A stretch of 64,000 nt of DNA from Candidatus Bathyarchaeota archaeon (GCA_963811105.1 CAWEPZ010000011.1:1216001-1280000); one strand, 5' to 3'; counted from the first letter of the stretch, positions 1-64,000 are shown. The notes: generated from the sequence alone by a model not told the origin. Numbers and translations are program-made.

Positions 1-321
1 GAGTTTCTTGTTGCTCGTTTTGGTGGTGTCAGAGCGGTTTACTCAGGCAGAGGCTTCCATATGCACGTTTTTGACAAAGAAGCCTATCAGCTAAGCGCCC
101 TGCAAAGGCTGGAACTATCGCAGCAAGTAAAAAAAGAAGGTTTTCACATCGACGAGTGGGTCACATCAGGAGAAATGCGTTTGATACGCTTACCATACAG
201 TCTAAATGGTTTAGTTTCAAGGACCGTGTTACCACTAACAAAAGCGGAACTGCAAAGCTTTGACGCAGTCCATGATGAAAGAGTGTTGCCAAGGTTTCTG
301 GATAAAAAAGTTACTTTTTAA
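1..321 (+). CDS. Archaeo-eukaryotic primase (PriS-like) protein, C-terminal part, 5'-truncated by window edge
   Basis: Frame open from base 1: AVYSGRGFHMHV (AEP motif II SGxGxH) and RLIRLPYSLN motif. Confidence 0.7.
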   Translation, partial: EFLVARFGGVRAVYSGRGFHMHVFDKEAYQLSALQRLELSQQVKKEGFHIDEWVTSGEMRLIRLPYSLNGLVSRTVLPLTKAELQSFDAVHDERVLPRFLDKKVTF

Positions 322-409
322 CTTCTTTAGCTTTTTTCTCTTTCTTTGCATAATACGCTTTCTTTTTCTTTTCCTCTTCTGCTTTTGTCAGTTTAACTGG
401 TTTTGCCAT
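311..409 (-). CDS. Unannotated 32-aa Lys-rich small protein (MAKPVKLTKAEEEKKKKAYYAKKEKKAKEVKK)
   Basis: ATG at 409, TAA at 311, TGAGG RBS-like sequence just upstream; below the ORF-track cutoff. Confidence 0.5.
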   Translation of the reverse strand: MAKPVKLTKAEEEKKKKAYYAKKEKKAKEVKK

Positions 410-525
410 GAAAATCCTCAATAGAATTATCTACGCGTTGCATAAAAGATTTTCCAATCCATAATTTTTTTGAAAAGTTTATTTGCTTTTAGCGATTCTT
501 TTCAAGGTGCCATTGAGGTTGATTT

Positions 526-1908
526 ATGGAGAACTTTGACGTAATTGTGATTGGTTCAGGCTCAGGCATGCTTGTAGCTTCAGCTGCCGTTGATCAAGGC
601 TTAAGAGTCGCACTGGTTGAACATGGCAAAATGGGTGGCACATGCATAAACGTAGGTTGCGTGCCGTCAAAAATGTTGATTTACCCTACAGATGTTATTG
701 CCACCATTAAAGAGTCAGCCAAGCTAGGTATTCATGCAACTGTGGATTCGGTCGATTTCAAAAATATAATGAATAGAATGCATGCGCTGGTCAACCACGA
801 CTCAGAGCATCAGGCAAATGCGGTTGAAGCCACGCCAAACCTAACATGGTTCAAAGAGACTGGAGAGTTTATCTCCGATTACACCATGCAGGTGGGCGCA
901 CACACAATTACTGCAGAGATCATTTTTATTGTTTCAGGCGCACGACCAGATACACCATTAATCAAAGGAATTGACAAAGTAGATTATCTAAATAGCGACA
1001 ATGTTCTGGAACTGCAAACTCCCCCCAAAAGCATTATCATCGTGGGCGGAGGCTATATTGGCATGGAATATGGACACTTCTTTTCCGGAATCGGCACAAA
1101 AACCACAATACTTCAAAGACCAAACCGAGTGCTGCCTGAGGAGGAACCTGAAATCTCCGAGTTGCTAAAAATAGATATGGGGCATCGGATGGAAATATAC
1201 ACTGACTTTGAGGTTATGGAAGCAAAACAAGAGGGTTCAGTGAAAACTGTTGTTGCGAGAAATCGACAAGCTGGCAGCCAGAAGGAGTTCTCGGCTGAAG
1301 CTATAATGATTGCAACAGGCAGGATGTCCAACGCAGATATCCTTAAACCAGAAAAAACAGGTGTAAAACTGGACGAGCATAATTTCATAGCAGTAGATGA
1401 TTACCTACAAACAAGCAAAAAAAACATTTGGGCTTTCGGCGATGCCATAGGCAAATACATGTTTAAGCATGTTGCCAACTATGAGGCAGGCATAGCTTGG
1501 CACAACGCTTTTCATGACCACAAGGTTAAAGTGGATTTTTCAGCAGCTCCTCACGCGGTTTTTAGTCACCCACAAGTTGCCAGTGTAGGATTAACAGAGG
1601 AAGAGGCGAAACTGCAAAATCGCACACTCTTAGTTGGAATAGGACTTTACCGGGACACTGCAATGGGTGCCGCTATGGGGTACTTGGATGGGTTCGTAAA
1701 AGTTTTGGTTGACGGAGAAACAAGAAAAATTCTTGGCGGACACATCATTGGTCCTGAAGCGTCAATTCTCATTCAGGAAATTGTCAATGCAATGGTGTTT
1801 CCAAATGGAAGTTTTGCTCCGATCGCTCAAGGCATGCATATTCATCCTGCAATGTCAGAGGTTGTGCAGAACGCTTTTGGCAACCTCGCACCAGCAAAAA
1901 TTCCTTGA
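526..1908 (+). CDS. Class I pyridine nucleotide-disulfide oxidoreductase (DLD/mycothione/glutathione reductase family)
   Basis: GSGSG FAD motif, GGTCINVGCVPSK redox disulfide, GGGYIG NAD(P) motif, C-terminal HPAMSE. Confidence 0.9.
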   Translation: MENFDVIVIGSGSGMLVASAAVDQGLRVALVEHGKMGGTCINVGCVPSKMLIYPTDVIATIKESAKLGIHATVDSVDFKNIMNRMHALVNHDSEHQANAVEATPNLTWFKETGEFISDYTMQVGAHTITAEIIFIVSGARPDTPLIKGIDKVDYLNSDNVLELQTPPKSIIIVGGGYIGMEYGHFFSGIGTKTTILQRPNRVLPEEEPEISELLKIDMGHRMEIYTDFEVMEAKQEGSVKTVVARNRQAGSQKEFSAEAIMIATGRMSNADILKPEKTGVKLDEHNFIAVDDYLQTSKKNIWAFGDAIGKYMFKHVANYEAGIAWHNAFHDHKVKVDFSAAPHAVFSHPQVASVGLTEEEAKLQNRTLLVGIGLYRDTAMGAAMGYLDGFVKVLVDGETRKILGGHIIGPEASILIQEIVNAMVFPNGSFAPIAQGMHIHPAMSEVVQNAFGNLAPAKIP

Positions 1909-1982
1909 ACTCTTCAAACGTCTCCTTTCGTTCTAATGTAAACAGTTATATTTGGCTTAAACCAAATTTTAGTGGTGAGAAA

Positions 1983-2267
1983 ATGCAGTTCTCAAAAGTT
2001 TCTGGAAAAAAAAACGACCACAAAGTCACATTATATGCCTTAAGTACTTGCGTTTGGTGCAAGCTAACAAAACAGTTTCTAAATGAAAATGGCATCGAAT
2101 ACGAGTTTATTGATGTTGACATGCTTGAAGATGATGAAAAAACAAAAGCCCATGAAACAATTACCAGCAAAGGCGGAATGCTAAGTTACCCGACTATAAT
2201 TGTTGACGACAGAGTTGTGATTACTGGTTTTCGTAAAGATAAGCTCAAGGAGGTACTTGGCGTTTGA
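1983..2267 (+). CDS. Glutaredoxin/NrdH-like redoxin
   Basis: TCVWC active site, cis-Pro YPTI, GF motif; ATG at 1983 after GGTGAG RBS. Confidence 0.9.
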   Translation: MQFSKVSGKKNDHKVTLYALSTCVWCKLTKQFLNENGIEYEFIDVDMLEDDEKTKAHETITSKGGMLSYPTIIVDDRVVITGFRKDKLKEVLGV

Positions 2268-2839
2268 CGACAATAGAGGAAACTCGAAGAAGAGCGGAAG
2301 CTGACGCTAAAACCTACGGATATTACCTTACACCTCAACCTGAACTTTTAACTGCGTTCCTTGAAGGACTAAAGACAAATGAAGACCGCTACGGTTACCC
2401 CTTATGCCCGTGTAGGCTTACTTCAGGCAATTTCGAGTATGATCGAGATATAATTTGTCCATGCGACTACCGGGACCCAGATGTAGACCAATATGGAGCT
2501 TGTTATTGCAGACTTTACGTTAACAAACGAGTTTATGAAAGCAAAAGCTTGCCTGAAGTTCCAGAGAGAAGACCCCTCGAGAAACAAGCTAGAGCCTACG
2601 GACCCGAAGCCATAGCTAAACAAACATCAGCCGACGGAATGCAGCCAAAACCGCCAACGTCATCGACACCGGTTCCCCAAGCTGTAAAGCCTGAACCAGT
2701 GGTTAAGAAGAAGCTCTGGTATTGCAAACAATGTGGTTACGTTGTGTTCAGGGAGGATCCACCGTATGTTTGCCCAATATGCAAGGCCAAAAAGGAGTTG
2801 TTTGCTGAAATAAACAGCAGTATTGAATTTAGGGGTTAA
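2264..2839 (+). CDS. Ferredoxin:thioredoxin reductase catalytic domain fused to C-terminal rubredoxin (FDR-like)
   Basis: CPC, CPC, CYC motifs; Pro-rich linker; WYCKQCGY...CPICKA rubredoxin domain. Confidence 0.9.
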   Translation: MTTIEETRRRAEADAKTYGYYLTPQPELLTAFLEGLKTNEDRYGYPLCPCRLTSGNFEYDRDIICPCDYRDPDVDQYGACYCRLYVNKRVYESKSLPEVPERRPLEKQARAYGPEAIAKQTSADGMQPKPPTSSTPVPQAVKPEPVVKKKLWYCKQCGYVVFREDPPYVCPICKAKKELFAEINSSIEFRG

Positions 2840-2846
2840 CAGCGAG

Positions 2847-2996
2847 CTATTGTTGGAGTTCTATCTCGATTTTTTTCCAATCCGATTTTATTCCTTTAAG
2901 AGAGCCTACGGCACCAGTTATGGTTCCGTTTAAGATATTTGACACAAAATCATTTAGTGGAATTTCTTTTCCGTCAACTTTAAGTTTTAAACTCAA
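2847..2996 (-). CDS. Unannotated 49-aa protein resembling the stand-alone C-terminal module of archaeal MobB
   Basis: TTG start after GGTGA RBS; MSLKLKVDGKEIPLNDFVSNILNGTITGAVGSLKGIKSDWKKIEIELQQ. Confidence 0.6.
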   Translation of the reverse strand: MSLKLKVDGKEIPLNDFVSNILNGTITGAVGSLKGIKSDWKKIEIELQQ

Positions 2997-3044
2997 GCTT
3001 ATTCACCATAGGTATTGCTTAGTTGAGGTGAAGAGTAAAAAAGT

Positions 3045-3058
3045 TTGTGCAACCTTAA
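3045..3058. repeat. 14-bp direct repeat copy 1 (TTGTGCAACCTTAA), overlapping stop codon of NuoM-like gene
   Basis: Identical to 4587-4600. Confidence 0.85.
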
Positions 3059-4581
3059 ATGAAGTGCACTGTTCCAATTAAGTTAAGGAACATAGTTGGG
3101 TAAATTCCGACCAATATCACAAGCACGGCAAGTATTATCATGCCTGCCTGCATGAACTTGGGAACATTGAATGTTTTAACTTCAGTTTTCGGTGGACCGA
3201 AGAACACGTTTGAAATGAATCTTAGCGAATAACCCAATGATAATACAGTCGCAACAAGCATAAGAGCAGTTGGAATAATGTAAAAGCTGCCAAACCCGCC
3301 TGTCGCCATTATCACTTGGAAAGCGCCTATAAAAATCAAGACCTCGCTTATGAAGCATGCAAATGGCGGCGTTCCCGCCAAGCTCAACGCGGCTGTTATT
3401 GATGAAGTGGCAGTACCTGGCATTTTCCCTGCTAGTCCGCCCATCTCCCGCATATTTCTGGTAGCAAGTTGACTACTTATGGCTCCCGCAGTAAGGAAGA
3501 ATAATCCTTTGCTAAAGCCATGAGTTATCACTTGAAGTACTGTTCCGTTTATTGCCATTGAAACTGGCGCTCCATTGGAGATAGTAAAGAAAAGAGAAAA
3601 GCCAAACATGATATAGCCCATATGGGAAATGCTCGAGTAAGCCATTATTTTTTTGATGTCCGTTTCCCTCAACGCAAGGAAGGAGCCGAAAAACGCTGAA
3701 ATAACCCCTAAAATGCTTAATCCATACAGGAAGTCGGCTGCAAAAGCCGCACTGTTAGCTACAAGCGCTGGCAGAACAACGCCAAGTGAGATTCTTATAA
3801 CGGCATAGGCCCCTGCGCTGGTCAAGACTCCGGCTAACAGGGCGGACATTGGAGCGGGTGCTTCCGTGTAAGCATCAGGTAGCCAAGAGTGCAGGGGTAC
3901 GATTGCCATTTTAACGGCGAATCCAGCGGTCACTGCAATAAGTACCCATTTGACGATATCAACATTAGCGGACCCAAGCAATGTCGCAGCTTTAAACATG
4001 TCTAAGCTGCCGGTGAGCATGAAGATGCCTCCAATACCTAAAATGATAAACACAGCACCTGCATGGGTATAAATAAAGAATTTGAAGGCAGCTTTGTAGG
4101 ATTCTTTGTGCCCCCAGTTACCCAATATAAAGTATGCTGGAACGATCATGAGTTCCCAGAAGAAATAAAACAACAGCAGGTTCTGGGCTATGAAAACACC
4201 TACTAAGCCCACAGTTAGAAGCGCCATCAATGCGTAATAAGTTGGCAGGTTCTTTTTACCTTCCATATAGTTTATAGAGAAAACTACCGCCGCTAAAATT
4301 ATGACCAAAGTCATTATTACCATGGATAAGCTTATCCCATCAACAAAAAGTGTGAATTGAGTGTTTAATACTACTGGAATCCATTCATAAGACTCTTGAT
4401 ACATATTATGATTAGCACTGTTAAGGACGGCTGGAACGGTGGTCAAAATTAGTGTTAAATCTACCATAGCAATTATCGCTATAGCGAGTGCCGCCATTCG
4501 TGCGGATTTCTTTCCTGCTAAGTAAACGAATGGAAAGCCTAAAGCAGGTATTAACAGCGCTGCAAGGAGAGTATATCCCAT
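3055..4581 (-). CDS. nuoM: Complex I subunit M / Mrp antiporter-like proton-translocating membrane protein
   Basis: FFWELM, KFFIYT, VKMAIVPLHSWLPDAYTEAPAPMSALLAG, AYSSISHMG motifs; about 14 TM segments. Confidence 0.85.
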   Translation of the reverse strand: MGYTLLAALLIPALGFPFVYLAGKKSARMAALAIAIIAMVDLTLILTTVPAVLNSANHNMYQESYEWIPVVLNTQFTLFVDGISLSMVIMTLVIILAAVVFSINYMEGKKNLPTYYALMALLTVGLVGVFIAQNLLLFYFFWELMIVPAYFILGNWGHKESYKAAFKFFIYTHAGAVFIILGIGGIFMLTGSLDMFKAATLLGSANVDIVKWVLIAVTAGFAVKMAIVPLHSWLPDAYTEAPAPMSALLAGVLTSAGAYAVIRISLGVVLPALVANSAAFAADFLYGLSILGVISAFFGSFLALRETDIKKIMAYSSISHMGYIMFGFSLFFTISNGAPVSMAINGTVLQVITHGFSKGLFFLTAGAISSQLATRNMREMGGLAGKMPGTATSSITAALSLAGTPPFACFISEVLIFIGAFQVIMATGGFGSFYIIPTALMLVATVLSLGYSLRFISNVFFGPPKTEVKTFNVPKFMQAGMIILAVLVILVGIYPTMFLNLIGTVHFI

Positions 4582-4586
4582 TTTGC

Positions 4587-4600
4587 TTGTGCAACCTTAA
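4587..4600. repeat. 14-bp direct repeat copy 2 (TTGTGCAACCTTAA), in RBS region of NuoM-like gene
   Basis: Identical to 3045-3058. Confidence 0.85.
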
Positions 4601-4668
4601 TCCCATTTGGACGTTTCTTCAATAAAAAACTATAGGAAGTCTTTAATGTTTCTTTTCATTGGCTTTTA

Positions 4669-4785
4669 CTAGTTAGTTGTAATATTTTGATTTCTCTTTT
4701 TTCTTGCAAGTACATACTCAACAAACGAGAAAGATAACGAGCCTACTCCTGCAACGCCTGCAAGAACAATACTAAAGTCAATCAT
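4669..4785 (-). CDS. Unannotated 38-aa single-TM micropeptide A
   Basis: AGGAGG RBS then ATG; MIDFSIVLAGVAGVGSLSFSFVEYVLARKKRNQNITTN; paralogous to 4958-5086. Confidence 0.7.
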   Translation of the reverse strand: MIDFSIVLAGVAGVGSLSFSFVEYVLARKKRNQNITTN

Positions 4786-4957
4786 CGCTTCGCCTCCTAA
4801 TGGTCATTCTATTTTTTTTAATTCTTCAATGCAAAACAGCTCATTCCATATAAGGTTATTTGAGAAAAATTCACAATTCATGTTGAAACTCAACGTTTGT
4901 TTCATCCAAAAAAGGGAATAAGAGAAGAACCTTGTTGACTACAAACCTTTTTTCTCT

Positions 4958-5086
4958 TCACGGTTTGGATACTGAGCAGACTCCCCTTCTTCTCCTCGTT
5001 ACAGCATATTCAGCAAATGATACAATTAAAGAGCCAGCGCCAAAAGCACTCACAACAAGTATTGTTGTATCTATCACGCATATCAT
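4958..5086 (-). CDS. Unannotated 39-42-aa single-TM micropeptide B
   Basis: (MIC)VIDTTILVVSAFGAGSLIVSFAEYAVTRRRRGVCSVSKP; GGAG upstream; ATG 5086 or GTG 5077; paralogous to 4669-4785. Confidence 0.65.
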   Translation of the reverse strand: MICVIDTTILVVSAFGAGSLIVSFAEYAVTRRRRGVCSVSKP

Positions 5087-5148
5087 CTCCATTAATTTTG
5101 CCTTATCAGCAAACGCGTTGATGAAAATATAAATATAATTGAGATTTG

Positions 5149-5165
5149 TTCATAAAAATTATGAA
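5149..5165. promoter_or_regulatory. Inverted repeat TTCATAA-AAA-TTATGAA upstream of micropeptide B
   Basis: Perfect 7-bp arms, but AT-rich context. Confidence 0.35.
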
Positions 5166-5215
5166 TTATTAGATAAACAATTTGATAAATAGCAAAATAA
5201 TTAACAAATTACAGT

Positions 5216-5782
5216 TTAAAGTTTAGATGCAACTGGTTTAAAAATTACTCTGAGCTTAGTCAAATTCTCTTTTATCTCCGCTTTAACGCCCATGGCTGCA
5301 AAGTATTCTTCAAGAAATATTCTGATGAAGTCTTTAGAAGTCTCAGAAACCAAAACTAAGGTGTAGTCGTTTGGGGTGTTCTTTGTTAGCCGGTAAAAGT
5401 TGCACATCTCAAGTCTGTTCAGCAATTCTTCAGTTGAATGTACCTTTGTTTTAAGCTGTTCCCAGTGAGCTCGGGCAACTTCTTTATGCTCGCTCCAAAA
5501 CTTTTCACGCTCAGGAGACGTAGCGATTAACCGTAAGAACATTAGCCAGTGGTCAACGTCAAGGATAATGTGTTCGCCGTTAAGAAGCATATCTAGGTAA
5601 GCGTGTATCTTTTTCCTGGTTGCAGGATCTTCGAGAGCCTTATTTTCACTGTAAAATTTTAAGGCGCGTCGCATGATTTCGCTTTGTGATACTTGCCCTT
5701 CAGTGCTTATTTTTTCCAGTAAGTCGGCTGTTGTTTTGTCGAATGCGACTGTTACTCTTGTAGGGTTCACCATAATAAACAC
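5216..5782 (-). CDS. CopG/ribbon-helix-helix regulator with C-terminal putative ligand-binding domain
   Basis: RVTVAFD...SQSEIMRRALKFY RHH signature; HIILDVDHW and CNFY in C-terminal domain. Confidence 0.8.
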   Translation of the reverse strand: MFIMVNPTRVTVAFDKTTADLLEKISTEGQVSQSEIMRRALKFYSENKALEDPATRKKIHAYLDMLLNGEHIILDVDHWLMFLRLIATSPEREKFWSEHKEVARAHWEQLKTKVHSTEELLNRLEMCNFYRLTKNTPNDYTLVLVSETSKDFIRIFLEEYFAAMGVKAEIKENLTKLRVIFKPVASKL

Positions 5783-5800
5783 TTTACCCTAATTCAACAC

Positions 5801-5820
5801 ATTTCCAAGCTATAGGAAAT
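5801..5820. promoter_or_regulatory. Palindrome ATTTCC-N8-GGAAAT beside TATA box of RHH gene; CTATAGGAA shared with NuoM promoter (4630-4638)
   Basis: Read directly from sequence. Confidence 0.45.
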
Positions 5821-5978
5821 TATATAAGCATTACGCACAACAAACAAAGAAAAAGATTGCAAATTTAAAGTAATTCACGGATTTTATATACAAATGTTAA
5901 ACGTTAACTAACCCAGTTAAACTTTTATTTCTAGTTATACTTACTCATTTCATGACGACTTTCCTAGGAGAAACACGG

Positions 5979-6638
5979 ATGAAAAAGCCGGAAATATATC
6001 TTGAACCCAAACAAAGGGCCGCAAAAGTAATCGAACTCCTTGAAAAAGAGTACCCCGACGCGAAAACTGCACTTAACTATACCAACCCCCTTGAAATATT
6101 GGTAGCCACGATGCTTTCTGCTCAAACAACCGACGAGAGAGTCAATATAGTTACAAAAAATCTTTTTAAGAAATATCACAAGCCTGAAGATTATGCCAAC
6201 GCAGACATAAAAGAGTTGGAACAAGATATACGGTCCACCGGCTTCTACCATAACAAAGCCAGAAATCTACAAAGATGCTGTCAACTTCTTGTAGATAAGT
6301 ATCACTCTCAGGTGCCTAAAACAATGGAGGAACTGATTGAGCTTCCTGGAGTCGCAAGGAAAACCGCTAATATTGTCTTAGACAATGCTTTCGGCGTAAT
6401 TGCGGGCATTGCAGTGGATACTCATGTGCGAAGGCTTTCACTGAGGCTTGGACTTACTGTGTATGATGATCCTGCTAAAATAGAATCAGAATTAATGGAA
6501 ATAATTCCTAAAGAGAAATGGATGAAACTGACTGACCTGCTGATTTTTCACGGCAGGCAAGTGTGCATTGCAAGAAGGCCCAAATGCGAAACATGCGTGC
6601 TAAATAAGATTTGTCCATGTGCTTTTTCTTTTGGCTAG
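5979..6638 (+). CDS. nth: Endonuclease III
   Basis: LSAQTTD, HhH LPGVARKTANIV, VDTHV, C-x6-C-x2-C-x5-C Fe-S motif. Confidence 0.95.
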   Translation: MKKPEIYLEPKQRAAKVIELLEKEYPDAKTALNYTNPLEILVATMLSAQTTDERVNIVTKNLFKKYHKPEDYANADIKELEQDIRSTGFYHNKARNLQRCCQLLVDKYHSQVPKTMEELIELPGVARKTANIVLDNAFGVIAGIAVDTHVRRLSLRLGLTVYDDPAKIESELMEIIPKEKWMKLTDLLIFHGRQVCIARRPKCETCVLNKICPCAFSFG

Positions 6639-6691
6639 AAACAGCAGCAATTTATATACCCTCCAGCTTCTAGAAATTGAGGACTAATCTT

Positions 6692-7171
6692 ATGTCAGCT
6701 AAAATTAAAGTCGGAGACACGTCACCAGACTTCACATTACCCGACACCGAAATGAAAATCAGAAGCTTAAAAGAATTTTTGGGGCAAAAAATCGTTTTGG
6801 CATTTATTGTTGGAGCATTCACCACAACTTGCACAAAAGAAATGTGTGAATTCCGTGATTCTATGGCTAGGCTTACCGATTTGAAGGCTCAAGTTATCGG
6901 AGTAAGTGTCAATGACCCTTTCAGCAACAAAGCTTTTTCAGAAAAAAACAGGCTACCTTTTCCAGTACTTAGCGATTACAAACGCGAAGTCATCAAAACT
7001 TACGGATTAGAAAATCCCAATTTTTCAGGTCTTAACGGTTATACGGTTGCTAAACGTTCGATTTTTATCTTGGATTCAAAAGGCGTGGTTCGGTATGTTT
7101 GGGTTTCTGATGATCCCTCGGTTGAACCAAACTATCAGGAAATTCAAAAAGCTCTAGAACAAATCACTTAA
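6692..7171 (+). CDS. Peroxiredoxin, BCP/PrxQ type
   Basis: [11 protein letters not shown] (Cp-x4-Cr), KRSIFILD; the usual Pro of PxxxTxxC is replaced by Val. Confidence 0.9.
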
Positions 7172-7189
7172 ACCTAATTGCTTCTTTTT

Positions 7190-7748
7190 TATCCTCAGTG
7201 AACATCCATCGGCGTTCAATTAAGGACATAGTCTGATATTTTTCCTACTATCAGCGAAGAACCCATTCTTTGTAGCGGTTTTCGCTGCTCTTTAACGCTA
7301 AGCGCAGTTTCAGTTACTAACTTCTCAAGTTTTCTGCTTGGCAGAATCACCGAAGACCTAGCCGATATAATGACGCTACAAAACTTGATGAATTAACGCA
7401 TAAGCGACATACAGACAAAAAGGAACGAGACAAGTCCTTGCTGTTAGTACAGAAACTGTTTACGTTACTTGGGAAACAAATACACAGATCTAATCTTTAA
7501 GGGGCAATAATTTCTGGAACAACTACTTTCTTAGCGGGAATCGTTCCAATAGCAACCTATCTGGTTCTTCCTCTCTACTATAACATTTTTGTTTCACTCA
7601 TTGAAGTTACCGTCATCTCAGGCGTATTTCTGGTGAGATACCGTTCAAAGAACCCGGGTAAACTGGAGAGTCCCACTTGCGGAAACCATAGCAATCGTCA
7701 TAATTGCAACAGTTGTGTTTTTACTACTTGGTGCAATAGCTGGCTAAG
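7190..7748 (+). pseudogene. Decayed membrane protein gene, possibly VIT1/CCC1-like; boundaries approximate
   Basis: Interrupted hydrophobic frames: GAIISGTTTFLAGIVPIATYLVLPLYYNIFVSLIEVTVISGVFLVRY and VNWRVPLAETIAIVIIATVVFLLLGAIAG*. Confidence 0.45.
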
Positions 7749-8169
7749 CAAAATTATGATGCTCTACCATCAAACACTTATTCATAACGACAACTAAACC
7801 GGCCTTCTGAGCTGCCTCAGCAGCCTTCTCATTAACTATTCCAAGCTGCATCCAAATAACAATAGGATGACCGAACATCTGCTTAAGTTTAATTGCTTGC
7901 TCAACTATTGGCGGTACATCTTTTGGTGGTCTAAAGATATCGATTATTTCTATGTTTTTTTGAATTACAGGCGGAATATCAAGCAAGTTCTGATAGCTTT
8001 TTTCGCCAAGAACTTCATCGGCAAAAGGGTTGACGGGTATAATGTGGTAGCCATGTTGTTTTAGGTAAGCGCTGACTTTATAGCTATCTTTCTCAGGCTC
8101 TTTAGATAAACCGACTACTGCGATTACCTTGTATTTTTTTATGATTTCTTTAGTCTGATCTTGACTCAA
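7744..8169 (-). CDS. CoA-binding protein (YccU family)
   Basis: IAVVGLS, IIPVNP, DIFRP, WMQLGI, NKCLMVEH. Confidence 0.9.
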   Translation of the reverse strand: MSQDQTKEIIKKYKVIAVVGLSKEPEKDSYKVSAYLKQHGYHIIPVNPFADEVLGEKSYQNLLDIPPVIQKNIEIIDIFRPPKDVPPIVEQAIKLKQMFGHPIVIWMQLGIVNEKAAEAAQKAGLVVVMNKCLMVEHHNFA

Positions 8170-8192
8170 CTAACCCTTTCCTCATTGTTATC

Positions 8193-9130
8193 TTATGGTG
8201 CATCGCTTAGTTTTAACTCAGAAAAGTGTTCCCGGCTATTGTGCAATGCAAGAATTCTTACCATGTCGCCAATCTTTCTCTTATGAATCTCGTTGCCCAA
8301 GTCCTCGATTTTGTTTGTTCCTTCATGTGCTATTTCCAGAATGATATCTCCTTCAGCCATTCCAGCAGCTTCTGCAGGACTTTCATCAGCAATTCTGGTC
8401 ACTAATACTCCGCGGTTTATCGGTAAGCCAAAGTAGCGTGCAATTTCCCGACTTAAAGTTAGTCCAATTATGCCCAGCCATGGTCTTTTAGCGCCTCCTT
8501 CAGTGACAATTTCATCAGTGCAGCTTCTCGCAGAGTTTATAGGAATCGCAAAACCTATGCCTTGAGCAACTGGAATAATGGCAGTGCTTATTGCAATCAC
8601 TTTGCCTGTTACGTCTACAAGTGGACCACCACTGTTTCCGGGATTAATAGAAGCATCAGTTTGAACAAGATTCTCAATCAAGCCTCTATCTGATTCTATT
8701 GTCCTATTAACGGCATTGATTACTCCTGAGGTTACGCTTGGGCCACCTGCTAAGCCGAAAGGTTTACCAATAGCGTAGACCCTTTGCCCTACTCTTATCT
8801 TGTCTGAATCTCCAAGTTCTGCAGCTTGAAGATTTCTTTCATTACCGTTAATTTTACCAACAGCTATGTCGTGAATGGCGCATGACCCGACGATTGTTCC
8901 TTCAAGAACCTCGTTGTTGCCTAAGGTAACGTTGATTTTTGTGCTCCCCCAACCACGTGGTTGTTTGTCAAAATTAGCCCTTTGGAATCTATAATGGTAC
9001 CAGAGCCCATGCCTCCAATAGGCACTGCTTGGTAGAAAAGATTGTGAACAAGTTTTACAGTGCTTATGTTAACTGCACTTTTGCTTGCTTTTTCAATGAT
9101 ATCTAAAATAGCATTCTCATCGTATGACAA
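8193..9130 (-). pseudogene. HtrA/DegP-like trypsin protease with PDZ domain, split by one frameshift at about 8936-8940
   Basis: TNNHVV (His) in one frame; HDIAV (Asp), QTDASINPGNSGGP (Ser) and PDZ in a second frame open from about 8936; A5 run one base short. Confidence 0.85.
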
Positions 9131-9188
9131 GAGAATTTCCTCAAAAAAAAAGGTGAACTCCGTTTTTAATAAATCTTAATCGCCTTAT

Positions 9189-9563
9189 TCAACGGCAAAA
9201 CAAGCAGGTTTCCGCCCATTCTTGAGGCATTTCTTTTTGGCAGAGAGGGCACATCAATCCTTTTTCTCTGATAGCCCGGCATGTTTGACAGAAAAGTGCG
9301 AAGATACCTGCTCTATTATTTGGCTCTTTTATGAGGGAAATTACCATTTGATCGATAAGGGCTAAAATTTCAGTTGAACCCTCGATCGCTAACAGGTTTC
9401 CTCTTTCTTTGCTCAGGTATCTGCTTATGGCGGATTGTGATAGCCCCAAAAGCTTCGCTGTTTCTTGTTCGTTGAATCCATGTTTTTCAACGATTTGTCT
9501 TGCCATTACAGCTTTTACTGCAGGCAAAACGGTTTTTACTCCCACTTCGCACGGTAATATCAA
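9189..9563 (-). CDS. Archaeal HTH transcriptional regulator (COG2522-like) with Cys-rich C-terminus
   Basis: PCE...LPAVKA, HTH AKLLGLSQSAISRYL, CxxC motifs. Confidence 0.8.
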   Translation of the reverse strand: MILPCEVGVKTVLPAVKAVMARQIVEKHGFNEQETAKLLGLSQSAISRYLSKERGNLLAIEGSTEILALIDQMVISLIKEPNNRAGIFALFCQTCRAIREKGLMCPLCQKEMPQEWAETCLFCR

Positions 9564-9607
9564 GTTTTACACCAATTACTATTATTTTCGGGGGAAAGTT
9601 ATTTAAA

Positions 9608-9641
9608 TATGACGCTTGTCATAGTTTATGACGCGTGTCAT
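9608..9641. promoter_or_regulatory. Tandem palindromic operators ATGAC-N4-GTCAT directly after TTTAAATA box
   Basis: TATGACGCTTGTCATA (9608-9623) and ATGACGCGTGTCAT (9628-9641). Confidence 0.7.
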
Positions 9642-9729
9642 GATGGAATACCAATAACAAAAAAAACAGTTTTGCACCACTACTGCTCTCTCACCATCAG
9701 GCAAACGTCAAAAAGGAGAGTAATAACAA

Positions 9730-10677
9730 ATGGGCAATGTTCTATTACCTACCCCAAAAACAAAAAACAACCACGATTTAGTTGGACTGCTTAAAACACT
9801 TAGCGCCGAATGCAGAAACTGTGCTCCAATATCTCCCCTGCAATGCATAAACCGCTGTCAAGTATACAAGTTGAAAAACGAACTAAGAAAACTTCGAGAA
9901 ACTATGGATAACCCTAACTATGTAAAAGAACTTTTCAACGTACTAAAAAATGAGACACGACTACATATTTTACGTGCAATCGTAAACGGCAGATATTCAG
10001 TAAGCCAACTACAACAAGAACTAAAAAAAACTGGACACAACCACAGCCAAGACACGATCAGCGAAGAATATTTAGGCCCATTAATAGCTGCAGGCTTAGC
10101 TAGCGAAGCACAAGATGAATACTATGCTACAACGTTCGGTGGACGATTAACTGAACTACTAGGTTGCTTCCCAGAATTTGTTGAAATGCTGCCCGCTCAC
10201 TCGGAATGTTATGAAGAAATAATCCTACAAGCTTTGCTATCAGGTCCTAAAACCTTCGAAGAAATTGAAACCGTCATCTCACCAAAAATCGCTTCAAGAA
10301 TCCTCAAACGTTTACGTTCAACGGAATTAATAGAAACCCCAATTGAAAGAGATTACATATTTTTCTTTAAATCGAAAAGAGACAGTAACAAGGAAACACT
10401 TACCAGCACCGAAAAAAAAATTTATTACACTATCGGTGAGGAAGGAATCTCTGCCGGAAAGCTCGCAAAAGAGACTGCACTTTCCATGAGAAGAATCTAC
10501 AAGTATTTAAGAAGCTTGAAAGGCAAAAAACTTGTTTTCATAAGGAAAACACCCAAAGCTTACGGTTTAACATGCAAAGGCGAGATGTTAGCATCAGTAC
10601 TCAAAGAGCTACAGCTAATTGTGGAAGAAACATGGACCTCTTCCGAGCAAGTTATGCACGACAACGTTAATTCTTAG
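9730..10677 (+). CDS. Multi-winged-helix protein with N-terminal 4-Cys motif
   Basis: CRNC-x6-C-x3-C; ArsR-like LKNETRLHIL; C-terminal wHTH LAKETALSMRRIYKYLRSL. Confidence 0.7.
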   Translation: MGNVLLPTPKTKNNHDLVGLLKTLSAECRNCAPISPLQCINRCQVYKLKNELRKLRETMDNPNYVKELFNVLKNETRLHILRAIVNGRYSVSQLQQELKKTGHNHSQDTISEEYLGPLIAAGLASEAQDEYYATTFGGRLTELLGCFPEFVEMLPAHSECYEEIILQALLSGPKTFEEIETVISPKIASRILKRLRSTELIETPIERDYIFFFKSKRDSNKETLTSTEKKIYYTIGEEGISAGKLAKETALSMRRIYKYLRSLKGKKLVFIRKTPKAYGLTCKGEMLASVLKELQLIVEETWTSSEQVMHDNVNS

Positions 10678-10697
10678 CCACAAGCTTCCTTTTTTTA

Positions 10698-11183
10698 TTA
10701 TCCGCCACCAGGAGCTCCATGAAAAGGCGCGTTTTCCCAGAGAAGCTTCCACCAGTCATCTTCAGTTATTGTTTCACCCTTAACAATTATCTCCAGCACC
10801 ATCTTTAACATTTCATGATGTCTTTTCTCATCAGCCAAAATTGAGTTCAGAAGAAACACGACTTTCTTTTCCTCAATTTTGGGAATCATTTCCTCAAGTT
10901 TAATGATTAATTCTGCTTCTATCGCAATGTGTTTTTCCACTAATGCCCTTTGTTCATCAAGATGCTCTTGCGCCAATGCTGTGGATGAACTAGTCAGAAG
11001 CGTAACAGCGGCCATGTAAAGTTCTGCGTGCTTGATAGAATCAAGCGATACTCCCTTCAGTACCCCTTTTACAGCGGGATTTTTCATACCGGCTAATGGC
11101 TTCTGAAGGGAAGCGACAATCTGTTTTTCGACTTCTATCTGATTTCTTAAAAATTCAATAAGATTATTGTTTGACTTTTCCAT
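10698..11183 (-). CDS. Ferritin-like/rubrerythrin-like four-helix protein
   Basis: Duplicated E...(D/E)xxH helix pairs: DSIKH and DEKRHH. Confidence 0.75.
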   Translation of the reverse strand: MEKSNNNLIEFLRNQIEVEKQIVASLQKPLAGMKNPAVKGVLKGVSLDSIKHAELYMAAVTLLTSSSTALAQEHLDEQRALVEKHIAIEAELIIKLEEMIPKIEEKKVVFLLNSILADEKRHHEMLKMVLEIIVKGETITEDDWWKLLWENAPFHGAPGGG

Positions 11184-11201
11184 AAAACTTATCCCACTCG
11201 T

Positions 11202-11651
11202 TTAATGTAGAGTCCTGTTCATCAAGTTTTCGGAAATTTGTTTCCCCAAATCTCTGCAGGCGCTAAGCATTTTTTCATCAGGAGCATATTTTACCAGTAA
11301 TGGTGGTTCAATCACCTGCATTTCAAACTTGTTTTTCATGATTTCCAAGATGTTTTTTGGTGCTTCACCGCTCCATCCGTAAGAACCAAATGCTGCACCT
11401 ATTTTGTCCTTCAAATTGATTCCCTTAACCGCGGCCGCCTCGAAAAGGTTTTTGAAATCAATAGGCATCTCATGGTAATAGGTCGGTGACCCAACCACTA
11501 TAGCATCAAAGTTCCCCAGTTCATCAGGGTCAACATGAAAATTTAATTCAACTTCAATCATATCGTTAATCTTTGTTCCTGCAGCGACAGCTTCTGCCAA
11601 TCGCTCAGTATTTCCGGTTCGGCTATAATACAAAACAAGAATTTTCATCAT
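11202..11651 (-). CDS. Flavodoxin
   Basis: YYSRTGNTE, GSPTY, AFGSYGWSGEA. Confidence 0.9.
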   Translation of the reverse strand: MMKILVLYYSRTGNTERLAEAVAAGTKINDMIEVELNFHVDPDELGNFDAIVVGSPTYYHEMPIDFKNLFEAAAVKGINLKDKIGAAFGSYGWSGEAPKNILEIMKNKFEMQVIEPPLLVKYAPDEKMLSACRDLGKQISENLMNRTLH

Positions 11652-11694
11652 ACAACTAAATTAGATTTAATATTATTTCAACATTTTGGGATAA

Positions 11695-11712
11695 TTGCCA
11701 AAAGACTGGCAA
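11695..11712. promoter_or_regulatory. Palindrome TTGCCA-N6-TGGCAA upstream of flavodoxin-ferritin pair
   Basis: Perfect 6-bp arms about 45 bp upstream of start. Confidence 0.45.
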
Positions 11713-11759
11713 GTTAGAAATCTCGTTATTTACGTTTCGATCTAAATGCGCCTCCCCTT

Positions 11760-11956
11760 TGCTTTTCATTTTTCAGTTGATTCAGTGCTTTTTATACCCC
11801 TACTTTCGCCGCCTTCCTACCAATTTGCTTGTAGAATTTAGATCCCGCTCTCAAGCAACTTTTTCTCCTCCTTCTCTTCATATCTCTGTAAAATTCGGAT
11901 CCTCTTTCTCAAGCCACTTTCTATACACCTTTTTTACCAACTTCTTGACGGGTCAT
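11760..11956 (-). pseudogene. Heavily decayed KGG-repeat stress protein gene; 3' end approximate
   Basis: Fragments MTRQEVGKKGV*KVA*, RGSEFYRDM, EGGEKVA*, KFYKQIGRK with stops and frameshifts. Confidence 0.65.
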
Positions 11957-12179
11957 CTTTCTTTTTTCTTCACTCTCAATCACCAAAATCATTCACTTCC
12001 AACTATTTCCGCAAAAAACTGTTCTGTTATTCATGCGAATGTTAGTTCTTAAAGTTAATGTGATTTCATTAAGTTAATCACAAGAGTACCAGACTAATTT
12101 CATATGACTATCATTCTGTGAATGTAAAATAGAATAGTTAGAAAACTGAAATGACATAAGACCAATGTTGTGTAATGCT

Positions 12180-12464
12180 TCATTCTATTTTACCGATTTC
12201 CTTTGTAATGTCTATTTGAGAAGCGTAGGTTTTATTCGGAAGCTTACTTTCTAAATCAATTACGTTAACAGGCGCGTCCTTATTTTGTTCGTTATCTAAC
12301 AGTTTCTTCTTTTCAGCGGAATAATGCATGTCGATAAGATATTTCTCGACGATTGCAGGACTGAGATGACTAGCTCTTCCGCGCTTATCGGTATGCTGAT
12401 GTCTTGCTCCTTTAGCTTGACCAAGTCCTCTTCGTCTAATAGCTTTGATATCAATATCGCTCAT
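12180..12464 (-). CDS. DUF2795-like protein, possibly degenerate
   Basis: SPAIVEKYL..MHY.AEK..L......AP..VI.....LP.KTY....DI pattern. Confidence 0.6.
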   Translation of the reverse strand: MSDIDIKAIRRRGLGQAKGARHQHTDKRGRASHLSPAIVEKYLIDMHYSAEKKKLLDNEQNKDAPVNVIDLESKLPNKTYASQIDITKEIGKIE

Positions 12465-12514
12465 CTTACTTCACTTGAAATTCCAAACAGATCAAGTTAA
12501 GAAAAACGAGTTTA

Positions 12515-12657
12515 TCATTCCTCTTCATGCTCTTTTCCTTCTTGAATAAGTCTGTGAACCCTCTGACAGCCCTTGATCCATATTCACCATGAAATTCTGG
12601 ACCATGTGTCTTCGAAGTCTTCAGTCCACACTTACGTCCAGCTTCTTCCACAGTCAT
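12515..12657 (-). pseudogene. Frameshifted KGG/Em-like stress protein gene
   Basis: MTVEEAGRKCGLKTSKTHGPEF in one frame; KGCQRVHRLIQEGKEHEEE* in another, matching paralog C-termini. Confidence 0.8.
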
Positions 12658-12859
12658 TTTTTCTCGATTTTTCTAAACCACAATAAGTCGTCTTATTTAA
12701 ATTTAGAATAAGGAAAATTTATAGTTTGAAATAACTATCACCCATCAACAATCCGAAGGGCAATTGTTTGGACAAATTATGCTACAGTCATATTTTGATT
12801 CTTTCAAAGGATGTACCTGTTATTGATTTTCGTAATGAAAAGCTCGATAAAAAAATCGG

Positions 12860-13114
12860 TTACGCTTCCTCATGTTCTTTTCCGGCTTGAATGAGCCTAC
12901 GAACTTTTTGTCCCCCCATATGGCCAGCCTCTTCTAAGCTAGTTTTTCCTCTTGCTTCCGGTGACCCTTCATGTTGCTTTGCACGTTTGGAACCACCTTT
13001 GCTACCTATTGCGCTATAGAATTCCGGACCATGAGTTTCAGACGTCCGCTCCCCTCCTAATCGCCCAGCCTCTTCAACAGTCATCTTTCCTCTCCTTTTC
13101 TCTTCATTCAACAA
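12860..13114 (-). CDS. KGG-repeat / GsiB-Em(LEA1)-like hydrophilin
   Basis: GKMTVEEAGRLGG, THGPEFYSAIGSKGG, GGQKVRRLIQAGKEHEEA; GGAGGTGG RBS then TTG. Confidence 0.85.
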   Translation of the reverse strand: MLNEEKRRGKMTVEEAGRLGGERTSETHGPEFYSAIGSKGGSKRAKQHEGSPEARGKTSLEEAGHMGGQKVRRLIQAGKEHEEA

Positions 13115-13172
13115 AACCACCTCCATCAAACTCTTATCGCTCTTTTCTCAATTTTCTAGCCCAAAACATGAC

Positions 13173-13209
13173 TTTTAAACATATGTGGCTGTCCCTACAC
13201 AATAACAGT
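13173..13209 (-). promoter_or_regulatory. Conserved KGG-gene promoter element, copy 1
   Basis: Minus strand GGACAGCCACATATGTTTAAAA; matches 13975-14008. Confidence 0.6.
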
Positions 13210-13315
13210 GAGGGAGATCCCTTAGTTCCCATACTGATCTAATTACCAAAATGAAAATTTTGCATACAGAAAACTATATACTAATGGTGACAAATCCTAT
13301 TTCATCTTTTATGTT

Positions 13316-13504
13316 CTATTCTTCTTCATGCTCTTTTCCCGACGCCACAAGTCTACGGACTCTTTGCCCACCTTTGGGTCCGCCGATCTTTCCGCCTTTT
13401 CTTCCTATTTCACTATAGAATTCTTCTCCATGCGTTTGAGCTGTCCTTAGACCACCCTTCCTACCGGCTTCCTCAACCGTCATCTTGCCCCTTTTTTCAG
13501 ACAA
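13316..13504 (-). CDS. KGG-repeat / GsiB-Em-like hydrophilin
   Basis: GGAGGTGG RBS, TTG start; GKMTVEEAGRKGG...EFYSEIGRKGG...GGQRVRRLVASGKEHEEE. Confidence 0.85.
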   Translation of the reverse strand: MSEKRGKMTVEEAGRKGGLRTAQTHGEEFYSEIGRKGGKIGGPKGGQRVRRLVASGKEHEEE

Positions 13505-13598
13505 TTCCTTCCACCTCCAACAAAAAGAATTACTCTCTATAATCACGAAAGAAACATAACAAAAAAATAATCTAAAAATTCAATTTAGTTGACTTGTT

Positions 13599-13916
13599 TT
13601 ATTCTTCTTCGTGTTCTTTACCAGCTTGAATTAGTTTTCGGACTCTCTGTCCACCTCGGTGACCTGCTTCCTCCAAACTTGTTTTTCCCATAGCTTCAGT
13701 TGTGCCTTCATGCTGTTTAGCTCGCTCAGAGCCCCCTTTGCTGCCTATTTCGCTATAAAATTCTGGACCACGTTCCATAGAAACTTTTTCGCCGCCTTTT
13801 CTTCCTATTTCCTCATAAAATTCTTTTCCGTGAGTTGAAGCGGTTTTTTCTCCACCTCTTCTACCTGCTTCTGCAACGGTCATTTTGCCTTTTTTACTTT
13901 CGTCACGCATACTCAA
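13599..13916 (-). CDS. KGG-repeat / GsiB-Em-like hydrophilin, longest copy
   Basis: Two EFYxEIGxKGG repeats plus SLEEAGHRGGQRVRKLIQAGKEHEEE; GGAGGTGG RBS. Confidence 0.85.
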   Translation of the reverse strand: MSMRDESKKGKMTVAEAGRRGGEKTASTHGKEFYEEIGRKGGEKVSMERGPEFYSEIGSKGGSERAKQHEGTTEAMGKTSLEEAGHRGGQRVRKLIQAGKEHEEE

Positions 13917-13974
13917 GAATTCCACCTCCGCTGAAAGTTCCGAAAAGCTAACAAGATTAATGTCGAATAACTGC

Positions 13975-14008
13975 TCATAAACCTATGTGGTTGTACCATA
14001 ACAGTAAC
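13975..14008 (-). promoter_or_regulatory. Conserved KGG-gene promoter element, copy 2
   Basis: Minus strand GGTACAACCACATAGGTTTATGA. Confidence 0.6.
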
Positions 14009-14156
14009 ACATTCAACTAAGCAGGGCAGTAATTTACTGCGCATGAAAAAAATAAATAAGAAAAAGATAGCCTCAAGCAATGCTCTATATAATACTAATG
14101 TTGATTCAACTTAAATATGGCCGGATGGTCAAATTAATAATCATTGGGTAACCTGA

Positions 14157-15638
14157 ATGAAAATACTTCTCATTAATCCACCGCAAACTTTTTACCCAGG
14201 CTCCGACCAACCTGCTGGAAACCTGCCTTTAGGCTTAATGTACATTGCAGCAGTACTCGAAAAGTCAGGTTACCAAACAGAAATTCTAGATGCCTTCATG
14301 ACTGATGACGAGTTCCAAAAAAAAGGTGAAATCACAAATGTCGGAATGTCTTTTGAGCGGATAAAGCAGCAAATAAATAGGCACAAACCAGACATTGTTG
14401 GTATAGCAGGCCCATTCACTTGTCAAATAGACAAATCAATCAAAATAAGCAGTTTAGCCAAAGAAGTTGACACAAACATTTTAACTGTTGTAGGCGGTCC
14501 ACACGTTACTACTGTGCCAAAGGAATTCCTTGAAGAAGCAAAAACCGTAGACATTGCAGTGACAGGCGAAGGCGAATATGCGATGCTAGACATTGCCCAG
14601 TATTTTGAAGACAAAAAACAGTTAAGCGAAATTCTGGGAATTGCCTACCGCAAAAATGGACAAATCATTGTAAATTTTCCAAGACCATTCATTAAGGATT
14701 TGGATGAGCTTCCCTATCCGGCTTACAACTTGGTCAATATGAAGCAGTACCTAAGCCCCAAAAAAATAGGCTACCGCAGCTTCAGAAACAGAGCAATATC
14801 AATGATCACCAGCAGGGGCTGCCCATTTAAATGCTGCTTCTGTTCGGTTCATTTACATATGGGAAGTGAATTTAGAGCAAACTCTGCAACCTACGTAGTA
14901 AATCACATTAAATACGTTGTTGACAAATTCAAAGTCCGGAACATTTTCTTTGAAGACGACAATCTGACTTTCGATATTCCAAGATTTGAAGCTATTTGCG
15001 ATGACATAATCGAGAAAAAAATAAAGATAGGTTGGGAAACGCCAAACGGGGTCCGAGCAGACTGCCTAAACCTTAATTTACTTCAAAAAATGAAGAAATC
15101 TGGTTGCCAAAGCGTCTTTTTCGGCGTAGAATCAGGTGATCAACAAATTCTAACTAATGTAATCTGCAAAAACCTCGACCTAAACCGTGTAATGGAAGTT
15201 GCGAAAATGGCTCGAGAGATTGGTCTAAAAACGGGAGGATTTTACATTATTGGGTTTCCAGGTGAGAAAAAGGAGAATATGATAAAAACCGTTGATTTTG
15301 CCTTAATGCTTAAGCGTAATTTTGATGTTGGTATGCACTTGTTTATTGCAACGCCTTCGTATGGGACTAGGCTGTATGAGGAGTGTAGAGCGAAGGGGTA
15401 TATCGAGGAAGACTTGACGTGGAATTCGTTTGCTCAAGCGCGTCAACCAAAAGGCATGCCATTGATTTCAACAGAAGATTTTACTTCTGAAGAAGTGAAA
15501 GCAATAGCGGCTAAGGCTCTTGAGGAGTATAAGAAATTATCGTTAATTAATCATGTTAAGAACCCAAGAAAAGCTTTGGAAACTGCGTTTGCCCAGCCTC
15601 AACTCATCATCAAGTACGTTAGAAACTTGTTTAGTTAG
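14157..15638 (+). CDS. Cobalamin-binding (class B) radical SAM protein
   Basis: N-terminal B12-binding domain (LINPP, PLGLMYIAA, GGPH, GEGE); TSRGCPFKCCFC; GVESG. Confidence 0.9.
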   Translation: MKILLINPPQTFYPGSDQPAGNLPLGLMYIAAVLEKSGYQTEILDAFMTDDEFQKKGEITNVGMSFERIKQQINRHKPDIVGIAGPFTCQIDKSIKISSLAKEVDTNILTVVGGPHVTTVPKEFLEEAKTVDIAVTGEGEYAMLDIAQYFEDKKQLSEILGIAYRKNGQIIVNFPRPFIKDLDELPYPAYNLVNMKQYLSPKKIGYRSFRNRAISMITSRGCPFKCCFCSVHLHMGSEFRANSATYVVNHIKYVVDKFKVRNIFFEDDNLTFDIPRFEAICDDIIEKKIKIGWETPNGVRADCLNLNLLQKMKKSGCQSVFFGVESGDQQILTNVICKNLDLNRVMEVAKMAREIGLKTGGFYIIGFPGEKKENMIKTVDFALMLKRNFDVGMHLFIATPSYGTRLYEECRAKGYIEEDLTWNSFAQARQPKGMPLISTEDFTSEEVKAIAAKALEEYKKLSLINHVKNPRKALETAFAQPQLIIKYVRNLFS

Positions 15639-15674
15639 AATTATGAAGCCCCAACTTCATGAAAATTAACAAAG

Positions 15675-15749
15675 CGGGCCCGCTGGGATTTGAACCCAGG
15701 ATTCTCGGCTCCGGAGGCCGATGCCTTATCCGTACTAGACTACGAGCCC
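15675..15749 (-). tRNA. tRNA-Arg(CCG), no intron, CCA not encoded
   Basis: Acceptor GGGCTCG/CGGGCCC, anticodon arm TCGGC-CTCCGGA-GCCGA, T-loop TTCAAAT. Confidence 0.95.
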
Positions 15750-15794
15750 GCAACTGCCAAACAAATATGACTTTGCGATTTAAAGCTAACCTTG

Positions 15795-16295
15795 CTATTC
15801 CTGAATTAACTCTTCGTTTACCCACCAGGCCTTCTTCTTGCCAGACCTTTCTCCTGCGTAATACTCGATTATAGATTTTCCAATCTGTTTTTTGGAGGTT
15901 TTCTCAATTTTCCGAAGCCTATTTAGAATGAGCCACCTGTTGGTTTTAACATAATCTGCCAATTCAGGTGTTGTTGCGCTTTTGTAATGAAGCAGATACT
16001 CCATTATTTTATGATCCACTTCATCAATACAAAAAGATTGCGGGTTAATCTTACCGTGCTGAAACGTAAGCAACTCCAAATCAGCAAGGTACTTCCTTAG
16101 TTGACCAAACTCCACCTCAATTTTGCTCATCCTCTCTAGCAAAGCTAAAAGCGTATCAGCCTTAGGCGTTTTCTGCAGCTTCTCGTTTATAGCTTCCCTG
16201 ACAAAGTTACTCCTATCACCTTCCGGAACACGCAGCGCCATTTCATGGTAGACATCTTCTGGAATTTTTACTGAAATGATTCTAACTTCGCTCAA
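15795..16295 (-). CDS. RHH plus winged-helix DNA-binding protein
   Basis: IISVKIPE...RSNFVREAI (RHH); coiled coil; TTPELADYVKTNRWLILNRL (wHTH). Confidence 0.7.
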   Translation of the reverse strand: MSEVRIISVKIPEDVYHEMALRVPEGDRSNFVREAINEKLQKTPKADTLLALLERMSKIEVEFGQLRKYLADLELLTFQHGKINPQSFCIDEVDHKIMEYLLHYKSATTPELADYVKTNRWLILNRLRKIEKTSKKQIGKSIIEYYAGERSGKKKAWWVNEELIQE

Positions 16296-16591
16296 CTTAG
16301 GCTCCTCATCAACGAGATACTTACGTTTTGATATTTCTTTTTTTCCATACTTGAAAATCTGAATTATGAAAAAATTAAATGCGTTGTTCGCTTCGGTTTA
16401 GGTGGGGCTGTATTTGGCCAAAAAAGTGACAATCTCCATCATTAGTTGTGAGTGAGCTCTTTGGCTGCGCCACATACTGTTTCCAACCCTCTTTTTGACA
16501 TAGCCGAAAAAAAAACTTGAAAAAGCCGTGAATAAAGGTATAATTAATAACTTTTTTTGTTTTCAGTGCAAGCAATGATCTTGAATTGCTC

Positions 16592-16813
16592 ATGTCTCAT
16601 GAAAATGGGGATCTACACAGTGACCTCCATAGGTTTGCATGGGACACTCTTAATGAAGCAGCGAATAAAGCATTAAAATTAAAACTCTACGCTGCAGGGC
16701 AGGACCTTCTAAAAGACACGTTCTGCTGCAATGTTTGCGGAATGGACCCAAGAGTTGCAGAAATGGAAATTGAAGAACGCGCTTTAGACCCTATTGTGGT
16801 TTTTTGCTGCTGA
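16592..16813 (+). CDS. Small hypothetical protein with CCNVCG and terminal CC
   Basis: ORF with plausible composition, possible metal-binding motif. Confidence 0.5.
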   Translation: MSHENGDLHSDLHRFAWDTLNEAANKALKLKLYAAGQDLLKDTFCCNVCGMDPRVAEMEIEERALDPIVVFCC

Positions 16814-17544
16814 CTAAACTTCAGCTGTTTCCTTTAATTATCAATTTTTCCGCATATTCGCTGATCCATTGAATACAGCGGGTTAGTAATTGACCCGAGT
16901 ATGCTTTGTGGTTTCAAATTTGAAATAATTGACACATTGGAGAATAAATCTATAATCCTTCAATGTCCCTCTGAAATGCATGAGATGATATAGTTAATTC
17001 GAACTGTAGGCCGCTATGCCTCTCTTGATCTAGCGAGCAAATGACAATCTAATCTGTTCTTCAAGCAAGTGTATCTAAACTGTCGTTGATTGCTGGCAAA
17101 AAACGTTCGAAAGGATGATAGTGTTTATGATTGCGCGCAGTCAACATGGGCTTCCTGTAGTTGGAGAAATCCTGGGACCTTCTATGCACAGTTATTTTGT
17201 TCAGGGCTGGACAAGAGGGGAGCCATTGGGGTCCACTCATGCCGGTAGGCTAGAATCATCGAAATGCACTGCTTTTGATTGATACCAAGGATTAATGCTT
17301 TAGGCTTTCAACTTGCAAATGGCAAAATCTCAAGCAATGATGAAGCGAAACGCTTACAGCTGACCTATTTGATGATCCCGGTTCTCTGTTGCCAGAGGTA
17401 GGCGGTCCAAACGGTATCACCTTAAAGACAGATGGGTGAGTTTGAACCGTCAAAGTTAAGTGCTGAAGATATGAAGTACACAACAATCCAACAGGTTCTG
17501 CAGAAACTGCAAAAGCGCCATGCACCACTTGCAAGAAACTAGAT

Positions 17545-18111
17545 TTATTCGGTGTAAACAGGTTGGTCGGCTAATTTAGCCAAGGCTATGTATCGTTGCT
17601 GAACAATTTCATGTAGCTGGTTGCGTAATTCCTCTCCAACCACTACATTTCTTTGCTTTAACAATCCAATCTTTTTGACTAATTCAATGTCACCAATTCC
17701 GTTAATCCACACTTCGAAGTCTCCGCGTTTTGTATGGAACTCTATCGACGCAAGGTCGGCTTTTGTAAGTTTGTTCGCAAAATCTCGAATGTTATGGGCG
17801 TGCAAATTTAGTGGTTTGCCAACATCCAAGTAGAATTGGAATGCTTTGTCATGCGGCGCATAAGCTAGTATAGCTGTTGCTTTTTCCTTGGTTGTCTCAG
17901 GTATACCGAGAGCGGTTTTTCCTTTTTCAGCAATAATGTATTGCCCTTTTTCAGGTGAACTGACATATCCCATGCGGATGAGCCCCAAAAGATGCATCAT
18001 GACTTGAGGAAACTCTTTTTTGGTTTCCTTTGCGATTTCCATGGCTCTCAGTGGTTTTTCGTTAAGAAGCATTGATTCTAGTATCTCTTGTTTGAGAGGT
18101 GATAAACTCAT
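17545..18111 (-). CDS. Winged-helix plus DUF5752-like domain protein
   Basis: N-terminal wHTH; C-terminal AFQFY...SIEFHTKRGDFEVWI similar to the GH57 tail at 32886-33200. Confidence 0.7.
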   Translation of the reverse strand: MSLSPLKQEILESMLLNEKPLRAMEIAKETKKEFPQVMMHLLGLIRMGYVSSPEKGQYIIAEKGKTALGIPETTKEKATAILAYAPHDKAFQFYLDVGKPLNLHAHNIRDFANKLTKADLASIEFHTKRGDFEVWINGIGDIELVKKIGLLKQRNVVVGEELRNQLHEIVQQRYIALAKLADQPVYTE

Positions 18112-18266
18112 TTTCGGTACCATGCCTGCTAGTGCTATGCAATACCATCTAATCAAACTTTGCTTAAATTTCGAATTTTTTTAGGTTTTCAAGTTGTAAT
18201 GTTCAGATAAGTAAAGCTTTAGTATTGATATTCCTAATGCTAATGGTAAATTGGTGATTGCTTAGC

Positions 18267-19517
18267 ATGAAACTGGCTGTTTTCGTTTACGAGTATCCGC
18301 CTAAAATTGTTGGCGGATTAGGAACTTATGCTGCCGAGATAACAAGAAAGTTTGTTTTGGACGACCATGATGTAACTGTTTTTACTATGAATGATGATGC
18401 AGGTTCGTTGCCTACTAGAGAAATTTGGCGTGGAATAGAAATTCATCGGCCACTACACATCGACATTTCAGATTCGCTTCCAGATGTTATTGCGGAAGAC
18501 ATCAAGAAATGGGGTAGAGGCTTGCATTTTTTTGGCAAGCTTATGGTTTATAATTATTTATCAGCTGCTAAATTGATTAATGAATTAATTAAGAAAGAAG
18601 GCATGAAATACGACATAGTTGTTGCCCATGATTGGCTTTCAGCAATGGGCGGAATTACTGTGAAAAGAGAAACTGGTTTGCCCTTGGCTTTTCATGTTCA
18701 TTCAACTGAGAAGGGTCGAACCTTAGGAAATGGTTCAAGCGTCGTTAGCAACATTGAATTGCGTGCGGGTAAAATGGCGGATTTGGTTGTTACGGTATCG
18801 TACGCTATGAAAGATGAACTTATTCAGCTTGGTTTCCCGAGAGAAAAGATTCAAGTCAGCTATAATGGTGTTGACCCGCAAAAATATAATCCTGAAAACG
18901 TGTCTCCCGAGGACATTAAACGAGTTAGGAACAAGTACGGCATCGGCGACGATGAATTGTTGATTCTTTTCTTAGGCAGACTCGTAGGCGTCAAAGGTGT
19001 TGATAAACTCATAATGGCAATGCCTCATATTCTAACAAAGATTCCTAAAGCAAAGCTGGTAGTTGTAGGTGTAGGCGAACTTCAAGAATACATGACAAAC
19101 CTAACCAGAACAATGCGCCTTGACCAATACGTAAAATTCTGTTTCGACTTCATCCCAGAAGAAGAACGAATAAGACATTACGCTTCATGTGACCTAGCAG
19201 TTTTTCCAAGCTACTATGAACCCTTTGGCATAGTTGCTCTGGAAGCAATGGCAATGGAGAAGCCAGTTGTCGTTGGCGCAACCGGCGTTAGCGGAATGCG
19301 TGAAATCGTTATTTGTTGTGGTGAAGAGCAATGCGGCTTCCACGTAGACCCGAATAATCCTTCTGATATTGCGTGGGGAGTCATTAGTGCTTTAGAAAGT
19401 CCTGAGATAAGAAAGAGGCTTGGCAAAAATGGACGGAAGCGTGTGTTAGCTGAGTTTACTTGGACTAGAATTGCCAAAAAAACTGTTGCGCTTTACGAGA
19501 CCATAGTGAAACGTTGA
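18267..19517 (+). CDS. GT4 glycosyltransferase (glycogen synthase-like)
   Basis: EYPP...[28 protein letters not shown]. Confidence 0.9.
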   Translation: MKLAVFVYEYPPKIVGGLGTYAAEITRKFVLDDHDVTVFTMNDDAGSLPTREIWRGIEIHRPLHIDISDSLPDVIAEDIKKWGRGLHFFGKLMVYNYLSAAKLINELIKKEGMKYDIVVAHDWLSAMGGITVKRETGLPLAFHVHSTEKGRTLGNGSSVVSNIELRAGKMADLVVTVSYAMKDELIQLGFPREKIQVSYNGVDPQKYNPENVSPEDIKRVRNKYGIGDDELLILFLGRLVGVKGVDKLIMAMPHILTKIPKAKLVVVGVGELQEYMTNLTRTMRLDQYVKFCFDFIPEEERIRHYASCDLAVFPSYYEPFGIVALEAMAMEKPVVVGATGVSGMREIVICCGEEQCGFHVDPNNPSDIAWGVISALESPEIRKRLGKNGRKRVLAEFTWTRIAKKTVALYETIVKR

Positions 19518-19535
19518 TAATAGTGCTGGTGACTC

Positions 19536-20144
19536 TTGACAGCTGACTTAAGTTATAGAGTCGTTAGGGAAGCAGCTACTTTACTTTATTTTGGAGCTGA
19601 AAAAGAATACAAACAAGCTAAAGTAAAAGCTGCAGAAACTTTGGGTACTCATTTTTTGCCTTCCAATCTTGATGTTGCTCTTGAACTGGATAAAATAGCT
19701 GAAGAGAACGAAGGGCCACAGAGAAAAGAGCGATTAGTTCAAATGCGAAATGAAGCCCTAGAAATAATGAAACTTTTAGACGCTTATTACCCTGTTTTAA
19801 TTGGGAGCGTTTGGCGGGGAACAATTAGGCATGGAAGCGATATTGACATCGCCGTCTACATAGATGAGCCAGAAGAAATTGTGAGAATTCTCAAAGCCCA
19901 AGAAATAAAGGTTTCAAAAACGGCTTGGACAAAAGTTAACAAACGTGGATTGACTTCGGCGTCGTTTCATATTTACGCGGAGACTTCAGCTAAATTTGGA
20001 CTTGAGATTGTTGCTCGCAGTTCTGAAGAAGCAGGCAAAAAGAGGAAGTGCGAAATTTTTGGCGATGAAATGAAGGGCTTAAGAGCTCAGGAGCTCGAAA
20101 AAGTTCTTAAAACTAACCCGACAAAACAGTTTCTCCCAACTTAA
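19536..20144 (+). CDS. Pol beta-family nucleotidyltransferase domain protein
   Basis: LIGSVWRG...SDIDI motif with helical N-terminal extension. Confidence 0.8.
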   Translation: MTADLSYRVVREAATLLYFGAEKEYKQAKVKAAETLGTHFLPSNLDVALELDKIAEENEGPQRKERLVQMRNEALEIMKLLDAYYPVLIGSVWRGTIRHGSDIDIAVYIDEPEEIVRILKAQEIKVSKTAWTKVNKRGLTSASFHIYAETSAKFGLEIVARSSEEAGKKRKCEIFGDEMKGLRAQELEKVLKTNPTKQFLPT

Positions 20145-20225
20145 TTATCAATAAACCTTGTTTTTCCATCAAAAAAGCAGATAAATAACCGTTCAATATT
20201 TATTTCTTAAACAAATTGATGTAAA

Positions 20226-20621
20226 ATGGCAACGGATAGGAAAACGCTAAAGAAAATGTTCCCACATCTTTATAAGGAACTTGAAACAAGCGAGAATAAA
20301 GTCCCAATTAATGCAGTACGTAAAGACTCGCTTGAAGCTGAGGAAGCTGCTGAGTGCGAAGAGTGTGAGGAAGAGAAGTTAGCTTCCTGCAATGAAACGT
20401 CTGATAAGCTTCGCCACTTTAGCCCCTCCGCCGTAGATTTCATTCGTCGCTGTGACACAGAAACGCAAGCTGAAGAGATAATTGCTTTTTTGCAGAAGAA
20501 GGGTGAAGTAACCAATGAGTATGCTGAGGAACTGCGGTGCCAGCTTAAACGTGGTGGAGTAAGATGCTTTGGCCCTAAGAAAGAAGAATACTATTACTTT
20601 AGAGAAGGCGGAATTTTCTAA
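20226..20621 (+). CDS. DUF2095-like archaeal protein
   Basis: KKMFPHLYKEL; P.AVDFIRRCDT..A.EII.FL...GEV; GVR.FG.KK. Confidence 0.75.
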   Translation: MATDRKTLKKMFPHLYKELETSENKVPINAVRKDSLEAEEAAECEECEEEKLASCNETSDKLRHFSPSAVDFIRRCDTETQAEEIIAFLQKKGEVTNEYAEELRCQLKRGGVRCFGPKKEEYYYFREGGIF

Positions 20622-20816
20622 GTAACAAGCGTCTTTAAACAACTAAAAAATAATTCTGTAAAGGGTATGCTGCCAAAGGTTCCCGCAATTAAATTGTTAA
20701 TACAATCTTTTTGAGCACTATATACGTGGACTACCTATTGGTTTGCATTGATTTGTGTCGGAAAAACTAATAAGGATAAAGCTTGTTGTAGAAAAACGGA
20801 AAACATTGGTGATATT

Positions 20817-21836
20817 ATGGCAATAAAAGTAGGAATTAACGGATTCGGAAGGATCGGAAGACTTCTTTACCGTGCAGCACTTGAACGGAATGCAAAGATT
20901 GATTTCGTAGCAATCAACGATCTTGCAGATGCCAAGACAAATGCTCACCTTCTTAAGTATGATTCAATCCACGGGCATTTCCCCGGCAAAGTCGAAGTTA
21001 GCGGCAACGACATTATCGTCAACGGAAAAACCCTCAAATGTCTCAGTGTAAGAGACCCAGCAGCACTGCCATGGAAAGACCTTGGAGTTTACTTAGCGGT
21101 AGAATCCACGGGCTTATTTACTAACCGTGAAGGTGCAAGCAAACATTTCCAAGCTGGAGCAAAGAAAGTCCTCATCAGCGCACCAGCAGAAAACCCAGAT
21201 GCAACCTTTGTGTTAGGCGTAAACGAAAAATCATATGACCCAGAAAAACACAATATCCTTAGCAATGCTTCATGCACAACAAACTGCCTAGCACCAATCA
21301 GCAAGGTATTATCTGATAACTTTGGCTTAGAAAAAGGCTTCATGACAACGTGCCACAGCTACACAAACGACCAAAAAATCCAAGACATTGTCCACAAAGA
21401 CCCTCGCAGAGCAAGAGCGGCAGCAATCAACATTATCCCAACAAGCACAGGCGCAGCAAAAGCAATCGGCTTAGTTTTGCCAAGTTGCGCTGGAAAAATG
21501 AATGGATATTCATTGCGTGTACCTACACCAGATGTATCCATTGTTGATTTAACCGCTATATTAGGCAAAGAAGTCACCAAAGACGAAATTAACGAAGCTA
21601 TGAAGAAAGCCGCAGCAGGCCCGCTTAAAGGCATTCTAGAATATACTGAAGACCCAATCGTTTCAACTGACGTACTACACAGCACTTACTCAGCAGTATT
21701 CGATGCTCAATTAACCATGGTTTTAGGTGAAAAAGGCAACTTCGTCAAAGTCTTCGCATGGTACGATAACGAATGGGGCTTTAGCAACCGCATGGTTGAC
21801 TTCATCGAAATGGTCGGCAAGAAAGCAGGATTTTGA
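20817..21836 (+). CDS. gap: Type I (bacterial-type) glyceraldehyde-3-phosphate dehydrogenase
   Basis: [40 protein letters not shown]. Confidence 0.95.
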
Positions 21837-21902
21837 GCCAGCAAACAAACTTAAATCCTTCCTATCTTTTCTTTTTTGATTTAAACGCACGAAGTGAAGA
21901 TA

Positions 21903-23135
21903 ATGGCCAAATACAAAACTTTGGATGATTTTCAAGTTAAAGATAAAGTTGTCCTTGTCAGAGTAGATTTCAACTCAGAAATAGATCCCGTAACAAAAAA
22001 AGTAACAAGCGACGTACGCATTAAAGCACATGCAGAATCAACACTTAAAGAACTAGCTGAAAAAGGAGCAAAAATCGTTGTGTTGGCTCATCAAGGACGC
22101 AAAGGAGACCCAGATTATACCCCTCTGAAAGAACACGCAGCAATATTAGGCAGAATTCTCAAATGCCCAGTAAAATACGTTGATGACCTTTTTGGTGAAA
22201 AAGCAAAAACCGCCATCAAGAACCTTAAAGGCGGAGAAATTCTTGTTCTTGAAAACGTGCGTTCCTGGGATGGAGAAACCAAAAGTGGCACACCAGAACA
22301 ACACAGTAAAACAGAGCTTGTCCAAAACCTCGCACCCCTTGCAGACTTGTTTGTTAACGATGCTTTTGCCGCAGCTCACCGTGGACATGTCTCAATGGTT
22401 GGGTTCACCGCAGTATTGCCAAGCGCTGCCGGACGCATTATGGAGAGAGAACTGAAATGCCTCGGCAAAGCATTGGAGAAGCCTGAGAAACCCTCAGTTT
22501 ATGTTATGGGCGGAGCAAAAGCAGATGATAGCCTTGAAATTAGCAAGTACGTTTTAGGCAACGGCATAGCAGATCACGTGCTGGTTGGCGGTGTAACCTC
22601 ACAGTTATTCCTTGCAGCTAAAGGCGTCGATTTAGGTAAGAAAAACATGGATTTTCTAGCAAAGAAAGAGTTAACAGGCTTAATTCCAGGCATAAAAGCG
22701 CTCTTGGAACAGTACGGCGATAAGGTTGTTTTGCCAGTAGATGTCGCATTAGACGTGAACGGTAAACGCAAAGAAATCCCAGTAAGCAAGTTACCGACGG
22801 AATACTCAATCTTTGACCTAGGCGCAACAACCGTCGAAAACTATTCAAAACTCATCTTAAGCGCTAAATCAATCGTTGTCAGCGGACCAATGGGAGTTTA
22901 CGAAAACAAAGAATTCAACTACGGAACCAAAAAAGTCTTCGAAGCCATCGCAAATAGCAAAGCCTTCAGCCTCGCAGGCGGCGGAAACACCATTGCAGCC
23001 ATACAAGAATACGGCTTAACTAAAAAAATCGGCTACATAAGCACGGCAGGCGGAGCACTCATCGAATTCCTGATGGGGAAGAAGCTTCCAGGCGTTGTGG
23101 CACTGGAAACGGCGACAAAAACAAAGAAGATCTAA
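21903..23135 (+). CDS. pgk: Phosphoglycerate kinase
   Basis: RVDFN, AHQGR, LENVR, NDAFAAAHR, GGAKADD, STAGGA. Confidence 0.95.
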   Translation: MAKYKTLDDFQVKDKVVLVRVDFNSEIDPVTKKVTSDVRIKAHAESTLKELAEKGAKIVVLAHQGRKGDPDYTPLKEHAAILGRILKCPVKYVDDLFGEKAKTAIKNLKGGEILVLENVRSWDGETKSGTPEQHSKTELVQNLAPLADLFVNDAFAAAHRGHVSMVGFTAVLPSAAGRIMERELKCLGKALEKPEKPSVYVMGGAKADDSLEISKYVLGNGIADHVLVGGVTSQLFLAAKGVDLGKKNMDFLAKKELTGLIPGIKALLEQYGDKVVLPVDVALDVNGKRKEIPVSKLPTEYSIFDLGATTVENYSKLILSAKSIVVSGPMGVYENKEFNYGTKKVFEAIANSKAFSLAGGGNTIAAIQEYGLTKKIGYISTAGGALIEFLMGKKLPGVVALETATKTKKI

Positions 23136-23156
23136 TTTTCTTTTTATTTTTGAGAC

Positions 23157-23903
23157 TTATTCTTTTTGTGAATTTGTAATTTCAGCGAAGTCTTTACAGA
23201 TTATCTTAAGGTCTCCTGCAATAATATCGGGTTTCTGCCGGCTGTTAATAAGGTCTTTTACCGTGTTAAATTGTGATGGAACGAACACTGTTTTTAGCCC
23301 TGCATCTTTGGCACCTTTGATATCTTCGATTGGGCTGTCGCCAATGTAAACCGCCTGGTTAGCTGTGACACCCAATTTATTTAGGGCTTCTTGGAATATG
23401 TGTCTGCTTGGTTTTCGCCAACCCACTTCTTCCGAAACCACAATCACGTTAAAACAATCGTTTATTCCCAGTTGTCTAAGGCTCTTGTAGATGACTGGTG
23501 CATGAGTAAAGTTTGAAATTAACCCCACTTTAAATTGCTGCCTAGCTTGCTTGGTTAGTTTTTTTGCTCCTACTCGCAGCTCCAAAGTATCAACATAGTC
23601 TTTGAAGAAAACGTTCAACGCCGCTTTAATTCTGGGATCATCAGCCGCCACCTTAAAGCCCAGGTTCCATAATGCTTCTGACACCCAAACCGCGTTAGTT
23701 ACTTCTTTTAGCTGTTCATACCGTACTTTGCGGTATTTCTCATGCGCCACAATATAGGCTTCCAAAAACTTGTCCTTGGCAACCTCAAAGCCTTCAACAG
23801 CCAATGCCGCGAGAAGTTTTTCTCTTGAAGCTTCCATGGTGTAGTTTCCGCAGTTCACAAGTGTACCGATATAATCGAATATTACCGCTTTAGCGCAAGT
23901 CAT
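23157..23903 (-). CDS. HAD-family hydrolase
   Basis: FDYIGTL, ISN, KP, GDSPIEDIKGA. Confidence 0.9.
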   Translation of the reverse strand: MTCAKAVIFDYIGTLVNCGNYTMEASREKLLAALAVEGFEVAKDKFLEAYIVAHEKYRKVRYEQLKEVTNAVWVSEALWNLGFKVAADDPRIKAALNVFFKDYVDTLELRVGAKKLTKQARQQFKVGLISNFTHAPVIYKSLRQLGINDCFNVIVVSEEVGWRKPSRHIFQEALNKLGVTANQAVYIGDSPIEDIKGAKDAGLKTVFVPSQFNTVKDLINSRQKPDIIAGDLKIICKDFAEITNSQKE

Positions 23904-23906
23904 CTA

Positions 23907-24650
23907 TTACTCTCTCTTTTCCGCCAAAATCACGCATGTTGCTATTTGACCGATTCTTTTTCCAAGAGCCGTCTTGAGTAGTTTGGCTTCGTTGCCAATT
24001 GCGCTTTCTACCTTTGGGTCATAGGGAATTTCGCCAAGGTACTTTAGCCCCAACTTCACTGTTTCTTCTGCGACGTCTTTTGCCTTGTCCATTTTCATGT
24101 TTTCCACTATACCAATAATTGGCATCTTAAGTTCGCACAGCAGCGCTACCTGTTTTTTGACGGTTTCAAACGCCAGCAGCGAAGACGTCGTAACAATTAG
24201 GAATTCTATGCGTTTAATGAGCCTTACCAAATCGAGAACTGCATCGCCGATGCCTGGCGGCATGTCAACTACGAGAAAATCAAGGGTACTCCACTGGGTT
24301 ATTGTTAGGAGCTCAATTAGAGCGTTTGAAGTGTCGACTCCGCGCAGAGGCGCTGGGTTATCGCCGACGAAGTAAACAAGGCTCATGTATTCTAAGCCGT
24401 TGACCGTAGGCGGAATTATACCTTTATCTTCTTTGGGCTGGGTGTTTTTGGCACCGAGAATCATGTGGGTTGATGGACTTGTGAAATCAAGATCAAACAA
24501 GCCTACTTTGCAGCCATTGTGCATAAGAGCTAACGCGAGGGAGGTTGCAACCATGCTTTTTCCAACACCACCTTTGCCGCTTGAAACAGCAATAATTCGT
24601 CTTATTCGGCTTAAACGCTCGTTAATTATGCTTGTCCGTGGGTCAACCAC
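23907..24650 (-). CDS. Mrp/MinD-family ATPase, probable ATPase-type HypB
   Basis: SGKGGVGKS, DMPPG, ENM; DPR N-terminus; no CxxC; directly downstream of hypA. Confidence 0.8.
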   Translation of the reverse strand: MVDPRTSIINERLSRIRRIIAVSSGKGGVGKSMVATSLALALMHNGCKVGLFDLDFTSPSTHMILGAKNTQPKEDKGIIPPTVNGLEYMSLVYFVGDNPAPLRGVDTSNALIELLTITQWSTLDFLVVDMPPGIGDAVLDLVRLIKRIEFLIVTTSSLLAFETVKKQVALLCELKMPIIGIVENMKMDKAKDVAEETVKLGLKYLGEIPYDPKVESAIGNEAKLLKTALGKRIGQIATCVILAEKRE

Positions 24651-24652
24651 AT

Positions 24653-25051
24653 TTATTTGGCTCCTTTTATGTTCTCAAGCCAAACCCCTCGTCCATTAAC
24701 GATTTCAAAATCAGGGCTGCAGCATTTAGGGCACTTAACAAAAGTGTGCGCTACTTCTGGAACAAAATGTATAGCCTCAGCCGTGGCTTTATCAAGCTTT
24801 TTCGGGTTAAACTGCCAAGTGGTTCCGCAAACTCTGCACTTGAGAGAAGACTTAGCCTTCAAAATTCGGAATCTAGTTCCTTTATAGGCATCGGTTTTCA
24901 TTTGCAAAAGAGCAAACCGCAAAATTTGAGGCTCAACTTGTTGAAGCTCCCCAATCCTAATCGTGACCTCTATAACTTCCTTCAATTTCTCTTTTTCAGC
25001 AATCTCTTTCGCTGAGGCGAGAATTGCTTCAGCTAGTGCCCATTCATGCAT
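24653..25051 (-). CDS. hypA: Hydrogenase nickel incorporation protein HypA
   Basis: MHEWALA, GELQQV, CRVC...AIHFVPE...CPKC, GRG. Confidence 0.95.
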   Translation of the reverse strand: MHEWALAEAILASAKEIAEKEKLKEVIEVTIRIGELQQVEPQILRFALLQMKTDAYKGTRFRILKAKSSLKCRVCGTTWQFNPKKLDKATAEAIHFVPEVAHTFVKCPKCCSPDFEIVNGRGVWLENIKGAK

Positions 25052-25425
25052 AAACTAACCTAACTTTAAGCGTCTTTAAAAGAATATTGTGGCAAAATAA
25101 CAATTTGACGAAAAAATAATCAGTATATGCTAAAATAGTAATACAAAAGCAGAGGAACATGAATGAGAGGCATAACTAAACCTTATGGTAAAAAAATAAA
25201 TGGTACAGAGCCAGTAAGATTCCAAAAATGCGGAACCCCTTAGGATATGTTACTGTTTTATCAAATGGATTGACATCTTTTCAGCAACCAATCCAGAATG
25301 TTAACATAATTGCTATCTGCATGGAATGTGCTTATAAGAAAAAATATATGCTGATAAAACTCTGGATAGCGGGTGAACACTAGCTTTAAATCTGCTACAT
25401 TGCTTGGAATAATAGGGAAATTTCT

Positions 25426-25983
25426 ATAGAAAAGCAATTCAAAATTCTCGCTTTTGCTGGAAGCCTAAGAAAAAACTCATTCAACAAAGCCTTGGTTCGG
25501 GCTGCCGTTGAACTCGCGCCAAAAGACGTCTTGATAGAGATTTTTGATTTGGAAGGAATCCCTCCCTTCAATCAAGACCTTGAAAACACTCCTCCGCAAA
25601 GAGTAGTTGATTTCAAAGAGAAAATCAGAGACGCCGACGCCCTTTTGATTGCTACCCCAGAATACAACTATTCAATTCCCGGAGTTTTGAAGAACGCCAT
25701 TGACTGGTCTTCAAGGCCAAAACAAGGCAATCCTCTTGCAGGCAAAACAGTTGCCATAATGAGTGCATCCTCTGGAAGGTTTGGCGGAGCCAGAGCACAA
25801 TATCACCTGCGACAATCTTTCGTGTTTCTAAACATTCACCCAATTAACCAGCCTGAAGTCATGTTATCTGCTGCGGGTGAGAATATTGACAGTAACGGAA
25901 GGTTGACAAACCAACAAACACGGACACTTATTTCACAACTTCTTGAAGCTTTGGTGGGGTGGACTTATAGACTAAAAGTATAG
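25426..25983 (+). CDS. NADPH-dependent FMN reductase (ChrR/SsuE family); apparent non-canonical start
   Basis: KILAFAGSLRKNSFN lies upstream of the first TTG; TPEYNYSIPGVLKNAIDW; in-frame TAA at 25387. Confidence 0.85.
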   Translation: MEKQFKILAFAGSLRKNSFNKALVRAAVELAPKDVLIEIFDLEGIPPFNQDLENTPPQRVVDFKEKIRDADALLIATPEYNYSIPGVLKNAIDWSSRPKQGNPLAGKTVAIMSASSGRFGGARAQYHLRQSFVFLNIHPINQPEVMLSAAGENIDSNGRLTNQQTRTLISQLLEALVGWTYRLKV

Positions 25984-26596
25984 CACAATATAATTATGAA
26001 TTAGGGTTTTGTATTCTAACCAGATTTCAAGAGCTTTGAAATGGTTAAGAAGCACGTTAACCGTTAGGCGTTGAGCTTTGAGAGTCAGAGCTGACCTTTA
26101 GTTCCCCATGCGCTCATCTTGCAGCTTATTAAATGATAGACCAGGAAAACCCATTACTCCTTACTACTGAGGATCTTCTGAAAGAAAAGACAAATTAAGG
26201 AAAGATATTAACGATTTACTGAGCTGGACTTCACTACATCGCTCACTGAGAGTTTTACCTGCGACCTAGTGAATACTTTTTCAACAGTCGCATATGGTTT
26301 GCCTAAATATTTTTTCAAGGATAAAGTCTGAAGGATATACTTATCGGATGAATATGATATTTAATTAGGGCAACTTCAGATTTGATTATCGACAGAACTG
26401 CCACGATTGGAGATTATCATTCAAGCACGGGTTTAAAATCTATCTCAAATATCGGGGTATGTTGATTATGAATGCTGTAAAAACGCTAAATAACCCAACT
26501 CTTAAAAGCTTAAGCCTCCGAAATAGAACGCCTAAAGAACAATAGCTAAACTATCCATTCGGTTTAAGCTTGAGTATAAAGAGGAAAGTGATCTAA

Positions 26597-27898
26597 ATCC
26601 GAGTAATCGCCGATCTGCATATTCACGGACGATATAGTCGAGCAACAAGCGAGCAAATGAACATTCCAGAAATTGCAAGGTTCTCAAAAATTAAAGGTTT
26701 AAACCTAGTAGGCACGGGTGACTTTACCCATCCTAAGTGGTTTAGAGAAATCAATGAAACCCTAACAGCTGAACATGACACAGGACTATTCAAGTTAACC
26801 AGAAATATGGATTCTCCTGTTCGCTTTATGCTTACAACCGAAGTTTGCACAATCTTCGATTATAAGGGCGAATCAAAGAAAGTTCACCACGTAATATTGA
26901 CCCACAGCATGGAGACCGCTCTTCAAATCAATGAGCGACTTAGAAGCTATGGCGATTTATCTTCAGATGGAAGACCGATCCTAAACATAGCCGCTCCACA
27001 ACTCGTTGAACAAGTAATGGCTGTGTCAAGCGGCAACATGGTTTTTCCAGCCCACGCTTGGACACCGTGGTTTAGCATTTTCGGAGCTTTCAGCGGCTTT
27101 GATACTGTTGAAGACTGCTACCAAGACATGACAAAGCATATCCACGCCCTAGAAACAGGGCTCTCTTCTGACCCTGCAATGAACTGGCGAATAAGCAATC
27201 TAGACCGATTTGCGTTGGTTTCAAATAGTGATTGCCACAGTTTTTGGCCATGGAGAATAGGCAGAGAAGCCAACGTTTTCGAACTAGAAAAGTTCAGTTA
27301 CCAAGAAGTTACAGAGGCTATAAAAAGCAATAATCCAACGCATTTCAAGTTCACTATTGAAACAGATCCAGCCTATGGCAAATACCATTGGACGGGACAC
27401 CGCAACTGCAAAATATCACTTGCACCACGCGATGCAATTAGATTTGGCAATATTTGCCCAGTTTGCCGAAGAAAACTCACCAAAGGCGTAGAACAACGCG
27501 TAGAAGAACTGGCAGACCGCCCCCCCGATTTCAAACGTGAAGGTGTCCCAGGGTTTTTGCGGTTGCTTCCACTATCCGAAATAATTGCGGCGGTATTAGC
27601 TGCTGATTCGCCCTCGACGCAGGCAGTTTGGAAAAACTATAATTCACTAGTTGAGAATTTTGGCGATGAATACACCGTTCTGATTGATTCGCCTTTTGAG
27701 GCTTTAGCAGCTGTTGTAGATGCGCCGATTGCCCAAGCCATCGTTAAAGTTAGAAACGGCACAGCCAAAGTCACACCAGGATACGATGGCGTTTATGGGC
27801 AACTGGATTTAGGCGTTGAAGTCCCAGCGGCTAAACCTAAACCAACCCATGCAGCATCGGTTAAGCAGACAAATATAGCTGATTTTTTTAGGAAATAA
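26597..27898 (+). CDS. Endonuclease Q family (PHP domain, Zn finger, PIP box); apparent ATC start
   Basis: IRVIADLHIHGRYS upstream of first ATG; GTGDFTHP, PAHAWTPW, ETGLSSD, GKYH.TGHR.C, CPVC, PGYDGVYG, terminal QTNIADFF. Confidence 0.9.
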   Translation: MRVIADLHIHGRYSRATSEQMNIPEIARFSKIKGLNLVGTGDFTHPKWFREINETLTAEHDTGLFKLTRNMDSPVRFMLTTEVCTIFDYKGESKKVHHVILTHSMETALQINERLRSYGDLSSDGRPILNIAAPQLVEQVMAVSSGNMVFPAHAWTPWFSIFGAFSGFDTVEDCYQDMTKHIHALETGLSSDPAMNWRISNLDRFALVSNSDCHSFWPWRIGREANVFELEKFSYQEVTEAIKSNNPTHFKFTIETDPAYGKYHWTGHRNCKISLAPRDAIRFGNICPVCRRKLTKGVEQRVEELADRPPDFKREGVPGFLRLLPLSEIIAAVLAADSPSTQAVWKNYNSLVENFGDEYTVLIDSPFEALAAVVDAPIAQAIVKVRNGTAKVTPGYDGVYGQLDLGVEVPAAKPKPTHAASVKQTNIADFFRK

Positions 27899-27996
27899 TC
27901 AATTTAGTGTTTTTTTGGCAATGAGAGGAACAAAATGATTTAATTCCTTCAAAGAAATCTAGATAAAAACGTTTAGCTTTACAGGATAGAGTACTC

Positions 27997-29382
27997 TTGA
28001 AAGACCTTCTAACCAAAATCAACAACATAGCCACCCAAAAATTCGGAGCCCAATACGCTGAAGCCCGAGCCCAAAAACTCTTCAAAACAATTCTAACCCT
28101 AAAAGAGAAACGTGTAGAAACCACCAAGCAGGGCATTGAAAACGGCGTTGCATTGCGTGTGCTTGTCAACGGCGCTTGGGGTTTTGCTTCTGTGGGCACT
28201 TTGGATAATGATATTTTGGAGGGCGCAGTTTCGGATGCTTGTAGAATGGCTAAGATGGCTAGTTTGCGGCTGAAGACACCAATTAAACTTGCCAATGCCA
28301 AAGTGGTTGAAGGCCGCGTTGTGTTGAAACCGAAAAAGAACCCGGCAGATGTATCTGTGGAGGATAAAATAAAGACCGCATTGACAGTAACGAAGGCTGG
28401 CTTGCGTTTTGATAAGCGCGTTAAGAGCTGTACAGTAGATTATTTTGATTTGACTGGGACAAGCTTTTTTGTGAACAGCGACGGCACCAGCATAGAGCAG
28501 GACAAGTTGTACGTTTGGGCTCGAATAACCGCTTCAGCATTAAGCGAGGGTGTCTACACTTTTAGCCGAGAAGAAATAGGCTCCACAACAGGCTACGAAA
28601 TATTTGACGAGCAGCTTCCCGAAGTGCTTGGTAAAAAAGTTGCAAAACGAGCTACCGAACAATTAAACGCTAAATCGCCAAAAGGAGGAACACTACCAGT
28701 TGTTTTAGGTCCAAGCGTCGTAGGGGTTTTTGTTCATGAAGCATTTGGACATCTGGCTGAAGCTGATTTAGCCCTATCAGGCGGTATATTAGCGGACAAC
28801 ATGGGAAAGAAAATCGGGTCAGACTTAGTAACATTTTATGATGATGGTACAATCGAAGGAGCTTTTGGTGCCTTCAAATATGACGACGAAGGAGTTCCAA
28901 CCCAGAAAACGCTTCTCATAAATAACGGAGTTGTTACTGGGTTGATGCATAACCGTGAGACCGCCCAAAAATTCAATGTTGAAGCCACAGGCAACGCAAG
29001 AGCTGAAGATTTCCGTGTGGAACCAATTATCCGTATGCGTTGCACTTACATGTCGCCAAGAGATCATTCTTTTGAAGAACTGATTGAAAATGTGAAAGCA
29101 GGGTATTACTTTAAGAGTTTTAGAGGTGGGCAAGCTAATCTTGATGGCACGTTCCAGGTTGGCATACAAGAAGGTTACGAAATAGTGAACGGAGAAATAG
29201 GCGTACCAATCCGTGATGCATCAATAAGCGGCAACACCCTTGAAACTTTACATAAGGTTGATGCGGTTGGAAAAGATTTCCAGTTAGATCAGGGAAGATG
29301 CGGGAAAGGCCAAACAGCCTTCATCAGTGATGGTGGACCACATATTAGAATTAAAGAGGTAGTTGTTGGTGGCAGTTCTTAA
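27997..29382 (+). CDS. tldD: TldD metalloprotease subunit
   Basis: HEAFGH, DDEG, GNAR, RM, CGKGQ. Confidence 0.9.
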
Positions 29383-29392
29383 AAAAGAAGCA

Positions 29393-30736
29393 ATGGTAAA
29401 TTTGGCTGACGACGCAGTAGATTTAGCAGTAAGAAAAGGAGCCTCTGAAGCTGAAGCTTATGTTTACGAAGGGCAAGCAACAAACATCGGCATCGAACTA
29501 GGACAAATCAGCAAAACCAACAGGATAATTGACAGAGGCTTAGGCGTGAGAGTAGCCATAAACAAAGCGGTAGGATTCGCGTACACAAATATGGTCGATG
29601 AACTAAACGCGGTTGAAAGGGTGATTGGTAGGGCTTTGAGTGCTGCAAAAGCAAGCAAACCTGACCCAGATTGGAAGGGTCTGGCACAAAAGAAGCCTTA
29701 CGCTTCTCCTGAGAACACTTTTGACGATAAAGTTATTGATCTCAGCTCGGAAGAACTGGTTAATATAGCTGCAACAATGCTGGACGCCGCAAGCCAAGTG
29801 GATAAACGTGTTTTTCCAATTGAAGGCGGAATAGGAAGCGCTTACATTTCCAATGCCATCGCCAACTCGAACGACATCACAGGTTTTGATAAAGGCACAG
29901 TTATTGAATGCAGTATAGCAACAGTAGCTAAGGAAGCCAACTCCGTTACACCGGTATGCTTCGAGTTCAATGCCTCAAGAAACTACAATATTGATGCAAA
30001 TTGGGTTGGAAAAGAAGCCGCGAAAATGGCGCTTTCAGCATTGAAAACAAAACCAGTTGAATCTAAATCTTCTACACTCATTTTGACTCAATTTGCCCTC
30101 CAAGACCTTCTTGCGTACACGCTGACTAACGCTGTTAGAGCCGATAATGTACAGAGGAATCAGTCACCCTTTAAGGATAAACTTGGAGAAAAAGTGGCTT
30201 CAAAAAACCTCACTATCTATGATGACGGCTTATTCCCCGGTGGATTGCGTACATGGGCTTTTGACGGCGAAGGAGTACCACATCAAAAAACAACAGTCAT
30301 AGAGAAAGGAATACTTCACAATTTCCTATACGATAACTATTCGGCAAAAAAAGAAGGGAAAGAAAGCACTGGAAACGCTGGCAGAGCAGGATACCTCTCG
30401 ACACCCAGCATTGACACCACAAACTTCCACATTATGCCAGGAAATAAGAACTCCGACCAAATGTTGAGCGAAGTGGACGACGGATTAATAATCTATTACC
30501 TGCAGGGTGCGCACAGCAGCAATCCAGTCAGCGGCGAATTCTCTGTTGTTGCAACCCCAGCTTGGAAAATAAAGAAAGGCGAAATAGTTCATTGCAGTCG
30601 AGGTGTAATGTTAGCAGGCAACATTTTCGAAGTACTCAAAAATGTTAGTGTAGTAGGTAGTAATGAGCGGCAGATGGGCCAGTTGATATCGCCGTGGATT
30701 CAAGTTGAAAATGTACGAGTGATCGGAAAGAGTTAA
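29393..30736 (+). CDS. pmbA: PmbA/TldE subunit
   Basis: [18 protein letters not shown]; lacks HExxxH; follows tldD. Confidence 0.9.
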
Positions 30737-31938
30737 GCCCAAAAACTTTTTGAATATTCGCCTAAAACGCCCTCGTAAAGACGTTTAGTTTGTTGAGCGA
30801 TTCTTTCCCAATCGTATTTTTCTTGAACTGCTCTGTAAGCGTTTTCTCTAATGCGTTTTCGGTAATCTTCATCAATCAAAACCTTTGTTATTCCCCAGGC
30901 TAAGGAGTCAGGATTATTCGGGTACACTTTAACTCCTGTTACGTCATGCTCGATGATTTCTGATAAGCCCCCAGTGTCGGATGCGACGACTGGACTTTTC
31001 GCCGCCATGGCTTCTAATGCAACAATTCCGAATGGTTCGAAAAGCGATGGAACGACGGATACGTCAGAACATTTCTGAAGTTTAATTAAAGTTGGTTCAT
31101 CCAAAAAACCTTCAAACAGGACTTTATGTTCAAGCCCCATGCTGCGGACAATGTTTAGTAGTTGTTCTTTCATGTAGCCGCTACCAACAATTATGAATTT
31201 AGCGTTGACCTTTTGTAAAATCTTGGGAACTGCATTAATCAATACATGAATTCCCTTTTCGTAAACTAGTCTTCCGACAAAGAGCACTATTTTTTCTTCT
31301 GGCAAGGCATACTTGCTCCTGAAACCGATTAAATCATCGTCAGAGCTGTCATAACAATGAACGTTTACGCCATTTGGAACCATCACAAGCTTATCGTTTG
31401 GAAGCCCGAAAGCCCATCTAACGTGTGAAATCATGTAGTTGCTACAGCAGATTACTCTCCATGCTTCATAGGTTAACCAAGCTTCAGTTTCATGAATCAT
31501 TTTTTCAGTTGTTGTGTGTAATCCATCTCTTCTACCTATTTCGGTTGAATGCATAGTTACTAAAAGGGGTTTTCGAAAAATATGTTTGAGTCCTATACCC
31601 GCGTTTGCAACTAACCAGTCGTGTGCGTGAAAAACATCTATTTCGTTTCCAATTTTTCTGGCCATGGCAGCCGTTTCTTTTTGCATATTCAGGTTCATTA
31701 AGTAAACCCAAGAAGCAAAATCAGGTGCAGGATTTTTGTAAGAGTCAATACGGTATACTTCTACCCCATCTATTACTTCATGCGAGGGTGTGTCTGGAAA
31801 ATCGCAGGTTACGACATAAACCTTAACGCCTTGTTTAGCTAAACTTTTTGATAAAAAGTAAACGTGAGGCGATATACCACCGATTACTCTTGGGGGAAAT
31901 TCCCAGCTAAGCATCATTACGGTTAAGTCGTTTTTCAT
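30733..31938 (-). CDS. GT4 glycosyltransferase
   Basis: [33 protein letters not shown]. Confidence 0.9.
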
Positions 31939-32561
31939 TCGTTCTTTAAACCTCCAGTCACGATTTTGTATAGATTAAGAACGCCCATTAACCAGGAATT
32001 TGGTTCTGTGGAAATAACGACTATTTTTTCTTTGGGGACTTTGTAAATTCTAACAATCTCATCCCGCATCCACTCAGATTTAACGCTGATTTTTTTTGCT
32101 TCGTAACAACCCAACCATTCAATACTTTCTATTGCCATATTATATGGAGTATTTAGAGCCTTTGACCTATGATCTTCTAGGCTTTCTACGGAATAAACGA
32201 ACGGTATTCCAAGTCCACTTTTTAAGGTGACTGCTGCTGGAATGAAATGCCAATCATAAACGTCTATGAGGTCAATTTGTTTGTCGGCCTGATAGTAAAT
32301 GTTGGCTGCCGCTCTTTCAATTTCTTGGTTTAATGTTAAAACCCACGTTAAAACCCCGACATGAGTTCGAACAGGGTTTGATACCCTTACGGTTTTTACT
32401 CCTGTGGGCTCTTGCTCTACACCAGTTATATGATCATTATAGGTTACAACGTTAACCTCTACATTTTTGGTAGCCAGTTGAGTCGATAGGGCTTTTATGT
32501 ATTCAGAGAGTTTGCCCACCACTCTTGGCGGGTACTCCCATGAGAAAATAACTATACGCAT
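31935..32561 (-). CDS. GT4 N-terminal-domain-only protein
   Basis: WEYPPRVVG, DW, homologous to the N-half of its neighbour; no C-terminal EPFG domain; stop overlaps next start. Confidence 0.75.
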   Translation of the reverse strand: MRIVIFSWEYPPRVVGKLSEYIKALSTQLATKNVEVNVVTYNDHITGVEQEPTGVKTVRVSNPVRTHVGVLTWVLTLNQEIERAAANIYYQADKQIDLIDVYDWHFIPAAVTLKSGLGIPFVYSVESLEDHRSKALNTPYNMAIESIEWLGCYEAKKISVKSEWMRDEIVRIYKVPKEKIVVISTEPNSWLMGVLNLYKIVTGGLKNE

Positions 32562-32568
32562 GGTCCCA

Positions 32569-32820
32569 CTACGTGAAAAGCGAGCAGACCTTAATTATTC
32601 CTCTTGCATTAAGATAATACCGTTTTTTTCCCTCATTATCAACGAAGCTTTCAGCGAAACCCTCAGACTTGTACGTGTCCAAAATGTTTTCAATCTCATT
32701 TGGGTCTTTCTCCATGAGTCTCGCTACTTCCTCGCCTCTTCTTGCCAAATCAGCAGCTGTGGCACATAAATTATGGAGGGTTTGCAGCACCTTATCAGGG
32801 TATGGAAGCTCGTCTCTCAT
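32569..32820 (-). CDS. Small winged-helix protein
   Basis: Helix-turn-helix-wing pattern ending KRYYLNARGI. Confidence 0.55.
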   Translation of the reverse strand: MRDELPYPDKVLQTLHNLCATAADLARRGEEVARLMEKDPNEIENILDTYKSEGFAESFVDNEGKKRYYLNARGIIKVCSLFT

Positions 32821-32885
32821 TTTAACGCACCTAACCGTGAAAACAACACGGCAACTTATCTTATAAACGCATACCTGATATCTTC

Positions 32886-34433
32886 CTAAAAAAGCTGAGT
32901 TGCAGTCTGAATTTGTTTATTTAAGATGACATACCGCTTTTTTGAGAAATCAAGCATTGTTTTTCTTAGAGTTTCACCTTCTTGTTCTGAAGCCTTTATC
33001 TCTCTGAAGTCTGACGCTAGTTTTTGGTACTTAAGCGAGTTTTGAGCCCAGCTTTCAAAGTCTCCATTATAAACGTGAAATTCTATGGCTTTAATGTTAA
33101 CTTCTTTGATTGCTTTATTAAATCCTTTTAGGCTCCAAGCCATGATTCCGGTGTAATATTCTTTTCCAAAACCAGTATAGAATAGAAAAGGCTCGTTAGC
33201 CGTTAATATCGTCATCCTTACCCTAGCTTCAAAATCGTTTAGAAGTGTTTGCGCTACCACAAATGCATCCATAGGTGATTCATATGGGCTAAAGTAAGTG
33301 TGAATTTCCCCAGGTCCACCGCCTGCGGTGAACATGTAGTACAAGTGGTCGCTTGTTTGGAAGTCACGCCAAAGCTTGAGAAAATCAGGATCATCCGCTT
33401 CTTTTACCAATGGCTCCAATCGCCTCAGTGTTGTATAGTATGCCCATTGCATCACGTTGCCAAGCCACCCCGATTGGTCTCGTTGGGTATCTGCCCAAGA
33501 AACAGTACCGCCTGCTTCAGGGACATCAATTTCTCCCGCGGGGGGATGCGTAGCCACAACTTCAGAGGGCGTTGCCATACTCAACTCCTTACAACGTAGT
33601 ATCTCTTCAGGAAGGTGTTGTAGGAAGCTATGTATACCTGTTTCGGGCCAGTGATGTTCGCCAAAGGTTTCATAGTCAGGGAATATTGTGATGCATTCGC
33701 CAGGTGTAGATGCTAACCAGCCTGCGTATTTATCTGCGGTCAGGGGCCATTCAGGCCACCATCGTGCTGAAAACCTAAACCCTATGTCATCTGTAAGTTT
33801 ATAATTACGCAACAATACGCGAATTTTCTTTGAGCCTTTTGGTGTGTAGATGTGGTTAGGTGATTTCTCGCCAAGGATTTTCTCTACGCCTTCAGTGTAA
33901 ATGCCTTTGTATCCTAAGGATTCAACGGTTTTAGCGATGGTATTGTTGTACAAAAGTTCGGTGTTTTCGAAAATTGTCGGTGTATAGCCAAGCAAGTCCT
34001 TTATGGTTTGCTTGTGCATTTTTACCTGTTCAATAAACTCTTCTTTGTCAGGGTATAGGCTGGCGATAGAATGATAGTAAGTCTGGTCTAAAAATTCAAC
34101 ACATCCCGTATTCGCTAGCTGCTTAAATGTGTCAAGGAGGTCCGGGGCAAACATTTCACATTGCTCAAGGAACACTCCCGACATACTAAATGATAATTTG
34201 ACCTTCTTACGGTCCCGCTTGTGCTTGTCCGCCAGGTCAAGCAGTATCTGATTCGAAGGAAAATAACATTTACGTGCAGCACGATTAAAGATTTCACGGT
34301 CAACCTCATGGTCAAAATAATAACTGAATAATTCTTCCTTTTTTAAGCGTCTGAAAACTTTGCCTTCCCAAAATAAGTTCCGCTTAAGCCTATGAGGCTG
34401 GTGAACCTCAAAGACAAACACAACATCGGTCAT
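32886..34433 (-). CDS. GH57 alpha-amylase-like glycoside hydrolase with C-terminal DUF5752-like domain
   Basis: FEVHQP, QTYYHS, NTEL (nucleophile), DYETFGEH (acid/base), SWAD, TSDHLYYM. Confidence 0.9.
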   Translation of the reverse strand: MTDVVFVFEVHQPHRLKRNLFWEGKVFRRLKKEELFSYYFDHEVDREIFNRAARKCYFPSNQILLDLADKHKRDRKKVKLSFSMSGVFLEQCEMFAPDLLDTFKQLANTGCVEFLDQTYYHSIASLYPDKEEFIEQVKMHKQTIKDLLGYTPTIFENTELLYNNTIAKTVESLGYKGIYTEGVEKILGEKSPNHIYTPKGSKKIRVLLRNYKLTDDIGFRFSARWWPEWPLTADKYAGWLASTPGECITIFPDYETFGEHHWPETGIHSFLQHLPEEILRCKELSMATPSEVVATHPPAGEIDVPEAGGTVSWADTQRDQSGWLGNVMQWAYYTTLRRLEPLVKEADDPDFLKLWRDFQTSDHLYYMFTAGGGPGEIHTYFSPYESPMDAFVVAQTLLNDFEARVRMTILTANEPFLFYTGFGKEYYTGIMAWSLKGFNKAIKEVNIKAIEFHVYNGDFESWAQNSLKYQKLASDFREIKASEQEGETLRKTMLDFSKKRYVILNKQIQTATQLF

Positions 34434-34655
34434 AAATTTCAGCCTCTAAGCAGAATATTAAGAACCACATTTATTTCTAATTTGCCTTTTATAGAATAAA
34501 AATGCTTTTCACCTCTAACGATACTTAATCATTTTACCGGTCGAATTTAGCAAAGTTTAATCAGTTGTTGCTATTCCCTTGAATCATTGATTAGATTGCA
34601 TTTTAACGTAAGTCTTATATTACAAAACCTAATTTAGTGTCCGTTGTGACCTCAG

Positions 34656-35726
34656 ATGGCTCAAACTAGACCTCCATTGTACATGGTTACTTGGCGTTGT
34701 ACTCGAAGATGTGTAGGGAACTGCGTCTATTGCAGTTATGTTCCCAAATTTGCTAAAGACAGCGAGGTGGACACTGCTACAGGTAAAGAAATTGTAGATC
34801 AAATGTATGATTTTGGTGCAAAATGGTTCGGTATTAGCGGTGGCGAACCATTAGTCAGGGAAGACATTTTTGAAGTTATTGCACACGCTAAAGAGATTGG
34901 GATGGAAGTTAGCTTAATTACAAGCGGCTTCGCTTTTGATCAAAAACGTTTAGACAACCTTGCAAAGTATGACGTTCATACAGCAGTCAGCATAGATGGT
35001 AACAGAGAAGCAAACGACAAGATTAGAGGACAAGGAAGTTATGACAAAGCCATTTTTGCTATGAAGAAACTTTCAGAAAAAGGCTTGCTGGACTGCATCG
35101 TAACAACTATGACCAAATACAACATTAACTCACTAGAACATACTTGTGAATTAGCGGCTGAATTTGGCGGCAAAATGGTTGTTTACCACAATCTTGTACC
35201 AGTGGGAAGAGCGAGCGATAACATGGTTGATTTAGCACCCACAGCTGACCAATACGAGGTAGCACTAAACAACCTTTACGACTACGAACAAAAATACTCG
35301 CACAACAAATCAAACAAAAAGTTCAGAGTTAACGTTTACTCACCATTCTACGCAAGAATTGTAAAGCAAAGAAACCCAAGTAAATTCTGGGATTGGTTCA
35401 CCAATGACTTCCTAGGCAAATGCACCATTGGCGGAGACTACATCGGTGTCACAGAAAACGGTGACTTCAGACCCTGCGGCTTCCATGAAGGATACAGACT
35501 GGCAAACATAAAAGACAAAGGCTTGAAGCAAACCTGGGAGGAACTCCAACGCAACGAATTACATCTCAAACTCAGAGACAGAACTAACTTGAAAGGCAGA
35601 TGCGGCGTTTGTGAGTACCGAGAAATCTGTGGCGGATGCAGAACACGCGCTGAATTCTACACGGGCGACCTGTTCGAATCAGACCCAGCCTGCAGCTATA
35701 TACCCAAATTGCTACGTGAGAAATGA
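34656..35726 (+). CDS. Radical SAM/SPASM domain protein
   Basis: CVGNCVYC, SGGEPL; SPASM CTIG...PC...CGVCEYREICGGCR..A...DPAC. Confidence 0.9.
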   Translation: MAQTRPPLYMVTWRCTRRCVGNCVYCSYVPKFAKDSEVDTATGKEIVDQMYDFGAKWFGISGGEPLVREDIFEVIAHAKEIGMEVSLITSGFAFDQKRLDNLAKYDVHTAVSIDGNREANDKIRGQGSYDKAIFAMKKLSEKGLLDCIVTTMTKYNINSLEHTCELAAEFGGKMVVYHNLVPVGRASDNMVDLAPTADQYEVALNNLYDYEQKYSHNKSNKKFRVNVYSPFYARIVKQRNPSKFWDWFTNDFLGKCTIGGDYIGVTENGDFRPCGFHEGYRLANIKDKGLKQTWEELQRNELHLKLRDRTNLKGRCGVCEYREICGGCRTRAEFYTGDLFESDPACSYIPKLLREK

Positions 35727-35811
35727 TCGCCTAATTTTTTCTTTATTTTTCCCTTTATCGTAAAGTTAAATAGCTAATTTATTAGTTAGAGATTTACTTC
35801 GTGTGAGAACA

Positions 35812-37101
35812 ATGTTAGATATCAAGCTTATCCGCGAGAATCCTGAACTAGTAAGAAATAATTTGGCAAAGCGTGGCAATCCTCAATGCATCCAGATGCT
35901 GGAGGATTTAATCGCTGTAGACAGAGAATGGCGGTTGAACCTTACGAAATTGAACGAGTTGCGACACCAGCGAAAACAAGTAACCATAGAAATTGCCAAA
36001 CTGAAAAAAGCCGCCAAGGAAGCCGACGACGAAGTCCGCAAAGCGCAAGATGTCGATGTTAAAATAAAAGATATCGAAAAAAACGTAACTTTGGAAGAAG
36101 AGAAAACCCATGATTACCTCATGCGACTTCCGAATCTATTAGACGAGACTGTTCCGTTTGGAAAAGATTCCAACGACAATGTTCAAATAAAAACATGGGG
36201 TACAATCCCACAATTTAATTTTCCGGCAAGAAATCACATCGATTTAGCTTTGGATTTAGGACAAATTGACATGGAAAGGGCTGGAAAAATCTCCGGCGCA
36301 AGATTCTTCTACCTAAAAGATCAAGTGGCCTTGTTAGATTTGGCATTGATGAGTTTTGCAATTGAGAAACTAGTAAAAAAAGGTTATACCCCGATTATTC
36401 CGCCTTACTTGATGAAGCGTGAAGCCTATGAAGGAGTAACCGCAATGGGCGATTTTGCTGAGGTGTTATATAAAGCGGAAAATGAAGATCTTTACTTGAT
36501 AGCTACTTCGGAGCATCCGATGGCTGCTATGTACATGAATGAAGTGTTAAAGGAACAGGATATGCCGTTGAAACTTGCAGGAATGAGTACTTGTTTTAGA
36601 AAAGAAGCTGGAGCACATGGCAAAGATACACGAGGAATATTCCGTACCCATCAATTCAATAAAATTGAGCAATTTATCTTTTGTAACCCAGAAGACTCAG
36701 CTAAACTGCATGAGGAACTGCTGCAGAACGCTGAGGAAGTGTTTCAAGAGCTTGGATTGGCATATCGAGTTGTCAATGTTTGTACAGGCGACATTGGAAC
36801 TGTAGCAGCCAAAAAATACGATATTGAAGCTTGGATGCCAGCGCAAAACGGCTACCGCGAGGTTGTTTCATGCAGTAACTGCACTGATTACCAAGGAAGA
36901 CGATTGGGAATTCGTTACAGGGAAAAAGAGGGAGCAGCACCAAAGGGTTTTGTTCACACCTTAAACTCGACAGCTGTAGCTACAGGTAGAACCATAGTTG
37001 CCATATTAGAGAATAATCAGCTAGAAGATGGAACAATTAACATACCAGAAGTATTAAGAAAATATATGGGAAACAGAATGAAAATAGACAGAAAACGCTA
37101 A
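35812..37101 (+). CDS. serS: Seryl-tRNA synthetase
   Basis: MLDIKLIR, ATSEH, FRKEAG, HQFNKIEQF, EVVSCSNCTDYQ, HTLNST. Confidence 0.97.
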   Translation: MLDIKLIRENPELVRNNLAKRGNPQCIQMLEDLIAVDREWRLNLTKLNELRHQRKQVTIEIAKLKKAAKEADDEVRKAQDVDVKIKDIEKNVTLEEEKTHDYLMRLPNLLDETVPFGKDSNDNVQIKTWGTIPQFNFPARNHIDLALDLGQIDMERAGKISGARFFYLKDQVALLDLALMSFAIEKLVKKGYTPIIPPYLMKREAYEGVTAMGDFAEVLYKAENEDLYLIATSEHPMAAMYMNEVLKEQDMPLKLAGMSTCFRKEAGAHGKDTRGIFRTHQFNKIEQFIFCNPEDSAKLHEELLQNAEEVFQELGLAYRVVNVCTGDIGTVAAKKYDIEAWMPAQNGYREVVSCSNCTDYQGRRLGIRYREKEGAAPKGFVHTLNSTAVATGRTIVAILENNQLEDGTINIPEVLRKYMGNRMKIDRKR

Positions 37102-37151
37102 AGCTTTTAATATTTCTATGAGAATGTTGAGGCACGTTTGGAGAAATAACT

Positions 37152-37787
37152 TTGTCTTCGAAAACTAAACATATTCGCGATAAATGGCGCGGAAAAGGAT
37201 GGTATATGGTAGTTGCACCATCCTTCTTTGGCAACGTTGAGTTAGGTGCTATCCCAGCTCAAGAACCACAACAATTAATCGGCAGAGTTGTTGAAGCCAC
37301 ATTATATGACATAACAGCTGATTTTTCGCATCACTTTTTGAAAATGTTTTTCCAAGTAAACGAAATTGACCAAAAAACCGCCAAAACACTTTTCAAAGGT
37401 CATGAATACTCACGAGATTACCTCAGAAGCTTGGTTAGAAGAAGAACCACAAAAGTTGATTCCTTAATCAACCTAACCACAAAGGACGGATACAAGCTCA
37501 GAATTGCAGTTTCAGCACTGACTCTTTCCAGAATAAAGACGTCACAAGAAAAAATCATACGCAAAATGATGGATAAAACAATCCATGAAAAAGCTAATGC
37601 ATTATCACTTGACCAGTTCGTTCAGGAAATGGTTCTTGGAAAAATCGCTTCAGACATCTACAATCAAGCTAAAGAGGTTGCACCGCTTAGGCACGTTGGC
37701 ATAAGAAAATCCAAATTACTTGCAGCACCAAAGACAGCGCCGGTTAAAGAAGCCCCTGTTCTACAAACTACAGAAGCTCAAGTATAA
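37152..37787 (+). CDS. rps3ae: 30S ribosomal protein S3Ae (eS1)
   Basis: DKW..K.WY...AP, GRVVE.TL.D, RDYLRSLVRR. Confidence 0.95.
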   Translation: MSSKTKHIRDKWRGKGWYMVVAPSFFGNVELGAIPAQEPQQLIGRVVEATLYDITADFSHHFLKMFFQVNEIDQKTAKTLFKGHEYSRDYLRSLVRRRTTKVDSLINLTTKDGYKLRIAVSALTLSRIKTSQEKIIRKMMDKTIHEKANALSLDQFVQEMVLGKIASDIYNQAKEVAPLRHVGIRKSKLLAAPKTAPVKEAPVLQTTEAQV

Positions 37788-37882
37788 CCTAACCTATTTT
37801 CTTTATCTTCTTTTCGTGGGGCAAAATACTTTAGAAGGCAATGGGAACTAAAATTCTTAGATAAACATTTGGAGCTACGTAA

Positions 37883-38341
37883 TTGTCAGCAAAAGCAGGA
37901 GTCCATGAGAAAGGAAAATTCACGGTTCAAGACACAATAAATAACATAAAAAAAGACCCCAACTACTATAAAGCTGGTGCAATAGGGCTTTTTATCGGCG
38001 TGGTTAGAGGAGAAACCTTTCAGGGAGAAAAAGTCGAAAAGCTCAAACTTGAAGCCTATGAGGAAAAAGCCAACCAAGTTCTGGGCAAAATATGTGATGA
38101 TTTATCTGAAAAGCCCGGAATTGTTAATGTTCAAATTCACCATTTACTCGGGGAATTCAACGTTGGAGAGGACCTTGTCTATGTTGCGGTTGCTGGTTCT
38201 CACCGAACTGATGTTTTTCCAGTCCTACGGGAAGCTGTAGAGAGATACAAAAGTGAAGCCCCAGTTTTCAAAAAAGAACACGTCAGAGATGAGAAAGGTT
38301 CTAAAGTTGAATATTGGGTTTCAGAAAAACACAACCATTGA
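37883..38341 (+). CDS. moaE: Molybdopterin synthase catalytic subunit
   Basis: GAI..F.G.VR, LEAY, HR...F, K...P.FKKE. Confidence 0.9.
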   Translation: MSAKAGVHEKGKFTVQDTINNIKKDPNYYKAGAIGLFIGVVRGETFQGEKVEKLKLEAYEEKANQVLGKICDDLSEKPGIVNVQIHHLLGEFNVGEDLVYVAVAGSHRTDVFPVLREAVERYKSEAPVFKKEHVRDEKGSKVEYWVSEKHNH

Positions 38342-38355
38342 TGGCATGAAAGACC

Positions 38356-39273
38356 ATGATCACGGCTTTAGCAGGTGGCGTTGGCGCCGCCAGATTTCTA
38401 ACTGGCTTATTGAGGCTTGTTAGAGAGGAGGACGTTTCAGTGGTTGTAAATACTGGCGATGACATGGAAATGTTTGGTTTGCATATTTCACCAGACATCG
38501 ACATTGTAACTTACACGCTCGCAGGCATTGTGGATGATGAGAAGGGTTGGGGAATAAAAGGCGACACGTTCCAGTGTCTGGAAATGCTTAAAAAATATGG
38601 TTTAGAAACATGGTTTGCCCTAGGCGATATGGATTTTGCAACGCATATCTTCCGAACCGATTTATTGAAAAAAGGTTTTACGCTTTCACAGGCAACCAAA
38701 GAAATTTGCCGCGCCTTAGGGCTTAAATTAAACATTTTGCCCATGACTGACGACAAGTTTGAGACTTGGATAAAACTTGAAGAAGGCTCTGTTCATTTTG
38801 AAGAATACTTCGTGAAAAGAGCTTCAAAAGACAAAGTTTTAGGCGTGGACTTTGTTGGCGCTGATAATGCGAAACCATCCCCTAATGTAATAGACTCAAT
38901 TATGGACTCTGAAAAGATAGTTATTTGCCCCAGCAACCCCATAGTTAGCATTAGCACCATTCTTTCAATTGAAGGAATAAGAGAAGCGTTAAGAAAAACA
39001 AGCGCCGAAGTTATTGGAGTGAGCCCTATAGTTGCCGGCGTCCCAATTAAGGGTCCAGCAGATAAACTACTGCGTGCTTTAGGCTATGAAGTTTCAGCTT
39101 TTTCTGTTGCCAAACTTTACGATGATCTTCTCGATACATTTGTGATTGATGCCAAGGATGTTCTGGAAAAACAGCTGATTGAACAGCTTGGAATAGAAGT
39201 GAAAGTTACAGATACAGTGATGAGGACTTTAAGTGATAAGGTTCAATTGGCAAATGCTGTACTTGAAAACTAG
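38356..39273 (+). CDS. cofD: 2-phospho-L-lactate transferase (F420 biosynthesis)
   Basis: LAGGVGAARF, NTGDD, SPDID, LGD.D, PSNP.VSI, GPA. Confidence 0.93.
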   Translation: MITALAGGVGAARFLTGLLRLVREEDVSVVVNTGDDMEMFGLHISPDIDIVTYTLAGIVDDEKGWGIKGDTFQCLEMLKKYGLETWFALGDMDFATHIFRTDLLKKGFTLSQATKEICRALGLKLNILPMTDDKFETWIKLEEGSVHFEEYFVKRASKDKVLGVDFVGADNAKPSPNVIDSIMDSEKIVICPSNPIVSISTILSIEGIREALRKTSAEVIGVSPIVAGVPIKGPADKLLRALGYEVSAFSVAKLYDDLLDTFVIDAKDVLEKQLIEQLGIEVKVTDTVMRTLSDKVQLANAVLEN

Positions 39274-39671
39274 CTTAAAAACAACCTCTATATAGACTAA
39301 TTATTAGACTAAATACTATTTTGAGAGCTTAAATAAACTACAAAAACGAAAGACTTCTCAGAAGGGTTTGCAAATAAAAAAAACAAAAAATCATCATACA
39401 AAGCCAAAGCGCTATGGTGAGACGTTCATTTGTAAAACGCTGTTCAACACGTTTGGTAAAGGGTAGAATTATGAAGGAAGAAATGAATCGTAAAAGGAAA
39501 GCGAAGGGCAGAAACGCGGATCTTGTAGATTGGCTCTTAGCGATTGATTCAAGCTTTATATAAAAAAATTTCAGAAGCAAATTTGCGAAAAAGCTATGAG
39601 CATGAAGCTACCTGTAAGAGGCATTAATAGAAGGGCTATATGCGAAATAGCCCAATAATGTAAAAAGGAGA

Positions 39672-40349
39672 TTGAGATTAGTGGAAAGAAAAAGTTACGA
39701 TTGGTTTGAGCAACGCCGTAAAACCAGAGGATTAGAACTAGCCCATGACCAGATAACAAAAGCTTTTGACACCGTAACTTGGCTACATAAAGCAACTAAA
39801 AGCTTTTCAGAGAAAAACTTTAAAGAAGCAAAAAAATACATTGAAAACTTGTACAAAACTGAAGAAGGCGTTGACCAGCTTCGAACAGATGTCTTTATGG
39901 AGTTGTCCAAAGGGGCTGCCCTTGTCGCGGATTATCGAGAAGACTTACTGCATCTTGTTAAACGATTAGATACACTCGCAGATCACACAAAAGACGCTGC
40001 AAGGTGCCTTGAAATGCTTGCTGACGCAGATATCCCACAGGAATTATCTGACAAAACCGTTATTATGACTGAAAAACTTGTCGAGACAGCTCAAACATTA
40101 AGAAGCAGTATAGAAAAAATCTCATCAAACCCAACTGAAGCCATAAACGAAGCAAAAAAAGTCGGAGAAATAGAACACGCAATTGACGTTGAATACCTTA
40201 AGACTAAAAGCTTGTTCGTAAAGTACGGGGCAAACATAAACTGTGGAGCCATGGTAATATTCAATGATTTAATCGAATTTATTGAGCAAGCTTCAGACAT
40301 GTGTGCTGACACAGCCGACTACATCATTATACTCTCAAGTAGAGAATAA
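39672..40349 (+). CDS. DUF47/PhoU-like phosphate transport regulator
   Basis: Duplicated E...D helical repeats (EEGVD, REDL..L...LD, EHAID, EQASD). Confidence 0.85.
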   Translation: MRLVERKSYDWFEQRRKTRGLELAHDQITKAFDTVTWLHKATKSFSEKNFKEAKKYIENLYKTEEGVDQLRTDVFMELSKGAALVADYREDLLHLVKRLDTLADHTKDAARCLEMLADADIPQELSDKTVIMTEKLVETAQTLRSSIEKISSNPTEAINEAKKVGEIEHAIDVEYLKTKSLFVKYGANINCGAMVIFNDLIEFIEQASDMCADTADYIIILSSRE

Positions 40350-40438
40350 GCATCAACTTTTCTTAATTTTTAACTTTTTATGCCTAATTGAATTCTTTAT
40401 ATTCTCAAGGGGTTGCTGAAAATCCGGCTTTTTGTCAC

Positions 40439-41425
40439 TTAGGAAGCACTCATGTTTTTTTCTTTGCCACTAACCAACAGTACCAACCCAAGGAAAACAA
40501 AAACTAAACACCACAAATTCACATTATGTGGTGGACCTATCATTTCGTACCATACGTTGGGATGGGGTGCGTATCCTCCTGTAAGATAAAAGTAGAGCAA
40601 GTTAAAAATGAAGTAACCACCGAAAGCCATCATTGTAACACCCAAACCTCTCAAAGATGGTTTGCTGCCTTGCATCTTTGGGGCTGGAAAAGTAAGCTTC
40701 AAAATAAACAGGGCTAATGCCAACAGCCCCAAAACTGTTATAATAAAACTTGCGAAGTTTATTGGCCCAAATAGGAAGCTCCATCCATATTGGCCTCGAG
40801 CACGGTCAAACGGAACCATGTTTCCTAGCCACGCCATAGAATAACTGAACCAAAAAACCACTAGGACATAAGTAAATGCAGTTAGAGAACTCCATTTAAC
40901 GATATCTTGAGTTAAACCAACTACGACTTTCGATCTGAGTTTAAACAGGACAATCGGGATAGTCGTAACCGTCGCAAGTGTGGGGATAGCGGCCACGTAC
41001 AGCAAAATCAAAGGTGGAGTATGGTCAAAATAGAAGACGCTTCCATTAGCGAAATAATAAGCAAAAGCTGTGATTGTAGAAGGAATTAGAGATAAGAAAT
41101 ATATTCCCTCCAAAGTTAAGGCAGCACCAACTTTCCCTTTTACCACTGAAAGGGCATTCTCTTTTTTCCACCAAAACAGAGCAGCCGCATAAAATGCAAA
41201 AAAGCCTGCCACCGCACGAATAATCAAACCTAATGTTCCGGCAACTCCTTCACCGGAGTAATATAAGACCATCCACCACAGGGGTCCCTGCGAAAGCTGC
41301 TGGTAAACATAAGAGTTTGAAATGTAGCTAATGCTACCGATTATTCCTTCAATTGCCCAATATAACGCTAACCCAAAGTAAACTGAAACAGCAATTAAGA
41401 TGCCCAGCGGGATAGTTTTTTTCAT
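40439..41425 (-). CDS. Hypothetical polytopic membrane protein
   Basis: Long ORF with about 8 hydrophobic segments. Confidence 0.7.
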   Translation of the reverse strand: MKKTIPLGILIAVSVYFGLALYWAIEGIIGSISYISNSYVYQQLSQGPLWWMVLYYSGEGVAGTLGLIIRAVAGFFAFYAAALFWWKKENALSVVKGKVGAALTLEGIYFLSLIPSTITAFAYYFANGSVFYFDHTPPLILLYVAAIPTLATVTTIPIVLFKLRSKVVVGLTQDIVKWSSLTAFTYVLVVFWFSYSMAWLGNMVPFDRARGQYGWSFLFGPINFASFIITVLGLLALALFILKLTFPAPKMQGSKPSLRGLGVTMMAFGGYFIFNLLYFYLTGGYAPHPNVWYEMIGPPHNVNLWCLVFVFLGLVLLVSGKEKNMSAS

Positions 41426-41475
41426 CAGGCTCACACCAAGGCACAATTATGGGATGCCGCTTATAGTTCTACTCA

Positions 41476-41503
41476 AGGAACAGTTTGTTCCTAACTTGGA
41501 ACA
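41476..41503. promoter_or_regulatory. Three alternating GGAACA/TGTTCC half-sites
   Basis: AGGAACA-GTT-TGTTCCT overlapping TGTTCC-N6-GGAACA. Confidence 0.5.
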
Positions 41504-41659
41504 GCGTTTTTTGCTAAAATTTTGACTATTTTATCATTTCCTTGGATTTCGGTTATTGCTCTTGAATGCTTTCAAATCTTACTTTTTCTTAAGATCGTTT
41601 CCATGAGGTTAGGGCTTTATGGTTTTGGTTAAAATATCTGAAGGTCCAATTGGAAGCGT

Positions 41660-42227
41660 ATGTTAGAGTACCTTGTATTTGTTGCAGCTTTTGGGTCAAT
41701 GCTTGCAACCTTCGTTTACATACGTTCCATGTTCAAGGGTAAAACGAAACCAAATAGAGTAACTTGGTTTATGTGGTCAATTGCTCCTTTTGTAGCGACA
41801 ACCGCAGCCGTATCCAACGGTGTAGGTTTAGCAGTCATACCAGTATTCATGTCTGGGTTTACCCCATTTTCTAGTGTTTACGGCTTCATTTTTTAACAAG
41901 AAAGCATACTGGAAACTGACCTCGTTTGATTATCTTTGTGGAATATTATCAGGTTTAGCTGTTGTTCTTTGGTTTTTAACCAATAATCCAAATTTAGCGA
42001 TCATCTTTGCAATTATCGGCGATGCACTCGCGGCTATACCAACTCAAACTAAGGCATGGCACAATCCAGAAACTGAGTCTGCCTGGCCTTTCATTGTAGG
42101 AGTATTTAGTCCCATGACAAGTTTTCTTGTAGCCACAACATGGGGGTTTTCTGAGTTGGCTTTCCCTATCTATCTGATAGTAATAAACGTATTACTTGTT
42201 TTTTCAGTGTCTAAGAAAAAGTGGTAA
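41660..42227 (+). pseudogene. Small multi-TM membrane protein split by one frameshift at about 41867-41870
   Basis: KPNRVTWFMW...PT..KAW.NPETES family pattern across two frames; T4 run one base long. Confidence 0.7.
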
Positions 42228-42276
42228 TTACTTCCTTGGTATCGATGCTTAGAAATAAATTATACAGAGAAGTTAG

Positions 42277-42354
42277 TGGCGGGCCCGCTGGGATTTGAAC
42301 CCAGGATTCCCGGCTCCGCAGGCCGATGCCTTGTCCGTACTAGACTACGAGCCC
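42277..42354 (-). tRNA. tRNA-Arg(GCG), CCA encoded, no intron
   Basis: Anticodon arm TCGGC-CTGCGGA-GCCGG; three differences from the CCG isoacceptor. Confidence 0.95.
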
Positions 42355-42632
42355 AGTTCTTTTTTGCCCAAAAAATGGAGGGCAGAATAGTAAACACTTT
42401 GCTTAAACTTAAAAATAGTGGTCTGGACGACATTTCTTATGTTGTTTTTATGCTGGTTATTTTGACTGTTTTTAAATTGGGGAAAGAAGTTTCGTCAATA
42501 AGACAGTTCAAGGGAAAAATAGTTATCATAACTTATTTCAGCTTAGGCATTTGGACATGCAAGTTTAGTGCTAAGAAGACAAATATTAAAATTTAGAAAA
42601 AAATAGTTAGAAACTTGGCTTTTTAACCAAGT

Positions 42633-45221
42633 TTAAGGTCGTTTTCTAAGCAGAAGCATTCCTACTATAACTATGGCGACAATTATTGCGATTGTCGAGA
42701 TAGCAAAGTATAGTTCTATTGGCTGTTGGCTGCTTTGTGAGTTTATTGTTGGTGTCGGCGAAGTGGCCGGAGAATTAACTACTGTCGCGTGAGTTTCTGC
42801 GTATGAGCTGCCGTAGGAGTTGCTGCCCATGAAGGTTGCAGTAATCTTGTAATCACCTGCAATAGTAGGTGTCCAAGTGTAGCTAAAAGTGCCGCTTACG
42901 TCACTTGTTGTGTCGCCGATGTGTACAGGATTGTTGTTTGGATCAATTGCGTCGATTGAAACTGGTACTCCGTTTACGTTGGCAGGTATTAGTTGTTGCG
43001 CATATAGGTGATCCATCCATGCTGACATTGAATCGTCTGAGACACAAGGTGTGCCTGGCTGAGCTGGCGATTGATCAAGAACAGTGCCTGAGATGACTGC
43101 TTTTTGTCCTGCAGTTATTTGCATTTGTGGTGCTGAAACAGTAGTTGCGCTTTGTCCTTTACCAAAGACGTAAGTGTAGCCATCATATGCATTCGAAGCG
43201 GTAAGGTAGCCGTCAGAAACTTGTCCCGCAGACATAGCTCCGGTAATGTTCCATACTCCTTGACCTGATGTGGCGTTTATGCAATGCATTGACCAGCCTC
43301 TGGTGATTGGTTGGCTTGGTGTGTGTTCAGTTGTGTAAGTGAAGAGTTTTCCATCAGCAACTATGCCACCGGAGTTGAAAGAGTATGTGGATATGTTGCC
43401 TTGGTCAGTGTAGGGTGTTTCAAAGGGTGGAGCTGTAGCAACATAGTGCCAAGCTACTTTTCCATCTGCCCAGTTAAACGCGTAGACGCCATCATAGGAT
43501 TCACGGTAAAAGAGACCGTAAGCTGATTGCACAGCATATGCACCGAAACTGGATTGCCCCCAGGGATAATCCATCGATTGGCCTGTCCAAACTAGATTGC
43601 CTGTCTGCAAGTCAAAGCCCTCGTAGTGTCCATTCAGCATTAGCACTGCTATTTTTCCGTGGTCCGCTACGTTGCATGATCCGCTGTAAGTCCCTTCGTT
43701 CACTAATTTGCTCCACAATACGTTTCCTGATGTTAAGCTAGCTGCTGTAATGTTGGTTGCCGAAGCGACTTGAGTAGCCAATGACGTAACTGAACTTACG
43801 GTTACAGCTACACCGGCTTGGAAATCAGTAGTTGCAGGTAGGCTGCTCCATGGCCAAGTCACATTATTCAAGACCGTTAATGCGTAAGGAACTGCGTAGC
43901 CAGCTGATCCTGCACCTACAGCTCCTGTTACAGTCCAGTTGATCAAGTGATATCTATTAGAACCTTGACTGGCGCCAAGGTCTTGCACTGAGTAGAAGTA
44001 ATTGTTTGCATAGCAAGTACCAGACGTTAGTGGGGCGATTGAAACGTTCTGCACAACGCCCCCTGTGTTAGGATTGAAGGTTATCCATCTTCCGTTACCG
44101 ACGAATAGTAGGTTTACTGATAGGGTGGGTGCTGAGCTTGCTGCTCCGACTTCTTCGGTGCTGCTGCCGCTTACGAGGCTTATGGGCAAGACGATGTTAG
44201 GTGCTGCTGCTGGTGGAGAGACTGTAGGTCCGAAGGTTGTTTGTGTTTGGTATGTTGGCACGGGTTGTTCCCAGTATATTTGTCCAGTGCGCAGGTCCCA
44301 GCATTGCCATATCTGTTGAGACACGCCGTTGAAGACTTTTGTCAGTGTTTGATAGCATCTTCCAGCGTAGACTACTAGTGGATTGCCACCGCCGTTTTGT
44401 AGAGATTGGTCACCTAGAGGTCCACCGATTATCCCTGAAATGTCGCCTTGTCGTCTCCATTCTACGTGTGCAGTGTTTGGTGCCTGAACGTAGGGTATGA
44501 AATTGTAGTTGCTCATGTACGGGTTAGTGTTGTCTGGCCAGCCGTTGCCACCTCCTTCTATGCCTGTGCCTGGGGACCATCCGATGATTGAAGCCCATTC
44601 TCGGTTGTTTGGTGATACTGGTCGTGTCCAGTAATCAGTTGGAAGAGCTGCTACAGGCCAAGAAGCGACCAAGTCGTTCTGAACAGTAAGTGTAGTTACT
44701 GGAGATGTTGTAGGTTGGTAGTAAGCTGATTGTGCGATGCTGACTGTTTGCGCTCCCATAAAAGTTCCTGAGGCCACGGAGTAGTTTCCAGCTGGATAAT
44801 AGCCGCCTGGGAAGTTGAATTGCAGTTTCCATGAGCCAACTTGGTCGACTTTGTAGTTGAACCATGCAGTTGTATCACCTGGGTAGGAGTTCATAGGACC
44901 AACTGTTGTTATCGTTCCGTCCGGTTTTGTTATGGTTACCGTGTATCCTGTAAACCAGCGACCCACGAAGAGAGGTGGTTCAATCCACATGTTTACTAGC
45001 AGTTGTTGATCGAGGCCTATTGGGTTAGGCGAACAGCTCAGAAATGCGTTTACAGTAACTGATGTGTCAGGAGTTACGCCGCTAGGAAGAGTTTGTGAAG
45101 CTCCACTCTGTAAATTTTTGTATGTTTGTGCTTTTGCGGGCATCATTATTGCGATAGTTGAAGCCATCAATAGAGATATGATGAGTACAGCTAAAGCTTT
45201 ATTTTTGGTTGGTAGGTTCAT
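42633..45221 (-). CDS. Secreted, C-terminally TM-anchored PQQ-like beta-propeller protein with Ig-like domains
   Basis: Signal peptide; repeated DLxTG..W motifs; Ser/Thr/Pro linker, TM helix, RKRP tail. Confidence 0.75.
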   Translation of the reverse strand: MNLPTKNKALAVLIISLLMASTIAIMMPAKAQTYKNLQSGASQTLPSGVTPDTSVTVNAFLSCSPNPIGLDQQLLVNMWIEPPLFVGRWFTGYTVTITKPDGTITTVGPMNSYPGDTTAWFNYKVDQVGSWKLQFNFPGGYYPAGNYSVASGTFMGAQTVSIAQSAYYQPTTSPVTTLTVQNDLVASWPVAALPTDYWTRPVSPNNREWASIIGWSPGTGIEGGGNGWPDNTNPYMSNYNFIPYVQAPNTAHVEWRRQGDISGIIGGPLGDQSLQNGGGNPLVVYAGRCYQTLTKVFNGVSQQIWQCWDLRTGQIYWEQPVPTYQTQTTFGPTVSPPAAAPNIVLPISLVSGSSTEEVGAASSAPTLSVNLLFVGNGRWITFNPNTGGVVQNVSIAPLTSGTCYANNYFYSVQDLGASQGSNRYHLINWTVTGAVGAGSAGYAVPYALTVLNNVTWPWSSLPATTDFQAGVAVTVSSVTSLATQVASATNITAASLTSGNVLWSKLVNEGTYSGSCNVADHGKIAVLMLNGHYEGFDLQTGNLVWTGQSMDYPWGQSSFGAYAVQSAYGLFYRESYDGVYAFNWADGKVAWHYVATAPPFETPYTDQGNISTYSFNSGGIVADGKLFTYTTEHTPSQPITRGWSMHCINATSGQGVWNITGAMSAGQVSDGYLTASNAYDGYTYVFGKGQSATTVSAPQMQITAGQKAVISGTVLDQSPAQPGTPCVSDDSMSAWMDHLYAQQLIPANVNGVPVSIDAIDPNNNPVHIGDTTSDVSGTFSYTWTPTIAGDYKITATFMGSNSYGSSYAETHATVVNSPATSPTPTINSQSSQQPIELYFAISTIAIIVAIVIVGMLLLRKRP

Positions 45222-45367
45222 TTTTTCTTTTCCTCTTAAGATTTTTTTGAGAAGGTAGGAGTAACACTTAGTATTTAAAATTTGGGCATGTTGATGTTTT
45301 TATTATCAAAAGCCTAGATCAGATGCTCACAAAAGTTGAGAATGCATATTAACTGTCTCGTCACATT

Positions 45368-46516
45368 TCATAGCGAGGAGTTCCAATAGTAGATTTTTGT
45401 GTAGTTACCTTCCAGCAGAAAAATTGGATCATCATATACGATATCTAGGTTTGGAAAATAGCGGGTCAGCAAAGTCTGGGTTGTATTCCAAATTTGTGGC
45501 GATTTATCATCTGGCCCCCATAGACCCCATATTTTATCATCCGGGCTGCGCATCCCCCAACCATAGTCTTTAGGCAGAATTAGGACGTTTTGGGCTGAAT
45601 ACCCTTTAGAATTTGCATTGGATTGGATTTTACTCCAGAATTGTTTGATTGCATCGAAATGTTCTTGCCTCAAATCTCCAAAGCTATTCCCTGTAATTGT
45701 CGGATAATTAAAGACTATTACATATTTGGCGCCGTTTTCATAAGCCAGCGTCATATCGTCGTATAGTTCCTGCCCAGTTTCCAAATAAGGCTCTTTATCG
45801 TAAGTCCATGTCATTATTGCTCCCCAACTCTTGTTCTGAACTTTAGCGGCGCCTCTAACCAGAGCGATGTCTTGTGCGCGACTATTGTTCCAACCAAATT
45901 GTGAAAATAGAATATCATATCCACATTGATAATCAAACCAGTAGAGAGCGTAGTCTGAAGTAAATGTTGTAAGAGGGACAGGTCTGGTTTTGATGGTTTC
46001 TAACCCAGGCATGGTACGCCAGCTGTTTATGAGGAGATTAGCCATTTCATCGTAGTTTCCTGGTTTGTATGAAGCGAGGATGCTTGTATTAGTATCTAGT
46101 AGGCTACCGGCTGGTTCATCAAAAAAGTAAATGCCAAGAAAATAGCTGCCCCACCGTTGTTTTGCTGTATCAAGCCATGGGACCTGCCAGGGCTGGTCAA
46201 ACTTGCCAAAATAGGCAATTATGTGCAGTCCTTGGTTTACAGCGTAATCGCATATTTCATTTAGCGCCGTTTCGTTTTTGCTTACCGGTCCTGAATCCAC
46301 AACTATGAGATTTGTGTAAGTTTTCACTTTTTCTATAAGCATTTTTGCTTCTACCGTTGTATTAGAGCTAAAAGTAACGCCGACATAAACGCCGTTTTTA
46401 TTGCCTTGGATCGATGAATTTGAGGCGGGTCTCAGCGCTATGAAAAGAGCAATAGCAATTATTATGATTAGTGCAACTGCGACAACCCGCTTCACACTCT
46501 GGTACCCCTTAAACAT
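45368..46516 (-). CDS. Membrane-anchored hypothetical protein, possibly glycoside hydrolase-like barrel
   Basis: N-terminal TM anchor; [28 protein letters not shown]. Confidence 0.6.
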
Positions 46517-46540
46517 GAGGGCAAGACAATCATATGTACC

Positions 46541-48154
46541 TTAGCAATTTTGGCTTCTATTTAATGCTCTTTGCAGTGCAGCAACCACGTTTTGTTTACC
46601 CATGGTCAACACATAAGGACCCAGACGTGGACCTTGAGGCGCCCCCATCAAAATCTTATACAGGATCTTGAAGAAACTGCTGGGTTGGATGCTGTTATCT
46701 TTCGCTGAGTTATAGATGGCGTTTTGAATTTTGTCTGGGTCAGTTTCAGCTTCAAGCCTTGTGATTAATTCAGCAATTGCTTTCTTCTCTTCATTGGTAA
46801 GGGTCACATCGGTTTCTTTGATTTCTTCAAAGTCTCTAATCCAGTTTGAAGCGAACTCGATGCGTTGCATCAAGTTGGCATCCAGAGCTTGACCTTTTTG
46901 CAGGTAACCGTAGCTTTGAAGTTTCTCAATCACGTAATCCTGTTGGCATTCTTTAGGCGCCATTTTGACGAGAAACGCCATTAAATTATATGGCACGTGA
47001 ATGCTTATCTTCGCTGGCGGCTTCATGACACAACAGTATTCGAACAAACCTCTAAGCCGCGTAGCTTCTTTTTCGCCGATTTGCTTCTTGCCGAAATAAA
47101 CATCCTCAAGAGAATCAAGCTCATTCATGTAAGCTGGAATATCAGACACGTCCAAAGATCGGGTACCAACAAACCGTTTAAGCATCAGCAAGAGCAACGA
47201 TTGTGGAGAACCATATTGGAACCAAACCTGCGGGGTGAAAACATTGCCTGCTGATTTGGAAATCTTCTTTCCACCTTTGTCAAGGAACATCTCGTATTTA
47301 GCGTGGGAAGGCGGTTCGAAACACAGAACTTCACGGCATATTCGATCGTTGATTTTTACTGAATCAGCGATGTCTTTGCCGTAAGCTTCAAACCGGATAT
47401 CTAAGGCTTTCCAACGAGCGGCAAACTCGCCCTTCCATGTGAGTTTTCCCTCGCCCTTTTTGATGTCTGCTTCGCCTTCATGCCCGCAGCCTGCAATCAG
47501 TTGACCGCGGATTTCTAGCCCTTCACATTTATAGTGGACTTTGTCAGTTTTAGGGTTAAACGAGTAAGCCCTTGTTGTGTAGATGCGTCCGCATTTTTCG
47601 CAAACCGCAAAATAGGGCAATACTTCAGTGTAGGTGTCTTGTCCGACTTCTTCTTTTACTATTTGTCCGACTTGTTTGGCGTTAGTGAGGATAGTTCTAA
47701 CTTCGTCTAGTATGATTCCTTTCTCATAAACTTCTTTAGCTGAAAAATAGCGGTATTCAATTCCACATTTATCTAACGATTCAAGCAGAAGCGAGCTCAT
47801 GTGTTTGCCATAGCTTTCATGGCAACCAAACGGGTCAGGAATACTTGAAACAGGAAATCCAAGATATTTTCCTAAGCCCTCGTTTGAGAGCCCTGCTGGC
47901 ACCTTGCGTAGACCGTCTTTGTCATCACAATAGGCGACTAATTCCGAGTTAAATTTTTGGTCATTGAGGGCAAGCGTAACGGTGTATGAGCGTGCAGCGT
48001 CGCCTAGGCTGCCGATGTGTGGGAATCCGGAGGCGCCAAGGCCCATTTCGGTTCTGATTTTATCTGTGCTTCTGCCAAGTGATTGCTCCCTTTCAATAAC
48101 TTTTTTGGCCATCAAGTCATACCATGTGCCGCGTCCAATAGTTTCTTCACTCAT
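46541..48154 (-). CDS. lysS: Class I lysyl-tRNA synthetase
   Basis: SGFPHIGS (HIGH), KISKSAGN (KMSKS), GKL.WK, E.YGKD, GPRLG. Confidence 0.95.
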   Translation of the reverse strand: MSEETIGRGTWYDLMAKKVIEREQSLGRSTDKIRTEMGLGASGFPHIGSLGDAARSYTVTLALNDQKFNSELVAYCDDKDGLRKVPAGLSNEGLGKYLGFPVSSIPDPFGCHESYGKHMSSLLLESLDKCGIEYRYFSAKEVYEKGIILDEVRTILTNAKQVGQIVKEEVGQDTYTEVLPYFAVCEKCGRIYTTRAYSFNPKTDKVHYKCEGLEIRGQLIAGCGHEGEADIKKGEGKLTWKGEFAARWKALDIRFEAYGKDIADSVKINDRICREVLCFEPPSHAKYEMFLDKGGKKISKSAGNVFTPQVWFQYGSPQSLLLLMLKRFVGTRSLDVSDIPAYMNELDSLEDVYFGKKQIGEKEATRLRGLFEYCCVMKPPAKISIHVPYNLMAFLVKMAPKECQQDYVIEKLQSYGYLQKGQALDANLMQRIEFASNWIRDFEEIKETDVTLTNEEKKAIAELITRLEAETDPDKIQNAIYNSAKDNSIQPSSFFKILYKILMGAPQGPRLGPYVLTMGKQNVVAALQRALNRSQNC

Positions 48155-48225
48155 AACTACTGCCTTCAGAGACATGACTGTGCAGGGAAATAATAAAATG
48201 TTTAGAGCCAAAAAGGCTCATTGGG

Positions 48226-48564
48226 TTATTTTCTTCTTAGTGCAGCCGCAATAGCTATGAGACCTAAGACAAGCAGTATCAGCGCCACTGAGTATAACCA
48301 GCCGAAGCCGAAGACATACCACGCTGCGCCAAGAACAATCAAGCATCCTCCCATTGCCATTGTGCTAAACGCGCTACGCTCATACTTCCGCGGGTTTACA
48401 TTTCGCATTGCTGCTAAAGCTACAATCCAGATCCCGAAGAGCCCAAGTATCAAGGGCACAAATAGGGTCCAAGACAAAATGTTAGTGGCTACAAGCAATA
48501 TAGCGACAACTATGATTATGAAGAATACGCCTATGGAAAGCAGTTGCCTTCTACTTTCAGACAT
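48226..48564 (-). CDS. Small 4-TM membrane protein
   Basis: Four hydrophobic segments; 15-bp gap after SPFH gene. Confidence 0.7.
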   Translation of the reverse strand: MSESRRQLLSIGVFFIIIVVAILLVATNILSWTLFVPLILGLFGIWIVALAAMRNVNPRKYERSAFSTMAMGGCLIVLGAAWYVFGFGWLYSVALILLVLGLIAIAAALRRK

Positions 48565-48579
48565 TCATATGCCTTCTTC

Positions 48580-49563
48580 TTATGCTATTGTCGTACCGCA
48601 TTCTGGGCAGAACTTGGAGCCTGCAGGAATATCGTGACCGCATTTCGGACATTTTATGGTTGCTGCCGAGGGTGGAGTAAGTGAGGTTCCGCATTCAGGA
48701 CAGAATTTTGATGTAGCTGGAACATGTGCGCCGCATTTCGGACATATTACTAGTGCGGCTGTGGGGGCTTGTGCCTGAACCTGACCTTGCTGATTCATAA
48801 TTTGAGGTATCAGCACCATTCCTGTGCCTAAACCTGCACCGCCACCGCCTGATTGGCCAAGTGAGGCGGCTGCGCTCTTAACTGTTTCCATGCGTAGAAC
48901 TGTGTCAGCTGGAGTTCCTCCAGTTTTGAGCCAAAAGAGTCTTTCTCGGTATTCTGGTGTTGTGTCGATGCCTTCGAATCGCAGGTCAGTTAGTTCGATG
49001 CCTAAGCGTTTGAAGTAGTCTAGGACTGAATTCTTAACGATAATCGATGTTTCTTGGAGACGTGTGAAGACAGTTACCAGGTCATAGTGGGAGAGTTCTG
49101 CAATTATTTTTTCGTTTAGGAAGCCTCGAAGGAAGTTGTTTACATCTTCCGTTGTAAAGGCGTTTTGTCCACCGACAACTTCGTTAACGAATAATGTTGC
49201 GTCTTCGATTTTGAATAGGAATTGCCCGAACACTTGAAGTGGAGCTAACTCTGTTGTTTGTGCCCTTGTGCCCCATTTGCCGTTGAAAACTTTGGTGCTG
49301 ATGAATAGAACCGCTGCTTTAAACGGTTTGTTGCCGCCAAATCCTGCTATGCGTGTCAGCAAACTGGTAAGTAATGGCAAATTCAATGTTGTCAGTGTAT
49401 GCCTGCCAGCTCCAAAAACATCATAGGCTTTTCCATCTCGGAAGAACACCGCCATTTCGTATTCATGTACGATTAATTGTGCGCCCCATGTGATGTCTTC
49501 GTTAGGGTACTTGTAGATTATTGCATCTGGACCTGCATTAGTCCATTCTATTACTTGTGGCAT
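48580..49563 (-). CDS. SPFH (Band 7, YdjI-like) protein with C-terminal double zinc ribbons
   Basis: GAQLIVHEYEMAVFFRDGK, G.HTL.T.NLP, KWGT; GAGLGTGM linker; two CPKCG...FCPECG units. Confidence 0.85.
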   Translation of the reverse strand: MPQVIEWTNAGPDAIIYKYPNEDITWGAQLIVHEYEMAVFFRDGKAYDVFGAGRHTLTTLNLPLLTSLLTRIAGFGGNKPFKAAVLFISTKVFNGKWGTRAQTTELAPLQVFGQFLFKIEDATLFVNEVVGGQNAFTTEDVNNFLRGFLNEKIIAELSHYDLVTVFTRLQETSIIVKNSVLDYFKRLGIELTDLRFEGIDTTPEYRERLFWLKTGGTPADTVLRMETVKSAAASLGQSGGGGAGLGTGMVLIPQIMNQQGQVQAQAPTAALVICPKCGAHVPATSKFCPECGTSLTPPSAATIKCPKCGHDIPAGSKFCPECGTTIA

Positions 49564-49564
49564 T

Positions 49565-50101
49565 TTAATTCGCTCCTAAGATTACTTCATTACGTTTATC
49601 AAACGTATCTTCCAAACTTTCAAGTTTGTCAGTTACATTTTGAACCCTCGTTTTTAGGTCTGCAGTATTCCCAGTCGATAGGTCTGCTTTAAAGGAGTCG
49701 ATTTCAGTAGCCAATGCATTGATGCCTTCAAGAAGCTTATTGTCGAAATCTATCATGTTGTCAAGGTTTTCCTCTTTAACTTTGACAGCATCAAAAAAGC
49801 CGCTGTAACCATAAGAAGCATGATTAACTTTCTCAACTACGCGATCCATCTTTGCTAATAGACGATCCATATCAACCATAACGTCGAAGTAACGACGGTC
49901 AGCCAACTTTTGTGAGATTTCTCTAAGATCATTTTTGGCCGTGGACAATTGAAAGGTCAGATGATTTCTGACTAATCTGTCACTTTCACGACGAATTTCT
50001 TTCTCTTTGTAGCCGCGAAAACCTGGAACAAAAGCGGCTATGCGCTCAGAAAGGCGCATTTGACCTTTTACGTCTGAATATACATCGCTTTTCTCACTCA
50101 T
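49565..50101 (-). CDS. Conserved all-helical hypothetical protein
   Basis: PGFRGYKEKE.RRESD..VR and A.YGYSGFFD motifs; helical periodicity; 1-bp gap to SPFH gene. Confidence 0.7.
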   Translation of the reverse strand: MSEKSDVYSDVKGQMRLSERIAAFVPGFRGYKEKEIRRESDRLVRNHLTFQLSTAKNDLREISQKLADRRYFDVMVDMDRLLAKMDRVVEKVNHASYGYSGFFDAVKVKEENLDNMIDFDNKLLEGINALATEIDSFKADLSTGNTADLKTRVQNVTDKLESLEDTFDKRNEVILGAN

Positions 50102-50176
50102 TTTACATATCCGCCTTTTTTTAATATTCGTTGTAAATAAGGAGTCGCTTTTAAAGTTTTTCAGAGCAAAACATAC

Positions 50177-50923
50177 TTAGAATCTTGAAGCAGGTATGTC
50201 GCCTTTTAAAGCTGTTCCAGCGGTTCCTTCAATTAATAACTGGTAATCTTTACCTTTGTAGTCGTATTTTATGAACCAGACAGGGGCATGCAGATAAACA
50301 ATTTGTTTGAGGGTAACTTCCGTGTTTATTTCAACTATTCTATCTACATCTTGTTCAAGAAGGAAACGGTGGTGATCCTCGATTCCTTGCTTAGCAATGT
50401 TTAGGGCATCTTCACGGTCTATTTCGCTGTTTAAGAGCTTTGCAAAGCCTTCGATTTTGCGAAAGTCAAAAGGGATTTTTCCTTCTAATGGAATGTCGTA
50501 TTCATGTGTGGGGAAGTCTGAAGCTTCCCGTGCCAAAACTAGCCAATCATATTCCTTGGAGATTGTGCCTTCCTTAACTATGGCGGGAGCTATGCGTTCA
50601 AATATCCCTTTGTAAGTGCTCTTAGCCTCTGCAGAAACCACCCAGAAGGGTAAATAAACCAATTCTTTTGAATCGATCTTTGATTTCTTAGCCAGATCGC
50701 CTGGTTTTAAAAAGCCGCCACTCATCCAAGAATGAATCCGATCATCTATACTTTTCTCGTCAAACTTGTTAAGAATAAGCGAATGCTCAAATGTGAATGT
50801 TTGACCAGTTTCGATAACGGTTGTAAATCCACAGTATTTGCATGTAGCAATTATCTCTCCTGGTTTAAACTCGACTGGAGCGCCGCAGTGGCTACAACGG
50901 ATTTCTTGGGCTACCGCATTCAT
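50177..50923 (-). CDS. Zinc-ribbon protein, YdjG-like
   Basis: CSHCGAP...CKYCG; YLPFW and HAPVW..Y.Y.GK.Y motifs. Confidence 0.7.
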   Translation of the reverse strand: MNAVAQEIRCSHCGAPVEFKPGEIIATCKYCGFTTVIETGQTFTFEHSLILNKFDEKSIDDRIHSWMSGGFLKPGDLAKKSKIDSKELVYLPFWVVSAEAKSTYKGIFERIAPAIVKEGTISKEYDWLVLAREASDFPTHEYDIPLEGKIPFDFRKIEGFAKLLNSEIDREDALNIAKQGIEDHHRFLLEQDVDRIVEINTEVTLKQIVYLHAPVWFIKYDYKGKDYQLLIEGTAGTALKGDIPASRF

Positions 50924-50925
50924 GG

Positions 50926-52308
50926 TTAAAGCCTCAAATGTTCACGTTTCAAGATTTCTCTTGCAACGATTACTCCTGATGCTGAAGCTTGAATTAAGCC
51001 TCGTGTTACGCCTGCGCCATCGCCGATGGTGAACATATTTTGGATTTTGGTTTCCAATGTATTGGTTAGTTGGAGGTGGGATGAATAGAACTTGACTTCA
51101 ACGCCGTACAATAGCGTTTCCGGTGAAGCAACGCCAGGCGCGATTTTGTCTAGTGCTTGAAGCATTTCCCGTATGTCAGCCAAGTAGCGGTAGGGTAGAA
51201 CAAAGCTTAAGTCGCCTGGAGTGGCATTTTTCAACGTCGGTGTTACGACGCTGTGAGATAACCGTTCGGGTGTGGACCGACGTCCATGATTTAGGTCGCC
51301 TAAACGCTGAACCATTACGCCTCCACTTAAGAGATTTGAAAGGCGGGCAACATATTTGCCATACGCGATAGGTTCTTTGAATGGCTCAGTAAATGAGGTG
51401 CTGACTAGGATAGCGAAGTTGGTGTTGTTCGTTCTTGTTTCAGCGTGGCTTCCGCCGTTAACAGTTAAGACACCATCGTACGATTCAGTAGTGACTTCGC
51501 CGTATGGGGAAACACAGAAGGTACGAACCATGTCGTCAAAATCGCGTGAGAAATACACCAATTTAGGCTCGTAGAGCGCTTTTGTCAGTTTTTCCATGAC
51601 AGAAGCCAAGAGCTCAACCCTCACGCCGATGTCAACTGGGTTGTTTACAGTTTTTAACCCGCGGATTTGCGCTTCGGTTTGGAGCCATTCTGCCCCGCTT
51701 CTGCCAGGAGCGATTATCACGTATTTAGCGAGGAATTTTTCACCGGTTACGGTTTCGACTCCTTGGATGTTGTGGTTTTCAGCGATTAATCCCTTCACTT
51801 CGGTTTTCGGTAGAAAAGTGATTTTGCCGTTGAGTTCTTTGCGCATTCGCTGGAGGGTTTCAAGACACTTGTCAGTTCCCATGTGTCTTACTTCTTGCTT
51901 GATAAGTTTTAGACCTGCAAGTGATGCTTGGTGTTCAATTTCGTCTATTTCCTTGTTTTCTCCGCCGTAGACTTGTTCGCTTGCGCCGAATTTGAGGTAG
52001 ATACTGTCGACGTATTTTACTAGGTCGTGGAGTTCTTGAGTTGAGATGTACTGGTTTAGCCACCCGCCGACTTCGGTGGACAAAGTTAGTTTGCCGTCAC
52101 TGTAAGCACCTGCGCCGCCCCAGCCAGAGAGAACTGAACAGGGTTCGCAGTGGACACATTCAAAGCCTCGGCTTGAAGGGCATTTGCGTTTGTCAATGTC
52201 TAGCCCGCGATCTAGGATTAAGACGTTAAGATTTGTTTTCTCGGTTAGTTCTAGCGCTGAGAAGATGCCTGCTGGTCCTGCTCCTACAATTATTACATCA
52301 TATTTCAT
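50926..52308 (-). CDS. FAD-dependent oxidoreductase (COG2509-like)
   Basis: GAGPAG, GWGGAGAYSDGKL, H.GTD, VRTFC, GVEVKFYS, GDGAG.TRGL. Confidence 0.85.
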   Translation of the reverse strand: MKYDVIIVGAGPAGIFSALELTEKTNLNVLILDRGLDIDKRKCPSSRGFECVHCEPCSVLSGWGGAGAYSDGKLTLSTEVGGWLNQYISTQELHDLVKYVDSIYLKFGASEQVYGGENKEIDEIEHQASLAGLKLIKQEVRHMGTDKCLETLQRMRKELNGKITFLPKTEVKGLIAENHNIQGVETVTGEKFLAKYVIIAPGRSGAEWLQTEAQIRGLKTVNNPVDIGVRVELLASVMEKLTKALYEPKLVYFSRDFDDMVRTFCVSPYGEVTTESYDGVLTVNGGSHAETRTNNTNFAILVSTSFTEPFKEPIAYGKYVARLSNLLSGGVMVQRLGDLNHGRRSTPERLSHSVVTPTLKNATPGDLSFVLPYRYLADIREMLQALDKIAPGVASPETLLYGVEVKFYSSHLQLTNTLETKIQNMFTIGDGAGVTRGLIQASASGVIVAREILKREHLRL

Positions 52309-52485
52309 GGGCACTCTCTCCGTTGGAACCCAAAAGTAGATGCAATAAGTGGCATATATCTGTTAGTGCGTTTAGGTATAAATGCAGATTCACTGTGCCT
52401 TTTTGCTTTTGTCGCATAGGTGTTTTTAAGATATATCTAAACAACATTTATAATAGAAAAAAATCAGTAATATATGAAGAAAAAG

Positions 52486-52983
52486 ATGACTGACAATTCA
52501 AAAACTGAAAACATTGATGCATTTATTTCTGATTTCTCGCGCTTCTACATACTTACCATACTCTACGAAGGACCAGCTCATGGTTATAGTATAATAAGCA
52601 GGTTTAAAAAAAGAGTCAAGAAAGAAGTAAGCCCCAGCCTAGTTTACCCCTTTCTACAACAGCTTGAGGAGAAAGGTTTAGTTAATCACACAAAAAGGCC
52701 AGTAGGCGAAAAAGAAAGAAACATTTTTGAGTTAACACAATCAGGAAGAGAGTTATGCACTGAACTTTTCAAACGCTTTGCAGAGCTAGTATCAATCGCC
52801 ATAGAACCCAGCCTCTACGTTTGCGCCCACTGCGGATGCAAAGTCTACGAAGGCGGCTACAGAGAAATCATCGATAGCAAGGATACTGCATTCTGCTGCA
52901 TACATTGCGCCGACTCTTATAAACAGTCAAAGAATCTGGCTAAACAATTAAATGCCTCTGAAAAACAAGAAAAGTATAGCTGA
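52486..52983 (+). CDS. PadR-family regulator with C-terminal TRASH-like metal-binding domain
   Basis: HGYSII...SPSLVYPFLQQLEEKG; CAHCGC...FCCIHCA. Confidence 0.85.
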   Translation: MTDNSKTENIDAFISDFSRFYILTILYEGPAHGYSIISRFKKRVKKEVSPSLVYPFLQQLEEKGLVNHTKRPVGEKERNIFELTQSGRELCTELFKRFAELVSIAIEPSLYVCAHCGCKVYEGGYREIIDSKDTAFCCIHCADSYKQSKNLAKQLNASEKQEKYS

Positions 52984-53025
52984 AGTTTTTCTTGAATTAA
53001 TATAAAAAGAGCCTTTTGAAGACCA

Positions 53026-53304
53026 CTAGTCTTTTATCGCTTCTATGAAACTCATAACGTTCCAGAGCTTAACCCGTGTGTAGGCCGGCATATTTGGGTC
53101 TTGCAAAATCTCATCGAGAAGAGAAACAGCATTTGAAGCACGCACCGCCGGTGTAAATTCACCGCTTTGCAATGTGTTTATTGCATCCTTTGCTGAGCGT
53201 CTAATGTTTCTAGGCGTTGTACTGTCTTCAGAAATTTCCGCAAGGACTGTTAACGCTTGCTGAATTTTAGCTTCATATTCTTCGGCTTTTTTCTTTCGAA
53301 CCAT
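53026..53304 (-). CDS. UPF0147 family protein
   Basis: D.TTPRNIRR.A, A..A.SLLDEI..DPNMP...R...W. Confidence 0.85.
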   Translation of the reverse strand: MVRKKKAEEYEAKIQQALTVLAEISEDSTTPRNIRRSAKDAINTLQSGEFTPAVRASNAVSLLDEILQDPNMPAYTRVKLWNVMSFIEAIKD

Positions 53305-53383
53305 AAATATATACGACCTATTGCAGTTTTTTGCAGCAAGCCAGTTATATAAGTAATCATACGTATTTACTTTGGGGTCCTGA

Positions 53384-53749
53384 TTGGAAGAAAAAAAAGA
53401 TAACACTCCTATTAAGCGAATGGCTGATTTGCTAGTGAAAGGCGCTACTTTAACCGACTTGTCCTGTCCAGTTTGTGCTTCTCCATTATTCAGGCTGAAA
53501 GATGGCACATTGTGGTGTGAAAAAGATGAAAGAAAAGTGGTAATAGTTAAAGATGGAGAAACAGAACCGCCAAAACCTTCCGCAAACACATCATACGATA
53601 AGTTAGAATCAACCTTGTTAACGAAAATCCAAGGGCTCGAAAGCAAAATCGAAAAAACTGACGACCCCGAAGAGCTACAAAAGCTAAGCTGCACAATTTC
53701 TCAGTTACTAAATACACTTGAAAAAATAAAACAAACAAAGAAAACCTGA
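53384..53749 (+). CDS. UPF0148 / autoantigen p27-like zinc-ribbon protein
   Basis: MADLL.KGATL...SCPVC.SPLF. Confidence 0.8.
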   Translation: MEEKKDNTPIKRMADLLVKGATLTDLSCPVCASPLFRLKDGTLWCEKDERKVVIVKDGETEPPKPSANTSYDKLESTLLTKIQGLESKIEKTDDPEELQKLSCTISQLLNTLEKIKQTKKT

Positions 53750-53759
53750 GCGAGACTCG

Positions 53760-54269
53760 TTGGTTCAGGGCTTCTATGAAAATTTCCCCTCAAGCATTCA
53801 TTTGCTTGATACCTTTAGTTCGGTTCTCTCAAACAAACTGCTTCAGCAAAAGTTAATTCATATATTTTTTGAGACAAACAGAAATGAATTTAGTTTTGAA
53901 GAAGTCGCTGACCCAACCATACCTGACGCTAAGGTGATTTTTGAGTTCGGATTAGCAGATGGGGTAGGGTTCAATTACATTGATGAGGAAGAAACAAAAA
54001 AAGCATTTAACCTTCTGTCGAAAGAGAATTTGCATACAATAGATTTCTTTTGCTCCATTCGCTACTACAAATACAAAGCAGAAAAAAAGACCCCGCTAAA
54101 ATTTGATTATTATCTTTTCAGAACAGTCTACGCCAAGGATAAATTTGAAATTCAAGTTCATCATGAGAGGGGACCAAGATACATTTCACCCAAAGATTTG
54201 GTGGCATTTATTTTCAATAAGATAAATGAGGATTCAAATAGAAAGATTTTGAAAAAGCCAAACGACTAA
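53760..54269 (+). CDS. Hypothetical protein
   Basis: 169-aa ORF co-oriented with UPF0148 gene. Confidence 0.65.
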   Translation: MVQGFYENFPSSIHLLDTFSSVLSNKLLQQKLIHIFFETNRNEFSFEEVADPTIPDAKVIFEFGLADGVGFNYIDEEETKKAFNLLSKENLHTIDFFCSIRYYKYKAEKKTPLKFDYYLFRTVYAKDKFEIQVHHERGPRYISPKDLVAFIFNKINEDSNRKILKKPND

Positions 54270-54320
54270 TGGCTATGCAACAAAAGTATTTATTTAAACC
54301 TCGCTTGGAGGTGAGCTAAA

Positions 54321-54395
54321 ATGGAACTTTTAGCAGGTTTTCTGACTCAATTGAAGATCTCAGAACTTTATTTAACTTTTGTTGACTTTTGCTGA
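54321..54395 (+). CDS. Candidate 24-aa small ORF (MELLAGFLTQLKISELYLTFVDFC)
   Basis: TTTATTTAAA box, then perfect GGAGGTGA RBS 6 nt before ATG. Confidence 0.35.
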   Translation: MELLAGFLTQLKISELYLTFVDFC

Positions 54396-54420
54396 CTTCT
54401 ATTGACTTTTATTGACTCAA
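54361..54420 (+). repeat. 10-bp periodic tandem array, consensus (A/G)TTGACTTTT
   Basis: cagaacttta tttaactttt gttgactttt gctgacttct attgactttt attgactcaa. Confidence 0.7.
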
Positions 54421-54675
54421 CCTGCAACCACCACAAACCCTAAATCATAAAAGCAACCCAAAACACAAAGAAAAAAGTCTACACCAAAAACCCGTTAATA
54501 ATGTCAAGACAAAAAAATTAATTTAATGCCGCAATGAAGGCGAGATTTCTTATCTATTGAAAGGTCAGCCAAATAATGTGCATCCACCTCATTTTAGAGC
54601 CGAAACTTATATTTCTCTCAACCTAATAAAAGCAAAAGTCACAGCAAAAATAACCCCTAAAAAGGAGTAGATACA

Positions 54676-55647
54676 GTGATTCCAATTGAAGTTTCTTCGT
54701 TAAAAAAGTGCTACGGAAGCTTGAAAGCCGTAGACGGCATTTCATTTACAGTTAATCAAGGCGAAGTTTTCGGTCTTCTAGGACCTAATGGCGCAGGCAA
54801 AACCACAAGCATTGAAATCTTGGAAGGATTGCGGGAGAGAGATGGAGGCGACGTGAAGGTTCTTGGTTTTGACCCATGGAAAAATGGATACGAACTTCAC
54901 AAGAAAATCGGCGTTATACCCCAAGAATTCACTTTCTTTGAAAAAACAACTCCTCGGGAAGCCATAATCTACTACGCTGACCTCTTCAGCATTAAAGTAG
55001 ACCCTGACGAGATCTTAAGAGATGTCCTGCTTGAAGAATCAGCTAAAATCAATTTTGACAGTCTCTCTGGTGGCCAGAAACAAAAAACTGGGCTTGCACT
55101 CTCACTTGTTAATTCCCCAGAGTTACTTTTCCTTGACGAGCCTACAACGGGATTAGACCCCAATGCACGAAGAGCAATCTGGGAAGTCATACGAGGATTA
55201 AAAGCGAAAGGCAAAACAATCATTTTAACAACACATTACCTAGATGAAGCTCAACAATTAGCTGACCGAGTAGCAATCATGGATCATGGTCACATAGTTG
55301 CCATGGGAACATCTGAGGAAATTATCAAAGAACACGGATCAGGCGAAAGATTGGAAATTCACGGAAGCCAAAAGCTAGCAGACTACATCAAAGCAAATAC
55401 AGATTTGCAGGTTGATTACGACGTAGCCCGAGGAGAAATATTAATGCCACTAAGAAAAAAAATTGATGCTTTAGCTGCGTTAGCGGCTGCGGAACAGTCA
55501 GGAATGGACTGGGGAGAAATTCAAACACGCCAAGATAGTTTAGATGACGTTTTTGTTAAGCTTGTCAGCGGACAAGTTAACGAAAAAGGAGAAATCGCAG
55601 GCCAACAAAACGAGGCAACCATTACAAAAAATAAGCAGAGGGCCTAA
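54676..55647 (+). CDS. ABC-2 type exporter ATP-binding protein
   Basis: GPNGAGKT, LSGGQ, FLDEPTTGLD, TTHY. Confidence 0.95.
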   Translation: MIPIEVSSLKKCYGSLKAVDGISFTVNQGEVFGLLGPNGAGKTTSIEILEGLRERDGGDVKVLGFDPWKNGYELHKKIGVIPQEFTFFEKTTPREAIIYYADLFSIKVDPDEILRDVLLEESAKINFDSLSGGQKQKTGLALSLVNSPELLFLDEPTTGLDPNARRAIWEVIRGLKAKGKTIILTTHYLDEAQQLADRVAIMDHGHIVAMGTSEEIIKEHGSGERLEIHGSQKLADYIKANTDLQVDYDVARGEILMPLRKKIDALAALAAAEQSGMDWGEIQTRQDSLDDVFVKLVSGQVNEKGEIAGQQNEATITKNKQRA

Positions 55648-55649
55648 AA

Positions 55650-56759
55650 ATGGTAAGTGGAAAAAGAATTGCTACAGATTTCAAAGTTTTCAGCCGTGGC
55701 TACCTAAGAAATAAATTTGGATTATTCTTCGGATTAATTTTCCCAGTGATTTTGATCTTGATTTTCGGAGCTATCTTTTCCGGAGGTAGCAATGGAACCA
55801 TAAATGTCTACACACAAAACAACGATAATGGACCTATTTCCTCAAACTTTTTGACGGCACTCAACCAATCAAGTACAATCAGAGTTATAACTGTAAATAC
55901 CACTGACTTTTCAAAATATCTAGCTGATCACTCAGCCTCTGATGGCATTATTATTCCCCAAAACTTCTCTGCTGAATACTTAGCGGGTCATCCAGTGAAC
56001 TTGACAGTTTATGGTAATCCAACCTCAAGTTCAAGCGGCATAGTAAGTGGAACGGTGGGCGGATATGCAAACTACTTCAATCTAAACTACTTCCAACAAA
56101 AATACAAAGATACAACGCCACCAATCATAGGAATAGCATCAGCAACCGTTAATACTCAACAAACAAAATACATCGACTTCCTAATCCCAGGCTTAATCGG
56201 CTTTTCAATACTCACCAGCCCAATGTTCTCATTGGTGAACATTTCTTCAGAATACAAAAAGACAAAACTGTTCAAGCAGCTATCACTCACCCCGCTAACA
56301 AAGATGGAGTGGCTAACCTCAAAGGTGCTGTGGTACATCGTTTTAACAATCGCTGGCTTCCTTCTAATGGTTGGTGTCGGAGTCTTTGCTTTCGGTGCAC
56401 ACGTCACGTTAACCGTGGGATTAATACCCTTTCTCGTCTTGGGTCCAATGCTTTTCGCAGCGCTCGGTATGCTTGTTGGTACAGTAACAAAGAATCCTGA
56501 AACCGCAGGCGTAATAGGCAACATAGTTACGTTCCCAATGATGTTCCTTGCTGGCACATTCTTCCCCATTAGCATCATGCCAACCTACCTGCAAAGCATC
56601 GCACATATATTGCCGTTATTCTACATTGTTGAAGGATTAAACAACGTCATGGTCTACGGAAATACCACGGGAGCATTAATTGACCTTGCAGTCGTAGCGG
56701 TCCTAACAGCCATAATCTTCGGGTTAGCAGTTAAACTATTCAAATGGAGAGAAGACTAA
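55650..56759 (+). CDS. ABC-2 type exporter permease
   Basis: TM1, extracellular loop, five further TMs; YIDFLIPG, FL.GTFFP. Confidence 0.9.
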   Translation: MVSGKRIATDFKVFSRGYLRNKFGLFFGLIFPVILILIFGAIFSGGSNGTINVYTQNNDNGPISSNFLTALNQSSTIRVITVNTTDFSKYLADHSASDGIIIPQNFSAEYLAGHPVNLTVYGNPTSSSSGIVSGTVGGYANYFNLNYFQQKYKDTTPPIIGIASATVNTQQTKYIDFLIPGLIGFSILTSPMFSLVNISSEYKKTKLFKQLSLTPLTKMEWLTSKVLWYIVLTIAGFLLMVGVGVFAFGAHVTLTVGLIPFLVLGPMLFAALGMLVGTVTKNPETAGVIGNIVTFPMMFLAGTFFPISIMPTYLQSIAHILPLFYIVEGLNNVMVYGNTTGALIDLAVVAVLTAIIFGLAVKLFKWRED

Positions 56760-56783
56760 ACTCCATTTCCCCTTTAGTTTCTC

Positions 56784-57389
56784 TTATTGAAAACTAATAG
56801 ATTTTAACAAACTTAACACTTTTGAATACAAAGCTTCAGCGACTTCATTCTTGGGTTTATCGCCATCAATAAGAACAAGCTCGCCTTTCTCAACGTACTT
56901 CATATACACTTCTCTCACTTTCTGCTGAGTTTCCAAAGTTTCCATCACAGACTTCTGTCGCCGCAAACGCCCCAGCACCCGCTCTGGCGATACATCGATA
57001 AATATAGCGAAATCTGGCTCAAAGGCACGAGCATTGATAGTTTTAATCCAATCCACGCTAAGACCAGCGCTACCCTGATAAGCTAAAGACGAGTAAACGT
57101 AGCGATCACATATAACCAACTTTCCTTCATCCAAAGCAGGCAATATTTCATTTTTCATATGCTCAATACGATCAGCAGCGAAAAGCAAAGCTTCAGCTTC
57201 AGTTGGAAGACGTTTTTCTTCATATAGACAGCCTTCACGGATGAAAGTACCTATTTTGCCGTGGCTTGGTTCAGCAGTACACAACACAGAATAAGTTCTA
57301 GAAAGCTTGTTGGCAAGCAAATTTGCTTGTGTGGTTTTTCCGCTTCCATCCAAACCTTCGATAACGATGAAAATGCCTTTCTTACTCAT
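56784..57389 (-). CDS. tmk: Thymidylate kinase
   Basis: EGLDGSGKTT, LFAADR, DRY.YSS.AYQ. Confidence 0.95.
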   Translation of the reverse strand: MSKKGIFIVIEGLDGSGKTTQANLLANKLSRTYSVLCTAEPSHGKIGTFIREGCLYEEKRLPTEAEALLFAADRIEHMKNEILPALDEGKLVICDRYVYSSLAYQGSAGLSVDWIKTINARAFEPDFAIFIDVSPERVLGRLRRQKSVMETLETQQKVREVYMKYVEKGELVLIDGDKPKNEVAEALYSKVLSLLKSISFQ

Positions 57390-57464
57390 TTTTTGACCTG
57401 GCTGGTTAGCGTTAGACATTATAGGGAGATACATAAATATAACTTGCAACTGCGAGGCTCGTTT

Positions 57465-58748
57465 GTGCCTAAAGCTTACTGGGGAGAAGTAAAAGATCCT
57501 GTACACGGGTACGTGTACATTACGGAAGCAGAAAAAAACCTTGTTGATTCATATCCAATGCAAAGGCTTAGGCGTCTGCGACAGCTGGCAGGTTCAGAAT
57601 ACGTTTACCCGGGCGCAAATCATACACGCTTTGAGCATTGCCTTGGCGTCATGTTTTTGGCAGGCCAAGTTTTGGATAACCCACGCATTTCACGGGTTGT
57701 AAGTGATGGAGAAGTTGATGTGTGTAGGATTTCAGCGCTGCTTCATGACGTGGGACACGGACCGTTCTCTCATGTTTTTGAGCACTTGTTGATAAAAGAA
57801 TTAGAGAAGACACATGAGGACATCACTTCATGGATTATTGAGAAGAGTGAAATTGCTGATAAATTATCAAAGATGGGGTACAATCCTCAGGAAGTATCAA
57901 AACTTGCGGTTGGCAAACTGCATAAACCGGGCAAAGCATTTCTTGACCAAATAATAAGTAGCGCCGTAGATGTTGACAAGCAGGACTTCATAGTTAGAGA
58001 CACCTATCATACTGGCGCTGAGTATGGTTTCATTGATGTTTACCGCTTGATTCATGCGCTTGACACTTTGGGGGAAAATTTAGCTGTTGAACTTGGTGCA
58101 TTATCCGCTTTGGAAGCCTTTATGATTGCTAGAATTGAATCGTTTAAGAGCATTTATTTTCATCGTGTCGGCAGAGCGGCGCAGATTATGTTGGCAACCG
58201 CCATGGAAAAAGCAAACAACGAGTTAGGGTTGACCTCGTTTAAGTCGCCTGAAGAATATTTAGCGTGGGATGACTATACAGTCTGGTCAGAACTTAAAAA
58301 ATGCGAGACATCAAAAGGAATTATTAGTGACCTGGAGCGTCGCAAAATGCTGAAGTGTGCTTATGAGCGAACCTTCTATGAGAAAGATACCATGATATCA
58401 AATATTTTCGGTCGAGAATCATACAGACAACAAATGCAGAGCGAAATAGCTAAGGAAGCAGGCGTAAAAATTGAATCGGTCATAATTGACGTGCCCACGG
58501 TGCCCTCCGTGCCTTATCATCACGCCGTACTCATGGAGTCAATGGAGATTCCAGTATTCACAAGAAGAAGCCAATCGGGGGAGAAAATGCAGCAGCGGCT
58601 GAGTGAAATTTCAAAAATTTTTGAAACATTAAAAGGTTTCATGAACATACTGCGCGTCTACACTGACGTGGCTGACCGGGAAAAAGTAGAGAAGGCAACT
58701 GCAAAAATCTTGGGCAAAGTACCTTCTGCAGCAAAAATTTCTTTTTAA
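57465..58748 (+). CDS. HD-domain phosphohydrolase (dNTP triphosphohydrolase-like)
   Basis: DPVHG, QRLRRLRQL, HTRFEH, LLHDVGHGPFSH, DVDKQD. Confidence 0.9.
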   Translation: MPKAYWGEVKDPVHGYVYITEAEKNLVDSYPMQRLRRLRQLAGSEYVYPGANHTRFEHCLGVMFLAGQVLDNPRISRVVSDGEVDVCRISALLHDVGHGPFSHVFEHLLIKELEKTHEDITSWIIEKSEIADKLSKMGYNPQEVSKLAVGKLHKPGKAFLDQIISSAVDVDKQDFIVRDTYHTGAEYGFIDVYRLIHALDTLGENLAVELGALSALEAFMIARIESFKSIYFHRVGRAAQIMLATAMEKANNELGLTSFKSPEEYLAWDDYTVWSELKKCETSKGIISDLERRKMLKCAYERTFYEKDTMISNIFGRESYRQQMQSEIAKEAGVKIESVIIDVPTVPSVPYHHAVLMESMEIPVFTRRSQSGEKMQQRLSEISKIFETLKGFMNILRVYTDVADREKVEKATAKILGKVPSAAKISF

Positions 58749-58821
58749 ACTTTTTTCTTAAATACTAGTGACACTCTAAGAAGAAAAGAGGAAATATTTC
58801 ACAGCAGTTGAAGGGACGCGT

Positions 58822-59337
58822 ATGGAGAATAACGCTCAAGACAAGAAAGTTATAAGCGTGAGAATAAGAAGGAAACCAGAACCAAAAGTGGAGCCAAACA
58901 TACTTTTTGCTCCACAGGACATTCACAAATTCGTAACTGAATTTGTTGCTTCCTGGATAAGAGGAGACATCACCATCCATTTCCCAACGGCGGCTGAATT
59001 AGCAAAACAAACCCCGCTGAGCATTGCTTTTCCAACCGACCCATCAGTAAATGCTGAACTGAAAATTAAGGAACACTACGTTGACTTATTATCGGTTATT
59101 GCAGGAATAAAACCCTCATCTGCTAGCGAGCAAGAAAAAGCAATTTCAGAAGTCTTCAAAATGCTGCTCATGTTCCGGTCCGCAAACAGAATTCAAGGCA
59201 AAATCATTTCAAATGACTTAGAAAAAAGAATCGAAGAACTTGAAAAAACCTCGAAAGACCAGGGTAAACTTGTTGAGCAGATAACTGGATTTTTATTCAA
59301 ACCGAAAAACACAATTAAGAAAACCCAAACTAGCTAA
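58822..59337 (+). CDS. Hypothetical protein with C-terminal coiled coil
   Basis: 171-aa ORF. Confidence 0.6.
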   Translation: MENNAQDKKVISVRIRRKPEPKVEPNILFAPQDIHKFVTEFVASWIRGDITIHFPTAAELAKQTPLSIAFPTDPSVNAELKIKEHYVDLLSVIAGIKPSSASEQEKAISEVFKMLLMFRSANRIQGKIISNDLEKRIEELEKTSKDQGKLVEQITGFLFKPKNTIKKTQTS

Positions 59338-59407
59338 AAGTCAGATTGCTGAAGGGTAAGGTTTATTCGAAGGTAAAAGCATTCTGCTTGATGCTTCTAA
59401 ACAAAGC

Positions 59408-59485
59408 GCTCCGGTAGTATAGTCCGGTCAAGTATACTGGCCTTTCGAGTCGGCGACCCGGGTCCAAATCCCGGCCGGAGCACCA
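59408..59485 (+). tRNA. tRNA-Glu(TTC), CCA encoded
   Basis: Acceptor GCTCCGG/CCGGAGC, anticodon arm CTGGC-CTTTCGA-GTCGG, T-arm CCGGG-TCCAAAT-CCCGG. Confidence 0.9.
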
Positions 59486-59662
59486 ATTATTCATGCCTTC
59501 TAATTTGGATTTTTCTGAGTTTCCTTAAATCTGATCTGTGTTTCGGGGTTTTTGCAGTAAGATCAGCCCATAAAGCAAGAAAGTAGGTCTTAACGTAAGT
59601 TCTCCAGTAAGCAAGCCAAGCTGTCGCTTGTGTTGAATTAAAAAAAGGATTTTGGAGTTTGC

Positions 59663-60306
59663 TTATGCCTGCAATGGTTTTCCACAGGTTGAGCAATAGG
59701 TGACATTTGCCTGTACTGGCGCGTTGCACTTTGGGCAGTATCTAGTTGCTTGCGTCGTTTGGTATGGCGGCTGTGCTGGAGTGGCATAAGTGTATGGTTG
59801 TGAGGAGCTCTTTATTGAGAAAAAGCCAATAATTGCAAAAATCCATGCGATAAATATCAGCTAGAAACCACCTAGAATTATCGTTAGTATTGCTCCAATC
59901 CACAGTAAATTCCCAGCAGTCTCAAAGGAGTGTTAACCTATTTTTAGCAGGCAAAGAGAACGCTCGTCTAAAGTACATTGCCGATAAGACGTAAAACACA
60001 AAGACAACCGCTAGTGCCGCGAACAACGCAAATAAGCCAAATCCTACTCCCGCTAATCCCGATGTAAAAACGCTGAATACTCCGCCTATTACTAATAAGG
60101 GAATACCAGCTGCGAGTGCAACCAACACAATGATACCAAAAATGAGACACCATAACGCGTTCTGGTATATGCCTTGTACTTTGTAGTCATTAGAAAACCC
60201 TTTCATTCAATGAAAACCAATATTATGCTTACGATGCTTGCTATTGGAAATATAAGCAGTATTGAGCCTATGCAAGCCAAGTTTTTATTTGATTCCAGCT
60301 GCTCAT
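59663..60306 (-). pseudogene. DUF996-like membrane protein with C-terminal zinc ribbon, multiply disrupted
   Basis: Fragments ESNKNLACIGSILLIFP, MKGFSNDYK...IYQNALW, LLWIGAILTIILGGF*, YCPKCNAP...YCSTCGKPLQA*. Confidence 0.7.
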
Positions 60307-60455
60307 TTTATTTTTACCTTATTAGACCCGCTTTTATATTATTGACAATAAAAGCTTTGTCAATCATATTAGCGATTGCCAGTTAAGGAGAACTTTTCAT
60401 ACAAACAGAACAATAAAATAAACCCATTCAAATAAATAATAAAGGAGAACCGCAC

Positions 60456-61988
60456 TTGACCGCGAGTCTAAATTCAGCTTACAAAGAACTTTTATCGAAA
60501 ACCAAAGATACAACGGTTCTTGGTACAGCCCAAGGCATAATACACTGGGATATGGAGACCATGATGCCGCCAGGAGCCATAGAACAGAGAAGCGAGCAAC
60601 TTGCATTAATGAGCCGAATTCAACACCAACTAGCCACTGACCCAAAAATAGGAAACTTGCTAAACACATTAAAATCAAGCTCAGAATTCCAACAACTAAG
60701 CCAAGAAGAAAAACGCAACGTATACCTAATCAACAAAAGCTACATAGAACAAACAAGTTTGCCAGAGAAACTTGTAGCTGACATTGCCAAGCAAGAAGCT
60801 ATAACGGTAAACGTTTGGAAAAAAGCTAAAGCCCAAAAGAACTACAACCTCTTCAAAACTGACTTTCAAAAACTTTTAGATCTGAGCAAGCAAGCCGCAG
60901 AAATCCTAATGAAAGTCAAGGAAACCAAGACTCCATATGAGGCGTTGATGGACAGTTTTGAGCCTAAAATGACCGCTGAGGAGATTACGAAGACTTTTAA
61001 GCAACTTCAACGTGGCATAAAACAACTAATAATTAAAATTCAATCAAGCCTGGACAAACCAGATACAACCATACTTTTTCAGTCGGTTCCAATAGAGAAC
61101 CAACGTCAAATCGCACAACTCTTAACCCGAACCCTAGGTTATGATACAGCTTCGCCTGAGGCGCATGGTCGAATTGATGAGACAGAACATCCCTTTTCTA
61201 CAGGCTACTATGACGATGTTCGAATAACTACGCATTATCACCTAAATAATTATGCAAGTTCAATTTTCTCTGTGCTTCATGAAAGCGGACATGCACTCTA
61301 CGAGCTGAACTTGAATCCAAAATGGAAATATCAACCTATTGGGTCGACGTGTTCCTATGGCATACATGAATCTCAATCGCGTTTCTATGAAAACGTAATT
61401 GGACGCTCCAAAGAATTCTGGACAAGCTTTCTTCCTCAAATCAAAAAAGTAGCCCCACCCTTTGCAAAAATTCAATTAGACAAGTTTATTCAAGCAATTA
61501 ACAAAGTTGAGCTGTCAAAAATACGAATCGAAGCTGACGAAGTGACATACAACCTACACATCATAATACGATTTGAAATTGAAAAAGATCTCTTCTCTGA
61601 AAAAATCTCAGTCAACGAGCTACCACAAGTCTGGAACCAGAAATACTCCGATTATCTGGGCGTAAAAGTTCAAGATGATTCTGAGGGAGTAATGCAGGAC
61701 ACCCATTGGGCAAGCGGATTATACGGTTATTTCCCAAGCTACGCGCTAGGCAACATTTACAGTGGACAAATAACTGCGGCGATTAACAAACAGTTGCCTG
61801 AGTGGCGCAAGCATGTGGCATTAGGAAAATTAGACCAGGTTAATGGCTGGCTAAAAACAAACATTCATCGTCGAGGGAACCTCTATGACCCAGAAGAACT
61901 TATAGAAAAAGCAACTGGAAAAGGCTTGGATTCTGAACCATACTTAAAATACCTAAACGAAAAATACGGTGACCTTTACAGTTTTTGA
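60456..61988 (+). CDS. Carboxypeptidase Taq (M32)
   Basis: WD..T.MP, HPF, RITT, HESGHALYE, HESQS, IRIEADE, QD.HW, GYFPSY. Confidence 0.95.
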   Translation: MTASLNSAYKELLSKTKDTTVLGTAQGIIHWDMETMMPPGAIEQRSEQLALMSRIQHQLATDPKIGNLLNTLKSSSEFQQLSQEEKRNVYLINKSYIEQTSLPEKLVADIAKQEAITVNVWKKAKAQKNYNLFKTDFQKLLDLSKQAAEILMKVKETKTPYEALMDSFEPKMTAEEITKTFKQLQRGIKQLIIKIQSSLDKPDTTILFQSVPIENQRQIAQLLTRTLGYDTASPEAHGRIDETEHPFSTGYYDDVRITTHYHLNNYASSIFSVLHESGHALYELNLNPKWKYQPIGSTCSYGIHESQSRFYENVIGRSKEFWTSFLPQIKKVAPPFAKIQLDKFIQAINKVELSKIRIEADEVTYNLHIIIRFEIEKDLFSEKISVNELPQVWNQKYSDYLGVKVQDDSEGVMQDTHWASGLYGYFPSYALGNIYSGQITAAINKQLPEWRKHVALGKLDQVNGWLKTNIHRRGNLYDPEELIEKATGKGLDSEPYLKYLNEKYGDLYSF

Positions 61989-62167
61989 GGAATCGGTTTC
62001 TTAGTTAGTTCCTTGTATATGAATATGACGAAATAGGCAACGATTGAGCCGAACCACAGGTAAATGCCCGTGTAACCTACAATTGCGTTATAGTTGTTGG
62101 CGCCATATAGGAACAACAAAAAGCCTACAATGAATACGCCTAAACAAGCCCAGTCAGTCCAAGACAT
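61976..62167 (-). CDS. Small 2-TM membrane protein
   Basis: MSWTDWACLGVFIVGFLLFLYGAN...; GAGG upstream. Confidence 0.6.
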   Translation of the reverse strand: MSWTDWACLGVFIVGFLLFLYGANNYNAIVGYTGIYLWFGSIVAYFVIFIYKELTKKPIPQKL

Positions 62168-62384
62168 CGTCGCTGCCTCGTAATGAGGCATTCAATGAAA
62201 CGTTAAGATATATAGATTTACCGATATGACCCCATTAAGATAGTGCGACAACCACCGAAAAGAAATAAAAAACCAAACAAATATTTAGTAATAAAATTAC
62301 TTTACTATCTTTGATAGATTTTTTTCATCTCTTCCGACATTCTTATATACGTGATAACGTAAAGAGAGCGCTGAGGCAATAATA

Positions 62385-63824
62385 ATGTCGGGAGCAGAAG
62401 CTAAAAAGCCAGAAACAAAAGAAGAATTTGTAAAAATGCTAATTGAAGCAGCAAAAAAAGAAGTAAACTCAAAAAATAAACCGTCAAAACCGACAGTTGT
62501 TGGAACAGCAAAAGAAATGGGCATTCACAGAGACACACTTTATTCTTGGCTTAAAGAGTTCAATGTCGATTTCAAAGAAATCGTTGATCGCATGCCGACA
62601 ATCGCTGACGATGTAGAAGAAGATTCAGGACCCACCTACCTAATCGGCGAATCATTATTAGGGGAAGGAAACGAAGTTGCGCACATTGATCTGATGATAG
62701 GCGACAAAAATGGACCGATCGGACAAGCATTCGCTAATGGTATGTCACAATTATCAGCCGGTCATACACCAGTTCTTGCAGTAATTAGACCTAATCTGCC
62801 GCCAAAACCACATACGCTAATAGTGCCAAAAGTCACCGTCAAAAACATGGAGGACACAGGCAAAATTTTCGGGCCAGCTCAAGCAGCAGTCGCAAAAGCA
62901 ATTGCTGACTCAGCCGAAGAAGGAGTTATCCCAGCAAACAAGCTTGACAGATGGGTTATTATTTGCAGTGTCTTCATTCATCCAAAAGCTACTGATTTTC
63001 GCAAGATATATCAATACAACTATGGTGCAACAAAAATGGCTCTACAACGAGCGCTAAAGAACTACCCTTCCCTAGAAAAGATCATATACGAAAAAGACCG
63101 CTCAAAGCATCCAATTATGGGATTCAAAGTTCCACGTCTATGGAGACCGCCATATCTACAAATCTCGCTTGATGCACCCTCACTTGAGAACGCCAAGAAA
63201 ATCCTATCTCAACTACCAGGCAGCGACAGAATCATCATTGAAGTTGGCACACCCTTAATCAAACGCTACGGAACACGAGTTATCAACGACCTAAGAACAG
63301 CCGCTAGAGACTTCTTTATGGTAGCAGACCTGAAAACTCTTGATGTTGGAAAAGTTGAAGCAGACATAGCTTACGAAGACACCGCTGACGCAGTAGTTGC
63401 AGCAGGATTAGCACCGCCAGAAACACTTGACGCATTTGTACATGAAGCTAAACGGCTCGGAATATATGCAGTTATAGACATGCTAAACGTTGAAGATGTA
63501 CTTGGGAAACTTAAATCGCTAAAAGACTTCCCGGATGTCGTCATATTGCATAGGGGTATTGACCAAGAAAGCGGACGAACCTGCGGTCTTGAACGTATAA
63601 AGATTATACGTCAAGCATTCATCGGCAAAAAGTTCCTAATTGCAGTCGCAGGCGGGATAGTGCCAGAAACAGCTAAAGAAGCATTAGAACAAGGCGCAGA
63701 CATACTCATAGTCGGCAGATACGTAACCCAGTCAAAAGACATAGAACGTGCGATACGAGACTTCCTTGAACTTACACCAAGCATGCGCGAAGACATCGAC
63801 CTCTTCAGAGTCCACACAGAATAA
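62385..63824 (+). CDS. fae-hps: Bifunctional formaldehyde-activating enzyme / 3-hexulose-6-phosphate synthase with extra N-terminal HTH
   Basis: Fae: [33 protein letters not shown]. Hps: [28 protein letters not shown]. Confidence 0.92.
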
Positions 63825-63868
63825 ACCAAGTCAAACCAAAAGTTCGACTTAATCTTTTTTCTTTTTTA

Positions 63869-64000
63869 TTAACGAAATATTTTTAGCGTTATGAAGGCAG
63901 CTAAGAAAACCACAGCGGCAATAACGAAAGTTGGAAGATAATTCAAGTTATGAGCAAGGAAAGGCCCAAGGAAAGCGCCTATTGCTGCTCCTATGCTCAC
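63869..64000 (-). CDS. C-terminus of a membrane protein, probably an MFS transporter, truncated by window edge
   Basis: VSIGAAIGAFLGPFLAHNLNYLPTFVIAAVVFLAAFITLKIFR*. Confidence 0.55.
   Translation of the reverse strand: MSIGAAIGAFLGPFLAHNLNYLPTFVIAAVVFLAAFITLKIFR

Follow-up and report, generated by a model that had tools for sequence, protein, structure and literature searches.

A 64,000-nt stretch of DNA from a Candidatus Bathyarchaeota archaeon (hereafter, the window) carries two small genes, pepA and pepB, which comparison with related genomes confirms as real paralogous genes under purifying selection. Their products belong to a family of predicted single-helix membrane proteins of Bathyarchaeia that is absent from the curated libraries. 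We lean towards the view that these are genuine genes, each in its own transcription unit, encoding single-helix modulators whose partner would not be limited to the product of the nuoM paralogue next to them.

Two paralogous small genes under purifying selection

Each of the two genes is preceded by a ribosome-binding motif:

4669-4785, minus strand: pepA, 38 aa, ATG start, A-type paralogue; gene for a predicted single-span membrane micro-protein
4793-4798, minus strand: AGGAGG ribosome-binding motif, 7 nt 5′ of the pepA ATG, read from the sequence
4958-5077, minus strand: pepB, 39 aa from GTG 5077; paralogue of pepA
5087-5090, minus strand: GGAG ribosome-binding motif, 9 nt 5′ of the pepB GTG 5077

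The original prediction had proposed two minus-strand reading frames below the usual gene-calling cut-offs, together with the AGGAGG motif upstream of pepA, and all were recovered at these coordinates. The block around the motif is kept in the related loci L071 and L001 (spacer alignment). The open frame of pepB extends further (4958-5092; 44 aa counted from ATG 5092); the start assigned here, GTG 5077, is the start position in the orthologues of L071, L002, and L012 and in members of the wider family, one of which (P0002) has the matching N-terminus M-I-D-T-T. At the place corresponding to the pepB GGAG, L002 and L012 contain AGGAGG. Both frames had also been called hidden. This holds for pepB of the window, for which no entry was found in the public protein set, but not for pepA, which is stored there as P0001, nor for its relatives, which are present unnamed or as "hypothetical" proteins.

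The two peptides align without gaps, as had been claimed, with 13 identities and 20 positives over 32 positions (BLASTP, pairwise E 2e-8). When all stop-to-stop six-frame segments of the window with at least 20 aa (n = 1,905) were searched with pepA (phmmer), pepB was the sole significant match (E 9.3e-5; next match 0.39), and the shared motif described previously occurs in the six frames of the window at the pepA and pepB sites only. The A type and the B type are apparently two old paralogues of one small-protein family.

Orthologues occupy the equivalent place in three of four related genomes (pepA in L071 and L002; pepB in L071, L002, and L012), and a profile search of 26,561 six-frame segments from 79 loci and the window returned no further matches. 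The dN/dS comparison revealed purifying selection on both frames: between the window and L002, the synonymous sites of the peptide genes are saturated (pS 0.80 for pepA and 0.87 for pepB), while pN stays at 0.19 and 0.28, respectively. Between L002 and L012, omega for pepB was 0.14. The coding blocks can be aligned between these genomes, whereas the flanking spacer DNA cannot. For the closest pair, the window and L071, pepA has no synonymous and four nonsynonymous differences and pepB an omega of 0.38, which, at very small counts, corresponds to weak or no constraint at short distance. Homologues that conserve the frame were thus found both at the same place in relatives and as ∼100 related small proteins, and it is these, together with pN being far below pS and the GGAG(G) sites, that establish pepA and pepB as genes.

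A family of predicted single-helix membrane proteins

A word-index search limited to pepA and pepB of the window retrieved only pepA itself; a wider alignment was needed to reach the relatives. Among 1.84 billion representatives, 22 proteins were found at E ≤ 1e-3, 21 of which are 34-87 aa long; counted as 90%-identity clusters, 102 proteins were found at E ≤ 1 and 100 at E ≤ 1e-3. One member is named as a Bathyarchaeia hypothetical protein, the sole source name giving an organism. Across 108 aligned members, the helix positions are nearly invariant (G13 in 105, G15 in 97, S16 in 106, L17 in 107, F21 in 101, and Y24 in 105). Position 23 is Lys in 72 members, Glu in 24, and Asn in 8; thus, of the conserved Glu-Tyr pair originally proposed, the Tyr stands and the Glu does not. 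Lys-23 is found in none of the seven peptide copies of the five genomes with a solo nuoM.

Neither the two peptides nor 21 family members reached the cut-off of any Pfam or NCBIfam model, and the closest matches below threshold were DUF5504 (0.09), COX14 (0.0044), and MS_channel_1st (0.0062); membership in DUF5504 was rejected (13 bits vs a cut-off of 27). In the ESM Atlas, the pepB query returned only unnamed clusters at 0.81, with recognition below the usual mark. That the peptides might be relics of NuoK, NuoJ, NuoA, or the last NuoL helix was also rejected, because the profile had no match in 75 nuo loci, covered up to 6 kb upstream of nuoM. With ∼100 sequence clusters, a helix motif that hardly varies, and a pair of covarying charges, the family lends itself to naming and modeling, and its members could be sought specifically in metaproteomes from peat and fen. 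Small membrane proteins are often missed in annotation, and those known from uncultured archaea are very few.

On the Kyte-Doolittle scale, the most hydrophobic 19-residue windows of the two peptides average 1.92 and 1.95, consistent with the single transmembrane helix and basic tail that had been predicted for them. Each product would thus be a single-span membrane peptide with an N-terminus of 3-5 residues, which the positive-inside rule would place outside, a helix with an almost invariant G-x-G-S-L face, and an F-x-x-Y pair at the cytoplasmic interface, followed by a tail rich in Arg and Lys. The small-residue face may pack on a transmembrane helix of a larger membrane protein and thereby stabilize or modulate it; the leading candidate for this partner, by adjacency only, would be the product of the neighboring nuoM paralogue.

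Probable separate units beside a stand-alone nuoM paralogue

The surroundings of the peptide genes contain the following elements:

5216-5773, minus strand: RHH-domain gene, 185 aa from ATG 5773 (start in the ORF list, GTG 5782)
5149-5165, strand not assigned: perfect palindrome TTCATAA-N3-TTATGAA upstream of pepB, candidate operator
5124-5138, minus strand: AT-rich TATA-like block between the palindrome and pepB
4908-4913, minus strand: T6 tract ∼45 nt past the pepB stop, archaeal terminator-like
4624-4629, minus strand: T6 tract ∼40 nt past the pepA stop, between pepA and nuoM, archaeal terminator-like
3055-4581, minus strand: stand-alone nuoM paralogue, 508 aa, PF00361 and PF00662
2847-2996, minus strand: orf49, a conserved soluble protein of 49 aa, 58 nt 3′ of nuoM

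Each peptide gene probably constitutes its own transcription unit, composed of an AT-rich promoter-like box, a GGAG(G) motif, the ORF, and a T6 tract. The TATA-like block, which may act as the promoter of pepB, is kept in the window, L071, L002, and L012 (spacer alignment). Upstream of it lies the palindrome, the only copy in the window with no mismatch; L071 and L012 have an exact copy at the corresponding position, and L002 has one with a single mismatch. As a candidate operator, it could be occupied by a dimeric DNA-binding protein, for which the product of the adjacent RHH gene would be the obvious candidate. Oligo-T tracts act in transcription termination in archaea, and on these general grounds, the T6 tracts are considered terminator-like; the one past pepA is kept in L071 and L001. 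Because pepA and pepB are each equipped with a ribosome site and followed by a T6 tract, an operon with nuoM is not evident. Rfam recognized no known RNA family between 2700 and 6100.

The peptide genes are, as had been proposed, co-oriented between the RHH gene (PF01402, E 9e-6) and a NuoM-like gene (PF00361, E 7e-65). The product of the latter exceeds the cut-off of TIGR01972 (335.6 vs 263.8 bits), whereas no species-level "equivalog" model scored above its own; among PDB entries, E. coli NuoM is the closest (E 2e-62). In the E. coli protein, E144, K234, K265, H322, H348, and E407 are the charged or histidine residues of the proton path. Five of the six are kept (E143, K224, H320, H354, and E413); Ser255 stands at the position of K265, where 29 of 32 Bathyarchaeial NuoM, including those encoded in operons, have Ser. 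The gene is indeed alone, as neither another PF00361 gene nor a nuo, fpo, or mrp gene was present among 58 of the 69 window ORFs of at least 100 aa (the remaining 11 either overlap with longer ORFs or are cut by the end of the window). It is not an orphan pump, though: it is a lineage-specific paralogue of the nuoM in the nuoL-M-N operon for the Fpo-like complex of Bathyarchaeia. The solo nuoM genes form a clade with 100% support, which accounts for four of the best 80 of 495 NuoM relatives (from 185,579 species genomes) and clusters with one of the two copies in a tandem nuoM-nuoM operon (L023). One metagenome-assembled genome (MAG) contains both a solo nuoM (L012) and an operon nuoM (L018).

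The RHH domain (RHH_1, PF01402; 25.9 bits vs a cut-off of 20.5) covers residues 9-44 of the RHH protein, and no family match was obtained for the remaining 140 residues. Most of 32 aligned relatives start with M-V-N-P-T-R. A total of 814 relatives were found, the best 120 of which are 82-90% identical. The gene is a widespread, highly conserved Bathyarchaeial gene not specific to the proposed module; in both spread and conservation, it far exceeds the nuoM paralogue, and its inclusion in a module is not supported. Structure prediction for the protein (AF2, mean pLDDT 69.5) yielded weak Bet3- and H-NOX-type matches only (Foldseek, TM 0.22-0.44), and its C-terminal part matched only unnamed archaeal clusters in the ESM Atlas (0.80-0.88).

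The syntenic arrangement is restricted to the window and 4 of the 79 loci examined (L001, L002, L012, and L071), a single narrow clade; the other 75 loci have nuoL-M-N. In all four genomes with intact peptide genes, these adjoin nuoM, 87-380 nt upstream and co-oriented. Genomic context is available for seven family members, and since all of them come from one clade, their linkage to nuoM counts as one observation. In two of the five solo-nuoM genomes, peptides are lost or decayed while NuoM, RHH, and orf49 are intact: in L001, which retains RHH (89%), NuoM (83%), and orf49 (82%), pepB has been deleted, and pepA carries a frame shift as well as N, K, R, and D within the helix; in L012, only pepB is left. 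Within 6 kb of the 75 nuoL-M-N loci, among them the tandem operon L023, no member of the family was found. Of the single module of regulator, peptides, and antiporter-like subunit originally envisaged, the linkage holds within one narrow clade only, the decay of the peptides speaks against it, and any joint action of the peptides with the products of the neighboring nuoM or RHH genes is putative. The spread of the family and the pattern of loss rather suggest that the partner is not restricted to the nuoM paralogue. That the family is wider than this paralogue could be wrong, because two different databases are being compared.

Possible roles and known counterparts

KdpF, AcrZ, and MgtS are single-helix proteins of <50 aa encoded near, or together with, a membrane transport protein, and as small single-helix proteins near a transport gene, pepA and pepB resemble them. 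The gene for KdpF lies inside its operon, whereas pepA and pepB each have their own T6 tract; moreover, unlike all three, the pepA/pepB family is archaeal and its partner putative, and it is unrelated to them in sequence.

A more specific, and in our view doubtful, explanation is that the two peptides serve the extra NuoM as dedicated accessory subunits of one helix each and would help it to assemble onto, or stay attached to, the membrane arm of the Fpo-like complex, resulting in a "2M"-type enzyme with one more proton path. Nqo13 and Nqo12 are the equivalents of NuoM and NuoL. The precedent is provided by the cyanobacterial peptides NdhP and NdhQ, both <5 kDa with one transmembrane helix, of which NdhP has been assigned to NDH-1L, in the distal NdhD1/NdhF1 unit, and is needed for stable assembly (PMC4131877). 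NdhD1 has been matched to Nqo13 and NdhF1 to Nqo12 (PMC4131877, figure legend), and the two are described as one of several antiporter-like isoform pairs that can be exchanged on a shared core (PMC4131877). The length of ∼40 aa and the one transmembrane helix are shared by pepA and pepB, as is the predicted topology, the N-terminus of NdhP being predicted to be lumenal and thus non-cytoplasmic (PMC4131877). In contrast to NdhP and NdhQ, pepA and pepB, which match no curated Pfam or NCBIfam family and by this measure have no sequence relation to them, occur in archaeal, non-photosynthetic rather than cyanobacterial hosts; also, NdhP is required for stable assembly, whereas pepA and pepB are dispensable in two of five genomes.

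A "2M" complex I with an extra NuoM has reportedly been described by Chadwick et al. in 2018. Such complexes are treated in PMC9040806, PMC7300363, and PMC7117926; the second nuoM of Chloroflexi lies inside the operon (nuoL-M1-M2-N; PMC7117926), and a 26-residue insertion in the lateral helix of NuoL or MrpD2 is reported to accompany the extra NuoM (PMC9040806). The situation here is similar in that one MAG has a second nuoM paralogue (L012 besides L018); five of the six proton-path residues are kept in the window copy. A possible further parallel is the NuoL lateral helix in this MAG, the sole genome for which both loci were examined: it is ∼25 residues longer (L018, 101 residues) than in its sister L017 (76 residues; one genome pair). 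A tandem nuoM-nuoM operon exists in a relative, L023 being the only one with this form. The situation differs in that the window nuoM is unlinked, located between the RHH gene and redox genes, and in that the host complex is the Bathyarchaeial Fpo-like one, described as being without NuoEFG (PMC7886697).

The lateral-helix span is 49-56 residues in 45 of 55 NuoL and 76-82 in eight NuoL loci, only one of which (L023) has two nuoM; the longest one measured is that of L074 (105 residues), followed by that of L018, with which the unlinked nuoM paralogue co-occurs. Bathyarchaeial NuoL lateral helices thus fall into three length classes ∼25 residues apart. The co-occurrence suggests that pump subunits vary in number in the Fpo-like complex of Bathyarchaeia, a globally abundant, energy-limited archaeal group, and for bioenergetics, this side result may matter more than the peptides.

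The assembly role would thus be favored by the location of every intact peptide gene of known context, by the cyanobacterial precedent, by the retained residues E143, K224, H320, H354, and E413, and by the long lateral helix of L018. Against it stand the two of five genomes with an intact NuoM in which peptides are lost or decayed, the T6 tracts separating pepB, pepA, and nuoM, the 75 nuoL-M-N loci, L023 included, without a family member within 6 kb, the fact that most family members (Lys-23, 72/108) are of a type unseen beside a solo nuoM, and the origin of the linkage from one clade, which makes it one observation. Distinctly unlikely is its extended form, in which some Bathyarchaeia would have, encoded outside the operon, a detachable fourth pump subunit of their Fpo-like complex, with two dedicated docking micro-proteins of a single helix each, switched on by the RHH protein via the palindrome. 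If true, a nuoM paralogue and two 4-kDa peptides would constitute a "gear shift," a regulated change of H+/e− stoichiometry, and the archaeal counterpart of the exchangeable cyanobacterial NdhD/NdhF-NdhP/NdhQ modules.

Stand-alone NuoL/MrpD-like transporters of the DabB/MpsA type pair with a DabA/MpsB partner gene. Like these, the window nuoM encodes an antiporter-like subunit away from the respiratory operon; unlike these, it scores as NuoM, has operon NuoM as nearest relatives, and has no DabA/MpsB gene in the window.

The peptides could also act on the membrane itself or on a sensor, under control of the RHH protein and with no tie to NuoM, comparable to type I toxins or to the small regulators MgtS and MgrB, a role that we consider quite improbable. 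Small size, a single hydrophobic helix with a basic C-terminal tail, separate promoter-like and terminator-like elements, a conserved palindrome next to the gene for a DNA-binding protein, dispensability in some genomes, and a redox-stress gene environment would all fit, but a strictly conserved helix-packing motif and an unchanging place in the chromosome would sooner be expected of small proteins that act like subunits than of toxins, and no Rfam match was obtained in 2700-6100. The redox-stress genes flanking the locus are those for a peroxiredoxin, a Grx, an FTR-like protein, and a disulfide reductase.

Finally, the notion of chance, untranslated ORFs in a conserved regulatory spacer, which would be in line with frames below the usual gene-calling cut-offs, with the missing public entry for the window pepB, and with the zero synonymous and four nonsynonymous changes in pepA vs L071, is extremely hard to reconcile with amino acids conserved despite saturated synonymous sites, position-specific conservation in ∼100 related predicted proteins, coding parts that align where their flanks do not, and ribosome sites at the right distance.

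On the other side of nuoM, orf49 is found at 71-96% identity in all four syntenic loci. Its NCBIfam match to the C-terminus of PRK14494 (E 7e-10) stayed below threshold, the PDB yielded no sequence match, and its AF2 model (pLDDT 63) was too poor for a fold search. The nuoM gene itself is bracketed by a 14-nt direct repeat:

4587-4600, minus strand: copy 1 (TTAAGGTTGCACAA), just 5′ of the nuoM ATG
3045-3058, minus strand: copy 2, overlapping the nuoM stop codon

The copies are not recognizable in L002 or L012. In the window, two exact copies compare with 0.07 expected by chance, and in L071, each copy is present with one mismatch.

Paralogous peptide genes between the RHH gene and solo nuoM

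Two short minus-strand frames, pepA and pepB, had been predicted as gap-free paralogues between the RHH gene and solo nuoM, a nuoM-like gene outside any nuo operon. Both frames were found at the predicted sites:

2847-2996, minus strand: orf49, 49 aa, soluble, 58 nt downstream of solo nuoM
3055-4581, minus strand: solo nuoM
4669-4785, minus strand: pepA, 38 aa, ATG start, AGGAGG 7 nt upstream
5092 to 4958, minus strand: pepB, open frame of 44 aa; 39 aa from GTG 5077 (N-terminus M-I-D-T-T), GGAG 9 nt upstream
5149-5165: perfect palindrome TTCATAA-N3-TTATGAA, one 0-mismatch copy in the window
5216-5773, minus strand: RHH gene, 185 aa from ATG 5773

The start of pepB corresponds to GTG 5077 in its orthologues and in the family members described below. 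PepA and PepB aligned without gaps (13/32 identities; pairwise BLASTP E 2e-8), and when pepA was run against the whole window, cut into 1,905 stop-to-stop segments over six frames, pepB was the sole significant match (E 9.3e-5; next 0.39). The originally proposed motif had no further occurrence outside the two frames in the six frames of the window. Many third positions differ between the DNA of the two copies, and the sequences flanking them cannot be aligned with each other; judged from its nucleotides, the pair is therefore an old duplication and not a recent repeat.

Orthologues were sought in 79 loci (L001-L079), one genome per species, fetched around the best 80 of 495 confirmed NuoM relatives. 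Peptide profiles of 2, then 7, then 108 sequences gave the identical outcome each time: among 26,561 six-frame segments, the only matches were the two window copies, two each in L071 and L002, and one in L012, whose NuoM proteins are 96%, 75% and 74% identical to that of the window, respectively. Every copy is oriented like nuoM and sits in the interval that separates it from the RHH gene; thus, the homologues anticipated in relatives exist and, in these loci, are linked as proposed, within a single clade. In the dN/dS comparison that had been suggested, synonymous sites are saturated between the window and L002 (pS 0.80 for pepA and 0.87 for pepB, versus pN 0.19 and 0.28), and omega for pepB between L002 and L012 is 0.14; against this, the closest pair, window and L071, shows weak or no constraint (pepA, 4 non-synonymous and 0 synonymous changes; pepB, omega 0.38), albeit with tiny counts. 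When the window is compared with L002 or L012, the frames align and the spacer DNA around them does not, and no Rfam family matched within 2700-6100. Synteny, selection, the alignability of the frames versus that of the spacers and the lack of an Rfam match led us to conclude that pepA and pepB are both protein-coding.

The layout was read from the minus strand of the window and a spacer alignment of five genomes. The RHH stop codon is followed by the palindrome (exact in L071 and L012, one mismatch in L002), a conserved AT-rich box, GGAG, pepB, a T6 tract, a second conserved AT-rich block, AGGAGG, pepA, a T6 tract, nuoM, a further T6 tract and orf49. Archaeal transcripts commonly end at oligo-T tracts. 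Because such tracts follow pepB, pepA and nuoM, the simplest reading is that the locus would be transcribed in several small units and not as a single operon. In L002 (about 5472-5555) and L012 (about 5460-5568), a third small ORF of ~28-35 aa, basic and non-hydrophobic, separates the conserved promoter-like block from pepB; it begins with M-[ST]-K-K-L, contains a K-T-G-A-G motif and is missing from the window and L071.

A family of predicted single-span micro-proteins

Among 1.84 billion representative proteins, a profile search recovered 22 at E<=1e-3; 21 of these are 34-87 aa long, and the remaining one, P0009 (732 aa), matched seven times, at basic-tail positions only. A word-index search with a 21-sequence alignment yielded 102 proteins at E<=1 (100 at E<=1e-3), all of 34-89 aa. 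Named matches were mostly “hypothetical protein”, one being from a Bathyarchaeia MAG. Neither the window peptides nor 21 family members reached the cut-off of any Pfam or NCBIfam model, the ESM Atlas search gave no usable match, and the literature searches turned up no paper on these genes and none pairing Bathyarchaeia with NuoM. The peptides constitute a new, uncurated family of predicted single-span micro-proteins.

In the 108-member alignment, G13 (105), G15 (97), S16 (106), L17 (107) and F21 (101) are widely kept, and positions 28-30 are R or K. From the Glu-Tyr pair that had been regarded as conserved, the tyrosine (Y24) is retained in 105/108, and the glutamate has to be abandoned: at position 23, K (72) outnumbers E (24) and N (8). 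Within the helix, position 10 is E in 58/108. Positions 10 and 23 covary strictly (E10 with K23, 58; non-E10 with E23, 24; non-E10 with K23, 14; E10 with E23, 0), a pattern that may reflect binding to a partner or oligomer formation. Most of the family belongs to a type that was not encountered next to solo nuoM.

Solo nuoM and its operon relatives

The window NuoM contains PF00361 and PF00662 and passes the TIGR01972 cut-off; among solved structures, E. coli NuoM is its best match. Residues E143, K224, H320, H354 and E413 correspond to E. coli E144, K234, H322, H348 and E407, respectively, and Ser255 occupies the position of E. coli K265, as does a serine in 29/32 Bathyarchaeial NuoM, operon copies included. 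Only four of the 79 loci (L001, L002, L012 and L071) have the window's context, in which the RHH gene, the peptides, nuoM and orf49 are flanked on one side by peroxiredoxin and EndoIII genes and on the other by FTR-like, Grx and disulfide reductase genes; each of the remaining 75 is either a nuoL-nuoM-nuoN cluster or a contig end. One MAG holds both a solo (L012) and an operon (L018) copy; therefore, solo nuoM is an extra paralogue, more likely a subunit than a lone transporter. An exact 14-nt direct repeat brackets the nuoM ORF of the window (3045-3058, over the stop codon, and 4587-4600, 6 nt before ATG; 0.07 expected by chance). Each copy has one mismatch in L071, and neither can be made out in L002 or L012; the repeat may be the scar of an insertion or have arisen by chance.

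The solo clade (100% support; long stem, 0.24-0.29) groups with the first copy of a tandem nuoM-nuoM in L023 (support 92 in FastTree, 89 in IQ-TREE quick). From a Bathyarchaeial MAG, this locus (5668-9078) reads nuoL-M-M-N, as in the 2M type, and its first nuoM is the solo clade's nearest relative. PMC9040806 relates a 26-residue insertion in the NuoL lateral helix to an extra NuoM. In 55 intact NuoL, the lateral-helix span measured 49-56 residues in 45, 76-82 in 8 (including L023) and 101-105 in 2 (L018 and L074); the classes lie ~25 residues apart, and within the 76-82 class, only L023 has two nuoM in its operon. The L018 NuoL contains an internal, diverged ~25-residue duplication that its sister L017 lacks, in a single genome pair. 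In L049 (1-1861), the nuoL 3′ end carries a near-perfect tandem duplication of a ~25-residue lateral-helix segment, with nuoM next and no nuoN; the same MAG has a second nuoL-M-N locus (L041). The nuoM of L071 (5986-7526) and the RHH gene of L012 (4705-5348) are each split into two overlapping frames, and many frame breaks occur, for example, in L031, L055, L069 and L079; these splits are probably assembly or sequencing indels, not biology.

Peptide loss, neighboring genes and the proposed module

L001 keeps RHH (89%), NuoM (83%) and orf49 (82%); its pepB region is deleted, palindrome included, and its pepA frame places N, K, R and D within the helix and is frameshifted ahead of the V-E-Y codons. 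In L012, pepB survives with Asn at position 23, and the pepA site retains only a non-hydrophobic remnant. Because one or both peptides were lost while NuoM was kept, the peptides are, on this genomic evidence, dispensable for whatever NuoM does.

The RHH protein is unusually conserved: the protein collection yielded 814 relatives, the best 120 at 82-90% identity, which makes it better conserved than NuoM. An RHH homologue probably lies on the same contig as the operon locus L052, from a genome without a solo-clade nuoM among the best 80 matches; thus, the RHH gene is widely distributed in Bathyarchaeia rather than a regulator specific to the module. No family matched the last 140 residues of the protein, its AF2 model (pLDDT 69.5) gave weak Bet3- and H-NOX-type fold matches only, and the Atlas search with the C-terminal part retrieved unnamed archaeal clusters only.

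The original prediction of a three-part ion/pH module is only partly supported: the adjacency is real, but it amounts phylogenetically to one observation, the RHH gene is not locus-specific, and the peptide genes are probably terminated separately and are dispensable. The best functional analogy for the peptides would be NdhP/NdhQ with exchangeable NdhD/NdhF isoforms (PMC4131877); this specific reading is rather unlikely.

Because it is kept in 5/5 genomes (71-96% identity), orf49 is a steadier nuoM companion than the peptides. Its orthologues lie at:

L001: 7562-7714
L002: 7523-7699
L012: 7552-7716
L071: 7582-7734

Below threshold, it matched the C-terminal part of PRK14494, a MobB/FeS-domain protein (E 7e-10), and it had no PDB match; its AF2 model reached only pLDDT 63. 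The locus is embedded in thiol/redox genes on the plus strand (526-2839 and 5952-7171), all syntenic in the four related loci: a pyridine-nucleotide disulfide oxidoreductase, a glutaredoxin-like protein, an FTR catalytic-chain homologue fused to a rubredoxin-like domain, endonuclease III and a peroxiredoxin.
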